The notes beneath the pieces are model-generated. The model did no database searches and was not told where the DNA came from. It was given only the letters and a program-made list of their open reading frames with translations. From assembly GCA_030059665.1 (NCBI GenBank), contig JANVYR010000002.1, positions 224,001 through 288,000 of the forward strand: a DNA stretch of 64,000 bases, written 5' to 3'. This document shows, one piece after another, positions 1 through 64,000 of the stretch; position 1 is the first letter of the stretch; every line of letters starts with the position of its first letter. Source of the stretch: Candidatus Calditenuis fumarioli (GTDB lineage: Archaea > Thermoproteota > Nitrososphaeria_A > Caldarchaeales > Calditenuaceae). Position numbers and translations under genes: made by a program.

Positions 1-1
1 G

Positions 2-283
2 GAGCGGAGGGGCGCGGAGCCGGTCCAGCTTCCGGAGGGTTTCTACCCGAAGGTGAGGAGGGCCCTCTCGAGGGCTCAGAGGGAGGAGGCACAGCGGATC
101 GAGAACGTCCTGAGGGACGTGGTCAACCTCCGGCTCAGCAAGCTCATCCCCGCAGCGCTGAAGTCGCCCGATCCCGAGTGGATCAGGAACCTCACCCCCG
201 AGGAGCGCCTCCTCTTCGAGGACCTGAAGGCCCGCATCAGGGAGTTCTACTCCTCGGTTCTGGAGGTGAGGGGACGTGGGTGA
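2..283 (+). CDS. GINS complex subunit (Gins23-like), 5'-truncated by window edge
   Basis: Open frame from window start, helical C-terminus ...LTPEERLLFEDL; directly upstream of and overlapping MCM, the usual archaeal GINS-MCM arrangement. Confidence 0.7.
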   Translation, partial: ERRGAEPVQLPEGFYPKVRRALSRAQREEAQRIENVLRDVVNLRLSKLIPAALKSPDPEWIRNLTPEERLLFEDLKARIREFYSSVLEVRGRG

Positions 284-2273
284 GCTCCCGGTCGAGGAGA
301 GGCTCGCCGAGTTCTTCAAGCAGGAGAAGTACAGGGACCTGATAGCCCGGGCCGTTCTGAGCAACCGGAGGTCGGTTCCCGTCGACTTCGGCGATCTCCT
401 GGTCTTCGACAGCGAGTTCGCCAACTCGCTCCTCGAGTCGCCTGACAAGGGCCTGCCCATCCTGAACGCAGCGCTTAACGAGCAGGTCAGGATCGAGTTC
501 CCCGACCAGACCACGAGGAGGTACGTCGCCAGGGTCAGGAACCTTCCGGAGACGCTCAGCATCAGGTCGATCAGGGCCCAGCACCTGAGGAAGCTCGTCT
601 CGGTCGACGGGATCGTGGTCAGGGCCTCATCGGTCAGGCCGATGCTGGTGAGGGCGACGTACAGGTGCAGGTACTGCGGCAAGCTCTACTCCGTCGAGCG
701 CCAGAGGCCGCCGCCGAGGTGCGAGAGCCCGAGGTGCGCCGACAAGAGGCCGAGCTTCGAGTTCCTCGAGGAGGACTCGGAGTACGTGGACTTCCAGCTG
801 ATCGGCCTCCAGGAGAAGCCGGAGGAGCTCCCACCCGGTCAGCTCCCCAGGACGATCGAGGTCTCCCTGACGGAGGACCTGGTGGACACCGTCGCTCCGG
901 GAGACAGGGTTACCGTCTGCGGTGTCGTGAGGGCGATCTCCGACGCGAGGGAGCAGTCTGCGGGCCCCCTGAGGCTCAGGATAGAGGGCATCTCGGTCGA
1001 GACGAGGGGGAAGGAGATGGAGTCGCTCGCGATAACGCCCCAGGAGGAGAGGGAGTTCCTGAGGATGGCCTCCCAGCCGGGGTTCTACGAGACCCTCATC
1101 GAGTCTATCGCGCCGTCGATACAGGGCCACACCCACATCAAGGAAGCGATACTCCTGGCCCTCGTAGGCAGCCGCCAGAAGGTCTTCCCCGACGGCGTCA
1201 GGGTCAGGGGAGACATCCACCTGCTGCTGGTGGGAGATCCGGGAACCGCGAAGTCGACGCTCCTCCTCTACGCCGCCCAGATAGCTCCGAGGGGGGTGTA
1301 CACAACCGGGAGGGGTTCGACCGCGGCTGGCCTCACGGCGGCCGTCATCCGGGAGCAGGGAGGAGGGATGGTCCTCGAGGCCGGTGCCACGGTTCTGGCG
1401 GACATGGGGGTGTGCGTCGTCGACGAGATCGACAAGATGAGGCCGGAGGACAGGGTCGCCATGCACGAGGTCATGGCCAACCAGACCGTGAGCATCGCGA
1501 AGGGAGGGATCGTTGCGACGCTGAACGCCCGCTGCAGCATCCTCGCGGCCGCCAACCCCGAGCTGGGCCGTTACGACCCCTACAGGCCCTTCAACGAGAA
1601 CGTCAACCTCCCCGTGACGCTGCTGAGCAGGTTCGACCTGATCTTCGTCCTGCGCGACGAACCGAACCCCGAGATGGACAGGAGGATCTCGAGCCACATG
1701 CTGGAGCTCCACATGCACGGTAGGGCTCCCGAGAGCAAGGCCCTGCCACCGGAGACGCTGAAGAAGTACATTGCGTTCGCGAAGAGGTTCACGCCGGTCC
1801 TGAGCAGGGAGGCTGCCGAGGAGCTGCAGCGGTTCTACCTCCAGATGAGGTCGGTCTACGAGAGGACCTCGACGGTGGCGATCACCGCGCGGCAGCTCGA
1901 GTCCCTCGTCAGGCTGGCGGAGGCAAGGGCGAGGGCGCTGCTGAGGGATGTGGTCACGAAGGAGGACGCGGAGGTGGCCATCAGGCTGATGAAGAGGAGC
2001 CTCTCCGAGGTGGGGATCGACGTGGAGACCGGGAAGCCCGACATCGACGTGATAATGTCCGGGAAGCCGAGGAGCGTGAGGGAGAAGCTCACGCTGGTCA
2101 TCGACACCATCAGGAAACTCGAGCAGGCCCACGGCTACGCCGACGACGCTGCCCTCCGGCAGGAGCTCGAGGGTAAGGGCCTCACCAAGGCCGAGATCGA
2201 CAGGATCCTGAACAGGATGATCTCCGAGGGGAGGATCTACTCGCCGAAGCCCGGCGCCTACCGGGTCACATGA
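276..2273 (+). CDS. mcm: Replicative helicase MCM
   Basis: Zn finger CRYC..CESPRC, Walker A GDPGTAKS, MCM box VDEIDKM, arginine finger SRFD, C-terminal winged helix; no intein. Confidence 0.98.
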   Translation: MGELPVEERLAEFFKQEKYRDLIARAVLSNRRSVPVDFGDLLVFDSEFANSLLESPDKGLPILNAALNEQVRIEFPDQTTRRYVARVRNLPETLSIRSIRAQHLRKLVSVDGIVVRASSVRPMLVRATYRCRYCGKLYSVERQRPPPRCESPRCADKRPSFEFLEEDSEYVDFQLIGLQEKPEELPPGQLPRTIEVSLTEDLVDTVAPGDRVTVCGVVRAISDAREQSAGPLRLRIEGISVETRGKEMESLAITPQEEREFLRMASQPGFYETLIESIAPSIQGHTHIKEAILLALVGSRQKVFPDGVRVRGDIHLLLVGDPGTAKSTLLLYAAQIAPRGVYTTGRGSTAAGLTAAVIREQGGGMVLEAGATVLADMGVCVVDEIDKMRPEDRVAMHEVMANQTVSIAKGGIVATLNARCSILAAANPELGRYDPYRPFNENVNLPVTLLSRFDLIFVLRDEPNPEMDRRISSHMLELHMHGRAPESKALPPETLKKYIAFAKRFTPVLSREAAEELQRFYLQMRSVYERTSTVAITARQLESLVRLAEARARALLRDVVTKEDAEVAIRLMKRSLSEVGIDVETGKPDIDVIMSGKPRSVREKLTLVIDTIRKLEQAHGYADDAALRQELEGKGLTKAEIDRILNRMISEGRIYSPKPGAYRVT

Positions 2274-2274
2274 G

Positions 2275-4422
2275 ATGATCAGGATAGAGGACCTGGGCCT
2301 TCCGGAGGGGCTGACGAGGGCCCTCCGCAACGAGGGCGTTCAGGTGCTCTACCCGCATCAGGAGGAGGCGATCAGGAGGGGTCTACTTGAGGGGAGGAAC
2401 ATGGTGGTCACCGCGCCCACCGCATCCGGCAAGACGCTCCTTGCGATGCTGGCGGCCCACAGGGCGATCTCCTCGGGCAGGAAGGTCCTCTACCTGACCC
2501 CTTTGAGGGCGCTCACGTCCGAGAAGCTGGAGGAGTTCTCGAAGGTCTTCAGGGAGTCGGGGCTCGGGGTGAGGGTGAGGGCCGTCTCGGGGGACTACGA
2601 CGATCCCGGCGAGTGGCTGGCGGAGTACGACCTGATCGTATCGACGTACGAGAAGGCCGACAGCCTGGTCAGGCACGGAGCCAGCTGGCTCGGCAGTGTA
2701 GGGCTGGTGGTGGTCGACGAGGTCCACATGATCGGCGACCGGGACAGGGGACCGACGCTCGAGATGACGGTTGCGAAGCTCCAGGAGGCCTGTAGCGAGC
2801 CGAGCTTCCTCTGCCTCAGCGCGACCGTGAGGAACGGTGAGGAGCTCGCCGGGTGGCTCGACGCGGAGCTGATCAGGTCCGACTTCAGGCCGGTGCCGCT
2901 GATCGAGGGCGTCTTCGCGGGCGGAAGGCTGCTGCTCTCCGATGGCACCACGAGGACCCTCGAGGGCCCTGACCCTCTGATGGAGCTCGTGGCCGAGTCG
3001 CTCCGGGACGGAGGTCAGGTGCTGGTCTTCGCGATGACGAGGAAGAGGGCCGAGGAGTACGCCGCGAGGATCGCGGGGTCGCTCCTGGAGACCGGTGACG
3101 ACCCGAGGCTCGAGGAGTACGCCAGGGAGGTCCTGGAGGAGAGGGAGTCGCCCTTCAGCGAGAGGCTCTCCTTGCTGATTCGGAGGGGAGTAGCCTTCCA
3201 TCACGCGGGCCTCAGCTACCACCACAGGCGGACCGTCGAGGAGGCCTTCCGGTCGAGGGCATTAAGGGTCCTCTGCTCGACCACCACGCTCGCAGCGGGC
3301 GTCAACCTACCGGCCAGAACGGTGATCATACCGGAGTACAGGAAGTTCAGGGGTCCGGGGTACGTGGAGGAGCTGACGGTGATGGAGTACAAGCAGCTCT
3401 CCGGGAGGGCCGGGAGGCCCCAGTTCGACAGGGTCGGGTACGCCATCCTCATGGCCCGGCACGTAACAGACCTCCACTACCTCTTCGAGAAGTACGTGAG
3501 GGGGCTTCCGGAGCGGATCGTCTCCTCCCTCGCAAGCGACAGGCACCTGAGGTCGCACGTCCTCTCCCTGATCGCTTCGGGCATCGCGAGGACCGAGACG
3601 TCCCTCTTCAGGGTCCTCTCTCGGACCTTCTTCGCCCATCAGTTCGGCGCCAGGGTCCTGCTGGCCAAGACGGAGCCCGTGCTGGAGTTCCTCGAGTCGC
3701 ACGGCATGATAACCAGGTCCGGAACGCTCGAGGTCACACCGCTCGGCAGGAGGGTCTCGGAGCTGTACATCGATCCGCTGACCGCTGTGAGGTTGCTCGA
3801 GATCGTACAGGAGCAGGAGAGCCTGACGGAGCTCGGCGCTCTCCTCGCGGTCTCCCTGACGCCAGACATGAGGGACGTGACCTACCCCGCGATACACAGG
3901 TCCAAGGTCGAGTCGATGCTCGACGAGCACGCCGACCAGCTCCCCGTCCAGCCACCCGACCCCTTCGACGACCCTGAGGGCTACGAGCTGTTCCTCGACG
4001 CGTTCGCGCTGTCGCTGCTGCTCCGCGACTGGATCAACGAGGTCCCCGAGCGAGAGATCTACGAGCGGTACCGCATCGAGCCCGGCGACTTCGCAGCCCT
4101 CAGGGAGCGCGCAGAGTGGATCTCGTACGCAGCAGGACAGGTCATGAGGGTCGTGGGCAGGAAGGGGCTTGCGGGGGTCTTCGCGGTCATGAGCGATCGG
4201 ATCAGGCACGGCGTAAGGTCCGAGCTGCTGGAGCTGGTCACGCTTCCGGAGATAGGCAGGGTTAGGGCGAGGGCTCTCTGGAGCCACGGGATAAGGTCGG
4301 TGAGGGACGTGGCTGAGGCTCCGCTCGAACGTCTCACGTCGGTGCCCGGGATCGGTCAGAGGATAGCCGAGAGGATCAAGGAGCATTCCCTCCGGCTCCT
4401 CGGCCCTTCACCGCGTTCCTGA
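2275..4422 (+). CDS. hel308: Ski2-like SF2 DNA helicase Hel308/Hjm
   Basis: APTASGKT, DEVH, TTTLAAGVNLPA, QLSGRAGRP, C-terminal HhH (LPEIGRVRA, VPGIGQRIA). Confidence 0.95.
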   Translation: MIRIEDLGLPEGLTRALRNEGVQVLYPHQEEAIRRGLLEGRNMVVTAPTASGKTLLAMLAAHRAISSGRKVLYLTPLRALTSEKLEEFSKVFRESGLGVRVRAVSGDYDDPGEWLAEYDLIVSTYEKADSLVRHGASWLGSVGLVVVDEVHMIGDRDRGPTLEMTVAKLQEACSEPSFLCLSATVRNGEELAGWLDAELIRSDFRPVPLIEGVFAGGRLLLSDGTTRTLEGPDPLMELVAESLRDGGQVLVFAMTRKRAEEYAARIAGSLLETGDDPRLEEYAREVLEERESPFSERLSLLIRRGVAFHHAGLSYHHRRTVEEAFRSRALRVLCSTTTLAAGVNLPARTVIIPEYRKFRGPGYVEELTVMEYKQLSGRAGRPQFDRVGYAILMARHVTDLHYLFEKYVRGLPERIVSSLASDRHLRSHVLSLIASGIARTETSLFRVLSRTFFAHQFGARVLLAKTEPVLEFLESHGMITRSGTLEVTPLGRRVSELYIDPLTAVRLLEIVQEQESLTELGALLAVSLTPDMRDVTYPAIHRSKVESMLDEHADQLPVQPPDPFDDPEGYELFLDAFALSLLLRDWINEVPEREIYERYRIEPGDFAALRERAEWISYAAGQVMRVVGRKGLAGVFAVMSDRIRHGVRSELLELVTLPEIGRVRARALWSHGIRSVRDVAEAPLERLTSVPGIGQRIAERIKEHSLRLLGPSPRS

Positions 4423-4924
4423 GTTCAGCTACCTCGTGCTCCAATGCCTGTACCCTCAGGACCAGCAACGCCACCAGCGCCTTCAGGTCAATTCCTCCCT
4501 CAGCTTTGATGACGTCGGGAGCGGTCTCCAGCTCGAACCCCATCTCCTCCCTCTGTCGGCCGATTTTCCTGCGATACTTGATCACGCGTGGTAACGGGGC
4601 CTGCCTGGCCTCGTCCTCGGAGACCTCGCGCACGTTCTCCTTATCGTCCTTCCTCGAGGGGATCGTGACGTTGGCGGTCACCACCTCGTGAACGTAGCTC
4701 TCAGATGTGCCTATCCTGAGCACGTTGGGCTCGATCGGCTTCAGAACTCCGTCGGACGTCAGCTCCGCGATGGGTTCGCCGGCCGGCGCAAGCCCTATCC
4801 TCGCGCCGCTCTCGTCAACCGTTCTTCTGACTCCTAACTCGATCGACGTTCTCTCGAGAAGGGCCTTCAGCTCCTCCTCCGTCAGGCCCGTCCGGGCATC
4901 CGTGACGCGGATCCTCGGCGCCAT
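4376..4924 (-). CDS. Viral tail-fibre-associated protein with C-terminal intramolecular chaperone (Peptidase_S74-like) domain
   Basis: ATG at 4924 overlaps the upstream stop (TGATG). C-terminus SRKDDKENVREV...LPRVIKY...GFELETAPDVI...IDLKALVALLVLRVQALEHEVAEL follows the S74/ICA pattern (SD.R.K.NI...Y...G.IAQ...P..V...V.Y..L...L...Q.L) ending in a coiled coil. Confidence 0.65.
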   Translation of the reverse strand: MAPRIRVTDARTGLTEEELKALLERTSIELGVRRTVDESGARIGLAPAGEPIAELTSDGVLKPIEPNVLRIGTSESYVHEVVTANVTIPSRKDDKENVREVSEDEARQAPLPRVIKYRRKIGRQREEMGFELETAPDVIKAEGGIDLKALVALLVLRVQALEHEVAELRNAVKGRGAGGNAP

Positions 4925-6060
4925 CACTCGAACACCAAGGCCGTCATCCTTACCCGGCCGGAAAGGACCTCGGCCTTCCACCAGAGCACCGGGGGATCGA
5001 AGGCCAGCGACGTTCCGCCCGATCCGGAGAACTCCTGCTCGTAGCTGTCGTTGAGCCTAACCCTATTGGTTACCGTTGTGTCGAGGAACTCTATCTTCTG
5101 CAGGTACGCTTCGCTCGCGTAGAACTTATCGATTGTTATGGGGTTGATGTCGTATTTCCACTTGATGTTGGCCACATCCGTCTGCGTGAACGCGGATACA
5201 TCCGCCGTGGTGTAGAAGGTCATGGAGTGCGTGTAGGCGTCGTCAAACTTTACCTCCGTTCCTGCGGTGAGGTTCGTCACGTTGTTTATGCTCTCCCGCC
5301 ATATGGTGAACCCGCTCGGCAAGTTTCTGCTCGTCCATCCGTTGAAATAGCTCCTGAAGGCCTCACTTGATTTCGCTACGGGAACCGTCACGTCGGGAGG
5401 TGTATAATACCACGCATAGGCGATCGTCAAATAATTATATCCATAACTCGTCCAGAATTCACCATCTTGAATAGTCCAATTGGTCCCATTATAATATCCT
5501 CTTTTACAGACGACGAGGAAATCGGAGCCACTACCACAAGCACTCGTATCAATACGGGCGTAATTAGAAGAGTTGGCGGAAGTAGGCACAAGGACGAGGG
5601 CATATAGCTTATTCCACTCGAGCTGATATCCGTTGGTGAAAGCGTTGGGCGGATCGCCGAAATCGATGTAAACTATATCACTACCGATCGACGGTGTGAA
5701 GCTCGTAATATATGTCGTAGGTATATAACTGGTCGGATCAACATAATAGAGGTCGATGCGGAATTGTGGATTTCCGGTTCGGTAACTAAGATAAAATATA
5801 CTCTTGTAGAGATAAGGTCTTGACGCCGTTGCTCCTGAAATAGTTGGTTGCGGAGGAGTTCCGAAGATCCTCGCAACGCGCTTAGAAGTTGAATCGAGAT
5901 AGTATGAACTATCTATTGAGGCAGCCGACGCTCGCCTGAGATTTGATTTAGGTAGGTTACTATAACTCCGCGAGAACGTGACGTCAAAGGTGATCTCCCT
6001 ATTGTATTCCCAGACGAGCGGAACGGCCCTGTTCAGGCTCAGGACGAGGTACTCGGTCAC
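4924..6060 (-). CDS. Putative viral tail fibre / receptor-binding protein (378 aa)
   Basis: S/T/N/Y-rich beta-type composition, AT-richer core, translationally coupled between a tail-hub-like gene and an S74-like gene. Confidence 0.5.
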   Translation of the reverse strand: MTEYLVLSLNRAVPLVWEYNREITFDVTFSRSYSNLPKSNLRRASAASIDSSYYLDSTSKRVARIFGTPPQPTISGATASRPYLYKSIFYLSYRTGNPQFRIDLYYVDPTSYIPTTYITSFTPSIGSDIVYIDFGDPPNAFTNGYQLEWNKLYALVLVPTSANSSNYARIDTSACGSGSDFLVVCKRGYYNGTNWTIQDGEFWTSYGYNYLTIAYAWYYTPPDVTVPVAKSSEAFRSYFNGWTSRNLPSGFTIWRESINNVTNLTAGTEVKFDDAYTHSMTFYTTADVSAFTQTDVANIKWKYDINPITIDKFYASEAYLQKIEFLDTTVTNRVRLNDSYEQEFSGSGGTSLAFDPPVLWWKAEVLSGRVRMTALVFE

Positions 6061-7967
6061 CTGCTGACCACCTCCTCATACGTTATCCGGAGGTCTGAGA
6101 TTTTTGGGGACTGTGATGAGGCGGAGGGCCGCGATAGCGTGAAGCGAACCACCAGTTCTCCGCGGTGATACTGATGGAAGAGGTAATCGCTGTCAACGAG
6201 AATCGGGCCGTTTGTGACGATTCCGATGCGCGTGACGCTCCCGAGGTTAGGATTGCCGGACCTGCTGAAGGTCGAGACGTCAAGCAGGTACTCTCTCCAG
6301 ACGCTCGCGTCGTTTGCCGTCATCACGCCCTCATAATAATCGCCACCGGAGGAATAGAGCCGGAGCCTGACGGATGTGTTGGGCGCGAAGGCGTAGAGGA
6401 AGATATCCGCGAACCGCGCCCAGCCCAGATCGATGGGCTGCGGCAGAGTATAGACCGCCTCACCGGGATTCGTCCCAGTTAGCCTGATCCCCAGACAGGA
6501 GCCCGAGACTATGCCGGCGCTCGCCCTGAAGACCACGGCGTTCACTCCGACCCATTGACGGTAGGCGAGTCCGCGCGTGAGCTCCTGCGCCCTTCCGGGC
6601 CACCTCTTCAAACGCAACCTCTTCGTCAGGTGCCAGCCGCCCATCTTCGGGTCGGTTTTGCCCACGAGCACTCTCCCCTGCGGGTCCCTCACCTCGACGG
6701 CTATGGCACCATCCCCCGGGTAACTGATCCACTCGATGTAGCCCCATTTCCTGAAGGTCTCCGTCGGCGGGTTGAACCTGATCTCGGCCCAGCCGGACGT
6801 GAACCCCGAGGCCAGAACGAGCTGTCCGGTGCTCGGGTCGAGGGTCACGTTCTCCCCCGCGTGTATCGTGAGGGGTCTCCTGTTCCAGTAGGTGACGTAA
6901 CGGTACGCGGACGCCGTGGTCACGCTCTTCACGAGGTAGAGCGTGCTCCTGAGGCCGGCGAGCTCTCCAATGACCGAGGGTCGAGGGCCGAACCGAGCGG
7001 TGGTATCACCGCCAATCGCTTCGTTCAGCAGGTCCTCGAGGAGCTCGAGCCTTCCACCGAGCGTTAATCGGCATCTCTTATTCCTCGGATCATATTCTAT
7101 CTCAACGATAAACATATTTACGTTGTTCAGCCCGAGGTCCGGGAGGTTAACCGTGACCGTGTCGAAGAGGTCGATGCCAAGTGTGTTGAAGGCGTTCTCT
7201 GCCATCTCCACGCGAAGCTCCCTCCCGTACTCCCTGTTCAGTGCGAGCCTGATCCTGGCCCTCCTGAGGGCCTCGTTGGCGTCTGTGAGGAACGGGTCGT
7301 GGACTACGACGGGAAGGTCTCCCGGCGGATCGGAGACGTCCGCAAGAACCTCACCGTTGGCGCCGACGTAGATCACCCGGTTCTTCAGTTTCCATCTGTC
7401 TTCGGAGTACTCGGCGGAGAGGACCTTCGAGCCGTCGATCGTCGCCTTCGGTGTTCCCTCGCTCTTCGGGCGGAAGCGGAGGACCCTGCCAGGGAGCATT
7501 CGGAGGTAGTGGTTCGTTCCTTTCGCCACGTCCAGCATCACCTTCAGAGCCGTCGAGTTCTCTATCGACCACGGCGACGTGATTGATGGGCCTTCAGCAA
7601 CGTCGGTTACGTCGACTCCTGGCTCGAGCGAGGCAAGGTCACGGATTATGGCGCCGGCCGTCGTGCCAGTGTCGTAGACGCGAAAGACGATGTATCGGTC
7701 GTAGAGGATTAAGTCAGAATAGGCCCTGCATTCCACCTCATTCACGTGTCCGTTATCCCTCCTGCGCCTGACCTCCGTGACGACGCCCTCAAAAATGACC
7801 GATGTGCCGACCGAGAACCTGCACCGCCACCCGACCGATGCGTTACGGTCGATGAGGGTGAAGCTAAGGCTCTCGAGGCTCCGCGCGCCAACCTCGTGCC
7901 TCACACTCACCGCATTTCGCGTGACGTCATTCCACGCTGTGCCGTCGCCGAGCTCGAGTTTGATCAC
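6057..7967 (-). CDS. Putative viral tail/baseplate hub protein with C-terminal carbohydrate-binding-like module (636 aa)
   Basis: N-terminus (SLSFTL..VIFEGVVTEV...VECRAYSDLIL...TTAGAIIRDL...YLRMLPGRVLRF...KNRVIYVG) resembles Caudoviricetes tail hub proteins; C-terminus has a CBM11/CIA30-like stretch (PIDLGW...VRLRL...WREYLLDVSTF..NPNLGSVTRIGI); GAGGTGA SD upstream. Confidence 0.6.
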   Translation of the reverse strand: MIKLELGDGTAWNDVTRNAVSVRHEVGARSLESLSFTLIDRNASVGWRCRFSVGTSVIFEGVVTEVRRRRDNGHVNEVECRAYSDLILYDRYIVFRVYDTGTTAGAIIRDLASLEPGVDVTDVAEGPSITSPWSIENSTALKVMLDVAKGTNHYLRMLPGRVLRFRPKSEGTPKATIDGSKVLSAEYSEDRWKLKNRVIYVGANGEVLADVSDPPGDLPVVVHDPFLTDANEALRRARIRLALNREYGRELRVEMAENAFNTLGIDLFDTVTVNLPDLGLNNVNMFIVEIEYDPRNKRCRLTLGGRLELLEDLLNEAIGGDTTARFGPRPSVIGELAGLRSTLYLVKSVTTASAYRYVTYWNRRPLTIHAGENVTLDPSTGQLVLASGFTSGWAEIRFNPPTETFRKWGYIEWISYPGDGAIAVEVRDPQGRVLVGKTDPKMGGWHLTKRLRLKRWPGRAQELTRGLAYRQWVGVNAVVFRASAGIVSGSCLGIRLTGTNPGEAVYTLPQPIDLGWARFADIFLYAFAPNTSVRLRLYSSGGDYYEGVMTANDASVWREYLLDVSTFSRSGNPNLGSVTRIGIVTNGPILVDSDYLFHQYHRGELVVRFTLSRPSASSQSPKISDLRITYEEVVSR

Positions 7968-8394
7968 GTTTTCATCACCTCTGAGCGGAACCGTGAGACT
8001 CCGTAGACGATAGCTCGGGTGGGCCTGGACGAATGGCCCGTCACGCTGCGGACGTCCCCGGACTGATATTTCGGTAGAGGGTCCCCCACCGGATCGAAGG
8101 TGAAAGTGGACCCAACTGAGAACGGTCTCGTAACCGTGTCACTACACGTGGAGCACGGCCGGGTGGGTGCCCTGAAAACTGCGCCTCATCAGACGTCGTG
8201 GACGGATTGCCTGAAGCCGGTCGTGCCAGAGTGAACGCGATGAGGAGGGCGAACCGCGCATCGTCCCAGACCGACCTACCGCGGGTCGTCGAGAACGGCC
8301 CGAATAGCCGATCTCTCGGTTGCAACGTCCTCCCGAGCGCTCTTGGACCCAGGCCTATCACGTACAGCAATCCTGCTCCAACGGCGACATGCCG

Positions 8395-8817
8395 TCAGTC
8401 CCCCATCGAGAACAGCACCAGAGCGACAACCGCCAGAGCCATGGCCAGGAGCTGCCTGAGCTCTAAGGTCTCTCCGAGGAGAAGGAAAGACAGGAGCACG
8501 GTGACAGCAGGGTAAAGCGAGGTCACGACCACCACGATCGACGACGGGTTGAGCTCCAGAGCCCAGTAGAAGAGCAGAGCTCCCAGGAATCCCAGCGCGC
8601 CTGCGACGAGTGCGGCGATTCCGTGTCCGGTCCCGAGCGAGAGCTCCGGTCTGAGGAGCAAAATGAAAGAGATGCTCGCTGCCATCTGCCCTATCGCGGC
8701 CAGGGCCGTCACCTCGCGCCAGGAGAGGTTCTGCGAGGCGAACCTGCCCAGCACTCCCCAGATGCCCCAGCTGAGGAGGGACATGACCGCCACGAGGAAC
8801 CACTTGACCTCCATCAA
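8395..8817 (-). CDS. EamA/DMT family small transporter
   Basis: Five hydrophobic helices, LSWGIWGV..., SIVVVVTSLYPAVTVLLSFLLLGE motif. Confidence 0.9.
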   Translation of the reverse strand: MMEVKWFLVAVMSLLSWGIWGVLGRFASQNLSWREVTALAAIGQMAASISFILLLRPELSLGTGHGIAALVAGALGFLGALLFYWALELNPSSIVVVVTSLYPAVTVLLSFLLLGETLELRQLLAMALAVVALVLFSMGD

Positions 8818-8854
8818 GCACCACGCCGCAAGAACGAGGAAGCGCCGGGCCCGC

Positions 8855-9391
8855 TCACCACTTGGTTGCCTCTCCCCTCAGCATCTCGCCGATGTGCACC
8901 CTGTCGATGTGCCTGGATAGCTCCCTGGCGTCCCTTAACGTGGCCCCGCAGTAGGGACACGTGAGGCCCTTCTCCTCCTCCAGCTCCGGCAGCAGCGACT
9001 TCTCCACCAGGTCCCCCGCAAGCGATAGCATCGTCAAGATCCCCACAACCTTCTCGCCCTCCGTCACCACCACCCTCCTGATCCCCTTCTGGGACATCAG
9101 GGCTATCGCGTCGCTCACCTTCGTCTGCGGCGAGACCGTCACAAGCGGCGATGACTTGATCTCCCTGAGCCTCACCGACCTCGGGTCTCGTCCCTCCGCA
9201 ACGACCCTGTAGAGGACGTCCCTCTCGGTGACTATGCCCGTGATACGGCCGTCCTTGGAGACGAGGACGCTCGTCACGCCTTTCTCCCGCATCTTCCGCA
9301 CCGCCTCGGTAACGGTGGTCTCCTCGTCCAGCACGACGAAGTCCTTCCTCATGTGGGCGGATACCGGGTCCGAGAGCACCTCGGGCTTCAA
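8855..9391 (-). CDS. CBS-pair protein with C-terminal C2H2 zinc finger
   Basis: Two CBS repeats (GIVTERDV; VVGILTMLSL) followed by CPYCGATLRDARELSRHIDRVH. Confidence 0.9.
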   Translation of the reverse strand: MKPEVLSDPVSAHMRKDFVVLDEETTVTEAVRKMREKGVTSVLVSKDGRITGIVTERDVLYRVVAEGRDPRSVRLREIKSSPLVTVSPQTKVSDAIALMSQKGIRRVVVTEGEKVVGILTMLSLAGDLVEKSLLPELEEEKGLTCPYCGATLRDARELSRHIDRVHIGEMLRGEATKW

Positions 9392-9491
9392 CGGGTCCTA
9401 CCTCGTTCCCACGGGCTCGGAGCAATTAATCTGCTTTCCCCGCCGGAGAATTGCGCTCGGGTGATCCCATGCGTTGGGGATGTCAGATGTG

Positions 9492-9588
9492 TGGGGCCGG
9501 TGGGATTTGAACCCACGTCCTCCAGCGATCCGTGCCGGACGCGCCAGCACCCCAGGCTGGCGTCCACTCCAAGCTGGACCACGGCCCC
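9492..9588 (-). tRNA. tRNA-Pro(GGG) with 22-nt intron at 37/38
   Basis: GGGGCCG acceptor pairs with CGGCCCC-A, anticodon stem CCAGC/GCTGG, loop CT-GGG-G, T-arm GTGGG-TTCAAAT-CCCAC; intron TGCTGG...GGAT forms a BHB-like motif. Confidence 0.92.
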
Positions 9589-9738
9589 TGCCATCCGATG
9601 GGGCTGGTTTCCCGGTAATAAACGAAATCGGCCTGGTCGGGCACGCCTCAACCTTCGACTCCGCGGGCCTTCAGATCCCACAGCTATCGCGCTCTCACGC
9701 TTATCTTCTCCGTGAGACCTGTGCCACGCTGAAGGGGC

Positions 9739-10149
9739 TTGAGGGTCTCCGTGGGTCAGAAGGCCTCCTACACCAGGGAGATCACCGCGGACATGATCAG
9801 GGCCTTCTCCGACCTCTCAGGCGACAGGAACCCGCTTCACCACGACGAGGAGTACGCCAAGTCGACGGTCTTCGGCAGAGTGGTGGCTCAGGGCATGCTG
9901 ACCGCCAGCCTCATCTCCACCGTTCTGGGAACGGTGCTTCCGGGCCCGGGGTCAGTCTACCTGGAACAGTACCTCAAGTTCACCAGGCCCGTTTACCCGG
10001 GAGACGTGGTCACCGCGGAGGTCGAGGTCACCGAGGTGTCCGAGAGGGGGAACAGGGCCTTCGTCACCCTCAGGACCACCTGCACCAACCAGAGGGGAGA
10101 GGTCGTGATCGACGGCTGGGCTAAGGTCCTCGTGCCGATAGGCGATTAG
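9739..10149 (+). CDS. MaoC-family dehydratase (hot-dog fold)
   Basis: FSDLSGDRNPLHHD...FGRVVAQGML, QYLKFTRPVYPGD. Confidence 0.93.
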   Translation: MRVSVGQKASYTREITADMIRAFSDLSGDRNPLHHDEEYAKSTVFGRVVAQGMLTASLISTVLGTVLPGPGSVYLEQYLKFTRPVYPGDVVTAEVEVTEVSERGNRAFVTLRTTCTNQRGEVVIDGWAKVLVPIGD

Positions 10150-10190
10150 AACGGAAAGGCTTTCTCCCTCCGCGCGAACTCAGCTGGGAC

Positions 10191-10358
10191 ATGGCTTCGA
10201 AGGGGTGCGCCCATGAGGACCTCGAGTTCCTGGGTTCCCAGCGGACCGAGGACGGCGAGAACAAGTACTTCAGGTGTAGGAGGTGCGGCGGCGTTCTGGT
10301 GGTCACGCCCCAGATGAAGGCGTACTACGTCCCCGGAAGGGAGGGCTCTACCGGGTGA
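10191..10358 (+). CDS. Small Zn-ribbon protein (55 aa, below ORF-track cutoff)
   Basis: MASKGCAHEDLEFLGSQRTEDGENKYFRCRRCGGVLVVTP...: CxH plus CxxC ligand pairs; host-like codon usage. Confidence 0.7.
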   Translation: MASKGCAHEDLEFLGSQRTEDGENKYFRCRRCGGVLVVTPQMKAYYVPGREGSTG

Positions 10359-11349
10359 CCGCGACCGCGCCGCTGTTTTCTGGCTCCGTCCAGATCACCT
10401 CCAGCACCCTGTGGCCTTTCGACTCGAGCGTTGACACCACGTCCGCGAGGGCTCCGTCTATGGGCCTCCTCCCCTCCTCCTGCGCGTTCCTCCGCAGGTC
10501 GTACCAGAGCAGCCTTGATGGTCCTGCGCCGCTGATGGTCATGGCCACGCCGTACCTCCGGAGCAGCCGCGTCTTCTCCCCGAGGAGCTCCTTCCAGTTG
10601 TACCTCCCGTAGAGGCCAGCCTCGGCCCTCGACCTCTCCACCACCGGATCGAAAGGCACAAGGCTGAAGAGCGTTCTCAGGTCGCCGCGCTCGAGCGAGA
10701 GGCAGATCGCCGCCAGCCTCGATGCGACCGTTATGTGGTCTTCCATCCCGACGCTCTCGGGGATCACCCTCCTGCTCGCACCGGTCGACTCCTTCCGGAC
10801 GTCCGGAATCACCACCACGAAGGCCAGGTTCCTGGGAGCGACGATCCGCATCACGTCGATGCCGTTATGGAGCCTGTAGGCTATGGTGAAGCCTCCCAAG
10901 GTCGCTGCGGCCACGTTGTCGGCGTGTCCACCGGGCTCCACCAACGATGCGAGCCGCACGATCTTCCTTCGGTCGATCCTCAACCCCAACGCCAAGTGGG
11001 CCGCCAGCAGGGCTCCCACCGCCTCCGCAGCTGAGGACCCGAGGCCCTTCCTCACGGGTATCCCCGCCTCTATCCTCACCCTCCATCCCATCCTGATGCC
11101 GAGGCTCGAGTTGAGGATCTTCAATGCCCTGCAAGCCGAGTTCAGACCTACGCTCCTCTCGACGTCTGCCGCGTACTTGCCGGAGACGGTGAGCTCGATC
11201 TCCTCACCTTCACCCTTCGACTCCACCTCGACCTCGAGGTACGGCGTTTTGAGGGCGACCGACATGACGTCGAAACCAGGCCCGAGGTTCGCCGAGGTCG
11301 CTGGCACCCTCACCCGCACAGCTCCTCGCGTCATCCGCCACATCATCAT
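10348..11349 (-). CDS. thrB: Homoserine kinase (GHMP family)
   Basis: VPATSANLGPGFD, IPVRKGLGSSAA, GHADNV, ISGAGP. Confidence 0.9.
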   Translation of the reverse strand: MMMWRMTRGAVRVRVPATSANLGPGFDVMSVALKTPYLEVEVESKGEGEEIELTVSGKYAADVERSVGLNSACRALKILNSSLGIRMGWRVRIEAGIPVRKGLGSSAAEAVGALLAAHLALGLRIDRRKIVRLASLVEPGGHADNVAAATLGGFTIAYRLHNGIDVMRIVAPRNLAFVVVIPDVRKESTGASRRVIPESVGMEDHITVASRLAAICLSLERGDLRTLFSLVPFDPVVERSRAEAGLYGRYNWKELLGEKTRLLRRYGVAMTISGAGPSRLLWYDLRRNAQEEGRRPIDGALADVVSTLESKGHRVLEVIWTEPENSGAVAVTR

Positions 11350-11453
11350 GTGCAGCTGCGGTATTTCTATGGACCGCCCGGTGCGTCGATCAGAAGGCCC
11401 TTCCCTCTGCAGTTACGTTGATCCGTTGGGCATCAGGCCCTCTGTGATGGGAG

Positions 11454-11906
11454 ATGTCCGGAAGCCATCAAGGGTCGAGGGGCTTCGAGTTCCTGGAGCA
11501 CACGAGCGACGTCTACGTCAGGGCCTACGGCAGGGACCTCGCGGAGGCCTTCGAGGAGGCGGGGAAGGCCCTCTTCTCGGTCCTCGTCAGGAACGCAGGC
11601 GCCGCGGAGAGGAGGAGGGAGGTCGAGGTGACCGCGAGGGGATACGACCGCATGTCGCTGCTCTACGACTGGCTCGAGCGGTTGCTGCTGGTCTTCCAGC
11701 TTGAGAAGCTCGTGGCCTCCGACGTGAGGGTCAAGGAGATCTCGGAGGAGTCCGGCGAGCTCGTGATCAGGGGCAGGGCCATCGGCGAGGACTACGATCC
11801 GGAGAAGCACGTCCCCGGGATCGACGTGAAGGCCCCGACTTATTGGCTGATGGAGGTGAACGAGACCAGCGACGGCGTGGAGCTGAAGTTCGTGCTGGAC
11901 ATCTGA
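11454..11906 (+). CDS. Archease
   Basis: FEFLEHTSDV...AFEEAGKAL, DVKAPTY, FVLDI C-terminus. Confidence 0.95.
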   Translation: MSGSHQGSRGFEFLEHTSDVYVRAYGRDLAEAFEEAGKALFSVLVRNAGAAERRREVEVTARGYDRMSLLYDWLERLLLVFQLEKLVASDVRVKEISEESGELVIRGRAIGEDYDPEKHVPGIDVKAPTYWLMEVNETSDGVELKFVLDI

Positions 11907-11916
11907 GGGTCGAGCG

Positions 11917-12807
11917 GTGACGGGTCAGGAGGGTTCGCCGGAGTTCTTCGCGCCTCCCCTCCCCAGCCCGAGGGTTCACGTCTTCATACCGAGCGCCTTC
12001 GGCACCGAGACCAGCTCGCTCCTCGAGCGGACGATGAGGGTGGGCGTTCTGGCGAGGGCCCTTGCGGTGTTCAGGGTGGAGAAGGTCGTGATCTTCCACG
12101 AGGACCCCAAGAGACCCGATCCCAACGCGAGGTTCCTGAAGACCGTCATCGATTACATGAACACCGCGCCCTACCTCCGGAAGGAGCTCTTCCCCATCAG
12201 GCCGGAGCTGAGGTACGTTGGCGTGCTGCCGCCGCTGAACATACCCACGCATCCCGAGAGCAGAACGATCCCCGTGGGAGGCATGGAGCTGAGGGAGGGG
12301 CTGGTGATGCGTAGGGGGGAGGGCTACTACGTCGAGGCCGGGCTCGAGAGGCCCCTCAGGCTCAGGTCTCCGAGGAGGCCCATGAGCCGGGTCCACCTGC
12401 TGGTGAGGAGGAAGAAGGGAGGCCTGAGCTTCCGCCTCGTCTCGCGCACGAAATCTCCCTACTTCCTCGGGACCACTGCCGAGGTCAGGGACGGCCCTCT
12501 GGACAGGCTGATGGAGGGTTATGCCCTGAGGATCGGTGCCAGCAGGGTCGGGGAGCTGGTGACCGACGGCTGGAGCAGGCTGGGGGAGGCGCTGAGGGGC
12601 GCCAACGGGAACGTCTGCGTCGTCTTCGGCTCCTACAGGAGGGGTCTGAGGGAGATAGCGGAGGTCCAGGGCCTCAGGCTCGACCGCCTCTTCGACTTCG
12701 TGGTGAACTTCATCCCCGACCAGGGCGTCAGGACCGTCAGGACCGAGGAGGCCGTTTACGCGGTACTCTCGATCGTCAACCTGCTCATCTCGATGAGGAA
12801 CCGGTGA
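11917..12807 (+). CDS. SPOUT-family RNA methyltransferase (COG2106/DUF171)
   Basis: ARALAVFRVE, YMNTAPYLRK, LPPLNIPTH, NFIPDQGVRTVRTEEAV. Confidence 0.9.
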   Translation: MTGQEGSPEFFAPPLPSPRVHVFIPSAFGTETSSLLERTMRVGVLARALAVFRVEKVVIFHEDPKRPDPNARFLKTVIDYMNTAPYLRKELFPIRPELRYVGVLPPLNIPTHPESRTIPVGGMELREGLVMRRGEGYYVEAGLERPLRLRSPRRPMSRVHLLVRRKKGGLSFRLVSRTKSPYFLGTTAEVRDGPLDRLMEGYALRIGASRVGELVTDGWSRLGEALRGANGNVCVVFGSYRRGLREIAEVQGLRLDRLFDFVVNFIPDQGVRTVRTEEAVYAVLSIVNLLISMRNR

Positions 12808-13657
12808 GGAACGTCGAGGCCCTCTCCGCGAACTCCTCAGGTCTGAGGACTCCGAACGACGAGACCGTGAGGACGTTCTCCAGCGGCTCTGTCAGGTCGA
12901 AGAGCTCGAAGGCCACACCTTCCAGCTCGATCGTCTCGTTCCTCCACAGTCCTTTGAGGTCGAGCTTGAGTGGGTCGGTGAGGAAGAGGCATGGGAGGCC
13001 CAGCTCCGATGCCCGCTCGACGAGGGAGGAGGTGCCGCTCCTGTTGACGATCCTTCCGTCCCTGAGGACCGCGTCCGATCCCAGCAGAACCGCATCGCAT
13101 CCCCTCAGCCTCCTCAGGAACTCGAGGTCCTGGCTGACGCTGCACCTCACGCCCGCTCTCCTCAGCTCGGCTGATGCCCTGATTCCCTCGTTGAGGGGCG
13201 AGCAGAAGGGGAGCTCGACGGATGCCGGCTCCAGTGCCTTGATTGCCCGGAGCGCGTGGGAGCTGTAGCTGTAGGTCGCAACCCTGACGCCCTTCCCGAG
13301 GTGCCCCACCAGGCGGGTCACCGATTCGTCGATCCTCTCGCCGATGCCTGCTATCACGCTCTCCGCCGCCCTCTCAGCGTCCATCCCCTCAGCCAAGAGC
13401 CTACGCATCTCCCTCAGCGCGTTCGCTATGACGGGCATCGAGCTCCTCCGGTGCGCCACCTCCATGACCTTCGCCAGAGCTGCTTCCAGCTCCTCGCCGC
13501 TCATGCCCCTCACGAGCTCCGCCGTTTTCCTCAGCACCGCAAAGGCGATCTGCGTGGATCCCATCTCTCGGTCCATCACGATCCTGTTCAGCTCCTCCAG
13601 CGCATCCACCATATCCACCAACGCTCCACCATCACCTCCACCTGCACGCGAATCCAT
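12785..13657 (-). CDS. eIF-2B alpha/beta/delta-family protein
   Basis: TYSYSS, CSPLNEG, VLLGSDAVLRDGRIVNRSGT, FELFD; start codon uncertain. Confidence 0.8.
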   Translation of the reverse strand: MDSRAGGGDGGALVDMVDALEELNRIVMDREMGSTQIAFAVLRKTAELVRGMSGEELEAALAKVMEVAHRRSSMPVIANALREMRRLLAEGMDAERAAESVIAGIGERIDESVTRLVGHLGKGVRVATYSYSSHALRAIKALEPASVELPFCSPLNEGIRASAELRRAGVRCSVSQDLEFLRRLRGCDAVLLGSDAVLRDGRIVNRSGTSSLVERASELGLPCLFLTDPLKLDLKGLWRNETIELEGVAFELFDLTEPLENVLTVSSFGVLRPEEFAERASTFLTGSSSR

Positions 13658-13702
13658 AACTCGATAAGTATATTAGAGTGGTTTTTAGCAGATTACCGGA
13701 AA

Positions 13703-14137
13703 ATGGGGGCTGGGAGCCGGGGGACTCCTGTAAGGAACCTGGACGGGCTCGGGCGTCACGTGATCGGTGAACTGTACGGATGCGACCCAGCCTCCCTCAA
13801 GGACCTCGACGGGATCATCGACGCGGTAAGGAGGGCTGCGAAGGAGGCAGGAGCGACGATCGTTGGCGACTTCGCGAACAAGTACGACAAGGGCGAGGGC
13901 GTCTCGTACATACTGGTGGTGAAGGAGAGCCACCTCTCGGTGCACACGTGGCCCGAGCTCGGGTACGCCTCGGTGGACATCTACACCTGCGGCGACCACG
14001 TCGATCCCTGGAGGGCCTTCGACGTCATAGCAGAGGCGCTGAAGCCGAGGACCGTCAGCGTGATGGAGATCAAGAGGGGCCTGATGGTGAAGGAGGCCGA
14101 GCAACGGGCGAGCATCGCGCTCGAGGAGCTGAGATGA
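13703..14137 (+). CDS. speH: Pyruvoyl-dependent S-adenosylmethionine decarboxylase proenzyme (SpeD/SpeH family; arginine decarboxylase paralogy not excluded)
   Basis: GRHVIGELYGC, KESHLSVHTWPELGYASVDIYTCG; coupled to spermidine synthase. Confidence 0.9.
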   Translation: MGAGSRGTPVRNLDGLGRHVIGELYGCDPASLKDLDGIIDAVRRAAKEAGATIVGDFANKYDKGEGVSYILVVKESHLSVHTWPELGYASVDIYTCGDHVDPWRAFDVIAEALKPRTVSVMEIKRGLMVKEAEQRASIALEELR

Positions 14138-15042
14138 CCGAGTACCTCTGGATCTCGGAGAACGTCGCCGAGGGGCTCAGGGAGTACTACGCGGTCAGGG
14201 AGGTGCTGGTCAGGACCAGGACGAGGTACCAGGACGTCTCCGTGGTCGACACCGTTCCCTTCGGCAGGTGCCTGGTCATCGACGGCAAGCTCCAGTCGTC
14301 GCTGCTGGACGAGCACGTGTACCACGAGGTTCTGGTCCACCCCGCGATGGTGACCCACGGATCGCCGAGGAGGGTTCTGGTGATAGGCGGAGGAGAGGGG
14401 GCCACGGCGAGGGAGGTCCTCAGGTGGAGGACGGTGGAGGAGCTGACGATGGTAGAGATCGACGAGGAGGTCGTGAGCTTCTGCAGGAAGCACATGCCCG
14501 AGCTGAGCGCGGGAGCCTTCGATGACCGGCGGATGAGGCTCGTGTTCGCGGAGGGGAGGAGCTACCTCGAGAAGGCCCCGGACGGCTCCTTCGACGTCAT
14601 CGTCGTGGACGCCACCGATCCGACGGAGGGCGCTGCATCGCTTCCCCTCTACTCGCAGGAGTTCTACCGGATGGCCTCGGAGAAGCTGAGGGATGGCGGA
14701 GTTCTCGTGACGCAGGCGACGTCGATAGTCCACAACCCGTTCGCCTTCAGATCGATCATGGAGACCGTCAGGACAGCGTTCAGCCACGTCACGCCGCTCG
14801 CGGTCTTCGTGGTCTCGTTCTCCTCCGTCTGGGGGTTCGTCGTCGCGTCCGACTCTAGGTCTCCGGAGGAGGTGAGCGGGGAAGAGGTGGACAGGGTACT
14901 GAGGGAACGCGTCTCCGGCGGCCTCAGGTTCTACTCCGGCAGAGTTCATCACGCGTTGATCGAGCTGGCGAGGAGGTACCTCGAGCTCTCGCGGCCGGAT
15001 TACCGCATCATTAGAGACGGCGAGCCGGTTCTGATCCCCTAA
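14134..15042 (+). CDS. speE: Polyamine aminopropyltransferase (spermidine synthase)
   Basis: [45 protein letters not shown]. Confidence 0.95.
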
Positions 15043-15482
15043 AGTTCACCCTGACCCCTGGAGCCCGACCCGAATCTTCCGAGGAAGTGCCTTTCGAGGA
15101 ACTCCTTCGTCGAGTCGGTCATCTCGATGCCCTCCAGCTCCTCCGGCGAGAACCAGCGCGCGTCGATGGCGTCGTCCGATGCCCTCAGCTCGCCGCCGAC
15201 CACCTCGGCCTCGAAGTCGACGATGACGAAGTGCTCGAGCAGCTCTCCCTCCGGGCCCCTCCAGAAGACGTCCACCACGTCCACCACCCTCCTCAGCCTC
15301 ACCTCGAGGCCGGTCTCCTCCCGCATCTCCCTGACGGCCGCGTCCTCGCTCCGCTCCCCGAACCTTACCCTGCCTCCCGGGAGCGACCACTTACCCCTCC
15401 CGGGCTCGTTCCCGCGCCGGACGAGCAGCACCCTCCCGTCCTTGACGACGAACAGGCCCACCGCTGGGATCGGCCACCTCAC
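15039..15482 (-). CDS. Nudix hydrolase
   Basis: Nudix box [24 protein letters not shown]. Confidence 0.95.
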
Positions 15483-15755
15483 ACCCCACCACCCCCTCCG
15501 TTGTCGGAAACGCTTTTACGGGTAATCTGAGCTCGAAAGCCCGTGAGGTCCCTTGCCTTAACGCTCATGCCCGTCCTACTCGTGCCTCACCTCCTCGTCA
15601 TATACTCGGTACTGGGGACTGAGGAGCCGGGCTGGAGCCACCAGGTCAGGGAGATGCCGGTGCCACCGAGACCGGAGGGAGACCGCGTTCCGACTCCGGT
15701 GCCCGCTGACGGACGCAGCGGTATGGTGGTCCGCCTTCGCTCTCTGTGAGGACGC

Positions 15756-16511
15756 TCAGCCGCTGACGAGCTCCCAGCAGGCCTCGAAGTCTGCGGGGTA
15801 GAGCCCGTACATTCCCGTGGGCTTGGCGCCTCCGGGGGCGTGAACGACAGCGGTGACGTGCTCCGAGTGTATGCTGGGCCTCTTCCCCCTGAAGTAGTCC
15901 TCGTCGACGATCTCCTCCGCGGTGATTATCGTGACCTTCGCGGCCCTCGCCTTGAACTCGTCCTCGTACACGGGGCCGAGGATCTCGGCGTTGCCCGAAG
16001 GATCGGCCCGATGGCAGTGGATCACTGCAACGTCAGGGACGATGGCCCTCACGAGCACCACGTCCTCTCCTGTGAATGGATCGCTGACCACCTTCCACGT
16101 CCCAGCCCTCTCGTGAAGGGCCACCAGGTCTGACCCGAGCACCCCCCTCACGGGCATGAAGGGTATCCCGAAGGCTCCGGCCCTGATGCCGGCCATGAAG
16201 GCCCCGCAGGTGTCCTCGAGGAACTCGATTTCTCCCCTCTCGACCGACCTCCTGAAGTTGACGGGTATCCCGAACCACTCGAGCGAGACCATGGCCGCCC
16301 TCACGCGCCTCACCATCCCCCTCTTCACCATGTACTCCAGGCCCACCCCCGGTTCCCGGTCGACGAAGCCGAGGCCCCTCACTCCGGCCTTCTCGAGCGC
16401 GAAGACGAAAGCCATCGGGTTCCGGTAGAAGGAGATGCCGCTGATGGTGATCGTCTGCCCCTCCTTGACGAGGGAGACGGCCTCCTCTATGCTGACCAGC
16501 TTGTCCGGCAT
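15756..16511 (-). CDS. CoA-transferase family I, subunit A (glutaconate CoA-transferase alpha-like)
   Basis: SIEEAVSLV, RAGAFGIPFMP, PDVAVIHCHRADPSGNA. Confidence 0.85.
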   Translation of the reverse strand: MPDKLVSIEEAVSLVKEGQTITISGISFYRNPMAFVFALEKAGVRGLGFVDREPGVGLEYMVKRGMVRRVRAAMVSLEWFGIPVNFRRSVERGEIEFLEDTCGAFMAGIRAGAFGIPFMPVRGVLGSDLVALHERAGTWKVVSDPFTGEDVVLVRAIVPDVAVIHCHRADPSGNAEILGPVYEDEFKARAAKVTIITAEEIVDEDYFRGKRPSIHSEHVTAVVHAPGGAKPTGMYGLYPADFEACWELVSG

Positions 16512-16781
16512 CGTCAGATATTGCGCCTTCAGGCCATAAAAAAGTTCTCGGCTCTGGAGGACGGCGTCGGAGGCGCTTGAGGGCTACAGGCAGTTCAACT
16601 CCTTCGTTCCAACAACCAGGATCAGGGACTTCGACTGGGGTCTCTTCGCAAGCCACTACGTCGAGATGATGGCGCCGACGCAAACCCGCTCCACGTCTGC
16701 CAGCACGCGTGACCAATGAGGGTAAAAGAAGATGTGGATGGAGGGCAAAACCCTGTTCTCCCTTTAAGAACGACGTCGAGC

Positions 16782-17893
16782 CTTTCAACTCTCTTCGCGA
16801 GATTCCATCCATCTATCCATAGCTCCGCAACCTCTGGGTCATCCTTTCAACTCTCTTCGCGAGATTCGTTCCGGAGGCACCAAAACGTGCCGATCCCTGT
16901 GCTGACTTTCAACTCTCTTCGCGAGATTCCAAGGATACCAGCAGGAGTGCGGCGAGGAGCGCCGTGAGGAACCCTTTCAACTCTCTTCGCGAGATTCCGT
17001 GGAGCACCTTCGTGGAGTGGCTGTCTAAAGTGGGTACTTTCAACTCTCTTCGCGAGATTCAGTCATAGATCCGGACGAGCGTCTTATTGCGGGATGGGCT
17101 AATGTTGCTTTCAACTCTCTTCGCGAGATTCGGTGATCACAGCCATGAGCGCGGTCTGTCCCGAGTGCTTTCAACTCTCTTCGCGAGATTCTGTATCCGT
17201 ACTTGACGATATCCTCGGCACATTTGATCCTTTCAACTCTCTTCGCGAGATTCAAAAGCCACCACAGTCCCGGCCCAACACAAGAAACCTAACTTTCAAC
17301 TCTCTTCGCGAGATTCCGCGGAGGTTGAGGATGGTATGAGTGCGGTAATAGAGATCTCTTTCAACTCTCTTCGCGAGATTCGCCCGAAGGAGTCCTAAAG
17401 ATCCGCGTCCACGCGCCCACGCCTTTCAACTCTCTTCGCGAGATTCTTTGTGGCGAAAATTGGTCGGGGTGATAACGAATGATTAGCGCTTTCAACTCTC
17501 TTCGCGAGATTCAACTTTCCTGCAAGGGCCACTGCGACTGGGATAATAATGCTTTCAACTCTCTTCGCGAGATTCTGAGCGGATGAGTAGCAGTCTGCCA
17601 CCTGATATGCGGAAGCTTTCAACTCTCTTCGCGAGATTCATTGAGCGAGATGGCTGACGGATCTACGGCGATCAGCGGTACTTTCAACTCTCTTCGCGAG
17701 ATTCGAGCAAGGGTCCACAGTTGGCGAAGGATGTGATAAACTTTCAACTCTCTTCGCGAGATTCCGTCGAGGTTCTGGATAGCCACGGTGACATAATACC
17801 TATCGCTTTCAACTCTCTTCGCGAGATTCCCGGATACGGCTGGGCGGGGAGCCTCGGCGTTTATTGGAACTTTCAACTCTCTTCGCGAGATTC
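16782..17893 (-). CRISPR. CRISPR array 1: 18 repeats / 17 spacers, repeat GAATCTCGCGAAGAGAGTTGAAAG
   Basis: Identical 24-nt repeats (CTTTCAACTCTCTTCGCGAGATTC on +) with ~36-47 nt unique spacers; TTGAAAG 3' end and right-hand leader give minus orientation. Confidence 0.98.
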
Positions 17894-18090
17894 CGACCCC
17901 AATTTCCGGGAATCTCGCCTTAATTTTAGGATATTTTCAGCTCACCTCCGCCTGCCCCCGTTTTTGCAAGTGGGTATATAAAGAGCAGACGGACCAGCTT
18001 CATCGCAGTTAAGTATTCCTGTAAAAGCTAATTATGCAGAACAAACGATTTCCGCGCGCTGAGAGCCGTCTTGAGAAGGCACGCAGGGTT
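17894..18090 (-). promoter_or_regulatory. CRISPR leader 1 with TATA box
   Basis: Near-identical to the leaders at 41896 and 53865; TTTATATA on minus strand at 17975-17982. Confidence 0.9.
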
Positions 18091-18207
18091 CCCATAAGTT
18101 CATGTAAAGGCTCCCTTCAACCGGAGAACTGCACTGAAAATCGCCTCTTCAATGCCTAGAGAGCGGAAATAGCCGATGAATTAAGCCACAAGGCAGAGAA
18201 CGCGGGT

Positions 18208-19389
18208 TCAGACGATGACGCCCTTCGCCCGCAGCTCCCTGATCTCCTCAAGGGTGTAGCCGAGGCCGAGCAGGACCTCCTCCGTGTGCTGCCCCAGGAG
18301 CGGTGGCGGTGACCTTACGGGAGGCCTCTCGCCGCTGAAGAGCGCCGGGAACGCGAGAAGTGGTATCCGGCCGGCCCTCGGGTGCTGAACCGTCTGGAGC
18401 ATCCCGCGCTCGATGACGTACGGATCGCTCAGGGCCTGCCTCACGGTCTTGACCGGAGCCACCGGGACGTCGGCCGCCTCCAGCACCGCCACCCACTCCT
18501 CGACGGTTCTCCTCAGGAAGATCGGCTCCAGCAGCGCGAGCAGCTCGGATCTGTTCCTGACCCTGTCGGCGTTGGTCCTGAAGCGCTGGTCCTCCGCGAT
18601 CTCGGGGTGCCCGATCGCCTCGCAGAGCTTCCTGAACTGGTTGTCGTTCGCGACGGCCACGATGACGTAGCCGTTGGAGGCCCTGAAGGCCTGGTACGGC
18701 ACGATCGACGGGTGCGCCGACCCCATCCGCTTCGGCTCCTCGCCGCCGATGAGGTACGCCGAGGCCTGATGCGTGAGCAGGTACAGCTGGACGTCCAGCA
18801 TCGAGACATCGATGTACCTGCCCTTCCCGGTTCTGGAACGTTCCATCAGGGCCGAGAGTATCGAGATGGCTGCGAACATGCCGGCCGTTATGTCGGCTAT
18901 GGGAACCGCGAACTTCACAGGCCCTCCCTCCGGCTCTCCCGTCAGGTCCATCATGCCGCTCATGGCCAGGGCTATCAGGTCGTAACCGGGCTTCTGGGAG
19001 TAGGAACCGGTCTGACCGAAGCCGCTGATGCTGCAGTAGATCAGGGATGGGTTGACCTTGGATAGCGACGCGTAATCCACGCCGAGCCTGCTGGCGACGC
19101 CAGGCCTGAAGTTCTCCACGACGACGTCCGAGACCGCCGCGAGTCTTTTGACGATCTCCACCCCTTCCGGCTTCTTCAGGTCCACCGCGACGCTCTTCTT
19201 GTTACGGTTGACGCTGAGGAAGTACGTGCTCTCGCCGTTGACTGTGACCGCGAACTTCCGCGAGTCGTCGCCCTCCGGAGGCTCGATCTTGATCACCTCG
19301 GCACCGAGGTCACCCAGCAGCATCGTGCAGAAGGGCCCCGCCATGACCCTCGACAGGTCGAGTACCCTCACTCCCTCGAGCGGCAGCAC
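18208..19389 (-). CDS. CoA-transferase family III (CaiB/BaiF)
   Basis: LEGVRVLDLSRVMAGPF..LGDLGAEVIKIEPP, NRNKKS, DVVVENFRPG, GYDLI. Confidence 0.96.
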   Translation of the reverse strand: MLPLEGVRVLDLSRVMAGPFCTMLLGDLGAEVIKIEPPEGDDSRKFAVTVNGESTYFLSVNRNKKSVAVDLKKPEGVEIVKRLAAVSDVVVENFRPGVASRLGVDYASLSKVNPSLIYCSISGFGQTGSYSQKPGYDLIALAMSGMMDLTGEPEGGPVKFAVPIADITAGMFAAISILSALMERSRTGKGRYIDVSMLDVQLYLLTHQASAYLIGGEEPKRMGSAHPSIVPYQAFRASNGYVIVAVANDNQFRKLCEAIGHPEIAEDQRFRTNADRVRNRSELLALLEPIFLRRTVEEWVAVLEAADVPVAPVKTVRQALSDPYVIERGMLQTVQHPRAGRIPLLAFPALFSGERPPVRSPPPLLGQHTEEVLLGLGYTLEEIRELRAKGVIV

Positions 19390-19451
19390 GCTGGACGCCG
19401 TTCATTCCCTCTGAAAACGTTGACGCGGCAGGTCTCCGGGTCGGCCCTCTC

Positions 19452-19934
19452 TCAGAACTTGTAGCCTATCTTCCTCAGGAAAGCCTTCCTCTCGGCGACG
19501 TCCTCCTCTCCCTCTATCCCCAGCGGCTTCATCCCGTCGACCACGCCGAGGACCGATCTGCCCTGCTCCGTCTCTGCGACAATGACCTCGACCGGGTTGC
19601 CCGTGGCGCAGTAGAACCCGACTATCTCCGGAACCTCCCTCAGCCTCGGCAGGACGTTGATAGGATACGCGTTGCGCAGCAGTATCACCAGCAGGTGACC
19701 GCAGCCGATCTTGAGCGCCGTCTCCGCCGCCAGCCGCTCCAGCTCCTCGTCCGTGCCCGAGTGCCTCACCAGCCTCTTCCCTGATGCCTCGCAGAACCCT
19801 ATTCCGAACCTGATCCCCGGAACTGTGGTCACGAGGGCCTCGTGGACGTCCTCGACGGTCTTGATGAAGTGGCTCTGTGCGAGAATTACCTGTACTCCCT
19901 CGGGAACCTCGACCTTTACGGTCTCGAGCTTCAC
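19452..19934 (-). CDS. Adenosine-specific kinase family protein (DUF355/COG1839)
   Basis: ILAQSHFIKTVED, FCEASGKRL, ATGNPVEVIV, GVVDG...RKAFLRKIGYK; GTG start inferred. Confidence 0.9.
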   Translation of the reverse strand: MKLETVKVEVPEGVQVILAQSHFIKTVEDVHEALVTTVPGIRFGIGFCEASGKRLVRHSGTDEELERLAAETALKIGCGHLLVILLRNAYPINVLPRLREVPEIVGFYCATGNPVEVIVAETEQGRSVLGVVDGMKPLGIEGEEDVAERKAFLRKIGYKF

Positions 19935-19960
19935 GGCTTCTCTCCTATCTGGGACGCTTA

Positions 19961-21028
19961 TCAAACTTCCGAGGGCGAGGGACTCTCGGGGAGGGCCGAG
20001 GAAGTCCAGCTCTCCATTACCCAGCTCTGCGGATAGCTCGAGAGGAAGCCCCTTCGCAGCAGCTCCTCCCACGACGTTAGGCCCAGAGCCACCATGACCT
20101 CTCCCGGCAGCAGCACCGGCACCCTGAACCTGTCCTGGTCCTCGACGCTCAGGCGCGGACAGGCCGTGTTCACCAACGCCTCGTACCTCCCCTCGAGGTC
20201 CTCTGCCCTCACCTCGTCCACCACCACCAGCTCCGCATCAAGCCCCCTCCCTCTCAGTAGGCCCACCAGCCACCGGGCCAGACCGAAGTACCTCTGGCCG
20301 GGCTTGACAGAGACCACGACGCCAACCCTCCTGCACGATCTGAACGCGAGGATCTGCGCGTACCTCTTCCTGAGCACCTTCTCGGCGGTCTCCCTCAGCG
20401 GCACAACCTTCTGAGAGTGGGGGTCGGCCGCGAAGACCTCCTTCCTCGAGATCAGCGCCAGCCCGAGCCCGTGGAAGACCGAGCCGAGGACCAGGTGCGC
20501 GTCCACCTCCCCGTCCAGCGAGGTCATCGTCGAGTAGTCGCATCCCAGCACCTGTCCGCTGTACCTCAGGTGGTTCGACGGCCTGCCGATCATGACAACA
20601 TGCCCTGCTCTCCTCAGGTCCTCCGCGAGCCGCCCGAGGAGATCGAGGTACTGGACCGTCGCTCCCAGCCCCACCCTCCGATAACCCTCAAGCGCTTTAA
20701 GCATCTCCGGCAGCAGGGAGGCCACCGGCTCATAATTCTGGTACCTGTGCTCCAAATAGAATACTGGAATGGACGGTGACCTGACGAACTCGGCGTGACC
20801 CACGTGAACGATCGCGTCGCATCCCAACTCAGCAGCCTCTCGGAGGGCGAGATCGCACCCTCCCCAGCACATCCCACCTGAGACGACCACCTCGACCCCC
20901 ATTTCGCCGAGGGCCCTCGCGGCCTCCCGTGCGACCTCCGTCAGACCGGGTGGGGCCTGCAGCAGAACCCTCCGCGGTGACCTCTCCCTGACCCAAGCCA
21001 ACAGCCTCTCCAGCTCGTCGGACGGCAT
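19961..21028 (-). CDS. dph2: Diphthamide biosynthesis enzyme Dph2
   Basis: LLQAPPGL, CWGGCDL, VHVGH, GQVLGCD, SVKPGQ, NTACPR. Confidence 0.95.
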   Translation of the reverse strand: MPSDELERLLAWVRERSPRRVLLQAPPGLTEVAREAARALGEMGVEVVVSGGMCWGGCDLALREAAELGCDAIVHVGHAEFVRSPSIPVFYLEHRYQNYEPVASLLPEMLKALEGYRRVGLGATVQYLDLLGRLAEDLRRAGHVVMIGRPSNHLRYSGQVLGCDYSTMTSLDGEVDAHLVLGSVFHGLGLALISRKEVFAADPHSQKVVPLRETAEKVLRKRYAQILAFRSCRRVGVVVSVKPGQRYFGLARWLVGLLRGRGLDAELVVVDEVRAEDLEGRYEALVNTACPRLSVEDQDRFRVPVLLPGEVMVALGLTSWEELLRRGFLSSYPQSWVMESWTSSALPESPSPSEV

Positions 21029-21250
21029 CCTTTCACCCTCGTCCTACGGTGCGCTCAGATAACCTCGGGTCGGTCACTGGCTCACCACTCGGCAATCTCA
21101 TCATCGCGCACTATTACCTCGCCGAGACGGGATTTCAAGGTGACGTCCGTTGGGGATCCCGCCTTCCAGTGCAGTTCGCGACGGCCGGGTCGGCGCTGGA
21201 CCGTGGGCACGTTATTTCTTTATGAGCTGCCGTGGTTTGTGGGAAACGGG

Positions 21251-23275
21251 TTGCCGACGCTGAAGGAGGTCCTGGGACCGCTGATCTCCGCGGCGAGGCA
21301 CGTCTTCATGAAGCCCTACACGATCAAGTACCCCTACGAGAAGGTCCCGGGGATGCTGCAGGAGAACTACCGCTACGACCCCAAGGCGGGCATCGCTTAC
21401 CCAGGGACGAAGGGCAGGCATCTGCTCAGGATGGACAAGTGCACCGGGTGCAGCCTCTGCGACATAGCCTGCCAGAACATCGCCGAGGCGATCACGATGG
21501 TCTACGCTTATGACGTCTTCCTAGACGTCCCTGAAGATGTCTTCAAGGAGTACGGCGACCCGTCCTCGCCCGTGACAGGGGTTGCGGCGGCGCTTGCGGA
21601 GGGCCTCGCGGAGGTGGCAGAGCTCGGAGAGGTCAAGTACGGGTTCTCTCATCCCGTGGTCCCGGTGCTCCCGGACCTGAAGACCGTGACGAAGCACGAC
21701 GGCTACAGCTCGATCAGGCTCGTCAGCGGTCCGGTCTGGGCGAGGGGCATCGACTACCTCGTCTACAACTACCTCGAGGGCGCCTTCGGGGCCCTCCAGC
21801 GTTCGGGATACACGGTCTCCCTCGTCGAGGACCAGTCGCCCGACAGGGTGGTTTACGAGGTTGCCAAGGACGTGAAGGCGGTCCGGATCAGGATCGAGAA
21901 GCGGAACATGAACATCCCCGTCAACAAGAAGTCCTACTTCCCCTCGGTCGATTACGGGAGGTGCGTTTTTTGCGGTTTCTGTGTCGATCCCATGACCCCC
22001 GTTATAGTGAATCCAGGGTTAAAGCCGATAGCGGAGATCGGAATAGGTGATAAGGTTTTGACTCATACCGGAGAATACAGACCTGTTACCAAGATATGGG
22101 AATTGAGCTACACTGGATATCTCTACAAGATCGAGGTCTATGGTCATCCGGACCCGTTGATATGCACTGCAGACCATCCGATACTCGCCGTATGTAGACC
22201 GTTTTCGTCGAGAAAAGACAGAAGGTTGCTGCGTGTTAAAGAACCACTCGGGTTCGTTCTACCAGACCAATTGAAGCGCGGTGACTATGTCGTCCTGCCA
22301 ATTCCAAAGAAGGTCGTGGAATCGCCCCTCTATACTCAACCTGTAAGGCTTTACAGAAACGGTCGGGTTGAGGAAGTACTCAAGCTTCCCAACGAACCCG
22401 ATCTGTACAGACTGATAGGATACTACCTAGCTGAGGGATTTTGCGATGGCGATAGGGAGGTGAACTTTACGTTCGGGGCATACGAAACCGAAGTTATAGA
22501 GGATTGCAAAGCACTCATTTCGAGATACTTCAATAAACAGGTGAAAGAGGAGAAGAACACCGGAAGAGGGATCAGACTAGCTTTGCATAGTGTGAGGGCG
22601 TTCCATTTCTTCAAACAGTTCGGACAGGGCGCTCATAATAAGAGAATCCCCGATTGGGTGTTTTTCGCGGACTTCAGCAAACAGGTCCAGCTAGTCAAAG
22701 GGCTCTGGCTCGGTGACGGCTGCTTAGTCAACCAGCCGCGTCAACGATATTTAAATATTACAACCACATCAAAAACGCTTGCTTACCAGACGCAGCTGGT
22801 CTTGGCAAGATTAGGCGTAGTGGGAGTCGTTGAGCGTCAAAATTGCGCGGGCAAGAAAACCGTTTATAGGGTCAACGTTTTCGGCAAATATGCCCTCGAG
22901 CTCGCTAACAAGATGGGCATAGACATGGTATATGCTCCGACGAAATTCGTCGATAAGTTCCAAATAACAGAGAACTACGTTTACTATCCGATACGAAGCA
23001 TTGATCGGCAATTCGTCGCGAATTACAAGGTGATGGATGTGACTGTGGCGGACGATCACACGTTCGTTCCTGCAGGAGTGACCACCTCCAACTGCGTGGA
23101 CGCCTGTCCCTTCTACGCCCTCGAGATGACTCCAGACTTCGAGCTCTCATCGCTTTCAAGGCAGGGCCTGGTTTACTTCCCTACGGCCCTCGCGGCGCCC
23201 AAGTTCTCCTCTCCTCCCCCCTCGATCAACCCGATAGACGCGATCATGGGCTGGCTGAGGCGCAAGCTCCTCTGA
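21251..23275 (+). CDS. nuoI: NADH-quinone oxidoreductase subunit I-like 2x[4Fe-4S] protein, intein-containing precursor
   Basis: KPYTIKYP..KGRH..CTGCSLCDIAC...EAI..V, NKKS..P.VDYGRCVFCGF[intein]CVDACPFYALEMTPDFELSS, matching Nitrososphaeria-type NuoI; TTG start inferred. Confidence 0.88.
   Translation: MPTLKEVLGPLISAARHVFMKPYTIKYPYEKVPGMLQENYRYDPKAGIAYPGTKGRHLLRMDKCTGCSLCDIACQNIAEAITMVYAYDVFLDVPEDVFKEYGDPSSPVTGVAAALAEGLAEVAELGEVKYGFSHPVVPVLPDLKTVTKHDGYSSIRLVSGPVWARGIDYLVYNYLEGAFGALQRSGYTVSLVEDQSPDRVVYEVAKDVKAVRIRIEKRNMNIPVNKKSYFPSVDYGRCVFCGFCVDPMTPVIVNPGLKPIAEIGIGDKVLTHTGEYRPVTKIWELSYTGYLYKIEVYGHPDPLICTADHPILAVCRPFSSRKDRRLLRVKEPLGFVLPDQLKRGDYVVLPIPKKVVESPLYTQPVRLYRNGRVEEVLKLPNEPDLYRLIGYYLAEGFCDGDREVNFTFGAYETEVIEDCKALISRYFNKQVKEEKNTGRGIRLALHSVRAFHFFKQFGQGAHNKRIPDWVFFADFSKQVQLVKGLWLGDGCLVNQPRQRYLNITTTSKTLAYQTQLVLARLGVVGVVERQNCAGKKTVYRVNVFGKYALELANKMGIDMVYAPTKFVDKFQITENYVYYPIRSIDRQFVANYKVMDVTVADDHTFVPAGVTTSNCVDACPFYALEMTPDFELSSLSRQGLVYFPTALAAPKFSSPPPSINPIDAIMGWLRRKLL
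21980..23092 (+). mobile_element. Intein with LAGLIDADG homing endonuclease (371 aa)
   Basis: Starts CVDPMTPV..IAEIGIGDKVLTH; block B CTADH; LAGLIDADG motifs LIGYYLAEG and LVKGLWLGDG; ends VMDVTVADDHTFVPAGVTTSN followed by Cys+1; AT-richer than host gene. Confidence 0.95.
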
Positions 23276-23279
23276 AGGT

Positions 23280-24131
23280 TTGAGGGCCTTCAACCCCTTC
23301 GTCGGCTGGGTCGAGTTCAAGGACCTTCCTGATCGCATAGTCTCGCTCAACCCCTCCATCACGGAGACGCTCTTCGAGCTCGGCGCAGGCGACAGGGTCG
23401 TCGGTGTATCCAGCTGGTGCCACAGGCCGAGGGAGGCGCTGAGCAGGCCTAAGGTCGGTAGCTACACGCACCTCCTCGAGGAGAAGCTGATCTCCCTGAA
23501 GCCCGATGTCGTCTTCACGACGACCGGTGCGCAGCGCGGCGTCCTCGAGCGCCTCGTCCAGCTCGGCATACCCACCTATCCAATTCCCTATCCGAGGGAC
23601 CTCTACGCGATACTCTCGATGGTCTCGGAGGTCGGAGGGCTCATCGGCGAGAAGGAGTCGGCGCTCAAGCTGTGCTCTGAGCTCTTCGCAGAGCTCAACA
23701 GGCTCCGTTCGCTCGCGAGGGACGACGTGATGCCGGACGTTTACGTGGAGATCGACCTGGGAGGCCCCACCATACCCGGTTACTTCAACCACATAACCCA
23801 CGCGCTACACCTCGCAGGCCTCAGGAACGCCTTCGGAGACCGCGGGGTCGACTACCTGTACGGAATGGAGGTGAAGGGGTATGAGGTGCTGGACGTGGTG
23901 AGCGGGCTGAGGGAGAAGGACCCCGACGTCATCGTCTTCGAGTCGAAGAGCTTCCATCCGAGGGAGAGCGAGGGCCTTGAGGTGATGGTCTCGAGGGGCC
24001 TCTCGGACCTGAGGGCGGTTAGGGAGGGAAGGGTCCTGACGGTGCCAGCCGACACGCTGGCGCATTACGGGCCTTCCTTTGTGAGGGAAGTGAGGAAGGT
24101 TTTGGAGAGGGTCTGGAGTCTCATCTCTTAA
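23280..24131 (+). CDS. ABC-type cobalamin/Fe-siderophore substrate-binding protein (helical backbone)
   Basis: RIVSLNPSITETLFELG..VVGVS, LKPDVV, DPDVI. Confidence 0.88.
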   Translation: MRAFNPFVGWVEFKDLPDRIVSLNPSITETLFELGAGDRVVGVSSWCHRPREALSRPKVGSYTHLLEEKLISLKPDVVFTTTGAQRGVLERLVQLGIPTYPIPYPRDLYAILSMVSEVGGLIGEKESALKLCSELFAELNRLRSLARDDVMPDVYVEIDLGGPTIPGYFNHITHALHLAGLRNAFGDRGVDYLYGMEVKGYEVLDVVSGLREKDPDVIVFESKSFHPRESEGLEVMVSRGLSDLRAVREGRVLTVPADTLAHYGPSFVREVRKVLERVWSLIS

Positions 24132-24510
24132 CGGTTCACAGCCTTTGGGTGAAGCGCTTCACCGATCATCCCGGGGTTGAGAACGGTGAAGGGCGAAACG
24201 TTGATAGTTGAGCGGTTCTGAGACCGGGGATCTCCATATCAATTATTCACCCACTCTTCACACCCCTACGCTTCCTGTGGAGGAAGTGGAGCCTTCCAAT
24301 CGATCCACCGGAAACAGAGGGGTCCTGTGACCGCTTTCACGGGCTTCACGGGTGTGAAGCGAAGTGAAACGACCCGCACCCCTCGTTTTCCTCTGGAGAC
24401 CTGATCTTCACTGGTTTTCCGGGCCCTTCGAGTTGTTAAGAGTTAAGTTATAGTTGCGAAATTCGATTCGTTTGACCTACTCCTGAGGGCCTGTCAGAGG
24501 TATTCACTGC
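24132..24510. other. Predicted replication origin (oriC) with three ORB elements
   Basis: TCCACCGGAAACAGAGGGGT (24304-24323, +), TCCACAGGAAGCGTAGGGGT (24262-24281, -), TCCAGAGGAAAACGAGGGGT (24378-24397, -) match the TCCA..GGAAA...GGGG ORB consensus; intergenic and directly upstream of cdc6. Confidence 0.85.
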
Positions 24511-24576
24511 ATAGTGACTTCGTCCGTTCGAACGGTTGCTAACTTATCTGCTGCAGTGGAAGCAGGACACGCGGAC

Positions 24577-25836
24577 ATGGAGGAGCTCCAGCGGAAGACG
24601 GGGGGTGAGGAGGACCCTCTGACCGACCTGATCCGGAGGAGCCTAAACAGATCGTCCGTCTTCAAGAACAGGGACGTCCTCAGGGCGGACTACATACCCG
24701 GGAACCTGCCGCACAGGTGGGAGCACGTCAGGAGGCTGGGAGAGATCTTGGCGCCGAGCCTTAGGGGCACGAGACCCAGCAACGTCTTCATCTACGGCAA
24801 GACCGGCACGGGTAAGACCGCGGTCGTCAAGCACGTCTTCAAGCGGTTCGAGGAGGAGGCGATGCGGATGAACCTGCCTCTGAAGTTCGTCTATGTCAAC
24901 TGCAGGGTAGCAGGGACGGAGTACAGGGTTCTCTCGGAGCTCTGCGCGTCGCTGGGCGTCAAGGTCCCCTTCACCGGCCTCTCGAAGGCTGAGGTGATGA
25001 ACCGGTTCAGGAACGCCCTCCACAGGTCAGAGGTCCTCATGGTCACGTGCCTCGACGAGATAGACCACCTGGTGAAGTCCAGCGGCGACGAGTCCCTCTA
25101 CCAGCTCACGAGGATCAACGAGGGCTCCCAGGGAGGGCAGATGTCGATCGTCGGCGTCTCAAATGACCTGATGTTCAAGGAGATGCTGGATCCGAGGGTC
25201 CTGAGCAGCCTCAGCGAGGAGGAGATTGTCTTCCACCCCTACACCGCGGTCGAGCTGGTCGACATCCTCAGCGAGCGGGCCAAGGTGGCCTTCCACGAGG
25301 GTGCGGTCTCGGACGGCGTGATACAGCTCTGCGCTGCGCTCGCTGCGGCGGAGCACGGTGATGCCAGGAGGGCCCTCGACCTCTTGAGGGTGGCGGCGGA
25401 GCTGGCTGAGAGGGAGGGCTCTGACAAGGTCGAGGAGAGGCACGTGAGGGCGGCCTTCGGCGTCATCGAGCAGGGAAGGATCTACGAGGCCCTGTCGACG
25501 TTGCCACTGCACGGCAGGATCGTTCTGCTCGCGGTCTACCAGTGCGTGAGGGCGGGCATCCAGAAGGTCACGACCGGCATCGTCTACAACCAGTACAGGA
25601 ACATATGCTCCGCCCTCGGAGTCGAGCCCTTGACCGACAGGAGGGTGAGCTCCATCATCTCTGAGCTGAGCATGCTCGGCGTCCTCAGCAGCGACGTGGT
25701 GAGCTACGGCCGTTACGGCAGGACCAGGAGGATAGCGCTGAACGTCCCACTGGACGAGCTGGAGAACGTCTTCGTGAACGACGAGGCCCTCTCGAACCTG
25801 CTGGAGCTGCCCGTGAGCGAACTGAAGGGCGCTTGA
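24577..25836 (+). CDS. cdc6: Orc1/Cdc6 replication initiator
   Basis: LRADYIP..LPHR, IYGKTGTGKT, LDEID, HGDARRAL, C-terminal winged helix GRYGRT. Confidence 0.97.
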   Translation: MEELQRKTGGEEDPLTDLIRRSLNRSSVFKNRDVLRADYIPGNLPHRWEHVRRLGEILAPSLRGTRPSNVFIYGKTGTGKTAVVKHVFKRFEEEAMRMNLPLKFVYVNCRVAGTEYRVLSELCASLGVKVPFTGLSKAEVMNRFRNALHRSEVLMVTCLDEIDHLVKSSGDESLYQLTRINEGSQGGQMSIVGVSNDLMFKEMLDPRVLSSLSEEEIVFHPYTAVELVDILSERAKVAFHEGAVSDGVIQLCAALAAAEHGDARRALDLLRVAAELAEREGSDKVEERHVRAAFGVIEQGRIYEALSTLPLHGRIVLLAVYQCVRAGIQKVTTGIVYNQYRNICSALGVEPLTDRRVSSIISELSMLGVLSSDVVSYGRYGRTRRIALNVPLDELENVFVNDEALSNLLELPVSELKGA

Positions 25837-27299
25837 GCTCACACCTCTCCACCAAGTCCAGGATAGCCCGGAGGATCCTCAGCTCAGGGTACCAGGTGAC
25901 GCCGGACGCGCTGGACCGGCTGACCGCTCTCGGCGAGGAGCTGGCTGCGGAGCTCGTGAAGTGGCTCTCGTCGCGGGCGGTGAGGGGGTCTGTTGTGGAC
26001 GCGTCGGTCATCGAGCGCTTCCTCGGCGAGCGGTCACAGCGGAGTATCCCTCACGAGGAGGAGGCAGTCGCAGGGCACGATGGTGTTGCAACCGAGGAGC
26101 TCAACTTGACGGTTCTGAAGCCGACCTACGAGGAGATCAGGATGGAGGGGAAGGCGGAGGAGTTCACGGTCTACCGGGTCACGAGGTTCGGGGCCCTCTG
26201 GAGGATAACGTCCCAGAGGGGGCTGCCGCTGAGGTCGCTGAGGGAGATCCTCGAGTCGGGCGACGAGGGATATGCGGTCTGCGAGGTCAGGGAGGTCTCC
26301 AAGGGCGACGGCTACTACAGGCTCCGGCTTGAGGACCCCAACGGGATCTGGACCGCCGTAGCTTCCGCCAGGGACAGGTCGCTCTCCGAGAAGGTCGAGG
26401 GCCTCTGCAGCGACATGGTGGTCGCGGTGAGGGTCGCAGCGAAAGGTGGGAGGCTGGTGGTGAAAGACGTCATGCTGCCGGACCTCCCCCAATCGGAGAG
26501 GCCCTTCAAAGGCCCGGACGTCAGGGTCTGCGTAATCTCCGACGTCCACGTGGGCAGCTCCCGGTTCAACAGGAGGGCCTTCGAGGACTTCCTCAGCTGG
26601 CTCTCGTCGGAGCACGAGGACCTGAACGTGAGGCTGCTGCTGATCAACGGCGACCTCGTCGACGGCGTCTTCGTCTACCCGGGCCAGAGGGAGGAGCTGG
26701 AGATCAGGACGCTGAGGGACCAGTTCGCCGAGGCGGGGAGGCTTCTGGCGAGGGTGCCGAGGCGGGTGGAGATCGCGTACGTCCCCGGGAACCACGAGCC
26801 GGTGAGGAGGGCGCTGCCGCAGCCGCCGGTCCACGCGGACCACAGGAGACTCCTCGACCCAGAGGGGAGGATCCTCTTCCTGGGAAACCCGGCGCTGATC
26901 GAGGTCGGAGGCGCGAGGGTCCTGCTCTTCCACGGCCAGACGATGGACGACGTGATCCAGTCGAGCATGAGGTTCTCGTACAGCGACCTCCGGAGGACGG
27001 CCGGCGAGGTGATGGAGGTCCTTCTAAGGTCGAGGCACCTGGCTCCCTCGATGGAGGTCACACCGGTGATACCCTGGAGGGAGGACCACCTTCTGCTGGA
27101 GGAGGTCCCGCACGTGCTCGCAACTGGACACATCCACGTCGCGGCCTTCAGGGTCTACAGGGGCGCGAGGCTCGTGAACTCGGGGACCTTCCAGGACCAG
27201 ACCAAACTCCAGAAGGGCGTTGGGCTCGAGCCGACGGTGGGGACGGTGGCGGTGCTGGACCTGAGGGACCTCTCGGTGAGGTTCGAGCGGTTCGCGTGA
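25833..27299 (+). CDS. polD1: DNA polymerase D small (proofreading) subunit DP1
   Basis: ISDVHVGS, NGDLVDGVFVYPGQ, PGNHE, FHGQTMDD, SRHLAP, GHIH, NSGTFQ. Confidence 0.95.
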   Translation: MSSHLSTKSRIARRILSSGYQVTPDALDRLTALGEELAAELVKWLSSRAVRGSVVDASVIERFLGERSQRSIPHEEEAVAGHDGVATEELNLTVLKPTYEEIRMEGKAEEFTVYRVTRFGALWRITSQRGLPLRSLREILESGDEGYAVCEVREVSKGDGYYRLRLEDPNGIWTAVASARDRSLSEKVEGLCSDMVVAVRVAAKGGRLVVKDVMLPDLPQSERPFKGPDVRVCVISDVHVGSSRFNRRAFEDFLSWLSSEHEDLNVRLLLINGDLVDGVFVYPGQREELEIRTLRDQFAEAGRLLARVPRRVEIAYVPGNHEPVRRALPQPPVHADHRRLLDPEGRILFLGNPALIEVGGARVLLFHGQTMDDVIQSSMRFSYSDLRRTAGEVMEVLLRSRHLAPSMEVTPVIPWREDHLLLEEVPHVLATGHIHVAAFRVYRGARLVNSGTFQDQTKLQKGVGLEPTVGTVAVLDLRDLSVRFERFA

Positions 27300-27300
27300 C

Positions 27301-30300
27301 TCAGAAGAAGCTGCTCAGGCTCGTCTGCCTCCCCTTGCCTCCACTCGCGGAGGGTTCTGTGCCGAAGAGCTGGCCGATGTTCAGGAGGGCCTCGTGCGTC
27401 GCCTCCCTGATCACCGGGTCCCTGACGTACCTCTCCAGAAGCCTCAGCACCAGCTCCACGTTCTTCTCCACCATTCCCCTGTAGACCGTCAGGTGGACGG
27501 GTTCTCCGCAGACCACGCACCTCCCCTTCAGCGGCGGCCTCTTGTACTTCGCGTTGCAGCGCCTGCAGACGAAGCCCTGCATGAAGAAGGCCCTGAGGTT
27601 TCCGACCACGTCGGGCAGCAGGTGAGACTCCATCACCCTCTCCGCAACCACCACCGGGTCCACCGCGCTCACCCTCTCGGCGGTCCTCATCTGGGCCTCG
27701 ATCTTCTCGACCAGCGTCCCGAGCCTCCGGTAAGAGGTGGAGGTGACCTCGTGGGTGAGGGAGAAGGCTGGGACCGTGAAGCCGTAGCCCCTGAGGGCGC
27801 CGGGCGTCCCGAGCCTGTCGGCCACCAGCTCGATCCTGCCCTGGAGGGCCTGGGCCTTCTCGCCCCTCGAGGCGGCCTGATAGAACTCCAGGGGGTACCG
27901 GAAAGAGACGTCGACGTTGTGCGACTGCTCGTCCACCTCCTCGGCCCTCAGCACCACCGTGATGAGGAAGGGCGTGTCCATCAGCCCACCCGTCCGGTCG
28001 GGGAGGTAGAGCGTGCTGAAGTTGATCAGCGGGTCCAGCAGCAGCATGAAGCTGTCCTCATCGCCGTCGCAGTCCCTCCTCTTCGCCGCGTGGAGCAGCG
28101 GGTGTGCGTAGGCAACGTCCGCTCTGATCACGCCTATCACCCTGCAGACGACCGCGCCGTAGGTGTGGGGCGAGAGCGCCGCGAGTAGGGCCCCTATGCA
28201 GTCCTCCGGCCCCCTCCACCGGTAGAAGGGCTCGAACCCCTTGAGCTCGAGGTACCTGTCGATGAACCTGGAGACGCGGAAGAGATGCTCGGCCAGGCTG
28301 ATCGGTATGATCACGTCCTGCGGCAGGAGCTCGCAGATCTGGTCATCCGAGACGAGCGGATCGCCCCTGTGGTCGGTCCTGTAGCCGAGCCTCCTCAGGG
28401 TCTCGAGGTCGGTCCCTATCTCTCGCGGCCTGAAGTGGGTGAGCGGCGCGTTGGTCACGTCGAACCTGACGGTTCCGTCCTTGTACACGTACAGCCCGAG
28501 CGAGGCCCTCAGGACGCCCTTCACCAGCTCCTCGGGGACCTTGTGTCTGCTCGTGAGGGACCTGACGCCCTTCACCTCCTCGACCTCGACCCTCACCTTT
28601 CCGAGGACCTCCTCGAGCTCGGACCTGAAGTCGACGACGAACTTCGAGCTGAGCGAGAGGCGCGACCCGCACGAGGGACAGGACGTCGACTGGGGCTCGA
28701 CGAACTCGGAGCCGCAGGCGCTGCAGAACCCGGCCAGCGCGGTGGAGCCACCGCAGGACTCGCACCTCTCCCTCCAAGTCCTCGATCCGCAGTCGATGCA
28801 GACCCTGACGTTCAGCTCCACTGGCCCCTTCCCCGCCCTCGCAGCGGCGACGATCGACCTCCTCATCCCTCCGAGCAGGCCCACCGGGAAGAGGACGTGC
28901 GCGGGAGGCTTCATCCTCCTCTGGTTCGCCTTCTCAGGCCTCCCCATCCTCACGCCGAGGACGGTGCCCATGCGGGGCCTGTAGGGCAGACCCGAGAGGG
29001 CAGCCAAAGCGTCGGCCACGCTCTTCTCCGAGACGTCGACGGGGCTGAACGGCCTGAAGAGGAAGATCAGCGCCTTGATCCATCCGGGCTCGAGGACGAG
29101 ACGACCGTCCCTGACCCTGTGCGGCACCAACATCGCCTCCAGCGCCCTCTTGACCTCGGGATCGTTGGGAAGGGCCCTGTACGACCTGATGTTGCTCCGG
29201 AGCCACCTCCTGATCGATTCGACCTCCTTGCCCGTGGACCTGTCCCAGAACGGCATGTACCTCGGGTGGAGGGGGACGCGCGTTCTGGCCGAGATCCTGC
29301 AGGCCACCTCGACCGGTGGGACGTTCCTGAAGGGGTCCTGGTCGGCGAGCCTGACCCACTCGAGCTCGTCGGGGCGCAACACCTCTCCCAGCTCCCGGAG
29401 GGCGGCCTTCACCTCCTCCACCCACCACTCCTCGCAGTAGCCGGGAGGCTTCAGCTGGACGTTGTTCTCGACGCAGTCGCCGAAGCTGACGAGCAGGTCC
29501 CCCACGAAGAGGACCTTTGTCCCGAACCTGAGGGCCTCCTCCAGCCTCGACGGCGAGTCGACCCTGATCACCGAGTCGTCCTCAAGCTTCACCACCGGCG
29601 GCTCGATGCAGTCCACCGGAACCGCGACCCCTCCCTTTCCCGGGTAGTCGAGCTTCAGCTGGGTGCCGACGACGACGAAGTCCTCGAGGACCCTCATCGT
29701 GTAGGGGTGAACGCCAACCGCCGACATCGACGTGTGGGGCGCCCTGCCGTACCGGAGCCTGAAGCCGCCGAAGGAATCGGCCATCGAGAAGACGGGCCTG
29801 CCGACGATGACCTCCTTCAGCACCGAGGAACCGCCCTTGGTCGAATCCCTCATCATCCTGGCCACCTCCTCGAGCCACTCCCACCCCTCGAGGCCCACCA
29901 TCTGGACCAGCTTCAGCACCTTCTTGGCCCTGCCGGCGACGCCGTCGTTCACCACCCTCAGCGCCCCTCCCCTGACGTAGGGGGTCTCCACCCTCGGAAC
30001 CTCCCTGAAGGACGGGACTGGGACTGGATCCGTCGGAACCCCCGTGATCTCTATCGGGATCCGCCTCACCACGAATTCAAGGACCTCGTCGGAGACGTTG
30101 TACTGGAAGCGACCGACCTTCCTGCGATACGTCCGGGCCTCCTCGATGAACCTCATGACCTCCTCATCGGTCGGCCTGTACCGGTCGAGCCCCAGCAGGT
30201 TCCTGACGTAGTCCGCCAGCACAACGGAGCCTGCGACCTCGGTCCCTCCCGCGGACCTGATGGGGTTGGCGTAGTAGATGGCGAGGTACCTGGTGCCGGT

Positions 30301-30687
30301 GGGGTTGGTCTTGATCCTCACGGCCGCGATGCCCTCGGTCGGTGCTGCGGTCGTCCCGGGGGGCGTCATCACCGCTAGGCAGGTCCTCACGATGTCGGTG
30401 AGCGAGGAGTCGTCCGGATGTTCGAGCTCCGAAACCAGGCTCTCGGCCAGCTTGAAGGGCAGGAGCTCCTTCTGGACGCTCTGCGCGAGGGACCTGATCA
30501 GCCCCGCGATCCCCTTCCTCCCGATCGCCGCCTCGATCCGCTCGGCCATGTCCTCCGCGACCCTCACCTCGACCTCCGGCGTCGGGTAGCGCACCCTCTC
30601 CCTCAGCTTCCTGGCGACCTCGAGGTGACGAGAGAACTCGCTCCTGATGTGCTGGAAGTACTCTTCGAGCTCGGCCCGGTGATCCAT
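27301..30687 (-). CDS. polD2: DNA polymerase D large subunit DP2
   Basis: APTEGI, YYANPIRSAGGT, GGFRLRYGR, RMGRPEKA, KRRDCDGDED, C-terminal Zn finger; start MDHRAELEEYF inferred. Confidence 0.97.
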   Translation of the reverse strand: MDHRAELEEYFQHIRSEFSRHLEVARKLRERVRYPTPEVEVRVAEDMAERIEAAIGRKGIAGLIRSLAQSVQKELLPFKLAESLVSELEHPDDSSLTDIVRTCLAVMTPPGTTAAPTEGIAAVRIKTNPTGTRYLAIYYANPIRSAGGTEVAGSVVLADYVRNLLGLDRYRPTDEEVMRFIEEARTYRRKVGRFQYNVSDEVLEFVVRRIPIEITGVPTDPVPVPSFREVPRVETPYVRGGALRVVNDGVAGRAKKVLKLVQMVGLEGWEWLEEVARMMRDSTKGGSSVLKEVIVGRPVFSMADSFGGFRLRYGRAPHTSMSAVGVHPYTMRVLEDFVVVGTQLKLDYPGKGGVAVPVDCIEPPVVKLEDDSVIRVDSPSRLEEALRFGTKVLFVGDLLVSFGDCVENNVQLKPPGYCEEWWVEEVKAALRELGEVLRPDELEWVRLADQDPFRNVPPVEVACRISARTRVPLHPRYMPFWDRSTGKEVESIRRWLRSNIRSYRALPNDPEVKRALEAMLVPHRVRDGRLVLEPGWIKALIFLFRPFSPVDVSEKSVADALAALSGLPYRPRMGTVLGVRMGRPEKANQRRMKPPAHVLFPVGLLGGMRRSIVAAARAGKGPVELNVRVCIDCGSRTWRERCESCGGSTALAGFCSACGSEFVEPQSTSCPSCGSRLSLSSKFVVDFRSELEEVLGKVRVEVEEVKGVRSLTSRHKVPEELVKGVLRASLGLYVYKDGTVRFDVTNAPLTHFRPREIGTDLETLRRLGYRTDHRGDPLVSDDQICELLPQDVIIPISLAEHLFRVSRFIDRYLELKGFEPFYRWRGPEDCIGALLAALSPHTYGAVVCRVIGVIRADVAYAHPLLHAAKRRDCDGDEDSFMLLLDPLINFSTLYLPDRTGGLMDTPFLITVVLRAEEVDEQSHNVDVSFRYPLEFYQAASRGEKAQALQGRIELVADRLGTPGALRGYGFTVPAFSLTHEVTSTSYRRLGTLVEKIEAQMRTAERVSAVDPVVVAERVMESHLLPDVVGNLRAFFMQGFVCRRCNAKYKRPPLKGRCVVCGEPVHLTVYRGMVEKNVELVLRLLERYVRDPVIREATHEALLNIGQLFGTEPSASGGKGRQTSLSSFF

Positions 30688-30832
30688 CCGGGAGGCTGCG
30701 TCCGCTCGGCCGCTAAAAGAATGCACCGCTCGACAGGAGGGCCCGAGTCCCGGCGCAGGACCGGCGGTATGCCCAAGGGATCCGAGGACGGATATGGATT
30801 GATAAGTGGGACGTGGAAGGGGTGGAGAGGCG

Positions 30833-31255
30833 ATGTCGGAGCAGGAGCAGCAACAGCAGCAGGAGGCGCCGAAGCCGAAGGCAGCCATCAAGATACCGAA
30901 GAGGGTGCTCAGGTTGAGGAAGGAGAGGCCCGAGTTCGTGAGGCAGGAGAGCTGGAGGTACGTGAGGCTCAAGCCGAACTGGAGGAGGCCGAGGGGGAAG
31001 GACAGCAAGATGAGGCTCCAGGTGAAGGGGTGGCCGCCGCTGGTGAAGGTGGGCTACCGGTCGCCCCGGAAGTACAGGGGCCTCCACCCATCGGGCTTCA
31101 GGGAGGTCTTGGTGAGCAACAGGAAGGAGCTGGAGGGGCTTGACCCGAGGGTGCACGCGGTGAGGATCTCCGGCAGGGTGGGGAGGAAGAAGGCCCTCGA
31201 GATCTACGAGGCCGCCACCCAGATGGGCCTCAGGGTCCTGAACCCGCCGGCGTGA
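30833..31255 (+). CDS. rpl32e: 50S ribosomal protein L32e
   Basis: RPEFVRQESWRY.RL..NWRRPRG.DSKMR..KGWP..VKVGYRSP. Confidence 0.97.
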   Translation: MSEQEQQQQQEAPKPKAAIKIPKRVLRLRKERPEFVRQESWRYVRLKPNWRRPRGKDSKMRLQVKGWPPLVKVGYRSPRKYRGLHPSGFREVLVSNRKELEGLDPRVHAVRISGRVGRKKALEIYEAATQMGLRVLNPPA

Positions 31256-31285
31256 TCCGCTGGGCAGTTCTCCGGCACGGGCCGC

Positions 31286-31579
31286 TCACCTGATCAGACC
31301 CATTACAAATCCAATCAGCAGGCCGAGAGCGAAGGGCGGATGGTCCATTATCACGCCTAGGAAGGTCCTCGCGCTCCTTGCGGCCTGTCCGAAGAGGCCG
31401 AAGAGCTCGCTGAACCCAGGGAGGCCGGCGATCGTGATCCCGAGGAGCAGCAGTATCAGGATGCCGACGAGCACCAGCAGGATGCCCTTCAGGACCCTCG
31501 CGACGCCGTAGCCTATCAACACGCCGATCACCAGCATGACTCCCTGCACTATCACCGACTGGGTGAAGGCGTCAAGCAC
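31286..31579 (-). CDS. Small membrane protein (FUN14-like)
   Basis: Gly-rich hydrophobic helices (IGVLIGYGVARVLK; FALGLLIGF). Confidence 0.6.
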   Translation of the reverse strand: MLDAFTQSVIVQGVMLVIGVLIGYGVARVLKGILLVLVGILILLLLGITIAGLPGFSELFGLFGQAARSARTFLGVIMDHPPFALGLLIGFVMGLIR

Positions 31580-31629
31580 GGATGAAAGACTCCGCCCTCG
31601 GGCTTAGACTTTTCCGTGAGGCCGTTCGA

Positions 31630-33549
31630 CTACGCCGAGCCGCCCGAGGTGCCGGCCCTCGCCAGCCTCTCCCGCAGCACGCGGCTCAGAACCGCTCCGT
31701 CGACCCTTCCCCGGTACCTCTTCATCAGCTCTCCCATGATGGGCCCGAACGGGTCGCGCCCCGACAGCCTCGGCAGGACCTCCCTCACCAGCTCGTCGAC
31801 GACCCTCTCGACCTCATCGAGAGGCGGAGCCTCCAGCCCGAGGGCCTTCAGTGCCTCCTCCACCGTGGACCCCGGATGGCCTGCGAGGTAAGCCAGCACG
31901 TCCCTTGCCGACTCCTTTGCCGTCCTGCCCTGCGCAACGAGCTCCAGGTACCTCCGGACCGCCCCGACGCCCACGTTCTCGACCGGAACGCCCTGGCGCC
32001 TCAGGTCCTTCATCACCTCGGTGAGGAGGCTCGCTATGAACGAAGGGGCCACACCGGTCTGGACCAGGGAGAGGAACTCCTCGACCACCTCGCCGTCGAT
32101 GAGCTCCCACGCGAGCTGCCTCGAGAGGCCGTAGGTCCTCATCAGCTCCTCAGCGCGCTCCTCGAGGGGCCTCGGCAGCGAACGCATCACCTCCTCCAGA
32201 AGATCCCTGCTCACCCTCACGAAGGGCACATCGGTCTCCGGATACATCCTGGCCGATCCGGGCCTCGGCCTGAGGTAGGAGGTGGTACCATCGGGCCTGG
32301 CGGCCCTCGTCTCGTCCGGTATCACCTCCACCGCGAGCGATGCCCTCTCGATGACAGCACCGAGGGCGTCGAGGCACCTCCGCTCAGGGCCGAGCACTAG
32401 GACGAAAGCGTCGCCTTCACCGCATGAGAGCTCGCGTCGGACAGCGGCCACCTCCTCCTGCGTGATCCCGTAGCCCGGCAGCTCGTCGGAGTGGAGGATG
32501 CCCTCGACGCCTCCCCAGGCCCTCGCGTACTCGGAGAGCTCCCTCCCGAGCCTGACGTCGCCTCCGCCCAGAAGGCCCGCGAAGCCCGGGAGCCTGACGC
32601 CCATCACCCTCCAGCCCTTCGATAGCGCGTTCGAGACGAGCCTGCTCCTGCTCGATGAGAAGACGTGCGTCAGGTCCCTGACCTTCTCCGACGAGACCGA
32701 TTCCGCCCTGACGCCCCTCGACCTCAGCTCGCTCCTGACGCGCTCAAGGTGCAGCAGCCTCCGGACCTCGTACTCGATCACCCTCGGCAGGTCCTCGAGC
32801 TCCTGGACGCCCTTCACCTCCACCAGCCCGCTTCCGGCGATGGAGACGTTCAGGTCCTGACGCACCGTCCCGATGCCCCTCTTCACCTTCCCAGTCGCTC
32901 TCAGGAGCCTCCCTATCGCCAGCGCCACCTCGTAGGCCTCCCTCGGGTCCTCGATGACTGGCGCGGTGGAGACCTCTATCAGCGGTATCCCGAGCCGGGA
33001 GAGGTCGTAAACGACCTGGCCGTCGCGCTGCTCGATGAGCCTGGCCGCGTCCTCCTCGAGCGTTATCGTCTGTATCGGCACCACCTTGCTCCCCACCCTG
33101 ACGGACCCTCCCACCGCGACGATGCAGGTCCTCTGGAAGCCGGTGGTGTTGGAGCCGTCGATGACGATCTTCCTCATAACCTGTATCTCGTCGACGGGCC
33201 TTGCGCCGACCATGGCCGCGAAGGTCAGCGCTATCCTCAGCGCCTCCCTGTTCAGCTCGTGGGGAGGCTCCTCGTCCATCTCGACGAGGCACACCGACCC
33301 CAGGTCGGCCCTGTAGACGATCGTCCTGGCGCGCCTCATCTCGAACCTCGCCGCAGGATCGACCTCGCCGAGCTCGCTCTGGGCCTCCCTCAGCCTCCGG
33401 ACGAACTCGACGGTCCTGCCGGTCGTCCTCGGCTCGGTCGGGCAGTCGCAGAAGAGCTTCGTCCTAGTGTCCAGCTGCCGGTGGATCTCCAGGCCCACCC
33501 TCAGCCCCAGCTCCCGGTAGTTCAGGCCCAAATCGCGGCGCCCCGCCAT
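31630..33549 (-). CDS. gatE: Glu-tRNA(Gln) amidotransferase subunit E
   Basis: GLRVGLEIHRQL..KLFC, EMDEEPPH, MRKIVIDGSNTTGFQRT, RQDLNVSI, RMYPETD. Confidence 0.97.
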   Translation of the reverse strand: MAGRRDLGLNYRELGLRVGLEIHRQLDTRTKLFCDCPTEPRTTGRTVEFVRRLREAQSELGEVDPAARFEMRRARTIVYRADLGSVCLVEMDEEPPHELNREALRIALTFAAMVGARPVDEIQVMRKIVIDGSNTTGFQRTCIVAVGGSVRVGSKVVPIQTITLEEDAARLIEQRDGQVVYDLSRLGIPLIEVSTAPVIEDPREAYEVALAIGRLLRATGKVKRGIGTVRQDLNVSIAGSGLVEVKGVQELEDLPRVIEYEVRRLLHLERVRSELRSRGVRAESVSSEKVRDLTHVFSSSRSRLVSNALSKGWRVMGVRLPGFAGLLGGGDVRLGRELSEYARAWGGVEGILHSDELPGYGITQEEVAAVRRELSCGEGDAFVLVLGPERRCLDALGAVIERASLAVEVIPDETRAARPDGTTSYLRPRPGSARMYPETDVPFVRVSRDLLEEVMRSLPRPLEERAEELMRTYGLSRQLAWELIDGEVVEEFLSLVQTGVAPSFIASLLTEVMKDLRRQGVPVENVGVGAVRRYLELVAQGRTAKESARDVLAYLAGHPGSTVEEALKALGLEAPPLDEVERVVDELVREVLPRLSGRDPFGPIMGELMKRYRGRVDGAVLSRVLRERLARAGTSGGSA

Positions 33550-33673
33550 CGACGAACCGAGCCTGCCAAAAAAGTTCCGCCGGACCCGGAGGGCCTGCCG
33601 ACGCGAATCGGACGCTCCTCGCACCCGGAGCCCAACAACAATTTATCAGAGAGATCCATGGGGTTGATCGAGG

Positions 33674-34303
33674 ATGACCACCACGGTGGGGTTCGTCGTG
33701 GGGAACGTGGTCGTTCTGGCGACCGATACGAGGGCCACCGCAGGCTTCTTCGTGGCCCACAGGAGGGCCAAGAAGATCCACAAGGTATCGGACTACATCG
33801 CGATGACGATCGCGGGGAGGGTCGCTGACGCGCAGGCGCTGGTGGACCTGATGAGGGCTAACGTCAGGCACTACGAGGTCACGCAGGGCAGGAGGATGCA
33901 GGTGAGGGCGCTCGCGACGCTCCTCTCCACCTACATGTTCTACTACCGGTTCTTCCCATATCAGACCCAGCTGCTGGTCGGCGGCGTCGACGACTCCGGT
34001 GCGCACCTCTTCAACGTTGACCCGCTCGGCGGCGTGACGGAGGAGAAGGTGATCAGCACCGGCTCCGGCTCTCCGGTTGCGCTGGGCGTCCTCGAGTCGG
34101 AGTACAGGGAGGACCTCTCAATAGACCAGGCGGTGGAGCTGGCATACAAGGCCGTGGCCGTCGCGACGAGGAGGGACATCGGGAGCGGCGACAGCATCGA
34201 CGTCGCCTACATCTCGCCCGCAACGGGTTACGTTGAGCTTTCGCCCTCGGAGAAGAAGGCGCTGTTCAATAAGTACGTCTATCCCCACATCATCCAGTAC
34301 TGA
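33674..34303 (+). CDS. psmB: Proteasome beta subunit
   Basis: TTTVG...VLATDTRAT...AKKI...AG..ADAQ, TGSGS..A.GVLE, RDIGSG. Confidence 0.96.
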   Translation: MTTTVGFVVGNVVVLATDTRATAGFFVAHRRAKKIHKVSDYIAMTIAGRVADAQALVDLMRANVRHYEVTQGRRMQVRALATLLSTYMFYYRFFPYQTQLLVGGVDDSGAHLFNVDPLGGVTEEKVISTGSGSPVALGVLESEYREDLSIDQAVELAYKAVAVATRRDIGSGDSIDVAYISPATGYVELSPSEKKALFNKYVYPHIIQY

Positions 34304-34323
34304 GCTCCATAAGAGAGATTCTA

Positions 34324-35556
34324 TCACTCGCCGAACATCTCGACCCTTCCCGTGAGGTCCATAAGCGTGTTCATCAGGTCCAGGCCCCTGATCCTTCCGA
34401 GGCCGCCTCGGGCGCAGCTCACCTCATCGAACCTGACCACCTCGTCCCTCCTCACGCCCTCGCCCCATATCAGCAGCGGGACCGGGTCACCGTGATGGCG
34501 TCCGTCGACGGAGCTCGTGGTGTGGTCTCCCGTGACGCAGACGATCACGTCCCCCAGCTGGTCGATCCTGGCCCTCAGCTCCTTATCTATCCGCTCGATG
34601 AAGGCCGCCTTGGCCGATGGGTTCCGGTCGTGGGAGGCCGTGTCGGTGCCCTTGATGTGGAGGAAGACCAGGTCGTACGTCTTCAGCGACTCGAGGGCCG
34701 CGTTGAACTTCGCGTTCAGGTCCGTGTTCAGGGTCCCCGTCGCGGTCGGAACTATCCTGACGTCCATACCGGCGGCCTTGCAGACTCCCCTGTAGAGCGC
34801 GCCGCCTGCGATGACCACGCAACTCACGCCGTACCTCTCCCTCAATGAGGGAAGGCGAGGCATCTTGCCCGCACCGCGGGGAAGTATAGCGTTCGCGGGC
34901 CTAAGCCCCTTCCTGACGCGCTCCCGGTTGAGCGGGTGGGACTCGAGGACCTCCCTCGCCTTGCGCAGGAACCTCTCCAGCTCCCTAGCGGTCCGCTCGG
35001 CCCCCGGCGACCTCGGTCTCGGCATCTCCGCCTTGACCCCCTCCATGTGCGGGTCGACGTCGGTGACCTCGTCCGATACCCCATCGCCCCTCATCACCAG
35101 GACGCCCCTGTGCTCGACGGTGGTGAGGAAGTCGAAGGCGAACTCCGAGTCGAACGCCGCGGCCATCTCCCTTATCGCCTCGCCCAGCGCCCTCGCCTCC
35201 TCCGTGGAGATCCTTCCGGCCCTCCTGTCGATGACGGTCCAGTCGTCGCCGACGGTGGCGAAGTTCACGCGGAACGCCACATCGCCGGGCCTCAGGTCCA
35301 TCCCTGCGCCGAGCGCCTCGAGCGGCCCCCTCCCCGTGTAGAACTTGTAGGGGTCGTAACCGAGTATCGAGAGGTGTCCCGTGTCGCTCCCCACCGGAAC
35401 TCCCGGAGCCACGGGATCCATGATGCCCGTGACGCCCTCCGCAGCCAGCTCGTCGAGCCCCGGCTTGTTGGCGCGCTGAAGCGGCGTCATCCCGTTCAGG
35501 GACCTGGAGGGCCTGTCGCCGAGCCCGTCGAGGAGGACGATGAGGATTTTGCTCAT
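34324..35556 (-). CDS. apgM: Archaeal 2,3-BPG-independent phosphoglycerate mutase
   Basis: LDGLGDRP, TPLQRA, GSDTGHL, GRGPLEA, HIKGTDTASH, GDHTT, HHGDPVP. Confidence 0.96.
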   Translation of the reverse strand: MSKILIVLLDGLGDRPSRSLNGMTPLQRANKPGLDELAAEGVTGIMDPVAPGVPVGSDTGHLSILGYDPYKFYTGRGPLEALGAGMDLRPGDVAFRVNFATVGDDWTVIDRRAGRISTEEARALGEAIREMAAAFDSEFAFDFLTTVEHRGVLVMRGDGVSDEVTDVDPHMEGVKAEMPRPRSPGAERTARELERFLRKAREVLESHPLNRERVRKGLRPANAILPRGAGKMPRLPSLRERYGVSCVVIAGGALYRGVCKAAGMDVRIVPTATGTLNTDLNAKFNAALESLKTYDLVFLHIKGTDTASHDRNPSAKAAFIERIDKELRARIDQLGDVIVCVTGDHTTSSVDGRHHGDPVPLLIWGEGVRRDEVVRFDEVSCARGGLGRIRGLDLMNTLMDLTGRVEMFGE

Positions 35557-35796
35557 GTGCTGAGAGTTGCGCACCCGAATTTAGCCTTCGTCCACCACCA
35601 AGCGACCTATAATAGCGATTCCGGACGATGGGGAGTGCAACACATTTTAGCGACCATTGACGAACTAATTTGGCCAATGACATCGGTCACCTCGTCGTCA
35701 ACGGCCGACCTGCGCGTGACAAAGGGAGGAGATAGCGTGAGCAGCGGCTTGAGCCACACGACGCTTTTGTCCACGATGGTTACGACGCAATTCGAT

Positions 35797-36012
35797 GTGA
35801 CGTTGAGCACCGCATTCGTGAAGTTCGATCCAGTCGCGCGGTCACTCTACGTGTACCTGCAGCCGCTAGGCAGAAGGGCAGCCAGATCGATAGCCGCCGA
35901 AGGGACCACCGTGGTCCTCGATCTCGACGAGGAAGGGGCCCCGCTGGGGATCGAAGTCCTGCTGGACGACGAGCAGGCCGCCGCGTTCACGAAGGAGAGG
36001 AGACGTCCTTAG
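35797..36012 (+). CDS. DUF2283-family small protein (putative antitoxin)
   Basis: VKFDPVARSLYVYL...VVLDLDEEGAPLGIEVL pattern; start inferred. Confidence 0.7.
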   Translation: MTLSTAFVKFDPVARSLYVYLQPLGRRAARSIAAEGTTVVLDLDEEGAPLGIEVLLDDEQAAAFTKERRRP

Positions 36013-36298
36013 GGTACACCGTCACTAAGGTGAGCGAGCAACCGGAACTCTTGTCCACAATGATCCAGATTTGACGACGCGAATCACCGGTCACACGTGA
36101 ACTCACATCGATAGCTATTTTGTAGCGAAATTCTTTGACAGTTGGTTCAAACTTTCCCTCGGACCATAATTTCTCCACAAGTCTTACAAATTCGCTCATC
36201 TCTAACCCCATATGTTGCTCGATTCCCCTTTCCCTAAATCTGTCCATAAAATGATTGGATATTCTGCGAACTTTGCAGCTCTGTAGCGATTCTTTCAT
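35987..36298 (-). CDS. DUF4258-like small protein (putative RelE-fold toxin)
   Basis: ISNHFMDRFRERGI at N-terminus and LVTVYP at C-terminus; AT-rich. Confidence 0.5.
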   Translation of the reverse strand: MKESLQSCKVRRISNHFMDRFRERGIEQHMGLEMSEFVRLVEKLWSEGKFEPTVKEFRYKIAIDVSSRVTGDSRRQIWIIVDKSSGCSLTLVTVYPKDVSSPS

Positions 36299-36300
36299 AC

Positions 36301-36744
36301 CTAATCAGCCAGCTTCACGCTCAATCTCGTACTGTACCTAATGTGATATATGGGTGACCCCATCTCATCTTTGTATTCGAGTGTTCTGCTAATAATATCT
36401 GGGTAAGCTTCCAACTCTATCAAATACTTCCGTCCATCCTCACAATCGTAATATACGCTATCGATACCTGGGGTCGATTCCTTTATGGGGATAATAGCCC
36501 ATATGTCAGGGTTAAACCAGAAATTAGTACCTGTCGGTCTTGGTTTGTCTTTCACCACCTCCTTTAACTCTGGAGGCGTGATAACTGTCACGACGATCTG
36601 GTTTTGAGTCATGAAGCTGGGTCCAGTGGGATATTTAGGACCGGTTTCAATCACGTTAACAATCACTGGCCTTATAAGAACAATCGTTCCGTCCTCCAAG
36701 TAAGCGTAACCGTACTCTGAACGCGCTACCTTGACCCTGATCAT
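36301..36744 (-). CDS. Hypothetical protein (147 aa, AT-rich island)
   Basis: Long open frame in AT-rich DNA, coupled to the next gene. Confidence 0.7.
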   Translation of the reverse strand: MIRVKVARSEYGYAYLEDGTIVLIRPVIVNVIETGPKYPTGPSFMTQNQIVVTVITPPELKEVVKDKPRPTGTNFWFNPDIWAIIPIKESTPGIDSVYYDCEDGRKYLIELEAYPDIISRTLEYKDEMGSPIYHIRYSTRLSVKLAD

Positions 36745-36901
36745 TTCGCCGCTATCTTTGGGTTCATGCTATAAGGCTTCTCAACTACTGGAGCGTTCTC
36801 GCTCGGTTAAACCGACTCGCGGACGCGAGCTGTTTGGAGGAGCATCGTACGACCGGTGAAGCCGGAATAGGCTAATCCGCAACGTTGCATCCCTCGGAGC
36901 G

Positions 36902-37999
36902 GTGAAGGTCGTCGCCTGCCTCGACCTGGACTACTTCTTCGCGCAGGCGGAGGAGCTCAGGAGACCTGAGATCAGGGGGAAGCCGGTGGTCGTATGCGTC
37001 TACTCGGGAAGAACGGAGGTCAGCGGTGCGGTCGCCTCCGCCAACTACCTAGCCAGGTCGTACGGCGTCAAGGCGGGCATGCCCATATCTCGGGCGATGA
37101 GGCTGCTGGAGGGGAAGGACGCGGTCTTCCTGCCGGTGGACAAGCGGTACTACTCGGAGCTCTCTGCGAGAGTCTTCGAGGTCGTCGGCCGCTTCGACGT
37201 AACGGTCGAGGTGGTGAGCGTGGACGAGGCCTTCATCGACCTGACCCGTGTCACCGGCGGCGACTTCGGGAGGGCCGGCGAGGTCGCGGCGTCGATCAAG
37301 AGGGAGGTGCTGCTCGAGACGGGGCTCAGGTGCACGGTCGGCGTCGGGCCCAACAAGGTGGTCGCGAAGATAGCGTGCGATCGCGCCAAGCCAGACGGTC
37401 TGCTCGTTGTGAGCCCGGAGCAGGTCAGGTCCTTCCTCAGCGATCTTCCGGTGGAGGAGATGCCCTACGTGGGCAGGAAGGTCGGCGAGAAGCTGAGGGA
37501 GATGGGGATCACCACAATAGGCCAGCTGGCGAGCGCGGACCCCCAGGTCCTCGTGGCCAGGTTCGGGGAGGCGATGGGAAGGTACCTCCACCTGGCGAGC
37601 AGGGGCGAGTACGACGAGCCAGTTGCTCCGAGGGAGGGGAGGACGCAGCTCAGCAGGATCGTGACGCTGAAGAGGGACACGTCCGACCCTGAGGAGATAC
37701 TCTCGCAGCTGGAGGGGCCCATGAGGGCGCTGCTCGATGAGGCGCGGAGGCAGGGTTACCTCTGCAGGGGCGTCGGGGTGATAGCGATCACGACCGACCT
37801 GAGGACCCTTACCAGGTCCAGAAAGCTGGGGAGCCCGGTGGAGGACCTGGAGGCGCTCAGGAGGAACGTCTCGGCGCTTCTGGAGGAGCTGCTGGGAGGC
37901 ACCGGCGGGATCAGGCTGAGGAGGGCGGGCGTGAAGCTCTTCGACCTTGAGAGGGCCTCGGGCCAGAGGACGCTGGGGGAGTTCCTCGGTAGCGGCTAA
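36902..37999 (+). CDS. dbh: Y-family DNA polymerase IV (Dpo4/Dbh)
   Basis: LDLDYFFAQ, ASANYLARSYGVKAGMP, SVDEAFID, PNKVVAKIACDRAKPDG. Confidence 0.96.
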   Translation: MKVVACLDLDYFFAQAEELRRPEIRGKPVVVCVYSGRTEVSGAVASANYLARSYGVKAGMPISRAMRLLEGKDAVFLPVDKRYYSELSARVFEVVGRFDVTVEVVSVDEAFIDLTRVTGGDFGRAGEVAASIKREVLLETGLRCTVGVGPNKVVAKIACDRAKPDGLLVVSPEQVRSFLSDLPVEEMPYVGRKVGEKLREMGITTIGQLASADPQVLVARFGEAMGRYLHLASRGEYDEPVAPREGRTQLSRIVTLKRDTSDPEEILSQLEGPMRALLDEARRQGYLCRGVGVIAITTDLRTLTRSRKLGSPVEDLEALRRNVSALLEELLGGTGGIRLRRAGVKLFDLERASGQRTLGEFLGSG

Positions 38000-38023
38000 A
38001 TCCACGACCTTCGAACGGCACAG

Positions 38024-38515
38024 GTGTCGGCCGAGGGATATCACGTCAGCCTTAGGAAGGTGCGGTTCTCCGACACCGACTGCACCGGCAGGGTCTTCTT
38101 CCCCAGGTACGTCGAGTGGATCGACGAGGCCGTGGACGACTACCTCGCCTCCCGAGGGTTCGTCTTCGACGAGAGGGGAGGCATGACCGTCAACGGATCC
38201 AGGGTCGACTGGACGCTCGTCACCGGCGAGTACTGGTGCAGGATGCTCAAGCCCCTGAGGCTGAACGACAGGCTCCTGATCAGGATCTGGGTCGAGCGGG
38301 TGGGCCGCAGCTCGCTCACCTTCGGAGGCGAGGTGCTGAGGGACGGCGAGGTGGTGGCGGTCGCGAGGATCACGTACGTCTCCGTCTCCACGTCTAGCCT
38401 GAGGTCCGTTCCGGTGCCGGAGGATCTGAGGAAGGTCCTCGCGGAGCTCGTCAGGGAAGGGAGCTCGCAGAGCGAAACAATATCACAAGCCAACCGGTCG
38501 GAAGGTCAGGAGTGA
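38024..38515 (+). CDS. Acyl-CoA thioesterase (4HBT family)
   Basis: VRFSDTDCTGRVFFPRY, VGRSSLTF. Confidence 0.92.
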   Translation: MSAEGYHVSLRKVRFSDTDCTGRVFFPRYVEWIDEAVDDYLASRGFVFDERGGMTVNGSRVDWTLVTGEYWCRMLKPLRLNDRLLIRIWVERVGRSSLTFGGEVLRDGEVVAVARITYVSVSTSSLRSVPVPEDLRKVLAELVREGSSQSETISQANRSEGQE

Positions 38516-39186
38516 GGCTGGTGGCGCTTTTCACGGGCGGAAAGGACTCGACGCTGGCGCTCGAGAGGGCGATCGAGGAGGGGCACTCGATAGCAGCGTG
38601 CCTGACAGTCGTTCCTGAGCCGAACTCCTGGGCCTTCCACGAGATCTGCCTCGACGTCACGCCGCTCCAGGCCGAGGCGATGGGAATACCACACCTCATG
38701 CTCAGGGTCGGTGGCGGGAAGGTCAGGGAGATCGAGGAGCTCGGGAGGCACCTCGCCGCGCTGAAGGATAAGCTCGGGGTGGGAGGGTTCGTGACAGGGA
38801 CCATCAGGAGCAGCTACCAGAAGACGAGGATGGACGAGCTGGCGGCGGAGCTGGGGATGAGGCACATGGCTCCCAACTGGGGTTCACCTCCGGGATCGGT
38901 GGTGCGGGAGGTGGTGAGGAGGGGATACGAGGTGCTCGTCTCCTCGGTGGCGGCCGCTGGGCTCGGGAGGGAGTGGATCGGGAGGAGGATCGACGCTCGG
39001 GCGCTGGAGGAGCTCCTGGACCTCTCGGAGCGATACGGGTTCGACCCCGACGGCGAGGGAGGGGACTACGAGACGCTCGTCCTCTGGGCCCCTCCCTTCA
39101 GGAGGAGGCTGAGGATCGACGAGTGGACCTCCACGTGGGACGGCTACTCGGGAAGGCTCGTGCTCGGGAGCTTCAGGCTCGAGTGA
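38512..39186 (+). CDS. dph6: Diphthine-ammonia ligase
   Basis: LFTGGKDS PP-loop, SSYQKTR, DPDGEGGDYETLV. Confidence 0.93.
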   Translation: MRLVALFTGGKDSTLALERAIEEGHSIAACLTVVPEPNSWAFHEICLDVTPLQAEAMGIPHLMLRVGGGKVREIEELGRHLAALKDKLGVGGFVTGTIRSSYQKTRMDELAAELGMRHMAPNWGSPPGSVVREVVRRGYEVLVSSVAAAGLGREWIGRRIDARALEELLDLSERYGFDPDGEGGDYETLVLWAPPFRRRLRIDEWTSTWDGYSGRLVLGSFRLE

Positions 39187-39238
39187 GTCCCGTGGGGCGA
39201 GGCGACACGCTCATAACCCGCTGGCGGGATGGAGGGCC

Positions 39239-39865
39239 GTGCCGGAGCCTGTAAGGGTGGTCGAGGGCAAGGCGGCGCCGCTGGAGGTGGACGACGTAGA
39301 CACCGACCAGATCATCCCGGCCGAGTTCCTGAAGGTGCTCGAGCGGAGGGGCCTCGGCAGGTACCTGTTCTACCGGTGGAGGTACGAGGGAGGGAAGCTC
39401 ACGGGGAACTTCGTGCTGGACAGGCCCGAGTTCTCCGGCGCGAGGATCCTCGTCGCTGGTCGGAACTTCGGCATCGGCTCGAGCAGGGAGAACGCCGTCT
39501 GGGCCCTACTCGACTTCGGAATCAGGTGCGTGATCGCCTCCTCCTTCGGCGACATCTTCTACGGCAACGCCTCGAAGAACGGGCTGGTCTGCGTCAGGCT
39601 CAGCGACGAGGAGGTCAGGGAGATCAGGGAGAGGGCCAAGTCGGGAGAACTGGTGTTGAGGGTTGACGTGGAGAGGGGCGTCGTGGAGGCTCCCTACGGG
39701 AAGACCTACAGGTTCGAGATGGAGCCGCACGTGAGGGAGAGGCTGGTTAAGGGGCTGGACGACATAGAGATCACGCTCTCCAAGTACGGCGATGCCATAC
39801 GGAGGTACGAGGAGAACATGCCGCGCTTCATGAGGCCGAGGCTGGAGGGCTTCACCGCCGACTGA
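39239..39865 (+). CDS. leuD: 3-isopropylmalate dehydratase small subunit
   Basis: DVDTDQIIPA, NFGIGSSRENAVWAL..FG, SFGDIFYGN, GLDDI. Confidence 0.95.
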   Translation: MPEPVRVVEGKAAPLEVDDVDTDQIIPAEFLKVLERRGLGRYLFYRWRYEGGKLTGNFVLDRPEFSGARILVAGRNFGIGSSRENAVWALLDFGIRCVIASSFGDIFYGNASKNGLVCVRLSDEEVREIRERAKSGELVLRVDVERGVVEAPYGKTYRFEMEPHVRERLVKGLDDIEITLSKYGDAIRRYEENMPRFMRPRLEGFTAD

Positions 39866-39868
39866 CGG

Positions 39869-40243
39869 ATGTCCTCCCAGTCGATCAGGGTGAAAATCGA
39901 GGTAGAGCGGCTCGGGTCGTTGAGGGCCGAGCTGAAGAGGTACTTGGCACCGCTGACCTACGACGAGGTCGTCAGGTCACTCCCCCTGAGCGGGCCGGCC
40001 GCGAGGTGGGAGCACGCCGTCTACTTCCCCATCGAGCTGAGGAGGGGAGCGGAGAAGACGATCTACTCCATAAGCCCCGGAGACGTCCTTTACTGGGCCT
40101 CAGGGCCCGCGATCGTCCTGGTGATCAGGAAGGGCCCGATACCTCCGCACTCGGTGAAGCTGGGCGTGATGCTGGACGACTGCACGGTCCTCGAGCGCGT
40201 CAGGCCCGGAGACCGGATAGCGATCCATCGGGAGCAGCAGTAG
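39869..40243 (+). CDS. Cyclophilin-like fold protein
   Basis: APLT...LP..G.AARW...VYF, PGDVLYW. Confidence 0.75.
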   Translation: MSSQSIRVKIEVERLGSLRAELKRYLAPLTYDEVVRSLPLSGPAARWEHAVYFPIELRRGAEKTIYSISPGDVLYWASGPAIVLVIRKGPIPPHSVKLGVMLDDCTVLERVRPGDRIAIHREQQ

Positions 40244-40248
40244 GGTCT

Positions 40249-40605
40249 TCACTTCTTGGCGGCCTTCCTTCCCTTCTTCTTCGCCTTCGGCTCGGCGGAC
40301 TCGGCGACCTCTGCCTCGGAGGCAGCGGACGAGGACGAGACCTGAATGCCCGTGGGAGCCTTGCCGCCCACGACGGCGTAGATCCGGAGCCGGTTGGTTC
40401 CGTCGACGAGCCTGAGAAGGCCCTGGGAGGCCAGCTGGGAGAGGACGTCCTTCGCAACCGAGAGCCTCACCTTGAACTTCTCCGCGAGCATCGAGGGCGT
40501 CACGTAGCTCTGCGTCTTCAGGTAGGCCTCGATCTCCTTCATCGGAGGCAGATCTATCCCCCTGATCGTCTTCTCCCGGACCTCCTTCTTGGCGGCCTTC
40601 GACAT
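40249..40605 (-). CDS. rps25e: 30S ribosomal protein S25e
   Basis: YVTPSMLAEKFKVRLSVAKDVL..L...G winged helix, RIYA. Confidence 0.9.
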   Translation of the reverse strand: MSKAAKKEVREKTIRGIDLPPMKEIEAYLKTQSYVTPSMLAEKFKVRLSVAKDVLSQLASQGLLRLVDGTNRLRIYAVVGGKAPTGIQVSSSSAASEAEVAESAEPKAKKKGRKAAKK

Positions 40606-40664
40606 CCTCCGGACCACCTGACCTGAACGTAATAAAAGTGATGGTCTGTAGCTTGGTCCTCGTA

Positions 40665-41895
40665 CTTTCAACTCTCTTCTCGAGATTCATCGCTTACGAG
40701 GCGGGGTCCTGGACCTGCCCCTACTGCTTTCAACTCTCTTCGCGAGATTCGAGCGATGACGTGGGGGTAGAATGGAGCGATAACGTGACTTTCAACTCTC
40801 TTCGCGAGATTCGGAAGGCGAATCATAGATGAGGTGAAGAAGGGCAACATCACTTTCAACATTCTTCGCGAGATTCTTCATAAGCTCATCAGCATAGTCA
40901 GTCAGAACGTCTTTCTTTCAACTCTCTTCGCGAGATTCGTGTCCGACAGCAGCGTTCCGAGACCCGCTAACCCGCTTTCAACTCTCTTCGCGAGATTCGA
41001 GGCGCCTCGTCTCGCGCGACGAGATCGAGCGGCTCAAGGCTTTCAACTCTCTTCGCGAGATTCTCGAGCTGATACAAAAAGAACGCGATAGCGAGGATAA
41101 CCGCGCTTTCAACTCTCTTCGCGAGATTCTGGTGGCATCGATTACGAACACCAATTCAACTTATTCAACTTTCAACTCTCTTCGCGAGATTCGCGTGAAG
41201 CGGAGGGCCCTCGCCCGCCGGGGGCGGATGACGTGCTTTCAACTCTCTTCGCGAGATTCAGCATGCACATGGATGTGCACAAATATCATTTTATTAACAC
41301 TTTCAACTCTCTTCGCGAGATTCCAGGAAGCGCCGCGTGCCCTCGTCCAGCTCCTCCCCCGGCTTTCAACTCTCTTCGCGAGATTCTTTTGGTCACGATG
41401 GACGGTTTGTCGACCGTTGGGGTTGCTTTCAACTCTCTTCGCGAGATTCGACCAGGAGGTCAAGGAGGTCTTGCGGTTCGGAGGCGCTTTCAACTCTCTT
41501 CGCGAGATTCTCCCAAAGGCTCCAACGGAGAGGTGGGAGTGAGGATCATGTACTTTCAACTCTCTTCGCGAGATTCGGGCAAATGGTCAATCACGATCGA
41601 GGGGGGATACCCATCTTTCAACTCTCTTCGCGAGATTCCTCAATATAAATTTGGGTCGAATGGGGAGCTACTCAATCCGGAAGCTTTCAACTCTCTTCGC
41701 GAGATTCCCAAATTCCTTAAGGGAGAAAAGGTTCGCCTATTCCACCTTTCAACTCTCTTCGCGAGATTCCCGCTCGGCTCCCGGCGACGGGAGCACGATA
41801 AAACAGACGACACTTTCAACTCTCTTCGCGAGATTCGCGAGAGAGCTTGGCGGTCGGCGCTACCATATATCCTTTCAACTCTCTTCGCGAGATTC
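40665..41895 (-). CRISPR. CRISPR array 2: 20 repeats / 19 spacers
   Basis: Same 24-nt repeat; variant copies at 40665 and 40853 lie at the leader-distal (left) end. Confidence 0.98.
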
Positions 41896-42093
41896 CGACC
41901 CCAATTTCCGGGAATCTCGCCTTAATTTTAGGATATTTTCAGCTCAACCTCCGCCTGCCCCCGTTTTTGCAAGTGGGTATATAAAGAGCAGACGGACCTA
42001 CTTCATTACAGTTAAGTATTCCTGTAAAAGCTAATTATGCAGAACAAATGATTTCCGCGCGCTGAGGGCCGTCTTGAGAAGGCACGCAGGGCC
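41896..42093 (-). promoter_or_regulatory. CRISPR leader 2
   Basis: Near-identical to leaders 1 and 3; TTTATATA box on minus strand. Confidence 0.9.
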
Positions 42094-42323
42094 ACTCCGA
42101 TAGGCCGGTCGGGCGCTTCGGAGAAACGCGCACCCGTCTGATGGTGGCAGAGAGGTCGACGGCGCCAGGGGGTCGATCAGGACCTCGGGCTTCCCCTCCA
42201 CCCGTAGGCAGTCAGGAGCCGCCCCAACGTCGGAACGGTTCGTCATGGAGGGATCCTAACGTCATCGACCCCTTCCTTCGACGGTCTTCCCGAGGTCTGA
42301 GTCCGTCGGCGCTGTGTCCTCCG

Positions 42324-42983
42324 TCAGATTAGCTGCAACATCCCCTTGAGCGTCACCGATACCCTGAGCCTCCGCTCGGCGAGCTCAAGCCTCACGAGGT
42401 TCATGTGCTCGAGCCTTCTGACGATCTTCCACGCGGTGGTTTTGGGAATACCGAGCCGTCTCACCACCTCACCGAGCTCGACTTCCTCTCCCCCTAGATC
42501 GACGATCTCCCTCAGCACCGACATCTCCCTTCTGGGCAATGTCACCCGATCGATGTCGCCAGCGCTGAAGGCGAAGTAAGCGTCGCGGTACTCGAGGTCG
42601 ACCTCCACCTGGACCTGACCGCTGACGTCCTGGGGCAAAAGGAGTGCCGCGAGCAGGGCCTCGATCACGAGCCCCCTCATCCCGCCGCCCAGAACGAGAA
42701 CCACAGCACCGTGGTTCCCTACCGCGGAAATGAGCACGGACTTGATCGCCCTCATCGCGTCCACGAATCTGGTGGGATCCACCCTATGGACTACGGGCTC
42801 TATCCCGACGAACTTCGCCAGGAACTGCCTTAGGCTCGAGAGCGCCGCCTCCCCCCTCTCGTCCCTGGTCCCGGTCTCAGGCATGATTGCGGCAACGCCT
42901 GACAACCCCTCAGCGTAGTGTCTCAGCACCGACCTCAGGACCGGACGTTCTTCGAACCCCAACGTCGCCACGATGTACACCAT
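42324..42983 (-). CDS. csa3: CARF-HTH transcriptional regulator Csa3
   Basis: IVATLGFEE..VLR, LGGGMR.L, C-terminal wHTH (LGIPKTTAWKIVRRLE); divergent from the cas operon. Confidence 0.92.
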   Translation of the reverse strand: MVYIVATLGFEERPVLRSVLRHYAEGLSGVAAIMPETGTRDERGEAALSSLRQFLAKFVGIEPVVHRVDPTRFVDAMRAIKSVLISAVGNHGAVVLVLGGGMRGLVIEALLAALLLPQDVSGQVQVEVDLEYRDAYFAFSAGDIDRVTLPRREMSVLREIVDLGGEEVELGEVVRRLGIPKTTAWKIVRRLEHMNLVRLELAERRLRVSVTLKGMLQLI

Positions 42984-43080
42984 CCTTGTTCCCATCCTAG
43001 GCAACAATATTTAAACCAGGAGAGAAGCGACGATACAAACTTCACGAAACTTTATTAACTGCTTTTGTTTTCTACGTTCC

Positions 43081-43545
43081 ATGGGCATGGAGTCAGTCTC
43101 AGGGATTGTGAATCTTCTGAGGTTCTTCGTCGAGAGCGAGAGGTACAGCGTGGTCGACAAGTTCGCGAACGCGCTCTCCCCAGAAACCGTGTCGCAAGCC
43201 CTGTACGAGGCTCTGAGGATCGCTCGGACGCTCGAGAAGCAGGAGGTGGTTGTGACCATCAAGGACGAAAGGACCGGAAAGACGTACACCATCCCCTGCT
43301 GGGAGATCGGGAGGGTAAGCGCCCCCGGCAGGTATCCTGGCATGGTGGGCAAACTCGTAGAGGTACTAAAGGGAGATGTGAGGATCGAGCCCGGCGCCAC
43401 CGTTTACTGCGTACGGAGGGGCGAGATACCCAGTGAGGACGAGGTGAACAGGCTCCTCTCACACGAGGATCCCGTTAAGCTAGCGAAGCTGATCGCCATT
43501 CAGGCCTATGCCGAGACCAGCAGGAGGAGGGGTGAGGGCGAATGA
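43081..43545 (+). CDS. csa5: Type I-A small subunit Csa5 (Cas11)
   Basis: YSVVDKFANALSPETV..ALYEALR; first gene of the cascade operon. Confidence 0.85.
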   Translation: MGMESVSGIVNLLRFFVESERYSVVDKFANALSPETVSQALYEALRIARTLEKQEVVVTIKDERTGKTYTIPCWEIGRVSAPGRYPGMVGKLVEVLKGDVRIEPGATVYCVRRGEIPSEDEVNRLLSHEDPVKLAKLIAIQAYAETSRRRGEGE

Positions 43546-44591
43546 CGGCTTACGTCAGCCTATCCGCTAGGGTCCTGGTCAACGTCGAGGCGCTCAATAT
43601 GGCTGAGAGCGTCGGCAACTACATAAAACACAGGAGGGTCCCGGTCGTCGTCGAGGAGGACGGCTCGACGGTCGTGAAGTACGTCCCAGCGGTGAGCGGC
43701 GAGTCTGTAGGTCACGGATACCAGGCGATCCTTGGCCAGCTTGCGAGGCAGGCAGGCCTACCTGTCTGCGATAACTGCTACAAGGAGGTCTTCACGAAGC
43801 ACGCCTCAAAGGAGATGTTCGGTACCTCAGACTGGGAGCGGAAGCTCAAGGAGCTCATCGGGAAGAAGGACGGGTTCAGCCCGACGCAATTCGAGGCGGA
43901 GGTGATTAGGAACTGCGTCGTTGAGGACTTGGGAGGCTTCCTTTACGCTGAGGAGCCTTTCCAGGTCAAGAGGTCGTCCCTCTTCTCAACAGGGTACCTC
44001 ATACCAGCAGCGGACGCGCTGAGGTCGGTTGCAGTGGAACCCCAGTTCCACGTGAGGTACTCGCCGGCCAGACCAGAGGAAGGACAGGCCATCTACTACG
44101 TAGAGATCGGATCCGCCGTCTACACTTTGAGCTTCGTCATAGACGTTGCCAGGATCGGATGGACCAAGCTTGCAGAGGTCAAGGACGTGATAGGCGAGGC
44201 AGAGCGAAAGAAACGCGTTGAGGTAGCATTGAAGTCGCTCGCTGCGATGATCGTGGGTCCTCTCTTCGGAGCTAAGCGTACCAGATTCCTACCGAGCTGG
44301 GAAGTCAGGAGCATCGTCGCGGCCCTATCTGGGCCGATGCCCTTCATCACATCGCCCGGCCACACCAAGGCTTACCTCTCATCGACCGCGTTGAGGGCAA
44401 AGGAGTTCGTCAAGGCGATGAATCACGGCAACACGGACCTGAAGCAACAGGTGACGATATACTACTACAACGGCGAGGGGCTCACGACACCCTCAGAGGA
44501 CGTCTCGCCAGCCGTCCTGAAGCCAGGTTTCGCGAGCCCAGAAGAGCTGTTCGCAACGCTCATCACCGACGTGGTGGGCGTCAGTGGTTAA
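43542..44591 (+). CDS. cas7: Type I-A Cas7 (Csa2)
   Basis: VNVEALNMAESVGNY.KHR, VPAVSGESVGHGYQ, CVVEDLGGFL, VKRSS, KRTRFLP. Confidence 0.95.
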   Translation: MTAYVSLSARVLVNVEALNMAESVGNYIKHRRVPVVVEEDGSTVVKYVPAVSGESVGHGYQAILGQLARQAGLPVCDNCYKEVFTKHASKEMFGTSDWERKLKELIGKKDGFSPTQFEAEVIRNCVVEDLGGFLYAEEPFQVKRSSLFSTGYLIPAADALRSVAVEPQFHVRYSPARPEEGQAIYYVEIGSAVYTLSFVIDVARIGWTKLAEVKDVIGEAERKKRVEVALKSLAAMIVGPLFGAKRTRFLPSWEVRSIVAALSGPMPFITSPGHTKAYLSSTALRAKEFVKAMNHGNTDLKQQVTIYYYNGEGLTTPSEDVSPAVLKPGFASPEELFATLITDVVGVSG

Positions 44592-45405
44592 GGTCCTTCA
44601 CGTGAAGGCTACAGCACCTTGGGGATGGTCCATTAAGGCTCCAGGACAGTCCGCTGCGCAGACACCGATCCCTGTACCTCCCCCGAGCACTCTGTTGGGG
44701 GCCCTCGCCTACCCGTACTTCACCTCCAAGGGATGGCCGGAGCTGATTTTCGAGGATGGGGCGTACTACAGCCCGGCCTATAAGCTGCTGGAGCAGGTTA
44801 GCTATGCAGCGTTCGGGATATCGACGTCCGTTGCGACCGTCCATCAGGACCTGACCAAGAACGTCATTGCCCCTTACCTTCGGCAACCTCATCGGAAGAT
44901 CAGTTCTAACTGGTTCGGGGCGCAGGCAATGGGCAAAACCATTAACCCTAACGGCAGAATAGAGATAGCGTATGTTTTGAGACCTGGAGCTGATGAAGCT
45001 GGCCTGTTAAAGGCAGCTTGGTCGATAACTAGGCTAGGATCGAAAGAGGGAATTATAGCTGTGGAGGACGCATCGATTCAGGAAGTTGTCCCCGCAGAAA
45101 TGAGGTTAGCGACCACGTCTTTCTACGCACCCTATTCCTGTGTTGAAGTTATTGAACCTGGTGGTGAAATAATCGAGTTCTGGGATTACAGGGATCCAAG
45201 GGCCTACATTTACGGCAACACAGAGAGGCGCAGGGGGAGGGGTGCGAAGCGCGAAGAAGAACGCATACCCTCAAGCACCATGAAGTTCGTCGTCCCAATG
45301 GAGAAAGGGCCATATGGCGGAAAGATGAGCGTTAGGGTAAAGGAGGAGGGGGTAATACTCAAACTCAGAGAGACGAGCTTGATTGTTCCTCGTGATATGT
45401 TATGA
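44584..45405 (+). CDS. cas5: Type I-A Cas5
   Basis: PWGWSIK, PVPPPSTLLGALAY, ITRLGSKE. Confidence 0.92.
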   Translation: MVKVLHVKATAPWGWSIKAPGQSAAQTPIPVPPPSTLLGALAYPYFTSKGWPELIFEDGAYYSPAYKLLEQVSYAAFGISTSVATVHQDLTKNVIAPYLRQPHRKISSNWFGAQAMGKTINPNGRIEIAYVLRPGADEAGLLKAAWSITRLGSKEGIIAVEDASIQEVVPAEMRLATTSFYAPYSCVEVIEPGGEIIEFWDYRDPRAYIYGNTERRRGRGAKREEERIPSSTMKFVVPMEKGPYGGKMSVRVKEEGVILKLRETSLIVPRDML

Positions 45406-46490
45406 ACGGATTTACCATATCAATCCCACCACTCTCTACATTCGCATACAAGCTAGCCGAGTTAGCAGCGGTTTACCTCGGATTAGATCGCGAGCCGGAC
45501 CGGTTCGTCGTAACAGACCTCACGGCCTTCAAGGATCGTCTTAGACAGGTTGTCGAGACTGCCAGGGATATGCGGGTTAGGATCCAATTCACCGGGAACG
45601 ACAACAGGTATTTTGTCAGCAGCTATTCTGACTGGCTAAGATTGAACAAGTATTCTTCACCCCTTGATCTTTTATCCAAATATGCGGAAACTGTGGATAC
45701 TCTTGTAAATGATAGGAGACTATTCTCCCCGCCGAGCATCTTAAAGATAAATTTCTATGAATACGAGAGAAGAATGGGCCTGAAGGACTCCAAAGCAGAG
45801 CTGCGATTAGACGGTCACCAAATTGCGCTCTGCCTCGCAGGAGCTCACATCGCCTTAACTAACAGGGTGGGTGATAACATCGCTGTGTTTTTATTGCTTC
45901 CTCGCACGCCTTCATTGATCGTCCTGAAGGAGGGCGAGAGGCTGAGGAGAACCCATGAGCGATTGAGGGAGGCCCTGCGGCATGTCATCCGGGGAAAGGA
46001 GATTCCACCTACGAGCGTTATGCTGCTCTACCTCTCAGCCTCGCTAATCTTGAAGGGTGATGTACACGACGATGGCGTCTTCGGGTCGATGGCGCTGGTA
46101 CAGGAGAGTGGTAATAGAGCTTCGATATTATCCGTCGACGACATCACTACTCATGGTTTGGTGCGGCTGCTTAGGGATAATGAGCGCCGTGCTGCAAGCG
46201 CCTGTCTGACCCTTATCGACGCTTACTTAGACGTCAGAAGCAGGAATATGGGAAGCGATTTCGTTAGGCTAATAGAGGGATCGAGCAGTAACCTCCTCGT
46301 CTATTCGATCTCGGGCTCGCTCGATGCCCTCTACAACGCTGTCTCGGGATTCGATAGGCTCGCGAGACTATTCCGCGACCCCCAGACTGTCAGCAAGCTG
46401 CGTATGAAAGCTGAAACCGCATCATGGGTAGCCCGTTCAGCCGATATCTTGTCGGCTCACCTAGCTGAGACGTACAAGGTCTCCATATGA
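45402..46490 (+). CDS. cas8a: Type I-A large subunit Cas8a (Csa4-like)
   Basis: Position between cas5 and cas3; PSILKINFYEYER segment. Confidence 0.7.
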   Translation: MNGFTISIPPLSTFAYKLAELAAVYLGLDREPDRFVVTDLTAFKDRLRQVVETARDMRVRIQFTGNDNRYFVSSYSDWLRLNKYSSPLDLLSKYAETVDTLVNDRRLFSPPSILKINFYEYERRMGLKDSKAELRLDGHQIALCLAGAHIALTNRVGDNIAVFLLLPRTPSLIVLKEGERLRRTHERLREALRHVIRGKEIPPTSVMLLYLSASLILKGDVHDDGVFGSMALVQESGNRASILSVDDITTHGLVRLLRDNERRAASACLTLIDAYLDVRSRNMGSDFVRLIEGSSSNLLVYSISGSLDALYNAVSGFDRLARLFRDPQTVSKLRMKAETASWVARSADILSAHLAETYKVSI

Positions 46491-48316
46491 GGCACCTCTT
46501 GCAGGTTGCGGTCTCGTTCTTCGAGAAGGAGATATCTGCGGGAAGGGTGCCCCTTGTGGTAGTTGACGCGCCGACGGGTTACGGCAAGACGAGTGCCGCT
46601 CCCAAGTTCTTTGAGGCCTCCATGGATCAGCTCTCCACACGTCTTATTCACGTCCTCCCCATGAGGAGCCTAGTAAAGAGGGCGGTAAGCTACGCCGGGA
46701 AGCAAGGGCTTTTCCGCAGCCTGGGAATAGTGGATGAACAACTCGGCTACCAAGCCTCAATTGAGCTCGGAGAGCTGAAGAGCCCACAATTCCTGAGCAT
46801 GGTAATCTACTCGACCTTCGACAGCTTCGTCTACAATCTCTTCAAGCTGAACGTCGCCGAATCCATTTGGAAGGACTCAATTCATTACGAGGTACCGCGG
46901 GGGATGATATTCACAGCTACTGTTGGGCTCGATGAGGTCCATCTCTATGGAGGCGACCCTGGAGCTCCCCAACCGAAGGGCTTCGATGCCCTCATTGCCT
47001 CAATTGCAGCCCTCGCGAAGGCACTCGTTCCAACTTACGTCTTGAGCGCGACGATGCCTCGCATGCTTATCGAAGAAATCAAGCGACGTATCGACGGGAT
47101 ATTCAGCTTGAAAGGAAGACTTTCGATTGGGGTCTTCGTCTTCGACGCTTATGCAAGAGATTTGGGCAATAACTTCATCCTTGACGAGGAATACTTGTCA
47201 CAAGCTCTTAACACTCTGTGGAGAACCAGTCTCGTAGGAGATGAGGAGGAGTTCGGGAGAATGATGCTAGAGGAGGTAGGGCGTTCAGACGAGAGGCGGA
47301 AAATGCTCGTCGTGCGGAACACGCCAGAGAAGGCCGCCGAAACGTACAACCTCCTCGTACAAAGAGCTGGACTTACACCGGGAAGGGACATAGTGTTGCT
47401 GCATGGGAGGATGTGCCAAGAGGATAGAGAAAAGGCGGAGGAGGTATTGGACAGATTGGACAGCGCTAGGGTCGTAGTTGCTACACAGGTCATAGAGGCA
47501 GGTGTAACGATCAGCGGGGCCTCTATATTATTCACTGATGCAGCGGCGCCCACCTCCCTTGCTCAGAGGGCAGGGAGACTAGCGAGGAATGGTGAGACGG
47601 AGGCAGACGTGGTCGTCCTTCAAGGGGACGGTGACGGCGTCTATGAGGAGAAGCTGGTAAGGAGGACATGTGAGCTTATTCGTGCGGTCACAGACGGAGG
47701 AAGGGGAATAGATTGGAGGGTGCCAACGGTCGGGCAGAGGGCGCTCCCAAACGGACTGACAAGTTACAAAACAATCATTGAAGAAGCCTATGCTGGCGAG
47801 GAGGTGCAATCGGAAGGACGGCTTCAAACTCATCTGGAAATCCTTGATGAGGAAATACATCTAGGCGCGAGGGATGCGAAGATCGTTGAATCTCATTTCT
47901 GCGGTCTCGTAAGGGAATCGCTCTTGGTCCCCGTGTACGTCGGGCCGCTGGACGGCAACTCAGCTCCTGAAGACAAGGAGATCGAGCGATGGCTTGTTAC
48001 CTGCAGCCTCGGTTGGCTCGCCAAAAGGTTTGATCGGATCATCGAGAAAGGAGAGGATGGGTTCAAAGCCATTTTATCGATCAGACGCAAAGGGGAGACC
48101 TACAAAGCTGTGGGTCACGTAAAACTCGACGACTTCCTTTCAGCACGAGAGCAGGACTTCTGCGCGTTTTTCACCGAGCACATTAGGAGGCTTAAGCCGC
48201 TCGTCTCGCTGAAGGGAACGACAGGGGTGCCGCAGGACGCAAGTGTCTCCCTCGTCGCGTTCGTCTGCAGGGAAGGCGTTTACCTGAGGGGGCTGGGTCT
48301 CCTTGACCCGATATAG
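46487..48316 (+). CDS. cas3: Cas3' helicase
   Basis: APTGYGKT, LDEVHLY, SAT, LLHGRM, VATQVIEAGV, QRAGRLAR. Confidence 0.95.
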   Translation: MRHLLQVAVSFFEKEISAGRVPLVVVDAPTGYGKTSAAPKFFEASMDQLSTRLIHVLPMRSLVKRAVSYAGKQGLFRSLGIVDEQLGYQASIELGELKSPQFLSMVIYSTFDSFVYNLFKLNVAESIWKDSIHYEVPRGMIFTATVGLDEVHLYGGDPGAPQPKGFDALIASIAALAKALVPTYVLSATMPRMLIEEIKRRIDGIFSLKGRLSIGVFVFDAYARDLGNNFILDEEYLSQALNTLWRTSLVGDEEEFGRMMLEEVGRSDERRKMLVVRNTPEKAAETYNLLVQRAGLTPGRDIVLLHGRMCQEDREKAEEVLDRLDSARVVVATQVIEAGVTISGASILFTDAAAPTSLAQRAGRLARNGETEADVVVLQGDGDGVYEEKLVRRTCELIRAVTDGGRGIDWRVPTVGQRALPNGLTSYKTIIEEAYAGEEVQSEGRLQTHLEILDEEIHLGARDAKIVESHFCGLVRESLLVPVYVGPLDGNSAPEDKEIERWLVTCSLGWLAKRFDRIIEKGEDGFKAILSIRRKGETYKAVGHVKLDDFLSAREQDFCAFFTEHIRRLKPLVSLKGTTGVPQDASVSLVAFVCREGVYLRGLGLLDPI

Positions 48317-49169
48317 AGTATATGCTTGGCACTCGGTCCTGCTATCCAAACACCTCCTGAACGTTTACAGGGTCTTTCGCTACCTCTTCGATCCTGAAAC
48401 GCGGGTGATCGCCCGCAAGATCGCTCTCCTAAAAGCCATGAACCCTACTCCGGAATTAGAGGAGGAACTCGAAAAGGTCATTCACGTGGCAGTAATCCTT
48501 CACGACTCGGGTAAGGGTCTGGAGAAGTACCAAGAAAGGGTGAGGAACTGCATCTCTAAGGTGGGAGAACGTATCACGGATGATACGCGATGCTTCTGCA
48601 GCTTCAGATGGCACGAGACAGTTTCCGCCCAAATTTACGCGTCATATGTCCAGTACTACTTGTTGAAAAAGCTTGCAGGAGACCCGACACCCGCACACAT
48701 ATTTGCAGCGGTCGTGGGGCTCTTCTCGATCCTCCACCATCACCATGCCATGCGGTTGATCTATCAAGGTCGTTGGAGGGAAGAGGTTAACGGTTGCGGG
48801 CTAGCGGATGGAGCGGTCGACGAGATATCTTTAGCGCTCAGAGGAGCAGGGTTCCCGCCGCTTCACGAGGTCATTCCGAACTTGGACTTGGACAACGTGA
48901 GGATGGCTGGTTCTACGGCCGCAAACCAGCTGCCCCGAATCATCGAAGGTAAAGGGAAAGGGGTGGGTTTGCTGGTCGAAGAGGTGAATCGCAGCAGAAG
49001 CTCGCTCAAGTTCCACGAAATGGTCACTTCGCGGCTCGTGATAGCAGACATAATCGCATCGAGTCTCGAGAGGAGAGGGGAGTTGAAGGGTTATGCCGCC
49101 GAGCTGGCCCGCGAGCTGAGGCTCAGTATAGACGATCTTAGGGCACTTGTGGAGGGTGCGAGAGAATGA
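48303..49169 (+). CDS. cas3'': Cas3'' HD nuclease
   Basis: H..N, LHDSGK, WHE, HHHAM, IAD motifs. Confidence 0.92.
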   Translation: MTRYRVYAWHSVLLSKHLLNVYRVFRYLFDPETRVIARKIALLKAMNPTPELEEELEKVIHVAVILHDSGKGLEKYQERVRNCISKVGERITDDTRCFCSFRWHETVSAQIYASYVQYYLLKKLAGDPTPAHIFAAVVGLFSILHHHHAMRLIYQGRWREEVNGCGLADGAVDEISLALRGAGFPPLHEVIPNLDLDNVRMAGSTAANQLPRIIEGKGKGVGLLVEEVNRSRSSLKFHEMVTSRLVIADIIASSLERRGELKGYAAELARELRLSIDDLRALVEGARE

Positions 49170-50071
49170 TCTTCGAGCTCCAGGCGAGGATTCTAGTTGA
49201 CAGGCCGATAAGGTTCCAGAGCTTCTCGGGCTTCGCTGTAAGAGGCGTCTTCTACGAGCTCCTCAACAAGGTAGACGTTAATTACTCTGACCTTCTCCAC
49301 ATGGGTAAGAGCCTGGCACCGTTTGCGGTGAAACCCCTCTCCTTCGACATGGCGGCAACGCGCTACGTCTTCAGGCACATATTTCCCCACTCGAACGTCT
49401 GGCTGAGGATCCTGACCTTTGACAGAAGGGTGTTCGAGGCCTGGAGGAAAATACTGACGGAGGGAATGCTCGAGAGGGTCAGGCTGGTGGGGCACGAGTT
49501 CACGGTGGTTGAAATCAGGCTGGTCATCCACGACCCGATGGCGCTTTTCCCCGAGAACACCGCTGAATCCGATGCGGGTTTCAGGGTGAAGTTCGAGACG
49601 CCCACGTTCTTCAGGATGTCGTCGAGCACCATTACATCACAGGTCCCGAAGATATCAAAGGTATCGATCAGGAATCTCAAACCAGCATACCGCTACGTTC
49701 CTCTCCCCCTACCGAGCCTCATGTTCAGAAGCCTCGCGCGGCTCTGGACCACTTTCGTAGATCCCACGTTCAATTACCGTGAGTTCCTCGAATGGGTCGA
49801 TGCAGGGGGAATCGCGATCTCCGGTTTCCCTAGCGGGATCTACACCCAAAGGCTCTACGAGCATCCCACGCTCAACAAGTGGGTGGTCGGATTCACGGGC
49901 ACCGTTTACTACTCCATTCCGGAGGACCTCCGCCAAAAGCGGATGGTGAGGACGGCAATGGGGCTGCTCAAATTCGGTGAGCTCTCGAACGTCGGAGGGG
50001 GTCGAACAGCTGGCTTCGGTTCCATGAAGTTGATTCAAAATCAGCGGGTGAAGGGAAGGTGTTCTTCCTGA
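49166..50071 (+). CDS. cas6: Cas6 crRNA endoribonuclease
   Basis: FETPTFF; C-terminal G-loop NVGGGRTAGFG. Confidence 0.95.
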   Translation: MIFELQARILVDRPIRFQSFSGFAVRGVFYELLNKVDVNYSDLLHMGKSLAPFAVKPLSFDMAATRYVFRHIFPHSNVWLRILTFDRRVFEAWRKILTEGMLERVRLVGHEFTVVEIRLVIHDPMALFPENTAESDAGFRVKFETPTFFRMSSSTITSQVPKISKVSIRNLKPAYRYVPLPLPSLMFRSLARLWTTFVDPTFNYREFLEWVDAGGIAISGFPSGIYTQRLYEHPTLNKWVVGFTGTVYYSIPEDLRQKRMVRTAMGLLKFGELSNVGGGRTAGFGSMKLIQNQRVKGRCSS

Positions 50072-51000
50072 GGAGAGAGGAGTTCGAACGACGGATCCGC
50101 ATCCTACGTGACCAGGGAGACGCGTCCGCGATCAGCCCTGAGCTGAGGGGATGGAACAACTCCAGGCCACCTGTGAAGCCCATAGGTCGTCATCTCCTGT
50201 CGGTCAGCGAGCTGGCATCAAGGTACTGCCCGACGATGAGGGACATTTACCTCCGTAGGGTTGCAAGGATTCAACCACCACCTAACTTCAAGACGTTTAG
50301 GGGCCTGGTATACCACTTCATCATAAACCAGCTGACTGTAAGGTCAAAGAGGCACATATTCGAGAGGGGTAAGATCGCTGGACCGGAGCTCTTCGAACTC
50401 CTCCTCGAGGAGGAGCCTGTAGCCGTCGAGTCGGCGGTTCGCGATGCATACGCGAGAGTCCAAATCTCCGAGGACGAGGCGCGATCGTTGACACCTCTCG
50501 CCTCAAAATTATACCGCTTCCTGGCACTCCAGGTAGCCGCTAGCGTGGACCTGACCCACAGCAGGTTTCCGCACGCTGATGTAGACTCGCTGGTTAACGA
50601 ATCGATCCCTGCGGTAAGCGAGATGAAGGTGGACGGGTCGCTGGTTGGGTTAAGCAGAGAGCTCTCGGTCGACATCTACACCCCATACAACACAGTTATC
50701 GACGTGAAGACCGGCGACGTCAGGTCATTTCACAGGTACGTTGGTGCCGGATACGCGCTCGCGATCGAGTCTGATAAGGGAGTTGAGGTGAACTTCGGCA
50801 TCACGCTGTATATCTCGGTTCAACCGTCCGCACCCGCACCTGAAGTCAAGGCGGATTACTACGTGATTGGCGACGAGCTGAGGCGCGAGTTCCTTGAGCT
50901 CAGGGACGAGGCGCAGTTGCTCATAGAGAGGGGCAAAGACCCTGGTATGCCCGTTAGATGCCCGGAGTTCTGCCCGTACTACACCATCTGTAACGGGTGA
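50059..51000 (+). CDS. csa1: Type I-A Cas4-like Csa1
   Basis: ELRGWN..PPV.P..LSVSELA..YCPTMRD.YL, VIDVKTG, GYALA.E, CPEFCPYY..C. Confidence 0.92.
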   Translation: MFFLRREEFERRIRILRDQGDASAISPELRGWNNSRPPVKPIGRHLLSVSELASRYCPTMRDIYLRRVARIQPPPNFKTFRGLVYHFIINQLTVRSKRHIFERGKIAGPELFELLLEEEPVAVESAVRDAYARVQISEDEARSLTPLASKLYRFLALQVAASVDLTHSRFPHADVDSLVNESIPAVSEMKVDGSLVGLSRELSVDIYTPYNTVIDVKTGDVRSFHRYVGAGYALAIESDKGVEVNFGITLYISVQPSAPAPEVKADYYVIGDELRREFLELRDEAQLLIERGKDPGMPVRCPEFCPYYTICNG

Positions 51001-51001
51001 C

Positions 51002-52015
51002 ATGAGGAAGCTGGTCATATCGGATCCAGGGTTCTTCCTCGGCGTGAAGGAGGAGCGGATAGTAGTCAAAAGGGGTCGTGAAGTGGTCGCAGAGGTCCCT
51101 GCGGCCCAGATAAGCCACGTCTTCGTCTCTACTAGGGGTGCAGCCCTTTCGAGCGCAGCCCTGTCCCTCCTACTGCGGCACGGAGCGCAGCTCGTGCTTC
51201 TGGACAGCAGGGGAAGGCCGCTGGGAAGGCTGCTGCCCCTGGTGAGGAGAGGCCTCAGGGCAGTGGAGGCGCAAATAGCGGCGCTTAACGACGAGAGGGG
51301 AGTCGTTCTCGCGAAGGCATTTGCGTCCTCGAAGGCATTGAACCAGGCAGCTCTGCTGAGGTCCGCCGCGCATAACAGGATGGAGTCAAACCCGCAGCTG
51401 GCACGCAAGCTCCTCGAGGCCTCGGCCGAGATCAAGGGCTATGCGGGGTCAATAGTCAGGGTAGAAGGGAAGCTTGAGGAGGTAAGGCCCGAGATCGTAA
51501 GGATGGAGGCTGCGGCTGCGGAGGTCTACTGGAGGGCGGTCGCAGACCTCCTGAGGGGAGTGGTCGATTTTCCGGGAAGGCGGAAGCGGTTTGACGAGCC
51601 CACCGATCCAGTCAACCTGCTACTGAATTACGGGTACGGTATACTCTCATCGATCTGTTTCCTCGCGATCGAGCTCTCCTCGCTCGACCCCTATAGGGGA
51701 TTCCTCCACGTCAATTCCCCGAGGAGGCCAGCGCTGGTGATGGACCTGATGGAGGAGTTCAGGCAGACCGTCGTCGACAGGGCAGTATTCAGACTTCTCA
51801 GGGAGATCGACCCCAAATCCGTGGTTGGTGCTGAGGGCCTCTCCAGGGAGGCCAGAAAGCTTCTAGCGCTGAGGGTTCTCGAGAGGGTGAAGGAGAGGAC
51901 CACGTTCCGCGGCCGTTCCCTTCCCATAGAGGCGCACATTCACCTTCAGGCGCGGAGGATACGTGGCTTCCTCCTCGGACACGAACCCGAGTACAGGGGG
52001 TACGTCGAGAAGTGA
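51002..52015 (+). CDS. cas1: Cas1 integrase
   Basis: MEAAAA..YW, DPVNLLLNYGYGIL, LDPYRGFLH, LVMDLMEEFR. Confidence 0.97.
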   Translation: MRKLVISDPGFFLGVKEERIVVKRGREVVAEVPAAQISHVFVSTRGAALSSAALSLLLRHGAQLVLLDSRGRPLGRLLPLVRRGLRAVEAQIAALNDERGVVLAKAFASSKALNQAALLRSAAHNRMESNPQLARKLLEASAEIKGYAGSIVRVEGKLEEVRPEIVRMEAAAAEVYWRAVADLLRGVVDFPGRRKRFDEPTDPVNLLLNYGYGILSSICFLAIELSSLDPYRGFLHVNSPRRPALVMDLMEEFRQTVVDRAVFRLLREIDPKSVVGAEGLSREARKLLALRVLERVKERTTFRGRSLPIEAHIHLQARRIRGFLLGHEPEYRGYVEK

Positions 52016-52290
52016 GGGTCCTTGTGATTTACGACATATCATCTGACAGCATCAGGAACGAGGTGAGCGAGACCTGCAAGAACTTCGGGCTCTCCAGGAT
52101 ACAGAGGAGCGCGTTTATGGGAATTTTGCCGCCTGGGAGGAGGAAGGAGCTCGCGGTTAGGCTCAGGAAGGTCCTGGGCGATAACGAGGGAAACATTCAG
52201 ATCTTCGTCATCTGCGACGCAGACCTGGCACTTCGCGAGGTTATCGGGAAAGAGTACACGGAGAGCGGCGGCGAGGTCGTGATAGTTTGA
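52012..52290 (+). CDS. cas2: Cas2
   Basis: VLVIYDISSD..R, RIQRSAFMG. Confidence 0.97.
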   Translation: MRVLVIYDISSDSIRNEVSETCKNFGLSRIQRSAFMGILPPGRRKELAVRLRKVLGDNEGNIQIFVICDADLALREVIGKEYTESGGEVVIV

Positions 52291-52877
52291 GCGAGGACGA
52301 GGGAGACCTCATACCCGTGGTCCTGGTGAAGCAGTACGTCTTCTGTCCAAGGATCGTCTACTTCTCAGAGGTCCTCGGATTGAGGGAGAGGGAGACGGAT
52401 CTGATGCGTGAGGGGGAGGAGATGCAGCAGGTGGAGGACAGCCGCGATCAGAGGAGGAAATGGCTGCCCGGTAGAGGAATCGAGACTAAGTCGGCCAGGC
52501 ACGGGAAGCTTTACGTCTCGAGGGAGCTCGGCCTGGTCGGCGTCGTCGACGTGATCGCGGAGAAGGGCGAGGTGGCTGTAATCGAGAGGAAGGCAGCGAG
52601 GAGACCGAGACGGGTGCACAGGAACCACGTCTACCAACTGGCCGCATACGCCCTGCTCGTAGAGGAGGCAACGGGCAGACCGGTTAGGCGCGGATACGTC
52701 CACTATCTGAAGTCAAATGATGTAGTCGAGGTCACCATAACCGAGGAGGCTAAGCGGCATGTGCTCTGGATGGTTCAGCAAATCAGGAGGATAATATGGG
52801 AGGAGAGGCTTCCACCGTATGTTGAGAAACCTGCGTGTAAGAGTTGCGGGTACCGCTGGATCTGCAAGCAGATCTGA
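52287..52877 (+). CDS. cas4: Cas4 exonuclease
   Basis: KQYVFCPR, GVVDV, QLAAYA, CKSCGYRWIC. Confidence 0.95.
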   Translation: MSEDEGDLIPVVLVKQYVFCPRIVYFSEVLGLRERETDLMREGEEMQQVEDSRDQRRKWLPGRGIETKSARHGKLYVSRELGLVGVVDVIAEKGEVAVIERKAARRPRRVHRNHVYQLAAYALLVEEATGRPVRRGYVHYLKSNDVVEVTITEEAKRHVLWMVQQIRRIIWEERLPPYVEKPACKSCGYRWICKQI

Positions 52878-52954
52878 CCATTCAGAATCCATTAAACTTT
52901 CTTTGCTGGGTCCTCGGTCTGAACATCACCGCTATTATGGACGCATTCGGTTTT

Positions 52955-53864
52955 CTTTCAACTCTCTTCGCGAGATTCCGGGGTGATGATACGGCCCGAT
53001 GGGAACCCCGGCCAGTTCTGCTTTCAACTCTCTTCGCGAGATTCGGGGGTGGTTGGCTCTGACCTCTCACGCGGCCGTTTATGACTTTCAACTCTCTTCG
53101 CGAGATTCGTTCGGGAAGGACGTCGTCGTTGCGATCTGCGAGTTCCATCCTTTCAACTCTCTTCGCGAGATTCAGGGTTCGGATTCGTTGAAGGCGCGCC
53201 GGAGCTGTTTGCTTTCAACTCTCTTCGCGAGATTCTTCGCGAAGGAGCTGGTAGCCTATTGGGTGTCCGAGAAGCTTTCAACTCTCTTCGCGAGATTCGC
53301 GGGACCTAGCGATAATAGGAGGCGCGCTGGTGGTCTTTCAACTCTCTTCGCGAGATTCTTGGGAAGTGGGCAACTGGGTGTTCGGCTCGTTCGTGAGGGA
53401 GCTTTCAACTCTCTTCGCGAGATTCAATAAACAGGTTGCAGGATCTGTCGGCTCTATATGAGGCTTTCAACTCTCTTCGCGAGATTCTATTGCTCGGGAA
53501 ATGCTGACGTCTGAGGAGATTGAACTTTCAACTCTCTTCGCGAGATTCATGTCTCTCGTGAGGGACGTTCTGAGCGGGAAGGTCAACTTTCAACTCTCTT
53601 CGCGAGATTCGAGCTTTTGGCTGCCGGTTATGCCGCTGTCGGCTATGAGCCTTTCAACTCTCTTCGCGAGATTCAGTCCATGGTGCCCCACCATGGATAG
53701 GCGGACTCCCTTACTTTCAACTCTCTTCGCGAGATTCTGCGTTGGGAGGTGAGGAAGCATCCGGAAGCTGACGCTACTTTCAACTCTCTTCGCGAGATTC
53801 GAGATACGCGGAGGCCGCCGAGATGCTCCAGGAAAAGATTCTTTCAACTCTCTTCGCGAGATTC
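52955..53864 (-). CRISPR. CRISPR array 3: 15 repeats / 14 spacers
   Basis: Same 24-nt repeat, directly downstream of cas4. Confidence 0.98.
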
Positions 53865-54050
53865 CGACCCCAATTTCCGGAAATCTCGCCTTAATTTTAG
53901 GATATTTTCAGCTCACCTCCGCCTGCCCACGTTTTTGCAAGTGGGTATATAAAGAGCAGGCGGACCTGCTTCATCGCAGTTAAGCATTCCTATAAAAGCT
54001 AATTATGCAGAACAAATGATTTCCGCGCGCTGAGGGCCGTCTTGAGGGGG
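53865..54050 (-). promoter_or_regulatory. CRISPR leader 3
   Basis: Near-identical to leaders 1 and 2 with scattered substitutions. Confidence 0.9.
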
Positions 54051-54106
54051 CATGCGCAGAAGCCCTATGCCCACGGTTTTTATCTCGTCGATCCGGACGC
54101 AATCCG

Positions 54107-54883
54107 ATGGAGATCCACGTCCTCGTCAAGGAATCGGTCGACGTCTCGACGCTGGAGTACGACCAGAGAACGCTCGAGCCGCTTCTGGAGAAGGCCCAGA
54201 GGAAGATCGGCGACTTCGAGATGAACGCGGTCGAGGAGGCCGTGAGGCTGAAGGAGAAACACGGAGGCGTCGTGAAGCTGCTCTCAGCAGGTCCCTCGGT
54301 CCAGCCGATAGTGCTGAGGGAGGCGCTCGCGATGGGGGCCGACGAGGCGTTCGCCGTCTCAGACCCGAGGCTCAAGGACGCGGACGCATGGGTCTACGCC
54401 AACGTGCTCGCGGCCCTCTCGAAAAAGGCGGGGAAGGCGGACCTGATCATAGCTGGTGAGGCCTCCGTCGACGAGAGCAACTACCAGGTCGGCGCGAGGG
54501 TTGCGGAGGAGCTCGGGATACCGTCGCTGACGCACGTGATCAAGCTCGAGGTCTCCGGCGACAGGGTCACGGCCCACAGGGCCCTCGAGGACGGGATAGA
54601 GGTGGTCGAGGCGACGCTCCCTGCGTTGGTGACGGTCGGGCTCGAGATCAACACGCCGAGGCTTCCGAGCCTTCTGATGATCAGGGCCTCCGCGAAGAAA
54701 CCGATCCACCAGTTGAAGCTCGAGGAGCTCGGTCTGCCGGAGGAGAAGCTGAGGCCTAAGACGAGAAGGACCTCCGTCAGGGCGATGAGGACTGAGAGGA
54801 AGCGCGTGGTCGTCGAGGGGAGCCTGGAGGAGATGGCCGAGAAGCTTATCGCCTACCTAAGGAGCGAGGGCGTCCTCAGGTAG
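54107..54883 (+). CDS. etfB: Electron transfer flavoprotein beta subunit
   Basis: DFEMNAVEEAVRLKE, ALAMGADEA, QVGARVAEELG, NTPRLPSL. Confidence 0.95.
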   Translation: MEIHVLVKESVDVSTLEYDQRTLEPLLEKAQRKIGDFEMNAVEEAVRLKEKHGGVVKLLSAGPSVQPIVLREALAMGADEAFAVSDPRLKDADAWVYANVLAALSKKAGKADLIIAGEASVDESNYQVGARVAEELGIPSLTHVIKLEVSGDRVTAHRALEDGIEVVEATLPALVTVGLEINTPRLPSLLMIRASAKKPIHQLKLEELGLPEEKLRPKTRRTSVRAMRTERKRVVVEGSLEEMAEKLIAYLRSEGVLR

Positions 54884-54995
54884 AGCCGGCCCCGGTGGAT
54901 CGCTGCCACTCGTATACCGCGTAGAGCACGAGGCCTATCACGAAGCTCACGTAGGCGTAGACGTAGAACGCGTCGAAGAGCTGCTCCCAGCTCAT
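54876..54995 (-). CDS. Putative 39-aa single-pass membrane protein
   Basis: MSWEQLFDAFYVYAYVSFVIGLVLYAVYEWQR...; one aromatic-rich TM helix. Confidence 0.5.
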   Translation of the reverse strand: MSWEQLFDAFYVYAYVSFVIGLVLYAVYEWQRSTGAGST

Positions 54996-55090
54996 CCTCG
55001 CCCCGAAGGCCATCTTGGACCGGACTAAAAAACGTGCCCGCCGTTTCCCCCGTCCGGGTCCTCGAATAACGTTTTTCAGAAGGTGGATCG

Positions 55091-55447
55091 ATGTGGTTGA
55101 GGCGCTTGAGCGGCGGAGCACCCTGGACCCTGAGCCGCGACCCGACGCCGATCTGCAACCCCCTCTGCCGGTTCTTCAGGTGCCAGAAGTTCCTCGCACC
55201 GGGTAAGGCGGCGCTGGACTTCAGGAGGGACCCTCCGTGGTGCAACTGGGTCAACGGCCCCTGCATCGGGTTCAAGTGCGCATACGCCTCGTGCGCCCAG
55301 CTGAAGCTTCTGCCGGAGGGGAGGTGTGCGCTCTTCGTCAAGTCGCAGCAGGAGGGGAAGCAGGAGGAGCTGGAGGTCAAAGAGGAGCTCTCGATGCGGG
55401 TGAACCTCGGGCCGAGGGCCGGCAAGAGGGTCCGAGACCTCTTCTGA
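55091..55447 (+). CDS. Cys-rich hypothetical protein (putative metal-binding)
   Basis: CNPLCRFFRC...C.WVNGPCIGFKCAYASC......GRC: eight Cys. Confidence 0.75.
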   Translation: MWLRRLSGGAPWTLSRDPTPICNPLCRFFRCQKFLAPGKAALDFRRDPPWCNWVNGPCIGFKCAYASCAQLKLLPEGRCALFVKSQQEGKQEELEVKEELSMRVNLGPRAGKRVRDLF

Positions 55448-55513
55448 CCGTCTCACCTCCACGAAGAACAGGCGAACACCCTTTTTCCCTCACCGAATGG
55501 GAACGAACGGTGG

Positions 55514-56284
55514 ATGAGGACCGGGAAGGGAGGTGCCCGCAGGGTCGAGATCGTCGGCCTGAGGCTTCCGATGGTGAGGGAAGGCGACGACCTGGCACAG
55601 CTGATCGTGAGGGCCGCAGAGGAGTCGGGCGCGGGGATCGAGGACGGCGACGTGATCGTCGTCTCTCAGGTGATCGTCTCCAAAGCGGAGGGCAGGGTGG
55701 TGCCGCTGGACGCGTTCGAACCCTCCGAGGCCGCACGGTCGCTCGCGGAGAGGACGGGGAAGGACCCGAGGCACGTGGAGGCTATACTGCGCGAGGCCGT
55801 TGAGGTCGTGAGGGTCAGGGGTGAGGTGATAATCACAGAGACGAGGCACGGCTTCGTCTGCGCCAACAGCGGCGTCGACCTCTCCAACGTCGGCGAGGGC
55901 ATGGTCTCCCTTCTTCCCGCAGAACCGGACCTCTCCGCAAGGAGGATACGCGAGGGTATCAGGAGGCTGACGGGTAAGGAGGTCGCTGTGGTGGTGGCCG
56001 ACAGCCACGGCAGGCCCTTCAGGAGGGGGGCCGTGAACGTGGCCATAGGGTCGTCCGGGATAGAGCCGCTGCTGGACTTGAGGGGGAGGCCGGACCTCTA
56101 CGGGAGGCCCCTCAGGAGCAAGCAGATCTGCGTGGTCGACGAGCTGGCGTCGGCCGCGGAGCTCGTGATGGGGAACGCCGACGAGGGGATCCCGGCAGCC
56201 ATCGTCAGGGGATACCCCTACAGGAGGTCGGAGGAGGGCGTGAGGGCCGTCATCAGACCCCGGGAGGAGGACCTCTTCCGGTGA
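55514..56284 (+). CDS. cofE: Coenzyme F420-0:L-glutamate ligase
   Basis: LPMVREGDDL, VSKAEGR, ANSGVDLSN, DSHGRPFRRG, DELASAAELVMG. Confidence 0.95.
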   Translation: MRTGKGGARRVEIVGLRLPMVREGDDLAQLIVRAAEESGAGIEDGDVIVVSQVIVSKAEGRVVPLDAFEPSEAARSLAERTGKDPRHVEAILREAVEVVRVRGEVIITETRHGFVCANSGVDLSNVGEGMVSLLPAEPDLSARRIREGIRRLTGKEVAVVVADSHGRPFRRGAVNVAIGSSGIEPLLDLRGRPDLYGRPLRSKQICVVDELASAAELVMGNADEGIPAAIVRGYPYRRSEEGVRAVIRPREEDLFR

Positions 56285-57084
56285 CGGGCTTGGCCTCCGT
56301 CGGGCCCCTCGTCAGGGCTCGGGTGCTGGGCGCGGTCATCAGGGCGCTGAGGGAGTCCCCGGAGCTCGACCCCTCGAGGATCTCGGAGCTCTCTGGCGTG
56401 GCGCGGGAGGTCGTTAGGGAGCTTCTGGAGGTCTGGAGCGGCGGGACTGGCCGGCTCGACCAGACGAGGGTCATAGAGCTGGCGGCGGAGGCGCTCGAGA
56501 GGTCAGGCGGATCTGTCGAGGTGCTGAGGGCCCTCGGATGGTCGCTCTTCGAGGACCTGATAGGAGCGCTGCTGGAGAGGATGGGGCTCGAAACGCTGAG
56601 GGACGTGAGGGTGAAGGTGGGGAGGAGGTGGTGCCAGATCGACGTGGTGGCGCTGAGGGGAGGCGACGTCTACGCACTGGAGTGCAAGCACTGGATGAGG
56701 AGCGTCACGTCCTCCCTGATGGCCTCGATAGCTTCCTCCCATCTGAGGCGCGTTGAGCTGCTCGAGGAGGGCCTCAGGTCGTCCCTCGGTGAGGGAGACG
56801 TGACCGTCCGGGTGGTTCCGGTGGCGGTGGCGCTGTACGTTCCACCCTCGACCGGCGAGGTCCTCTTCGTCCCGGTCCGCGCGCTGGCGAGCTTCCTCTC
56901 CGAGCACCCCGCAGCTCTCCCTTCTCCCCCCGTCAGGAGGTTGAAGTTAGGCAGGAGGCCCGACGCGTCCACCTTCACAAGGCCTCCGTTCAGGGCATCG
57001 AGGGAAGCGACAAGGCTCGACGCAGGGTTGACGAGGCTCGAGGACCACGCTGCTCAGCAGGGCCCGATGACCTCCAGGAGGTGA
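56281..57084 (+). CDS. Mrr-like PD-(D/E)XK endonuclease domain protein
   Basis: FEDLIGALLE..G, QIDVVA...ALECKHW. Confidence 0.75.
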   Translation: MTGLASVGPLVRARVLGAVIRALRESPELDPSRISELSGVAREVVRELLEVWSGGTGRLDQTRVIELAAEALERSGGSVEVLRALGWSLFEDLIGALLERMGLETLRDVRVKVGRRWCQIDVVALRGGDVYALECKHWMRSVTSSLMASIASSHLRRVELLEEGLRSSLGEGDVTVRVVPVAVALYVPPSTGEVLFVPVRALASFLSEHPAALPSPPVRRLKLGRRPDASTFTRPPFRASREATRLDAGLTRLEDHAAQQGPMTSRR

Positions 57085-57310
57085 CCGAGACCGATCGAGG
57101 GGATCCTCGACCTCCACGCCTCCCACTCGGCCTCGAAGTCGGGTGAGACCCTGGGCCTCCGGACGACGTCGTAGTAGTCGTACGGTTTGATGTCCAGCAC
57201 AGAAGAGCCGGGCCAGGCGTCGAGCCAGAGGACCTCCAGCCTCGGCGGCTCCACCCTCGACAGCTCCACCACGCTCACCGCGATGGGGTTCGGCCTGGGA
57301 GGGTGGCGCG
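57054..57310 (-). pseudogene. trmO: 5'-truncated TrmO/TsaA (tRNA m6t6A37 methyltransferase) fragment
   Basis: RPNPIAVSVVEL...LDAWPGSSVLDIKPY is the C-terminal half of the TsaA domain; similarity stops where the tRNA fragment begins on the opposite strand. Confidence 0.75.
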
Positions 57311-57324
57311 AAGTTGATAGGGAG

Positions 57325-57360
57325 AACCGGAGGTCCCGGGTTCGAGTCCCGGCGGGCCCG
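57325..57360 (+). tRNA. Isolated tRNA 3' half (positions 38-73; Lys/Arg-type acceptor)
   Basis: A-ACCGG-AGGTC-CCGGG-TTCGAGT-CCCGG-CGGGCCC-G is an intact anticodon 3' strand, variable loop, T arm, acceptor strand and G73; no 5' half found in the window. Confidence 0.85.
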
Positions 57361-57409
57361 CGAATATAATAGCTTTCCAATTATGAACGATGATTGGGCC
57401 GTAAGCATG

Positions 57410-57434
57410 AAAACAGAAAAGGAAAGAAAGGGGA
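57410..57434 (-). terminator. U-rich terminator-like tract after the LAGLIDADG ORF
   Basis: Minus strand TCCCCTTTCTTTCCTTTTCTGTTTT just after the stop codon. Confidence 0.5.
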
Positions 57435-57439
57435 GGGGT

Positions 57440-58456
57440 TTACGTCGTCAGCGAGTTATTAGGAAGAAGCCCTCTCCTCTTCAAGTATTCCTCGAGTCTC
57501 TTCCTCTTCCGCTCGATCGTGAAACCGACTTTCTCGTAGAACGTCAGATTTGACTTCATTCTCACGCTGACATAGTAGGCGTCTTTTCTCGCTCTATACA
57601 CTTTATCCGTCTTCTTCGGGTCTCTAAACGGTCTTCCTGCTCGGTGATGTAGTATCGGCTTCTCCGAAGTCGTCTCTATCCCGATCTTTTTCAGCAGATA
57701 TATCACGTACTCCAACATCTTATAGTTGGTGTTAACCACCCCAATTTCACCATCTTTATGAGCATATCCCTCACTGTCAAAGAACCCCCGAAGGAACATT
57801 GCTATACATCTCTCGCAGTGCTCAACGTACGGTCTGATCCTCTCGATGTCTATGGGTTTCTTGAGCAGCTCGTAGAGTGTTCTGGACTGAACTTCGACGA
57901 CCCATAAACTGTATTTATTTTGCCTTGGTATCGGAGGTTCCCTTCCCAGAACCTTAGCTAATCTCCTGCCAAATTCTTCGGCGAATTCCTTGTCCTTGAC
58001 CGTCAATCCGACAAAGAATTTGTCATATCTAGGCGCCGAAATACTCATCTTATAGACAGTACCGTCTCCAACTATTGCGCCAGCGATGTAAGCCAGATCT
58101 TCTGAAGGTTTCAGGAATTCTAATGTCGGTATTCTGATTCCGTTATAGGGAGAGTGTTTCCTATTTTTCCACCCGCTGAGAGTTGACTTGCGGATAGTAA
58201 CGTTATATCTTCTCTTTATCTCCTTGATTATTTTGTTATAGCTCAATCCCTGTTTCCGGAGTTCAAGGAAGTCCTCGTGGATCCTTATCCTCAGTTCTCC
58301 CGGAAGGATAGTTCTTCTGCGCTTCCGTTTCAACTGACTGTGTGCGGAGGCTTCCGCGCTCATGACATCACCCATGTGAATGGCAGAGGCAACGATTTCG
58401 GTTCCCTCAGCATGACGTCTATCCTTCTCAGCGTGTTCTCTATGGCCTTTTCTCAT
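57440..58456 (-). CDS. Free-standing HTH-LAGLIDADG homing endonuclease-like protein (338 aa)
   Basis: HTH (GLSYNKII..IRKSTLSGWK), LAGLIDADG motifs LAYIAGAIVGDG and FLRGFFDSEG; SD-like GGAGGGTGA before ATG 58456; AT-rich codons. Confidence 0.92.
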   Translation of the reverse strand: MRKGHREHAEKDRRHAEGTEIVASAIHMGDVMSAEASAHSQLKRKRRRTILPGELRIRIHEDFLELRKQGLSYNKIIKEIKRRYNVTIRKSTLSGWKNRKHSPYNGIRIPTLEFLKPSEDLAYIAGAIVGDGTVYKMSISAPRYDKFFVGLTVKDKEFAEEFGRRLAKVLGREPPIPRQNKYSLWVVEVQSRTLYELLKKPIDIERIRPYVEHCERCIAMFLRGFFDSEGYAHKDGEIGVVNTNYKMLEYVIYLLKKIGIETTSEKPILHHRAGRPFRDPKKTDKVYRARKDAYYVSVRMKSNLTFYEKVGFTIERKRKRLEEYLKRRGLLPNNSLTT

Positions 58457-58469
58457 ATCATCACCCTCC

Positions 58470-60121
58470 CCCTCTGGCTCTGAGAGACGGGCAGGACGAA
58501 GATCCTGCCCGACCCCTGCATCGGCTGAGTCAGGGCTTACGGCCGGGGCCAGCCGACCCCTTCTCCCGGGGTCCGGGCCGGGATCGGAGGGACCGATCAT
58601 ATCCCTCCCCATGATGTTGGGGAGGCCGGCCTTCTAGGCCGGGACATCCCTCCGACCGGCCCTCCCCGGGGAAGGGTTGCCACAGAGGGGGTGAGGCGCC
58701 GTCCGACGTCAGCCTGATCCGGTGAGGATGGTCAGCTGGTGATCGCGATGGGGGTGAGGGCTTCTCCGCGCCCGACACCCGACCCCTTCCTCACCCGGTG
58801 GCCATCCGGAAGAGGAAGGTACTGGGCGGACGCGCATCGATCCGGTCAGACTCGCCTATCCTCCTGAGCGCCGTCACCCGATGGGAGGGACCCCTGCACG
58901 CCGCGCCCTTCGCCCGGGTATGCCTGTCCCTCCTTTGGACCCGGAGGCCGGCCTTGCCCGGGGATCACCGGATGACGGCGTTCAGGAGGACTTCTGGGAT
59001 CATCGTGTAATCATCAGGTGATCGTCCGGTCCGGGACCTTTGCCGACCCCGTGTATACAAATGTGCACAAATGCATACATCCGTTCCTACCCCCTCTCCC
59101 CCTCCCTTTCGGGAAGAGGTGGGGGTCCTCAGAATGCCCCCTGGGGGTCTCAGAGCACCCCCCGGGGGGCCTCTCCCCTCCCTCCCCCTACCCCTGGTTG
59201 CCCCCTTTGGGACTAGGGCGGGGGATCGGTGAACCCCCAGTACCCCCTCCCTTCGACGGAGGATAGGGGATCCCTGAGGGCCATGAGGGGAGCCCCCTTC
59301 GCGCATGGTGGGGTCTCCTCGACGGGGTTCTCGGCGGTCCCGGTATCCGTGCCCAGAGTTCCCACGGCCCCCCGGACGGGGTTTTGAGACGGCCGTGGTA
59401 CCCCGGGCCATCTACCGGCGGACGGGCTTGGGAACCCTGAAGGGCCATCGCCCCGGGCTTGTCCCCTCATCGCCCGTTCCCCCCTCCATCCGGAGGGGGT
59501 TATGGCGGTTAGCCCTGCCCCCCGGACGGGAGGCGGTGCCCTCACAGCGGACGCTCAGGCCCTCACATCCCCTGCTGGAAGCGCGGGGGATGCGGGACAC
59601 CCGCCGCCGCCGTCTCTACGTCCGGGGCCAGAGGTGCTGGGAGGCCCCGGCGCACCAACCCCTCCCCCAGGATCCCCAGCACCCATGAGTTTGGTGGGTG
59701 CTCCGGGATTTGATCCCGGGGTGAGAGGAATAGTTCTCCCTCGACTCGGCTGACTTCCTCTTCCTCCGCCCTTCGTCTGTCTTCCGGGAGGGCTTAGGGC
59801 GATCGCCCTTCCCGGGGAGCCCCTTCTGCCCCTCCCATCCGGGACTCCCCCGCCGCCCCGGCATCCTGGGGCTACGGGCGGGCTCCCACTTCCCGCCGCT
59901 CCCTTCAGGGAGGCGAGGAGACGCTCTCGTCGTCCCCTCGCCGGGGGCAGCTCCCTTCACCGGAGGAGGTCCAGGGCCGCAACCCCTTTCGGGGCCTCGG
60001 CGCCGCCCCGCCGGCTTTCGTCGGCGGCCCCAACTCCTCCTCCAGCGCCGCCACCTTTCCGTGGCGACCGGGCCCCTCACGTGGCGGGCCTCGGGACCCG
60101 TGAGGAGGACCTTGAACCCTC
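58470..60121 (-). ncRNA. Putative ~1.65-kb highly structured non-coding RNA of unknown class
   Basis: Very GC-rich with only Pro/Gly/Arg junk ORFs; dense stem-loops whose GAAA tetraloops and G.U pairs work only on the minus strand; TATA-like box just upstream; boundaries approximate. Confidence 0.75.
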
Positions 60122-60143
60122 TGTAAAGTGTAGTTCTGTCGAC

Positions 60144-60153
60144 TTTACTTAAG
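60144..60153 (-). promoter_or_regulatory. TATA-like box for the putative large RNA
   Basis: CTTAAGTAAA on minus strand 23-32 nt upstream of the first hairpin (60121). Confidence 0.45.
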
Positions 60154-60176
60154 CATTAGCATTCAACTGGACGTGA

Positions 60177-60547
60177 TAGTGTCCGGATAAGCATCTCTAC
60201 CCACCTCCGTTCCTCATCACATGATAGTAGATCGCGAAGAGGTTTAGGAATTGGTCTCATCGACAGCTATGCACCTCCTATATCTCGGCTCTGAGGCCAC
60301 TGTTACCATAGAAGACACCTTCCTGGCAAGATAATGTACTGTTGATTCGCTTATAGGCTCAATAGCTATGCTGAGTACCTTGGCGACCCTCCTGCAGCTG
60401 CCGTGGAACACGTACTCTAGGACAGCTAAGACCTTGACCTCACGGCTTTTTTGTTGCGCTCGAGACGGCTCGAGATCAGGGCTATGACGTCCACGAAGAC
60501 GACCATCGAAGACAGGCCTTTAAATGTATTCACTTATCCGGACACTA
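60177..60547 (-). mobile_element. Internally deleted IS6-family element (371 bp)
   Basis: Perfect 15-bp terminal inverted repeats TAGTGTCCGGATAAG / CTTATCCGGACACTA; internal frame ...SCRRVAKVL..ISESTVHYLARK...CIAVDET* resembles the IS6 transposase N-terminus up to the first catalytic Asp. Confidence 0.85.
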
Positions 60548-61310
60548 CCGAGATAGTTTAGAAGGCATTGATATACAACCTGTTGCTTAACGCGGCATGA
60601 ACTTAGGAAACTGAGGCACGAGCTGGAGAAGAGGTAATAGAACTAGAGGAATTATGCCACAAGGCATGAGGCTGCAGAGGTTCGTCAAGGATTTCGCTCG
60701 ATCCTGCCGTTTGGGATGCGGCGGGCGCCCGGCTTTGATGGCCCCATGATGGATTGATTCCGAGGAGAATTGGAGACAATATTAACTCAGGCAGGAGAGT
60801 CCTACTACGACGACGTTTACCTCATGGCGAGCACGGACGAGGAGGGATGGGATGAGGGAAGTAAGGGCCCTTGAGGAGAGGGTTTCCGCAGTCACAGGGT
60901 CCACCGGGAATCGCCAGCCACACCCAAAGAGCAGGAAACGGTCGGGTCTAATGACAAATCTTAGAAGTGTTTACCGTGTGGGGAAGGACGAGGGACTTCA
61001 GGACGTGGAAGGCGCAGATGATGGCTTATCTCGTCCGTCAACCGCCCTCAAAGGAGCTGGACTCCCTGATAGACCAGCTTGAGAAGCTCCGTAGCAGGTG
61101 GTTATCGAGTCTTTAGCCGGCATCAGCAAGCATGAGAGCGCATCAGGCATTAAGATTCCACCAGAATTGTTACCATCGCAAGAGTAGGTCGAGGCGTGGT
61201 CTCGGGAGAGGGAGTGAGGGATGTCGTATTAGCAGTTTATTAGGAGCTATGGCGTCGAGGTTTTCAGAATAAACAAGATCAATATCCCGCGCTGAACCCT
61301 ATCCGGCGGC

Positions 61311-61826
61311 ATGGTGGGGCAGGTCACGGAGCTGATCAGGACCAAGCTGGACTGGAGGAGCTTCTCGGAGAGGCCGGTGAGCAGGGAGGACGTGATCGCG
61401 ATCCTCGACGCCGCGAGGTGGGCGGGCAGCGGCAAGAACACCCAGCACTGGCGCTTCGTCCTGATAGAGGACAGAGAAGAGCTGAGGTGGCTGGCGGAGC
61501 ACACGACGACGGGCCGGTGGCTCGAGGGCGCGGCCTTCGCGGTGATCGTCACCACAGACTCCAACATACCCTACCACATGCTCGACGCCGGCAGGGCGAT
61601 AGCGAACATGCAGCTGGAGGCCTGGAGCAGGGGCATAACCTCCTGCATAACAACGGGCTACGACCAGTCGGTGATCAGGCAGAGGTACGGCATACCCGAG
61701 AAGAGGTCCGTCGACGCGATCGTCGGCTTCGGGTACCCCGACAGGCCCCTGAAGGGGAAGAAGACGAGGAGGCCGCTGAGCGAGCTGGTCTACGTCGGAC
61801 GGTACGGCAACCCGCTGAAGGTCTGA
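61311..61826 (+). CDS. Nitroreductase family protein
   Basis: RSFSERPV, AARWAGSGKNTQHWRF, DAGRAIANMQLEAWSRGITSC. Confidence 0.93.
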   Translation: MVGQVTELIRTKLDWRSFSERPVSREDVIAILDAARWAGSGKNTQHWRFVLIEDREELRWLAEHTTTGRWLEGAAFAVIVTTDSNIPYHMLDAGRAIANMQLEAWSRGITSCITTGYDQSVIRQRYGIPEKRSVDAIVGFGYPDRPLKGKKTRRPLSELVYVGRYGNPLKV

Positions 61827-61831
61827 CGGCC

Positions 61832-63409
61832 TTGACGTCCGAGCGGACGGTGCTGGCCGAGCTCGTCGAGGAGGTCCTCGCCAGGAGGCCGGCGACCAAG
61901 GAGGAGCTGAACAGGATCAAGCTGGAGCTCGCCAAGAGGCTCAGGCTCGAGAGGGTGCCATCCGACGCGGAGCTGGCCGGCGCGCTGCTCGAGAAAGGCG
62001 CTGACCCGGAGCTGGTGAGGGTTGTGAGGAAGAAGCCAGTCAAGACGAGGTCCGGCGTAACGGTGATCACGGTCGTCCTGCCGATCTTCAGGTGCCCCCA
62101 CGGCAGATGCGTTTACTGCCCCGGAGGCGGAAGCACCGGGATACCACAGAGCTACACCGGCAGGGAGGCCTGGGTCTCGGCAGCGAGGGAGATGGGTTAC
62201 GAGGTGGAGGCGCAGGTCAGGACGCAGGTCGATCGGCTCAGGAGGATGGGTCACGAGGTCGACAAGGTCGAGCTGATCTTCATAGGAGGGACCTTCACCG
62301 CGGAGCCCCTCGAGCTGCAGCGTGACCGTATCAGGAGGGCGCTCTCCGCGCTTCACGGGCCCTCGGCGACCCTCGAGGAGGCCCTTGAGAAAGCCGAGCG
62401 CTCCCTTCCCTCCGTCTCGGGGATAACCGTCGAGACGAAGCCCGACTGGGCGAAGGCTCCCGTGGCGGACGAGCTGCTCCGGATGGGCATCACGAGGGTG
62501 GAGCTGGGCGTTCAGGCGCTCGACGACGTGGTCTATCGGATCGTCAACAGGGGCCACACGGTCAGGGACGTGGCCGAGGCCACGGCCGACCTAAGGCAGA
62601 GGGCCTTCAAGGTCTGCTACCACCTGATGCCGGGCCTTCCGGGGAGCGACCCGCACCGCGACCGGGAGTGGTTCAGGCGCCTCTTCGAGGACCCGAGCTT
62701 CAGGCCCGACATGCTGAAGGTCTACCCGACGATGGTGATCCCCGGGACTCCGCTCTTCGAGATGTGGCGGCGCGGGCTCTACGAGCCCTACCCTCTGGAG
62801 GAGATGGTGGAGCTGCTGGTGGACTGGCTCAGCATCGTCCCTCCGTACGTGAGGGTGATGCGGATCAGGCGGGAGATACCGAGCGAAGCCGTCGCCGCCG
62901 GTGCCTGGCCCGGAAACCTGAGGGAGCTGGTGGAGGGGGAGATGAGGAGGAGGGGCCTCAGGTGCAGGTGCGTCAGGTGCCGCGAGATCGGGAACCCCGA
63001 GGTCCTCAGGCGGGTCGAGCCTTCCCGCCTGAACTTCGAGGTGAGGGAGCTCCGGTACGAGGCCTCCGGCGGTACCGAGGTCTTCATCTCCTACGAGGAC
63101 CCGGAGAGCGACGTCCTCGCAGGGCTTCTCAGGCTGAGGTTGCAGCGTGAACCCGTCGAGGGGCTCACGGAGGAGGCGGCGCTGGTGAGGGAGCTGCACG
63201 TCTACGGTCCGATGGTGCCGGTGGGGAGGGATCACGTCGGGGGATGGCAGCACAGGGGGATAGGCGCGCTGCTGCTGAGGAGGGCCGAGGAGATAGCCGC
63301 ATCGGAGGGCTACAGGAGGATCCTGGTCATCAGCGGCGTCGGCGTCAGGAGGTACTACTACAGGCTCGGATACGTGAGGGCTCTGCCGTACGTCGCCAAG
63401 CGGCTCTGA
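61832..63409 (+). CDS. elp3: Elp3 tRNA uridine(34) acetyltransferase (radical SAM + GNAT)
   Basis: KTRSGVTVI, CPHGRCVYCPGG, PQSYTG.E, ETKPD, VRELHVYG, WQHRGIG, GVGVRRYY; TTG start inferred. Confidence 0.96.
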   Translation: MTSERTVLAELVEEVLARRPATKEELNRIKLELAKRLRLERVPSDAELAGALLEKGADPELVRVVRKKPVKTRSGVTVITVVLPIFRCPHGRCVYCPGGGSTGIPQSYTGREAWVSAAREMGYEVEAQVRTQVDRLRRMGHEVDKVELIFIGGTFTAEPLELQRDRIRRALSALHGPSATLEEALEKAERSLPSVSGITVETKPDWAKAPVADELLRMGITRVELGVQALDDVVYRIVNRGHTVRDVAEATADLRQRAFKVCYHLMPGLPGSDPHRDREWFRRLFEDPSFRPDMLKVYPTMVIPGTPLFEMWRRGLYEPYPLEEMVELLVDWLSIVPPYVRVMRIRREIPSEAVAAGAWPGNLRELVEGEMRRRGLRCRCVRCREIGNPEVLRRVEPSRLNFEVRELRYEASGGTEVFISYEDPESDVLAGLLRLRLQREPVEGLTEEAALVRELHVYGPMVPVGRDHVGGWQHRGIGALLLRRAEEIAASEGYRRILVISGVGVRRYYYRLGYVRALPYVAKRL

Positions 63410-63410
63410 C

Positions 63411-64000
63411 TCAGAAGAGCCTGACCCTGCCCTCGAGTATCAGCCTGGTCAGCTCGGTTATCCTGCTCAGCTCCTCGTCGACTATCGAGCGGGCCTCCTG
63501 GACGTCACCTGACCTGATCTGCCTGGCGGGGATGTAGCTGACCGTGACGGAGAGCGGCTGGTCTATCCTCCGACCGATCTGGGAGAGGACCTTGACGTAG
63601 ACCTCCTCGAAGGCGTCGGTGCTGTTGTAGATCCTCCCGGCCATGCGGAAGGCGAGCACGTTGTAGAGCTTGCCCACATGCGAGACCGGGTTCTTGCCAG
63701 CCGTTGCCTCCATCGACATGTACCTGAACGGCGTTATCAGACCGGAGGCCCTGTTGCCGCGGCCCGTGTTGCCGTCGTCGCCGTGCTCCGCGGAGGTGCC
63801 AGTGACGGTGAGGTAGACCGTGCTCCTGTCCGGCTGACCAGGGAAGATCCTGTCGGCGGTGTTGACGTCGACCTTGACCTCGTACTCCGGCGTGATCTTG
63901 GCCGCCAGGTCCCGAACCGCGTCGGCGATCTCTTCCTTCACCGAGATGTAGTGGTCCAGGTCGTAGGTCAGGTGGGAGACGATGCCGTTGGCGACGGTGA
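63411..64000 (-). CDS. mat: Archaeal S-adenosylmethionine synthetase, C-terminal part (5' end outside window)
   Basis: [41 protein letters not shown]. Confidence 0.95.

Follow-up and report, generated by a model that had tools for sequence, protein, structure and literature searches.

In archaeal introns of the bulge-helix-bulge (BHB) type that carry LAGLIDADG genes, such as the I-DmoI rRNA intron, a two-motif homing endonuclease is linked to a structured RNA that is cut at the BHB. IS110/IS1111 elements, among them IS621 and ISCro4, have a structured non-coding RNA, the bridge (seek) RNA of roughly 180 nt, directly 5' of the gene of the element. Free-standing homing-endonuclease genes, exemplified by seg and mob of phage T4, lie outside any intron or intein, spread by intronless homing and are not known to have a linked large conserved structured RNA. 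A large structured RNA stands beside a nuclease gene, in mobile DNA, in HEARO/OMEGA elements (IscB and TnpB with omega RNA) and in GOLLD, ROOL and OLE; GOLLD and ROOL are frequently found near tRNA genes. LAGLIDADG enzymes themselves read DNA via protein contacts. To the best of our knowledge, archaea have very few large structured RNAs apart from rRNA, RNase P and SRP.

Here we analysed a cassette in a 64,000-nt stretch of DNA (hereafter the window, to which all positions refer) from the Caldarchaeales archaeon Candidatus Calditenuis fumarioli, where an earlier note had proposed that a large RNA and an HTH-LAGLIDADG gene form one transcription unit. On the minus strand, the cassette consists of a TATA-like box, a GC-rich structured non-coding RNA of about 1.65 kb, a Shine-Dalgarno (SD)-like site, an HTH-LAGLIDADG ORF and a U-rich candidate terminator, in this order. 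As in the I-DmoI intron, an I-DmoI-related two-motif enzyme is linked to a structured, BHB-cut RNA; in contrast to it, the ORF is located in the exon downstream of the intron, the intron is ORF-less, and the host RNA, 1.3-1.6 kb long and borne by an element, is neither rRNA nor tRNA nor a known mRNA. The structured RNA directly 5' of the gene recalls IS110/IS1111, and two of its modules (A and B) together with the leader of a paralogue (L010) are common to elements whose protein is predicted to have the IS621 fold. Unlike IS110/IS1111, the cassette has a LAGLIDADG nuclease in place of the recombinase gene, and its RNA is about 8 times as long as a bridge RNA. With the T4 genes it shares a nuclease gene that is outside any intron or intein and sits in a low-GC island missing from sister genomes, with flanks apparently carried along; the large conserved RNA sets it apart. 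It also resembles HEARO/OMEGA, GOLLD, ROOL and OLE in its layout, but its RNA matched none of their Rfam models and its host is an archaeon. Kinship with HEARO/OMEGA, raised in the earlier note, was not borne out: there was no Rfam match at E <= 10, and the gene encodes a LAGLIDADG protein rather than IscB, IsrB or TnpB. Nothing suggests that the LAGLIDADG enzyme is guided by RNA. On balance, we favour the reading that the cassette is a strain-specific mobile unit of a leader RNA and a homing-endonuclease gene, in which the LAGLIDADG gene takes the place held by the recombinase gene in IS110-like elements.

The insertion is seen directly in the comparison with two genomes of the same genus, G005 (locus L032) and G002 (L033). 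Both align to the window through position 57304 and again from 61308 or 61311, and between these flanks they have 342 bp versus a 4.0-kb island (57305..61307, no strand assigned) in the window. The sequence replaced comprises the TrmO N-terminus and the intergenic spacer of the sister-species locus, and the TrmO ORF of the window covers only positions 65-111 of the Pfam profile TrmO_N. This comparison of occupied and empty sites, as the earlier note had suggested, supports its idea of a selfish module; as regards homing by site-specific cleavage, presence and absence between sister genomes fits mobility only. The earlier note was right that no host gene surrounds the ORF, but its description of the setting has to be amended, as the unit is part of an inserted island that is itself a mosaic. 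At one end of this island, the 3' half of a tRNA-Arg gene stands as an orphan (57311..57361, plus strand); it is convergent with the LAGLIDADG ORF and shows 94-100% identity to the corresponding halves of four tRNA-Arg genes of the genome. Entire convergent tRNA genes were found at the equivalent place in L049, L050, L055/L056 and L057/L063/L064; a convergent tRNA gene is normally the neighbour of the cassette. On the other side of the cassette are a MITE-like element of 371 bp (60177..60547, no strand assigned) with perfect 15-bp terminal inverted repeats (inverted repeat I8) and a patchwork of repeated pieces (60550..61240, no strand assigned) that recur beside IS110-like genes elsewhere in the genome, with 73-93% identity (blastn) to the flanks of L011, L015 and a further copy at C1:606061-607251. 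The MITE-like element encloses a 55-aa ORF remnant with the look of a transposase fragment, for which Pfam gave no transposase family.

The protein-coding part of the cassette (57440..58456, minus strand; ATG at 58456-58454, stop at 57440) encodes 338 amino acids and matches Pfam PF14528 (LAGLIDADG_3) with an E value of 1.1e-17; its N-terminal part is HTH-like. The two motifs, LAYIAGAIVGDG and FLRGFFDSEG, could be aligned with those of I-DmoI and PI-PfuI, and alignments to I-DmoI, PI-PfuI and I-MsoI showed that the acidic residues are retained (motif 1 has GDG, motif 2 has SEG; D and E). Each of the two motifs in the chain ends in a catalytic acidic residue, as in monomeric two-motif LAGLIDADG enzymes, and the protein is active-looking, judged by these alignments. 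The GC content of the ORF is 41-47% versus 62% for the genome, which has a second LAGLIDADG gene, the paralogue L010. The elements around the ORF could be read directly on the minus strand as previously described: the last hairpin of the RNA, GGGCAGGATCTTCGTCCTGCCC (58490-58511, confirmed by folding), is followed by the SD-like GGAGGGTGAT at 58461-58470 (58461..58511 together, minus strand) and by the ATG of an intact two-motif ORF, and the U-rich tract 3' of the ORF is present as CCCCTCCCCTTTCTTTCCTTTTCTGTTTTC at about 57405-57438 (minus strand). The latter belongs to a conserved T-rich 3' UTR, a candidate terminator (57404..57439, minus strand). L049 and L051 have 97-100% identity to it over 37-38 nt, homology stopping at that UTR in both, and it is also kept in L050.

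Upstream, a GC-rich, ORF-free and strongly folded stretch running from about 60120 to 58460 on the minus strand leads into the SD-like site and the ORF. Over 58480-60100, its GC content is 62-75% versus 62% for the genome and no sensible ORF was found; the 1.68-kb GC-rich stretch is present as a single copy in the genome. The folding z-scores were -5.7 for nt 58440-59100, -6.0 for 58480-58700 and -5.8 for the hairpin of module A, and 150-nt windows had a mean z of -1.6 on the minus strand versus about 0 in two coding controls. Exon 1 (59330..60120, minus strand; 5' end approximate) holds a conserved 5' domain at about 59463-60060. Its structure is conserved, with compensatory changes in 9 of the 98 pairs predicted by RNAalifold, and its fold energy is -422.8 kcal/mol on the ORF strand versus -388.2 kcal/mol on the opposite strand. 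A hidden protein gene was ruled out for the GC-rich stretch: codon periodicity is absent from exon 1 (p 0.58 and 0.47) and indels do not come in threes. Rfam gave no family for the upstream stretch when the whole window was searched at the gathering score, and only weak chance-level matches and true tRNAs at E <= 10 on 56900-61300 and L055. In a search for tandem or TIGR-like arrays, we found only one 21-nt unit repeated 2.5 times, within the intron. The large RNA is a real transcript, as its expression was seen in metatranscriptomes, in which the contig depths of X18, X19 and X20 are unfit for ranking expression.

The transcript contains an intron of 290 nt (59040..59329, minus strand). Its splice junction is present in a single assembled contig of one RNA library (X18 record 14; 158 nt, 0 mismatches, flanks of 77 and 81 nt), which joins 59329 to 59038 and could stem from carried-over DNA of an intron-less allele. 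A BHB scan of 57300-60250 returned as its best candidate one with exactly the borders 59040-59329: an outer helix of 8 bp, a central helix GCCG/CGGC, bulges AGA and AAA, and an inner helix of 7 bp (CCGGGACC-GCCG-AGA-ACCCCGT ... ACGGGGT-CGGC-AAA-GGTCCCGG). This is the archaeal BHB architecture, in which two 3-nt bulges, the sites of cutting, flank a 4-bp helix and are themselves flanked by helices; the handedness of the candidate is canonical on the ORF strand only. The total helix length of 15 equals the best of 30 shuffles, and the motif by itself is not significant. DNA contigs keep the intron segment (X1 record 4; L047), and L055/L056 lack it. Most likely, the intron is removed by the tRNA-splicing endonuclease and ligase of the host. 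BHB introns are known from tRNA, rRNA and a few mRNAs; the host found here is a non-coding RNA without an Rfam family, which would extend the range to element-borne non-coding RNA. The scan was also inspected for a giant BHB enclosing both the RNA and the ORF, and yielded low-complexity candidates only.

A TATA-like AT-rich patch, TTAAGTAAA (60144..60152, minus strand), lies 5' of the RNA and may function as the promoter. It had been described as the sole candidate; the patch does exist, but 58440-60200 contains two patches with at least 7/8 A/T, the other being intronic (59054-59062). Strong TATA-like boxes are found at the equivalent position, just 5' of the RNA, in L055 and L056. No TATA-like patch separates the RNA from the ORF in exon 2 of the window or in the 850 nt before the ORF of L050, which agrees with the two forming a unit. 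Because no RNA contig covers 58470-58616 (and none bridges 58437-58821), the contigs decide neither way on the co-transcription of RNA and ORF, which we infer.

The RNA and the ORF are inherited together. An RNA homologue was found upstream of a LAGLIDADG relative in five out of 31 metagenome loci, which amount to three distinct versions. In L047/L048, the RNA is identical to that of the window and the ORF identity is 100%; in L050, the RNA is 86% identical over 560 nt and the ORF 68%; in L055/L056, which carry module A as well, the RNA (exon 1), at 71-73% over 560-600 nt, is more conserved than its partner protein at 45%. The order and orientation of RNA and ORF are the same in L050 and L055/L056, and the homologous RNA 5' of the ORF in these loci upholds the proposal of one inherited unit. 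The expectation that homologues of the ORF would be repeatedly preceded by the same RNA held for these five loci, but not for L010, the paralogue, nor for 20 further homologue loci in which 500 nt or more of upstream sequence could be seen, all of them without similarity to this RNA; the loci without it include the Caldarchaeum-type L017/L052/L053 and L057/L058/L063/L064. Independent occurrence, which the earlier note had named as evidence to the contrary, was thus found in part: there are ORFs without the RNA, and modules A and B stand before other genes in other genera. On the tree, the RNA-bearing rows fall at two separate places within a 12-row clade, and therefore repeated loss or recombination is needed. 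R1, a covariance model of the 5' domain of the RNA built at 198 positions, matched one of the 76 genomes of the class, its own, and none of the 75 others.

RNA and ORF might instead be chance neighbours: the GC-rich stretch would be the decaying non-coding end of a dead IS110-like element, or of two, alongside which a free-standing LAGLIDADG gene landed with no functional or transcriptional link. The mosaic nature of the island, with its orphan tRNA half, MITE and scraps of IS110 elements, the many LAGLIDADG homologues without the RNA, the company that modules A and B keep with other genes and the lack of the 5' domain in the rest of the class are all compatible with this explanation. It does not account well for an RNA-ORF arrangement that persists at 45% protein identity with compensatory changes in the RNA, for an RNA that is transcribed and spliced, or for the absence of a TATA-like patch before the ORF in three versions, and we consider it unlikely, although it is the most serious alternative to a mobile leader-RNA and homing-endonuclease cassette.

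Modules A and B connect the cassette RNA to IS110-like elements. Module A (58850..58998, minus strand; inverted repeat I2) has a conserved core of ~78 nt (58887-58964) closed by a stem of ~25 bp, in which 58859-58883 pairs with 58966-58990. The core is 84-88% identical in L050, L055, L056, G015 and G016; the flanking stems differ in sequence between copies and keep their pairing. In G015, module A lies 720 nt before an IS110-like ORF. In G016, it precedes a 197-aa ORF that has no copy in the genome to which the window belongs; the possibility that this ORF is an IS110-like protein was unsupported (hhalign probability 4%). Module B (58575..58650, minus strand) is branched and cloverleaf-like and is miscalled as tRNA-Ser by ARAGORN; a true tRNA at 58574-58662 was ruled out by the poor ARAGORN cloverleaf and the lack of a match to the Rfam tRNA model. 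It shows 76-85% identity to 40-80-nt pieces in G027, G036 and G024, and in L008 (G027), the one locus in which ORFs were checked, it is located some 180 nt 5' of an IS110-like ORF.

The IS110-like family is unannotated. An AlphaFold2 model (pLDDT 91.7) had ISCro4, IS621 and TIGR-TasR as its best 10 PDB matches (probability 1.00, TM 0.58-0.62, about 310 aligned columns), and the family is predicted to fold like the IS110/IS621 bridge-RNA recombinases. By sequence the putative assignment is weak: Pfam gave nothing for the family, and one of nine members had a single weak NCBIfam match (E 0.087). The genome has six copies, all outside the island, and the island has no ORF with a DEDD/RuvC-like plus Tnp domain. 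The paralogue L010 has a 300-nt leader that shares 70-75% identity with those of the IS110-like genes L012 and L014, the homology stopping about 25-50 nt before the ORF start. In sequence, modules A and B recur in the leaders of IS110-like genes, and the leader of L010 resembles such leaders. The 3' flanks of both LAGLIDADG genes showed no homology to the 3' parts of IS110-like elements. We place the LAGLIDADG gene in the recombinase slot because modules A and B recur, in other genera, within the long non-coding DNA that precedes IS110-like genes, and L010 stands directly behind an IS110-like leader of another subfamily.

From these results, the following mechanism may be proposed. The whole unit would be transcribed from a promoter 5' of the RNA, and the endonuclease would cut copies that are free of the cassette or bear the recombinase. 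Repair would then copy in the nuclease gene along with the adjoining leader; such homing with co-conversion would account for both the long co-inheritance and the swapping of modules. The RNA would serve as an inherited platform for expression and processing and would not guide the LAGLIDADG protein; possibly, IS110-like recombinases still act on it in trans. A bolder version, to which we give a small chance, is that the RNA represents a hitherto unrecognised class of large functional RNAs in archaea and belongs to a mobile element, a giant intron-bearing relative of bridge RNA that still directs DNA recombination via IS110-like recombinases in trans, with the LAGLIDADG nuclease recruited as a second mobility engine; if true, such a two-engine element of RNA and nuclease would be without precedent.

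The long co-inheritance could also reflect a partnership between the HTH-LAGLIDADG protein and the large RNA, to which the protein would bind. It might do so as a maturase or a chaperone that assists folding or processing of the RNA, or the two might form an RNP whose RNA helps in choosing or tethering the DNA target. Certain LAGLIDADG proteins are established intron maturases, and the additional N-terminal HTH domain has no assigned role. However, the catalytic residues are intact, like those of DNA endonucleases, close homologues exist without the RNA, and the intron of the RNA belongs to the BHB type, which is spliced by proteins and does not require a maturase; such a partnership is improbable. 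Even less probable is the idea that the RNA has diverged from a self-splicing or other catalytic RNA, such as a group I-like intron, now degenerate, that has lost its host gene and keeps its usual LAGLIDADG passenger. Introns are the typical home of LAGLIDADG genes. According to PMC6125680, group I introns with LAGLIDADG ORFs occur in archaeal rRNA genes, with one aigarchaeote candidate, and are hard to detect by sequence. Nevertheless, the Rfam group I, group II and ribozyme models gave no match at E <= 10 in the window or L055, the flanks 5' of the RNA differ among the window, L055 and L056 and are promoter-like rather than exon-like, conservation after the ORF extends over only 37 nt, and 1.3-1.6 kb of RNA 5' of the ORF far exceeds a group I core. 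A cellular large non-coding RNA gene with a housekeeping role, beside an unrelated endonuclease gene, would suit the strong structure and the metatranscriptome expression, but is already disfavoured and hardly credible, given that the RNA is missing at the empty site in the two genomes of the same genus and that R1 matched none of the other 75 genomes of the class.

A long folded, intron-containing non-coding RNA that is inherited with a homing-endonuclease gene and built from pieces shared with RNA-guided mobile elements has, to our knowledge, not been described before. We found nothing in the literature on LAGLIDADG in Caldarchaeum, and no such arrangement among the matches listed for LAGLIDADG with large structured RNA in archaea. 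The matches listed for bridge RNA or IS110 in archaea mention neither a Caldarchaeales lineage nor LAGLIDADG, and the supplementary tables of the preprints could list the IS110-like family. The cassette RNA is of a rare kind: it is conserved beyond its partner protein, is probably processed by the machinery that splices tRNA introns, and moves together with a homing endonuclease. A LAGLIDADG gene trading places with the genes of RNA-guided recombinases on a common scaffold would be a concrete example of selfish genes swapping engines. A by-product of this work is the unannotated Caldarchaeales family with a predicted IS110/IS621 fold and kilobase-long structured leaders, which is of relevance to the search for new programmable recombinases. 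It also bears on archaeal IS110 lineages, an open question according to bioRxiv 10.1101/2024.06.21.599552.

ARAGORN run with the -i option also called tRNAs with giant introns. Four of the calls examined, including that at 37843-39329 in the window, were taken as spurious, because the 'introns' look like ordinary coding sequence and the cloverleaf stems are mismatched. The other two, for tRNA-Asn and tRNA-Lys, correspond to IS110-like insertions that duplicate the 5' part of the tRNA.

On the minus strand of the window, a GC-rich stretch holding no sensible ORF (approximately 60120-58460; 62-75% GC versus 62% for the genome), the large RNA, precedes an ORF of 338 codons that begins with an ATG at 58456 and ends at 57440, just before a T-rich tract. 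A perfect hairpin (58490-58511, minus strand) lies at the 3' end of the GC-rich stretch, and a Shine-Dalgarno-like site, GGAGGGTGAT (58461-58470, minus strand), is located between this hairpin and the ATG. The ORF product matched Pfam LAGLIDADG_3 (E 1.1e-17), alignments of both LAGLIDADG motifs with I-DmoI and PI-PfuI show that the catalytic Asp and Glu are retained, and the N-terminal ~110 residues look like a helix-turn-helix domain. Nucleotides 58440-59100 fold far better than shuffled sequences (z = -5.7), as do two sub-regions of the upstream stretch (z = -5.8 and -6.0), while 150-nt windows of the minus strand had a mean z of -1.6, against about 0 for coding controls; the ORF strand of the RNA gave a better fold than its complement. 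Since the ORF, the hairpin, the Shine-Dalgarno-like site and the fold z-scores could all be read at their coordinates, the earlier note's observation of a large structured RNA followed by an intact LAGLIDADG ORF was confirmed, with two small corrections concerning the ATG position and the number of TATA-like patches. Codon periodicity was absent from the differences between copies of the RNA (p 0.58 and 0.47), whose indels did not come in threes.

The best explanation, which we hold with slightly better than even confidence, is a mobile cassette of a leader RNA and a homing endonuclease, derived from the scaffold of an IS110-like element. The RNA and the ORF would be transcribed together, the RNA would be processed by host enzymes, and the cassette would spread via gene conversion set off by the endonuclease, dragging the leader along. 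Less likely readings are pure juxtaposition of the two, a true partnership of RNA and protein, a degenerate catalytic intron, and an RNA gene of the host. No description of such a unit was found in the literature searched, which comprised articles without their supplements.

Two TATA-like AT-rich patches were found on the minus strand. The one at 60144-60152 is indeed 5' of the RNA, as had been claimed for the only candidate promoter, but the other, at 59054-59062, lies within the RNA, inside an intron. From 59054 to the ATG the window contains no TATA-like patch, and none that is AT-rich was seen in the 850 nt 5' of the ORF at the metagenomic locus L050. Two further metagenomic loci, L055 and L056, carry strong TATA-like boxes immediately 5' of the RNA, and the similarity between the two starts exactly where the conserved RNA starts, their 5' flanks being different. 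The 37-nt T-rich 3' UTR is conserved, and at two loci (L049 and L051) homology stops there. This pattern of promoters and 3' UTR fits a single transcription unit with one promoter, a long leader and one terminator, as judged from sequence; none of the contigs assembled from RNA libraries spans the RNA-ORF junction.

That homologues of the ORF are repeatedly preceded by the same RNA proved true in part. A scan of metagenome contigs yielded 31 loci with a LAGLIDADG relative, at five of which the RNA precedes the ORF, arranged and oriented as in the window; however, 20 of the 31 showed no RNA similarity in at least 500 nt of visible upstream sequence. Homologues in Caldarchaeum subterraneum and further archaea are also without the large RNA, as is the sole paralogue of the genome, L010, which is 57% identical and has an upstream spacer of only ~480 nt. 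These loci are what a pure juxtaposition of an RNA and a LAGLIDADG gene would produce, and the conserved arrangement at the five loci is to be weighed against it. Two of the five (L047 and L048) are identical to the window. At L050 the protein is 68% and the RNA 86% identical, the latter over 560 nt; in L055 and L056, nearly identical to each other, the protein is 45% identical, the 5' domain of the RNA (approximately 59463-60060) 71-73% over 560-600 nt, and module A, a short structured piece, 84%, within an ORF-free GC-rich stretch that is again ~1.6 kb long. Hence, in the RNA-bearing copies the RNA is better conserved than the protein. In a tree of 27 homologues (duplicates and short fragments left out, stops in five rows written as X), RNA-bearing rows fell at two separate places within a well-supported Caldarchaeales clade of 12 rows; therefore, the RNA-ORF link was either lost several times or reshuffled.

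The large RNA is spliced at 59040-59329, as seen from one contig of one RNA run together with a bulge-helix-bulge (BHB) motif. In the metatranscriptome contig (158 nt from run X18, matching without a mismatch), 59329 is followed directly by 59038, so that 290 nt retained in DNA contigs are missing. The best candidate of a BHB scan over 57300-60250 has borders that coincide exactly with this junction. It comprises an outer helix CCGGGACC/GGTCCCGG, a 4-bp helix GCCG/CGGC, 3-nt bulges AGA and AAA, and an inner helix ACCCCGT/ACGGGGT. The motif does not exceed shuffles on helix length alone; what counts is the match to an independent junction. Only in the ORF-strand reading are the bulges 3' of the central helix on both strands, which is the canonical geometry of tRNA introns. 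L055 and L056 are without the intron segment. A degenerate catalytic intron, as a further reading of the strongly folded RNA, is made less likely by the Rfam search of the stretch upstream of the ORF, in which no family reached its gathering score or even E <= 10. Inside the intron, 2.5 repeats of a 21-nt unit occupy 59120-59173, and an AT-rich palindromic patch lies at 59054-59095.

RNAalifold, given only three sequences of the 5' domain, predicted 98 pairs, of which 9 show compensatory changes. A covariance model of this domain gave full-length matches only in L055 and L056 among 49 loci, and detected the RNA in one of 76 genomes of the class, its own, a distribution that hardly suits a host RNA gene.

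The comparison of occupied and empty sites proposed in the earlier note revealed an empty site. By name, the relatives of the host's proteins belong to Caldarchaeum and Calditenuaceae, the host being of the Caldarchaeales ('Aigarchaeota'). In two same-genus genomes the flanking TrmO and nitroreductase genes are only 342 bp apart, and homology to the window ends at 57304 and restarts at 61308 or 61311; 57305-61307 is therefore a 4.0-kb island missing from both. The insertion removed the N-terminal part of TrmO, a tsaA-like tRNA methyltransferase (57054-57304): ~64 first codons are lost, the remaining ORF covers only TrmO_N profile positions 65-111, and no second copy was seen in the genome with the window TrmO as query. 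The island also contains an orphaned tRNA-Arg 3' half (57311-57361), a MITE-like element of 371 bp whose ends are 15-bp inverted repeats (60177-60547) and scraps repeated elsewhere in the genome (60550-61240). Next to most LAGLIDADG copies is a convergent tRNA gene whose 3' end is 40-110 nt away; the window retains only half of one. The tRNA genes beside LAGLIDADG genes of the clade (L049, L050, L055/L056, L057/L063/L064, L052) differ in identity, and Caldarchaeum-type loci have a tRNA-Gly gene upstream on the same strand. Directly adjoining the island is an ORF with a Mrr_cat/NERD-type restriction-endonuclease-like domain (56281-57084).

In other genomes (41 searched), only two short pieces of the large RNA recur. 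Module A (58887-58964), found in 2 of the 75 other genomes of the class, consists of a conserved core carried by a 25-bp stem that differs in sequence between copies but keeps its pairing; module B (58575-58650) is present in three genomes of another family. In genome G015, the 1.4-kb GC-rich ORF-free leader of an IS110-like family gene contains module A, 720 nt before the gene, and in another genome (G027) such a gene follows 180 nt downstream of module B. Module B might serve as a tRNA-like signal for processing between leader and mRNA. ARAGORN called its cloverleaf-like fold a tRNA-Ser (58574-58662; also in L047, L048 and L050, the last with a different anticodon), whereas the Rfam tRNA model gave no match. 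Population variants were seen at two places. At 59004-59018, RNA contigs of runs X18 and X19 switch from the window sequence to L050-type upstream sequence, which makes this a recombination point immediately 5' of module A; after 58996, a DNA contig of run X1 carries 20 additional nt.

The IS110-like proteins (250-360 aa) are multi-copy in Caldarchaeales, with six copies in the host genome (L011-L016: C1:324940-325806, C1:756912-757691, C1:627176-627949, C2:492168-492923, C1:678478-679401 and C2:72567-73814). They are 'hypothetical' in all databases and have no Pfam match. An AlphaFold2 model (pLDDT 91.7) had as its 10 best PDB matches ISCro4, IS621 and TIGR-TasR, over the full length, with probability 1.00 and TM ~0.6; all three are IS110-type RNA-guided recombinases or nucleases. 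The family also has a K-S/T-D-x-x-D-A motif similar to that of IS110. It could be an archaeal IS110-like lineage that has so far been overlooked. Leaders of the L011/L003 type are GC-rich, ORF-free and 1.1-1.4 kb long, which greatly exceeds the length of known bridge RNAs. The 5' parts of the tRNA-Asn(GUU) (C1:626773-628148) and tRNA-Lys(UUU) (C2:491720-493447) genes each hold one inserted copy, with ~30 nt of tRNA duplicated.

Immediately upstream of the paralogue L010 is a 300-nt leader with 70-75% identity to the leaders of the IS110-like genes L012 and L014, the homology stopping a few dozen nt 5' of the ORFs, and L057 and its kin, a further LAGLIDADG lineage, have a 120-nt 5' piece in common with an element of genome G016. 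Together with modules A and B, these cases indicate that LAGLIDADG genes repeatedly fill the slot behind leaders of IS110-like or other selfish genes. The L010 locus (C2:56280-58280) is a ~2-kb low-GC island between 5-formyl-THF cyclo-ligase-like and HisA-like genes, and no other copy of its 600-nt 3' part exists in the genome. The elements in tRNA-Lys and tRNA-Asn share a ~130-nt non-coding segment 3' of the ORF, and the real tRNA-Lys(UUU) and tRNA-Asn(GUU) carry a short intron outside the canonical position, beyond what ARAGORN models.

Follow-up and report, generated by a model that had tools for sequence, protein, structure and literature searches.

The locus examined here raises two questions: whether a hairpin-rich tract in the genome of Candidatus Calditenuis fumarioli is a gene for a very large RNA, and what such an RNA might be for. 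The window analysed is the 64,000-nt stretch from position 224,001 to 288,000 of contig JANVYR010000002.1 (assembly GCA_030059665.1), and the original prediction, made from its letters alone, was of an rRNA-sized archaeal RNA of a possibly new class. To our knowledge, very large structured RNAs with no assigned function are rare, and almost none are known from archaea. A full-text search of the literature found no description of the large RNA or of the LAGLIDADG/IS110 swap reported below. The tract is a genuine gene for a very large, folded, multi-domain RNA that lies outside known families. It makes up the 5′ two-thirds of a mobile unit of hot-spring Caldarchaeales (~2.75 kb, about 57400-60150), as the unit's constant non-coding chassis (Table 1).

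Table 1. Features of the RNA unit and its surroundings, in window coordinates.
Feature	Position	Strand	Basis or remark
Composite island, 4.0 kb	57305-61310		Holds RNA unit, orphan tRNA half and decayed IS
Decayed IS6-like element, 15-bp inverted repeats	60175-60548		Separate insertion beside the RNA promoter, outside the RNA
TATA-like box TTAAGTAAA, candidate RNA promoter of archaeal type	60143-60151	minus	Read from sequence; promoter role putative
Large structured RNA gene	58470-60125	minus	~1.65 kb as DNA
RNA exon 1, ~800-nt multi-branched 5′ domain	59329-60125	minus	Alignment of window and 13 type B loci
Invariant T-loop-like hairpin, then covarying 7-9-bp helix	59678-59742	minus	Within exon 1
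Probable G-rich 290-nt intron, bulge-helix-bulge borders	59039-59328	minus	Joint in RNA contigs and border motif
Tandem box-C-like repeats (GACGAUC / UGAUGAU / CGAUGAUC)	58998-59026	minus	Directly 5′ of core
Conserved core domain, ~108 nt	58871-58978	minus	Most conserved part of the family; loci comparison
RNA 3′ domain	58470-58870	minus	Conserved in type A loci, 78-88% identity
Three-way junction	58574-58662	minus	Within 3′ domain
Terminal hairpin	58488-58511	minus	Within 3′ domain
Shine-Dalgarno-like GGAGGGUGA	58461-58469	minus	4 nt before endonuclease ATG; read from sequence
HTH-LAGLIDADG homing endonuclease gene	57440-58456	minus	338 aa from ATG at 58456
Conserved right end (ACCCCTCCCCTTTCTTTCC ... 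TTCATGCTTAC)	57400-57439	minus	T-rich
Orphan tRNA 3′ half	57305-57360	plus	Faces the unit tail to tail; marks the island's left edge

Large RNA gene

All hairpins named in the original prediction were found on the minus strand (60105-60121, 60047-60068, 59982-59995, 59899-59912, 59480-59499, 59103-59114 and 58488-58511); the one at 59103-59114 falls within the 290-nt intron described below. The TATA-like box that had been noted upstream was also located, ~25 nt 5′ of the first hairpin, and strong TATA-like boxes (TTATATAAA, TATTAAAT) occupy the equivalent relative position in type B relatives. The tract had been said to hold no credible protein frame, and its open reading frames (ORFs) are indeed of chance length (≤154 aa) and without a Pfam family. 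Recurrent antisense ORFs of the relatives (up to 247 aa) likewise returned no family in a Pfam search, and both sets are disfavoured as genes by the periodicity, indel and stop tests given below. Folding of 59300-60125 reached -489 kcal/mol on the minus strand (z = -5.2 against dinucleotide shuffles), and the plus strand also beat its shuffles (z = -3.8).

The absence of any recognisable class was borne out by Rfam 15, which gave no match at gathering score in the window. With the threshold relaxed to E = 10, the region 57000-60800 gave 11 matches, the best being short chance matches at 15-25 bits. The families searched included rRNA, RNase P, SRP, group I and II introns, GOLLD, ROOL, OLE and HEARO, none of which matched, and a search of the related loci L002-L008 gave no match either. 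An RNase P or SRP RNA carrying insertions was considered and rejected, given that the genome has its RNase P and SRP genes at other sites. The LSU rRNA gene is also located elsewhere in the genome. One argument of the original prediction, that GC enrichment marks structural RNAs in thermophiles, does not apply here because the genome itself is GC-rich: the tract has 70% GC, only slightly above the genome norm of 63-66%. It is the AT-rich flanks that are unusual, and they consist of the endonuclease gene and a decayed insertion sequence (IS).

Covariation in the 5′ domain

The 5′ domain was aligned across 14 diverse loci, the window and 13 type B loci, which are 61-65% identical to the window and 70-92% among themselves. 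RNAalifold predicted a structure of -287 kcal/mol with 202 pairs, of which 42-44 show compensatory changes, a count drawn from related sequences, so that the events are not independent. Control counts were far lower, with 3-17 for slid partners and a mean of 10.5 (maximum 17) for column shuffles, and the shuffled alignments reached only -83 ± 7 kcal/mol. The 5′ region of type C loci also folds far better than shuffles. The domain contains invariant junction sequences. A permuted tRNA-like domain with an encoded CCA was considered at 59678-59742 and rejected, since the window's ACCA lies in a loop that is variable in every relative; what the relatives conserve there is limited to the T-loop-like hairpin and the helix.

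The same alignment bears on coding potential and on strand. Variable columns are spread over the codon phases as 118/124/126 (p = 0.75), without 3-base periodicity, of 293 gap runs only 40 have a length divisible by three, and stops occur in all six frames. Thus, with compensatory changes in excess, no periodicity and stops in every frame, the relatives keep base pairs and not a reading frame, and the RNA is non-coding, as had been proposed. G.U pairs outnumber A.C pairs by 283 to 29 (~10:1), which establishes the minus strand as sense, the strand already preferred on the basis of loops and wobble pairs.

Filler sequence or a decayed gene, whose hairpins would be a by-product of composition, could account for the folding of the plus strand (z = -3.8), the GC-rich genome and the damaged island described below. 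However, this reading is close to refuted by compensatory changes far above the controls, by structure kept at 61-65% identity, by the strong strand asymmetry of G.U over A.C, by the lack of a reading frame or 3-base periodicity and by the precise joint in RNA-library contigs.

Core, repeats and 3′ domain

The 78-nt centre of the core is 81-94% identical across 70 loci of four types. Its closing stem is fully compensatory between types (CCGUCAUCCGGU/AUCGGGUGACGG in type A, CUCACCAC/GUGGUGAG in type B and UCUAGGUCU/AGGCCUAGA in type C), and its sole hypervariable spot is a 5-7-nt loop of the form NNNAY. RNA-contig depth peaks at the core, contig depth being a poor measure.

The box-C-like repeats are present in all types as 3-5 units with a 9-12-nt period and a copy number that varies by locus; one RNA contig has one additional unit. 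In another family, leaders of recombinase-type genes contain similar repeats. As an archaeal C/D box sRNA the sequence appears unsuitable: UGAUGA and CUGA can be read at 58980-59015, but they are 25 nt apart and the second box pair is absent. TIGR arrays are long alternations of 8-12-nt repeats with 9-nt spacers. An array of this type was rejected, as the box-C-like repeats have no fixed-length spacers; Tandem Repeats Finder reported only a 21-nt repeat of 2.5 copies within the intron and, in the IS remnant, one of 12 nt.

In the 3′ domain, type A loci fold to -160 in RNAalifold against -73 ± 5 for shuffles. Covariation of the window's 3′ domain is weak, with 13 compensatory pairs against 9.1 in shuffles (five sequences). 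Genomes of another family have the three-way-junction module as well, ~250 nt 5′ of RuvC-Nop genes. ARAGORN called a tRNA-Ser at 58574-58662, a false positive that corresponds to this three-way junction and has no Rfam tRNA match.

Probable intron in RNA-library contigs

Parts of the RNA are represented in RNA-library contigs of two studies. The evidence consists of contigs and not of raw reads, and the DNA and RNA come from different samples. Contigs of two metatranscriptomes from different studies have the same joint (59038/59329), with exon parts free of mismatches, and one DNA run crosses both borders unjoined. The borders can be folded into an hBHBh′-type motif with an 8-bp exon helix (CCGGGACC/GGUCCCGG), a central helix GCCGA/UCGGC and a 6-bp intron helix (CCCCGU/ACGGGG), separated by two 3-nt bulges, GAA on one strand and AAA on the other. 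At 5 bp the central helix is longer than the canonical 4 bp; otherwise the motif is that of a bulge-helix-bulge. Taken together, the joint and these borders indicate that the 290-nt insert is probably an archaeal intron inside the large RNA. Type B relatives lack the insert, and an intron-only query of sequencing runs found DNA matches in 11 studies; no RNA run was among those listed, which carries no weight either way. In principle, both communities could instead harbour a DNA allele that lacks the intron and accounts for the joint; on the contigs, transcription and splicing at this joint are probable. As 290 nt are apparently spliced out, the mature RNA is probably ~1.36 kb, shorter than the ~1.65 kb of DNA to which the predicted rRNA-like size referred.

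Mobile unit and exchange of its gene

The unit runs from the promoter-like box through the 5′ domain, the box-C-like repeats, the core and the 3′ domain to a mobility gene and the T-rich right end. In the window, the mobility gene matches Pfam LAGLIDADG_3 (PF14528) in two stretches (E = 1.1e-17), and both LAGLIDADG motifs are readable (LAYIAGAIVGDG and FLRGFFDSEG, ending ...GDG and ...DSEG), consistent with the predicted nuclease role. In 24 loci of types A and B, homologues are found 355-650 nt downstream of the core. The Shine-Dalgarno-like sequence before the ATG suggests that the endonuclease is translated from within a longer transcript, and the T-richness of the right end makes it a possible terminator as well. 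The right-end motif also closes the units of types C and D and of L071, which carry a RuvC-Nop gene, and a variant of it closes type B units. Similarity between the window and locus L075 ends just past this motif. No conserved RNA domain was found 3′ of the ORF.

The RNA and the right end always move as one unit with discrete ends, and such units sit among unrelated neighbouring genes. Wherever flanks are readable the insertions are intergenic, and endonuclease-type copies are often found tail to tail with tRNA genes.

The slot that holds the endonuclease gene in the window holds, in sister copies, a gene for an IS110/TasR-like protein of the RuvC-coiled-coil-Nop type, with a small hairpin RNA after it. 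The exchange can be seen in L071, which has a window-like core and 3′ domain together with a RuvC-Nop gene, a ~200-nt hairpin RNA and then the same right end. RuvC-Nop genes adjoin the chassis only in the sister copies of types C, D and L071, and the window copy has LAGLIDADG. A structural model of the RuvC-Nop protein (pLDDT 83) matched TasR (9mty) and the IS621/ISCro4 bridge recombinases (8wt6, 8wt9, 9t56) in a fold search (E = 3e-9 to 4e-6). By sequence the protein resembles IS110 only marginally, with an NCBIfam match (E = 6e-4) that falls far short of the cut-off, and a PDB profile search with the RuvC-Nop alignment gave no match, so that only the fold search linked the protein to TasR and IS621. 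Type B units carry a LAGLIDADG gene only and have maintained their base pairs through compensatory changes at 70-92% mutual identity. Selection on the RNA structure would appear to be independent of the recombinase.

Genomic island and distribution

The window island replaces the 5′ half of trmO. In the same-genus genome G002 the site is empty: trmO is intact, and 345 bp separate the two flanks. Similarity to this genome ends at 57304. At the left edge, the orphan tRNA half gives a weak tRNA-like Rfam match, and in the T arm and acceptor it shares 95-100% identity with several of the genome's tRNA genes. The IS6-like remnant reads ...IAVDET and has a 101-nt relative elsewhere in the genome and a fuller copy in L062. 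Since the island is damaged, with trmO truncated, half a tRNA gene left as an orphan and an IS inserted next to the promoter, the window copy might be inactive. The genome also has four recombinase-like genes.

The large RNA is single-copy in its own genome (BLAST and nhmmer with three profiles), and in related genomes it is sporadic and sometimes multi-copy. No full-length match was found in 40 related genomes or subsequently in all 76 genomes of the class. The class search did recover the 78-nt core in two genomes of another genus and the 3′-domain module in another family. The core is thus present in 3 of the 76 genomes and was not found in six same-genus genomes that are 66-90% complete. 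Viral contigs gave no match to the core pattern. The original prediction therefore holds for a large, structured, minus-strand non-coding RNA without an Rfam family. It does not hold for a stand-alone, rRNA-like host gene, because the RNA is the backbone of a mobile element with a LAGLIDADG gene, sporadic in distribution and absent at the G002 site.

Proposed role of the RNA

It is reasonably likely that the large structured RNA, as the constant non-coding chassis of the mobile unit, acts for the element itself. It would probably be transcribed from its own TATA-like promoter, together with the downstream gene and its Shine-Dalgarno site, and the host splicing endonuclease would probably remove the intron. 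To judge from conservation and architecture, the RNA would then probably serve the element as a ribonucleoprotein scaffold or an expression leader. The need for it would not depend on the enzyme present in the chassis, and it would not be a recombinase guide. More tentatively, and with the balance somewhat against it, the RNA may be the selected, essential core of an archaeal mobile element of a new kind, one in which the DNA-moving enzyme, an RNA-guided RuvC-Nop recombinase or a LAGLIDADG protein, is interchangeable. Such an RNA, at more than 1 kb, would represent a new class. It would be catalytic or would serve as a ribonucleoprotein scaffold (e.g., recruiting L7Ae/Nop-type proteins by its box-C-like repeats), it would be required for spread or persistence, and it would be the first of its kind with a bulge-helix-bulge intron.

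A neighbouring reading differs from the explanation just given only in the beneficiary and otherwise overlaps with it. The RNA would be a passenger with a cellular, defence-related or anti-defence function of its own, like phage GOLLD and ROOL, beside which selfish genes for a homing endonuclease or a recombinase repeatedly settled and which they now move. The large, ornate and conserved structure with its invariant junction sequences, the retention of the RNA whichever mobility gene is present and its apparent promoter all suit this idea, as does the tail-to-tail arrangement of endonuclease-type copies with tRNA genes, which recalls free-standing homing endonuclease cassettes beside conserved targets. 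The sporadic distribution (3 of 76 genomes of the class, none of the six incomplete same-genus genomes) argues against a host need, however, and the RNA and right end always form one unit with discrete ends, so we regard this as unlikely. We initially favoured an oversized guide or bridge-type RNA of RuvC-Nop (IS110/TasR-like) recombinases that pairs with the ends or the target, the window copy being a relic or acting in trans with the four recombinase-like genes of the genome. Like an IS110 bridge RNA, the large RNA lies in a non-coding end beside the recombinase slot; the protein of the sister copies has the TasR/IS621 fold; the 3′ three-way junction recurs ahead of recombinase genes in another family; and box-C-like UGAUGA/UGACGA repeats flank the core, box C/D-like motifs being bound by Nop domains (PMC12045711). 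This reading was downgraded, and now seems rather improbable, because recombinase-type units already have a separate hairpin RNA, a small one that follows the gene, and type B units kept the structure over long divergence without a recombinase gene. In addition, the large RNA is 6-10 times the length of a bridge RNA, the NNNAY core loop (5-7 nt) is too short and too regular for a guide, and inspection of the core and ends revealed no convincing complementarity.

The combination of a folded RNA 5′ and a mobility gene 3′ is also the layout of an IStron, and large intron RNAs classically have LAGLIDADG proteins as partners. Archaeal rRNA genes, among them those of an Aigarchaeota genome (PMC6125680), can contain group I introns with LAGLIDADG genes, and the host splicing machinery probably acts on the large RNA. 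The whole unit could therefore be intron-like (a group I intron with a LAGLIDADG maturase, or an IStron), spliced from host transcripts so that its insertions are harmless. Against this, the group I (RF00028) and group II models went unmatched even at E = 10, the readable insertions are intergenic, the unit apparently has its own promoter-like boxes and the ORF is followed by no conserved RNA domain. The RNA contigs, whose cover is thin, contain no joint of the whole unit. We consider an intron-like unit very unlikely, and return to the chassis that acts for its own element as the preferred explanation.

Several consequences follow from the locus. Dozens of natural variants are available, enough for structure modelling, cryo-EM or chemical probing, and a hot-spring origin usually implies a stable fold. 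The element family is related to the RNA-guided IS110 and TIGR-Tas systems, both of which are under development for genome writing. Retention of the RNA backbone when a protein-only homing endonuclease replaces an RNA-guided enzyme raises the question of what the element selects for. Furthermore, a bulge-helix-bulge intron in the RNA of a mobile element would extend the substrates of the archaeal splicing endonuclease past tRNA, rRNA and a few mRNAs.

Comparison with known systems

The closest systems by protein are IS110/IS1111 (IS621, ISCro4) and TIGR-Tas, with which the family shares the fold of the sister copies' RuvC-coiled-coil-Nop protein, structured RNA in the non-coding parts of those copies, and discrete ends in many genomic contexts. 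However, the window copy has a LAGLIDADG endonuclease in place of the RuvC-Nop protein, and the relatives' non-coding sequence measures 1.2-1.9 kb, compared with 0.15-0.25 kb for IS110 bridge RNA and 36 nt for tigRNA. The large RNA also lies upstream of the gene and persists without a recombinase, and it has neither a TIGR-type array nor a guide-like match in the core and ends inspected.

LAGLIDADG mobile introns (archaeal rRNA bulge-helix-bulge introns and group I introns) and IStrons likewise combine a folded RNA with a LAGLIDADG or transposase gene in one unit, and the archaeal splicing endonuclease probably acts on the transcript here too. In contrast to these, the present unit lies outside rRNA, tRNA and protein genes and has no group I or II core, and its bulge-helix-bulge motif bounds a 290-nt internal insert and not the whole unit.

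Among large RNAs, GOLLD, ROOL, OLE and HEARO (IscB omega RNA) resemble this one in exceeding 0.5 kb and in being multi-branched and supported by covariation. RNAs of the GOLLD/ROOL type also reside on mobile DNA near tRNA genes, with a function that is not evident from sequence. The RNA described here differs in showing no similarity to their Rfam models, in being archaeal and not bacterial or phage-borne, and in being about twice as long. It is further set apart by its probable bulge-helix-bulge intron and by its tie to an insertion-sequence-like unit with an exchangeable mobility gene.

Structure and conservation of the large RNA

The large RNA belongs to no Rfam family and has been shown to be conserved in structure. 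Sequence inspection recovered all the hairpins of the original prediction on the minus strand of 58470-60125, together with the TATA-like box said to lie upstream (see table). The claimed lack of a credible protein frame held, with only chance ORFs of up to 154 aa and without a Pfam family. The Rfam search gave no match at gathering score, and nothing credible to E = 10 across 57000-60800. Compared with dinucleotide shuffles, 59300-60125 folds well on the minus strand (-489 kcal/mol, z = -5.2; plus strand z = -3.8). The premise that GC enrichment marks the tract was wrong: most of the window has a GC content of 63-66%, so a 70% GC tract is near the norm and the AT-rich flanks are the odd parts.

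Conservation was assessed in a 5'-domain alignment of 14 sequences (A2; the window and 13 type B loci), for which RNAalifold gave a consensus of 202 pairs and -287 kcal/mol, compared with -83 ± 7 for column shuffles and -240 for the reverse complement. Between 42 and 44 of the 202 pairs are compensatory, with changes on both sides and pairing kept; sliding the partners by 1-3 columns gave 3-17, and 20 column shuffles gave a mean of 10.5 (maximum 17). Variable columns are spread evenly over codon phases (118/124/126, p = 0.75), 253 of 293 gap runs have lengths that three does not divide, and stops occur in all six frames of every sequence. As anticipated, the homologues keep base pairs and not a frame. 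G.U pairs outnumber A.C pairs by 283 to 29; therefore the minus strand of the window is the sense strand, in line with the earlier assignment. Several single-stranded junction sequences are invariant, as is a T-loop-like hairpin, which is followed by a helix covarying in nearly every sequence. For the type A 3' domain, the folding energy is -160 (shuffles -73 ± 5), and compensatory pairs number 13 against 9.1, a weak signal from five sequences only. The type C 5' region, which nhmmer did not align with A2, is structured in its own right, with -198 against -26 ± 4.5 and 14 compensatory pairs against 3.9.

Relatives and modular organisation

The large RNA is single copy in its own genome. The search for homologues in related genomes succeeded in part: no full-length match was found in 76 genomes of the class, and only a 78-nt core (58887-58964) recurs, in multiple copies, in two genomes of another genus. 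A core-pattern search retrieved 3 contigs in species genomes (named Caldarchaeales, Archaeon HR02), 67 in hot-spring metagenomes and none among viral contigs. Classed by the stem closing the core, the loci fall into type A, which resembles the window (8 loci), type B (28), type C (34) and type D (1); this stem is fully compensatory between types (CCGUCAUCCGGU/AUCGGGUGACGG, CUCACCAC/GUGGUGAG, UCUAGGUCU/AGGCCUAGA). Over the ~800-nt 5' domain, type B loci are 61-65% identical to the window and 70-92% among themselves, and its central part is common to the window and one other type A locus. The 3' domain is common to type A loci, and its three-way-junction module also lies ~250 nt upstream of genes for RuvC-Nop, an IS110/TasR-like recombinase protein, in genomes of another family. 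The large RNA is therefore modular.

Features of the large RNA and its surroundings in the window
Feature	Position	Strand or location	Remarks
TATA-like box	TTAAGTAAA, ~25 nt upstream of first hairpin	(-)	read from sequence
Shine-Dalgarno site	GGAGGGUGA	precedes endonuclease gene	read from sequence
HTH-LAGLIDADG homing endonuclease gene	57440-58456	(-), directly downstream of RNA	intact; PF14528, E = 1.1e-17
Right-end motif		beyond endonuclease gene	conserved, C- and T-rich
Orphan tRNA 3' half	57305-57360	(+)	abuts truncated trmO
Decayed IS6-like element	60175-60548	upstream of large RNA	15-bp inverted repeats

Mobility and exchange of the enzyme

Among loci of one type, similarity ends at common left and right points with unrelated genes beyond, and units measure ~2.3-3 kb. 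Nearly all loci have a plus-sense ORF that begins 250-760 nt past the core. In 24 loci of types A and B it encodes LAGLIDADG; in types C and D and in the type A locus L071 its product is a RuvC-Nop protein of 280-340 aa. This second protein has four invariant residues (D, E, D and D) and a marginal NCBIfam match to IS110 (E = 6e-4). Its AlphaFold model (pLDDT 83) best matches TasR (9mty, E = 2.7e-9) together with IS621 and ISCro4, which are bridge recombinases. This protein superfamily, not the large RNA, is described in PMC12045711 and bioRxiv 10.1101/2024.06.21.599552; a full-text literature search found no description of the large RNA. In L071, the core and 3' domain are as in the window, followed by the gene for this RuvC-Nop protein, a hairpin stretch of ~200 nt and the same right-end motif, which in the window comes directly after the endonuclease stop codon; type B units end with a variant of it. 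From this layout and the common right end, the endonuclease gene sits in the slot of the recombinase and its small downstream RNA. Judged from sequence comparison, this is a mobile unit whose enzyme is exchangeable between LAGLIDADG and RuvC-Nop.

A tail-to-tail arrangement with a tRNA gene is frequent among endonuclease-type copies (L020, L032, L034, L044, L075 and the window's tRNA half), and the endonuclease could target the conserved 3' end of the tRNA. Convergent tRNAs within ~10-200 nt after LAGLIDADG include Pro-GGG, Arg-CCT, Arg-CCG, Pro-CGG and others. Elsewhere in the window's own genome (G000), a second LAGLIDADG homologue on the same contig (G000:C2:56805-57656) shares 46% identity with the L033 protein of type B, and nhmmer found no large-RNA copy beside it. 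Two of the genome's four RuvC-Nop genes (G000:C1:627188-628400 and G000:C2:492168-493500) lie a few hundred bases past an apparent tRNA 5' half (GGGCCCGUAGCUCAGC...) that is cut off within the anticodon region; the smaller elements here seem to be inside tRNA genes. A conserved AT-rich leader (GAAAGCC.GUGAAAGGGUUGCUGAAAGGCAA) is common to two of the four.

In a genome of the same genus (G002), the two flanks are 345 bp apart and trmO is intact; therefore window 57305-61310 is a 4.0-kb composite island, with the trmO 5' half also deleted. Within 56947-57360, the remaining trmO/tsaA (without its 5' half relative to G002) adjoins the orphan tRNA half. Several tRNA genes of the genome match the T arm and acceptor of this half at 95-100% identity. 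The arrangement looks like collateral damage of island arrival and not like a split tRNA gene. The IS6-like element, ~25 nt upstream of the TATA-like box, has its inverted repeats (TAGTGTCCGGATAAG) around a disrupted frame that ends in ...IAVDET; metagenome locus L062 has a fuller relative and contig C3 of the genome a 101-nt one. Upstream of this remnant, 117 nt (60550-60666) are 73-78% identical to DNA just past the L071 right end, and likewise to a stretch of L014 (Archaeon HR02) that lies 3.5 kb upstream of its core, and may be a recurrent neighbour or target.

RNA-library contigs and a probable intron

A near-identical stretch occurs in DNA runs of many hot-spring studies and partly in two metatranscriptomes; two RNA and two DNA runs were compared with the window, all as contigs. 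RNA-run contigs cover parts of the large RNA and of the endonuclease gene, which makes transcription probable as far as this partial, contig-level cover extends. One contig from each RNA run (different studies) carries the exact joint 59038|59329, with 290 nt removed, 77-81 nt flanking and no mismatches, whereas in DNA run X13 the sequence continues across both borders without the joint. The minus strand folds at the borders into an exon helix of 8 bp, a central helix of 5 bp and an intron helix of 6 bp, with 3-nt bulges (GAA and AAA) on opposite strands. But for one additional base pair in the central helix, this is an archaeal bulge-helix-bulge arrangement. The insert is absent from type B relatives, as is the small hairpin remaining after its removal. 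The removal is read here as splicing, which the host's tRNA splicing endonuclease is predicted to carry out; a DNA allele without the intron in the two communities, which would give the same joint, retains a small residual chance. A sequencing-run search with the intron alone listed DNA runs only and counts neither for nor against splicing. The intron also holds 2.5 copies of a 21-nt unit (59120-59173) with minus-strand GGGGGUGUUCUGAGGACCCCCA-like hairpins, and long G runs in its interior could form G-quadruplexes.

Possible function

The large RNA is probably, with modest confidence drawn mostly from its identity and less from function, an element-serving scaffold or leader. Its transcription would start at a promoter of its own and probably take in the mobility gene as well, and the RNA may serve the element, or whatever selects the element, independently of the recombinase. 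The tandem box-C-like repeats and the core are predicted to be the most likely protein-binding part. A role as guide or bridge RNA of the recombinase is quite unlikely, given that type B units carry no recombinase and keep the RNA structure across 70-92% identity. An intron- or IStron-like nature is very improbable: an intron core could not be detected, all insertions with readable flanks are intergenic, promoter-like boxes lie upstream of the unit, and no whole-unit joint was seen in RNA contigs. A passenger with its own function, differing from the scaffold or leader mainly in beneficiary, is unlikely.

Comparison with known systems

Elsewhere in the genome, the LSU rRNA match (G000:C2:363427-367108) is 3,682 nt long and its model has 2,987 positions, which leaves ~700 nt of insertion in the 23S gene; in an Aigarchaeota genome, LSU position 1923 is reported to carry a group I intron (PMC6125680). 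The SRP RNA (G000:C2:369741-370062) scores 81.6 bits, below the Rfam gathering score of 96.5, yet matches the model end to end, and is divergent in this lineage.

The large RNA is a large structured RNA on mobile DNA; that it is categorically new is doubtful. Like GOLLD and ROOL, it is large, ornate, carried by a mobile element and functionally opaque, and its likeness to IS110/TIGR-Tas comes only through the protein of its sister copies.
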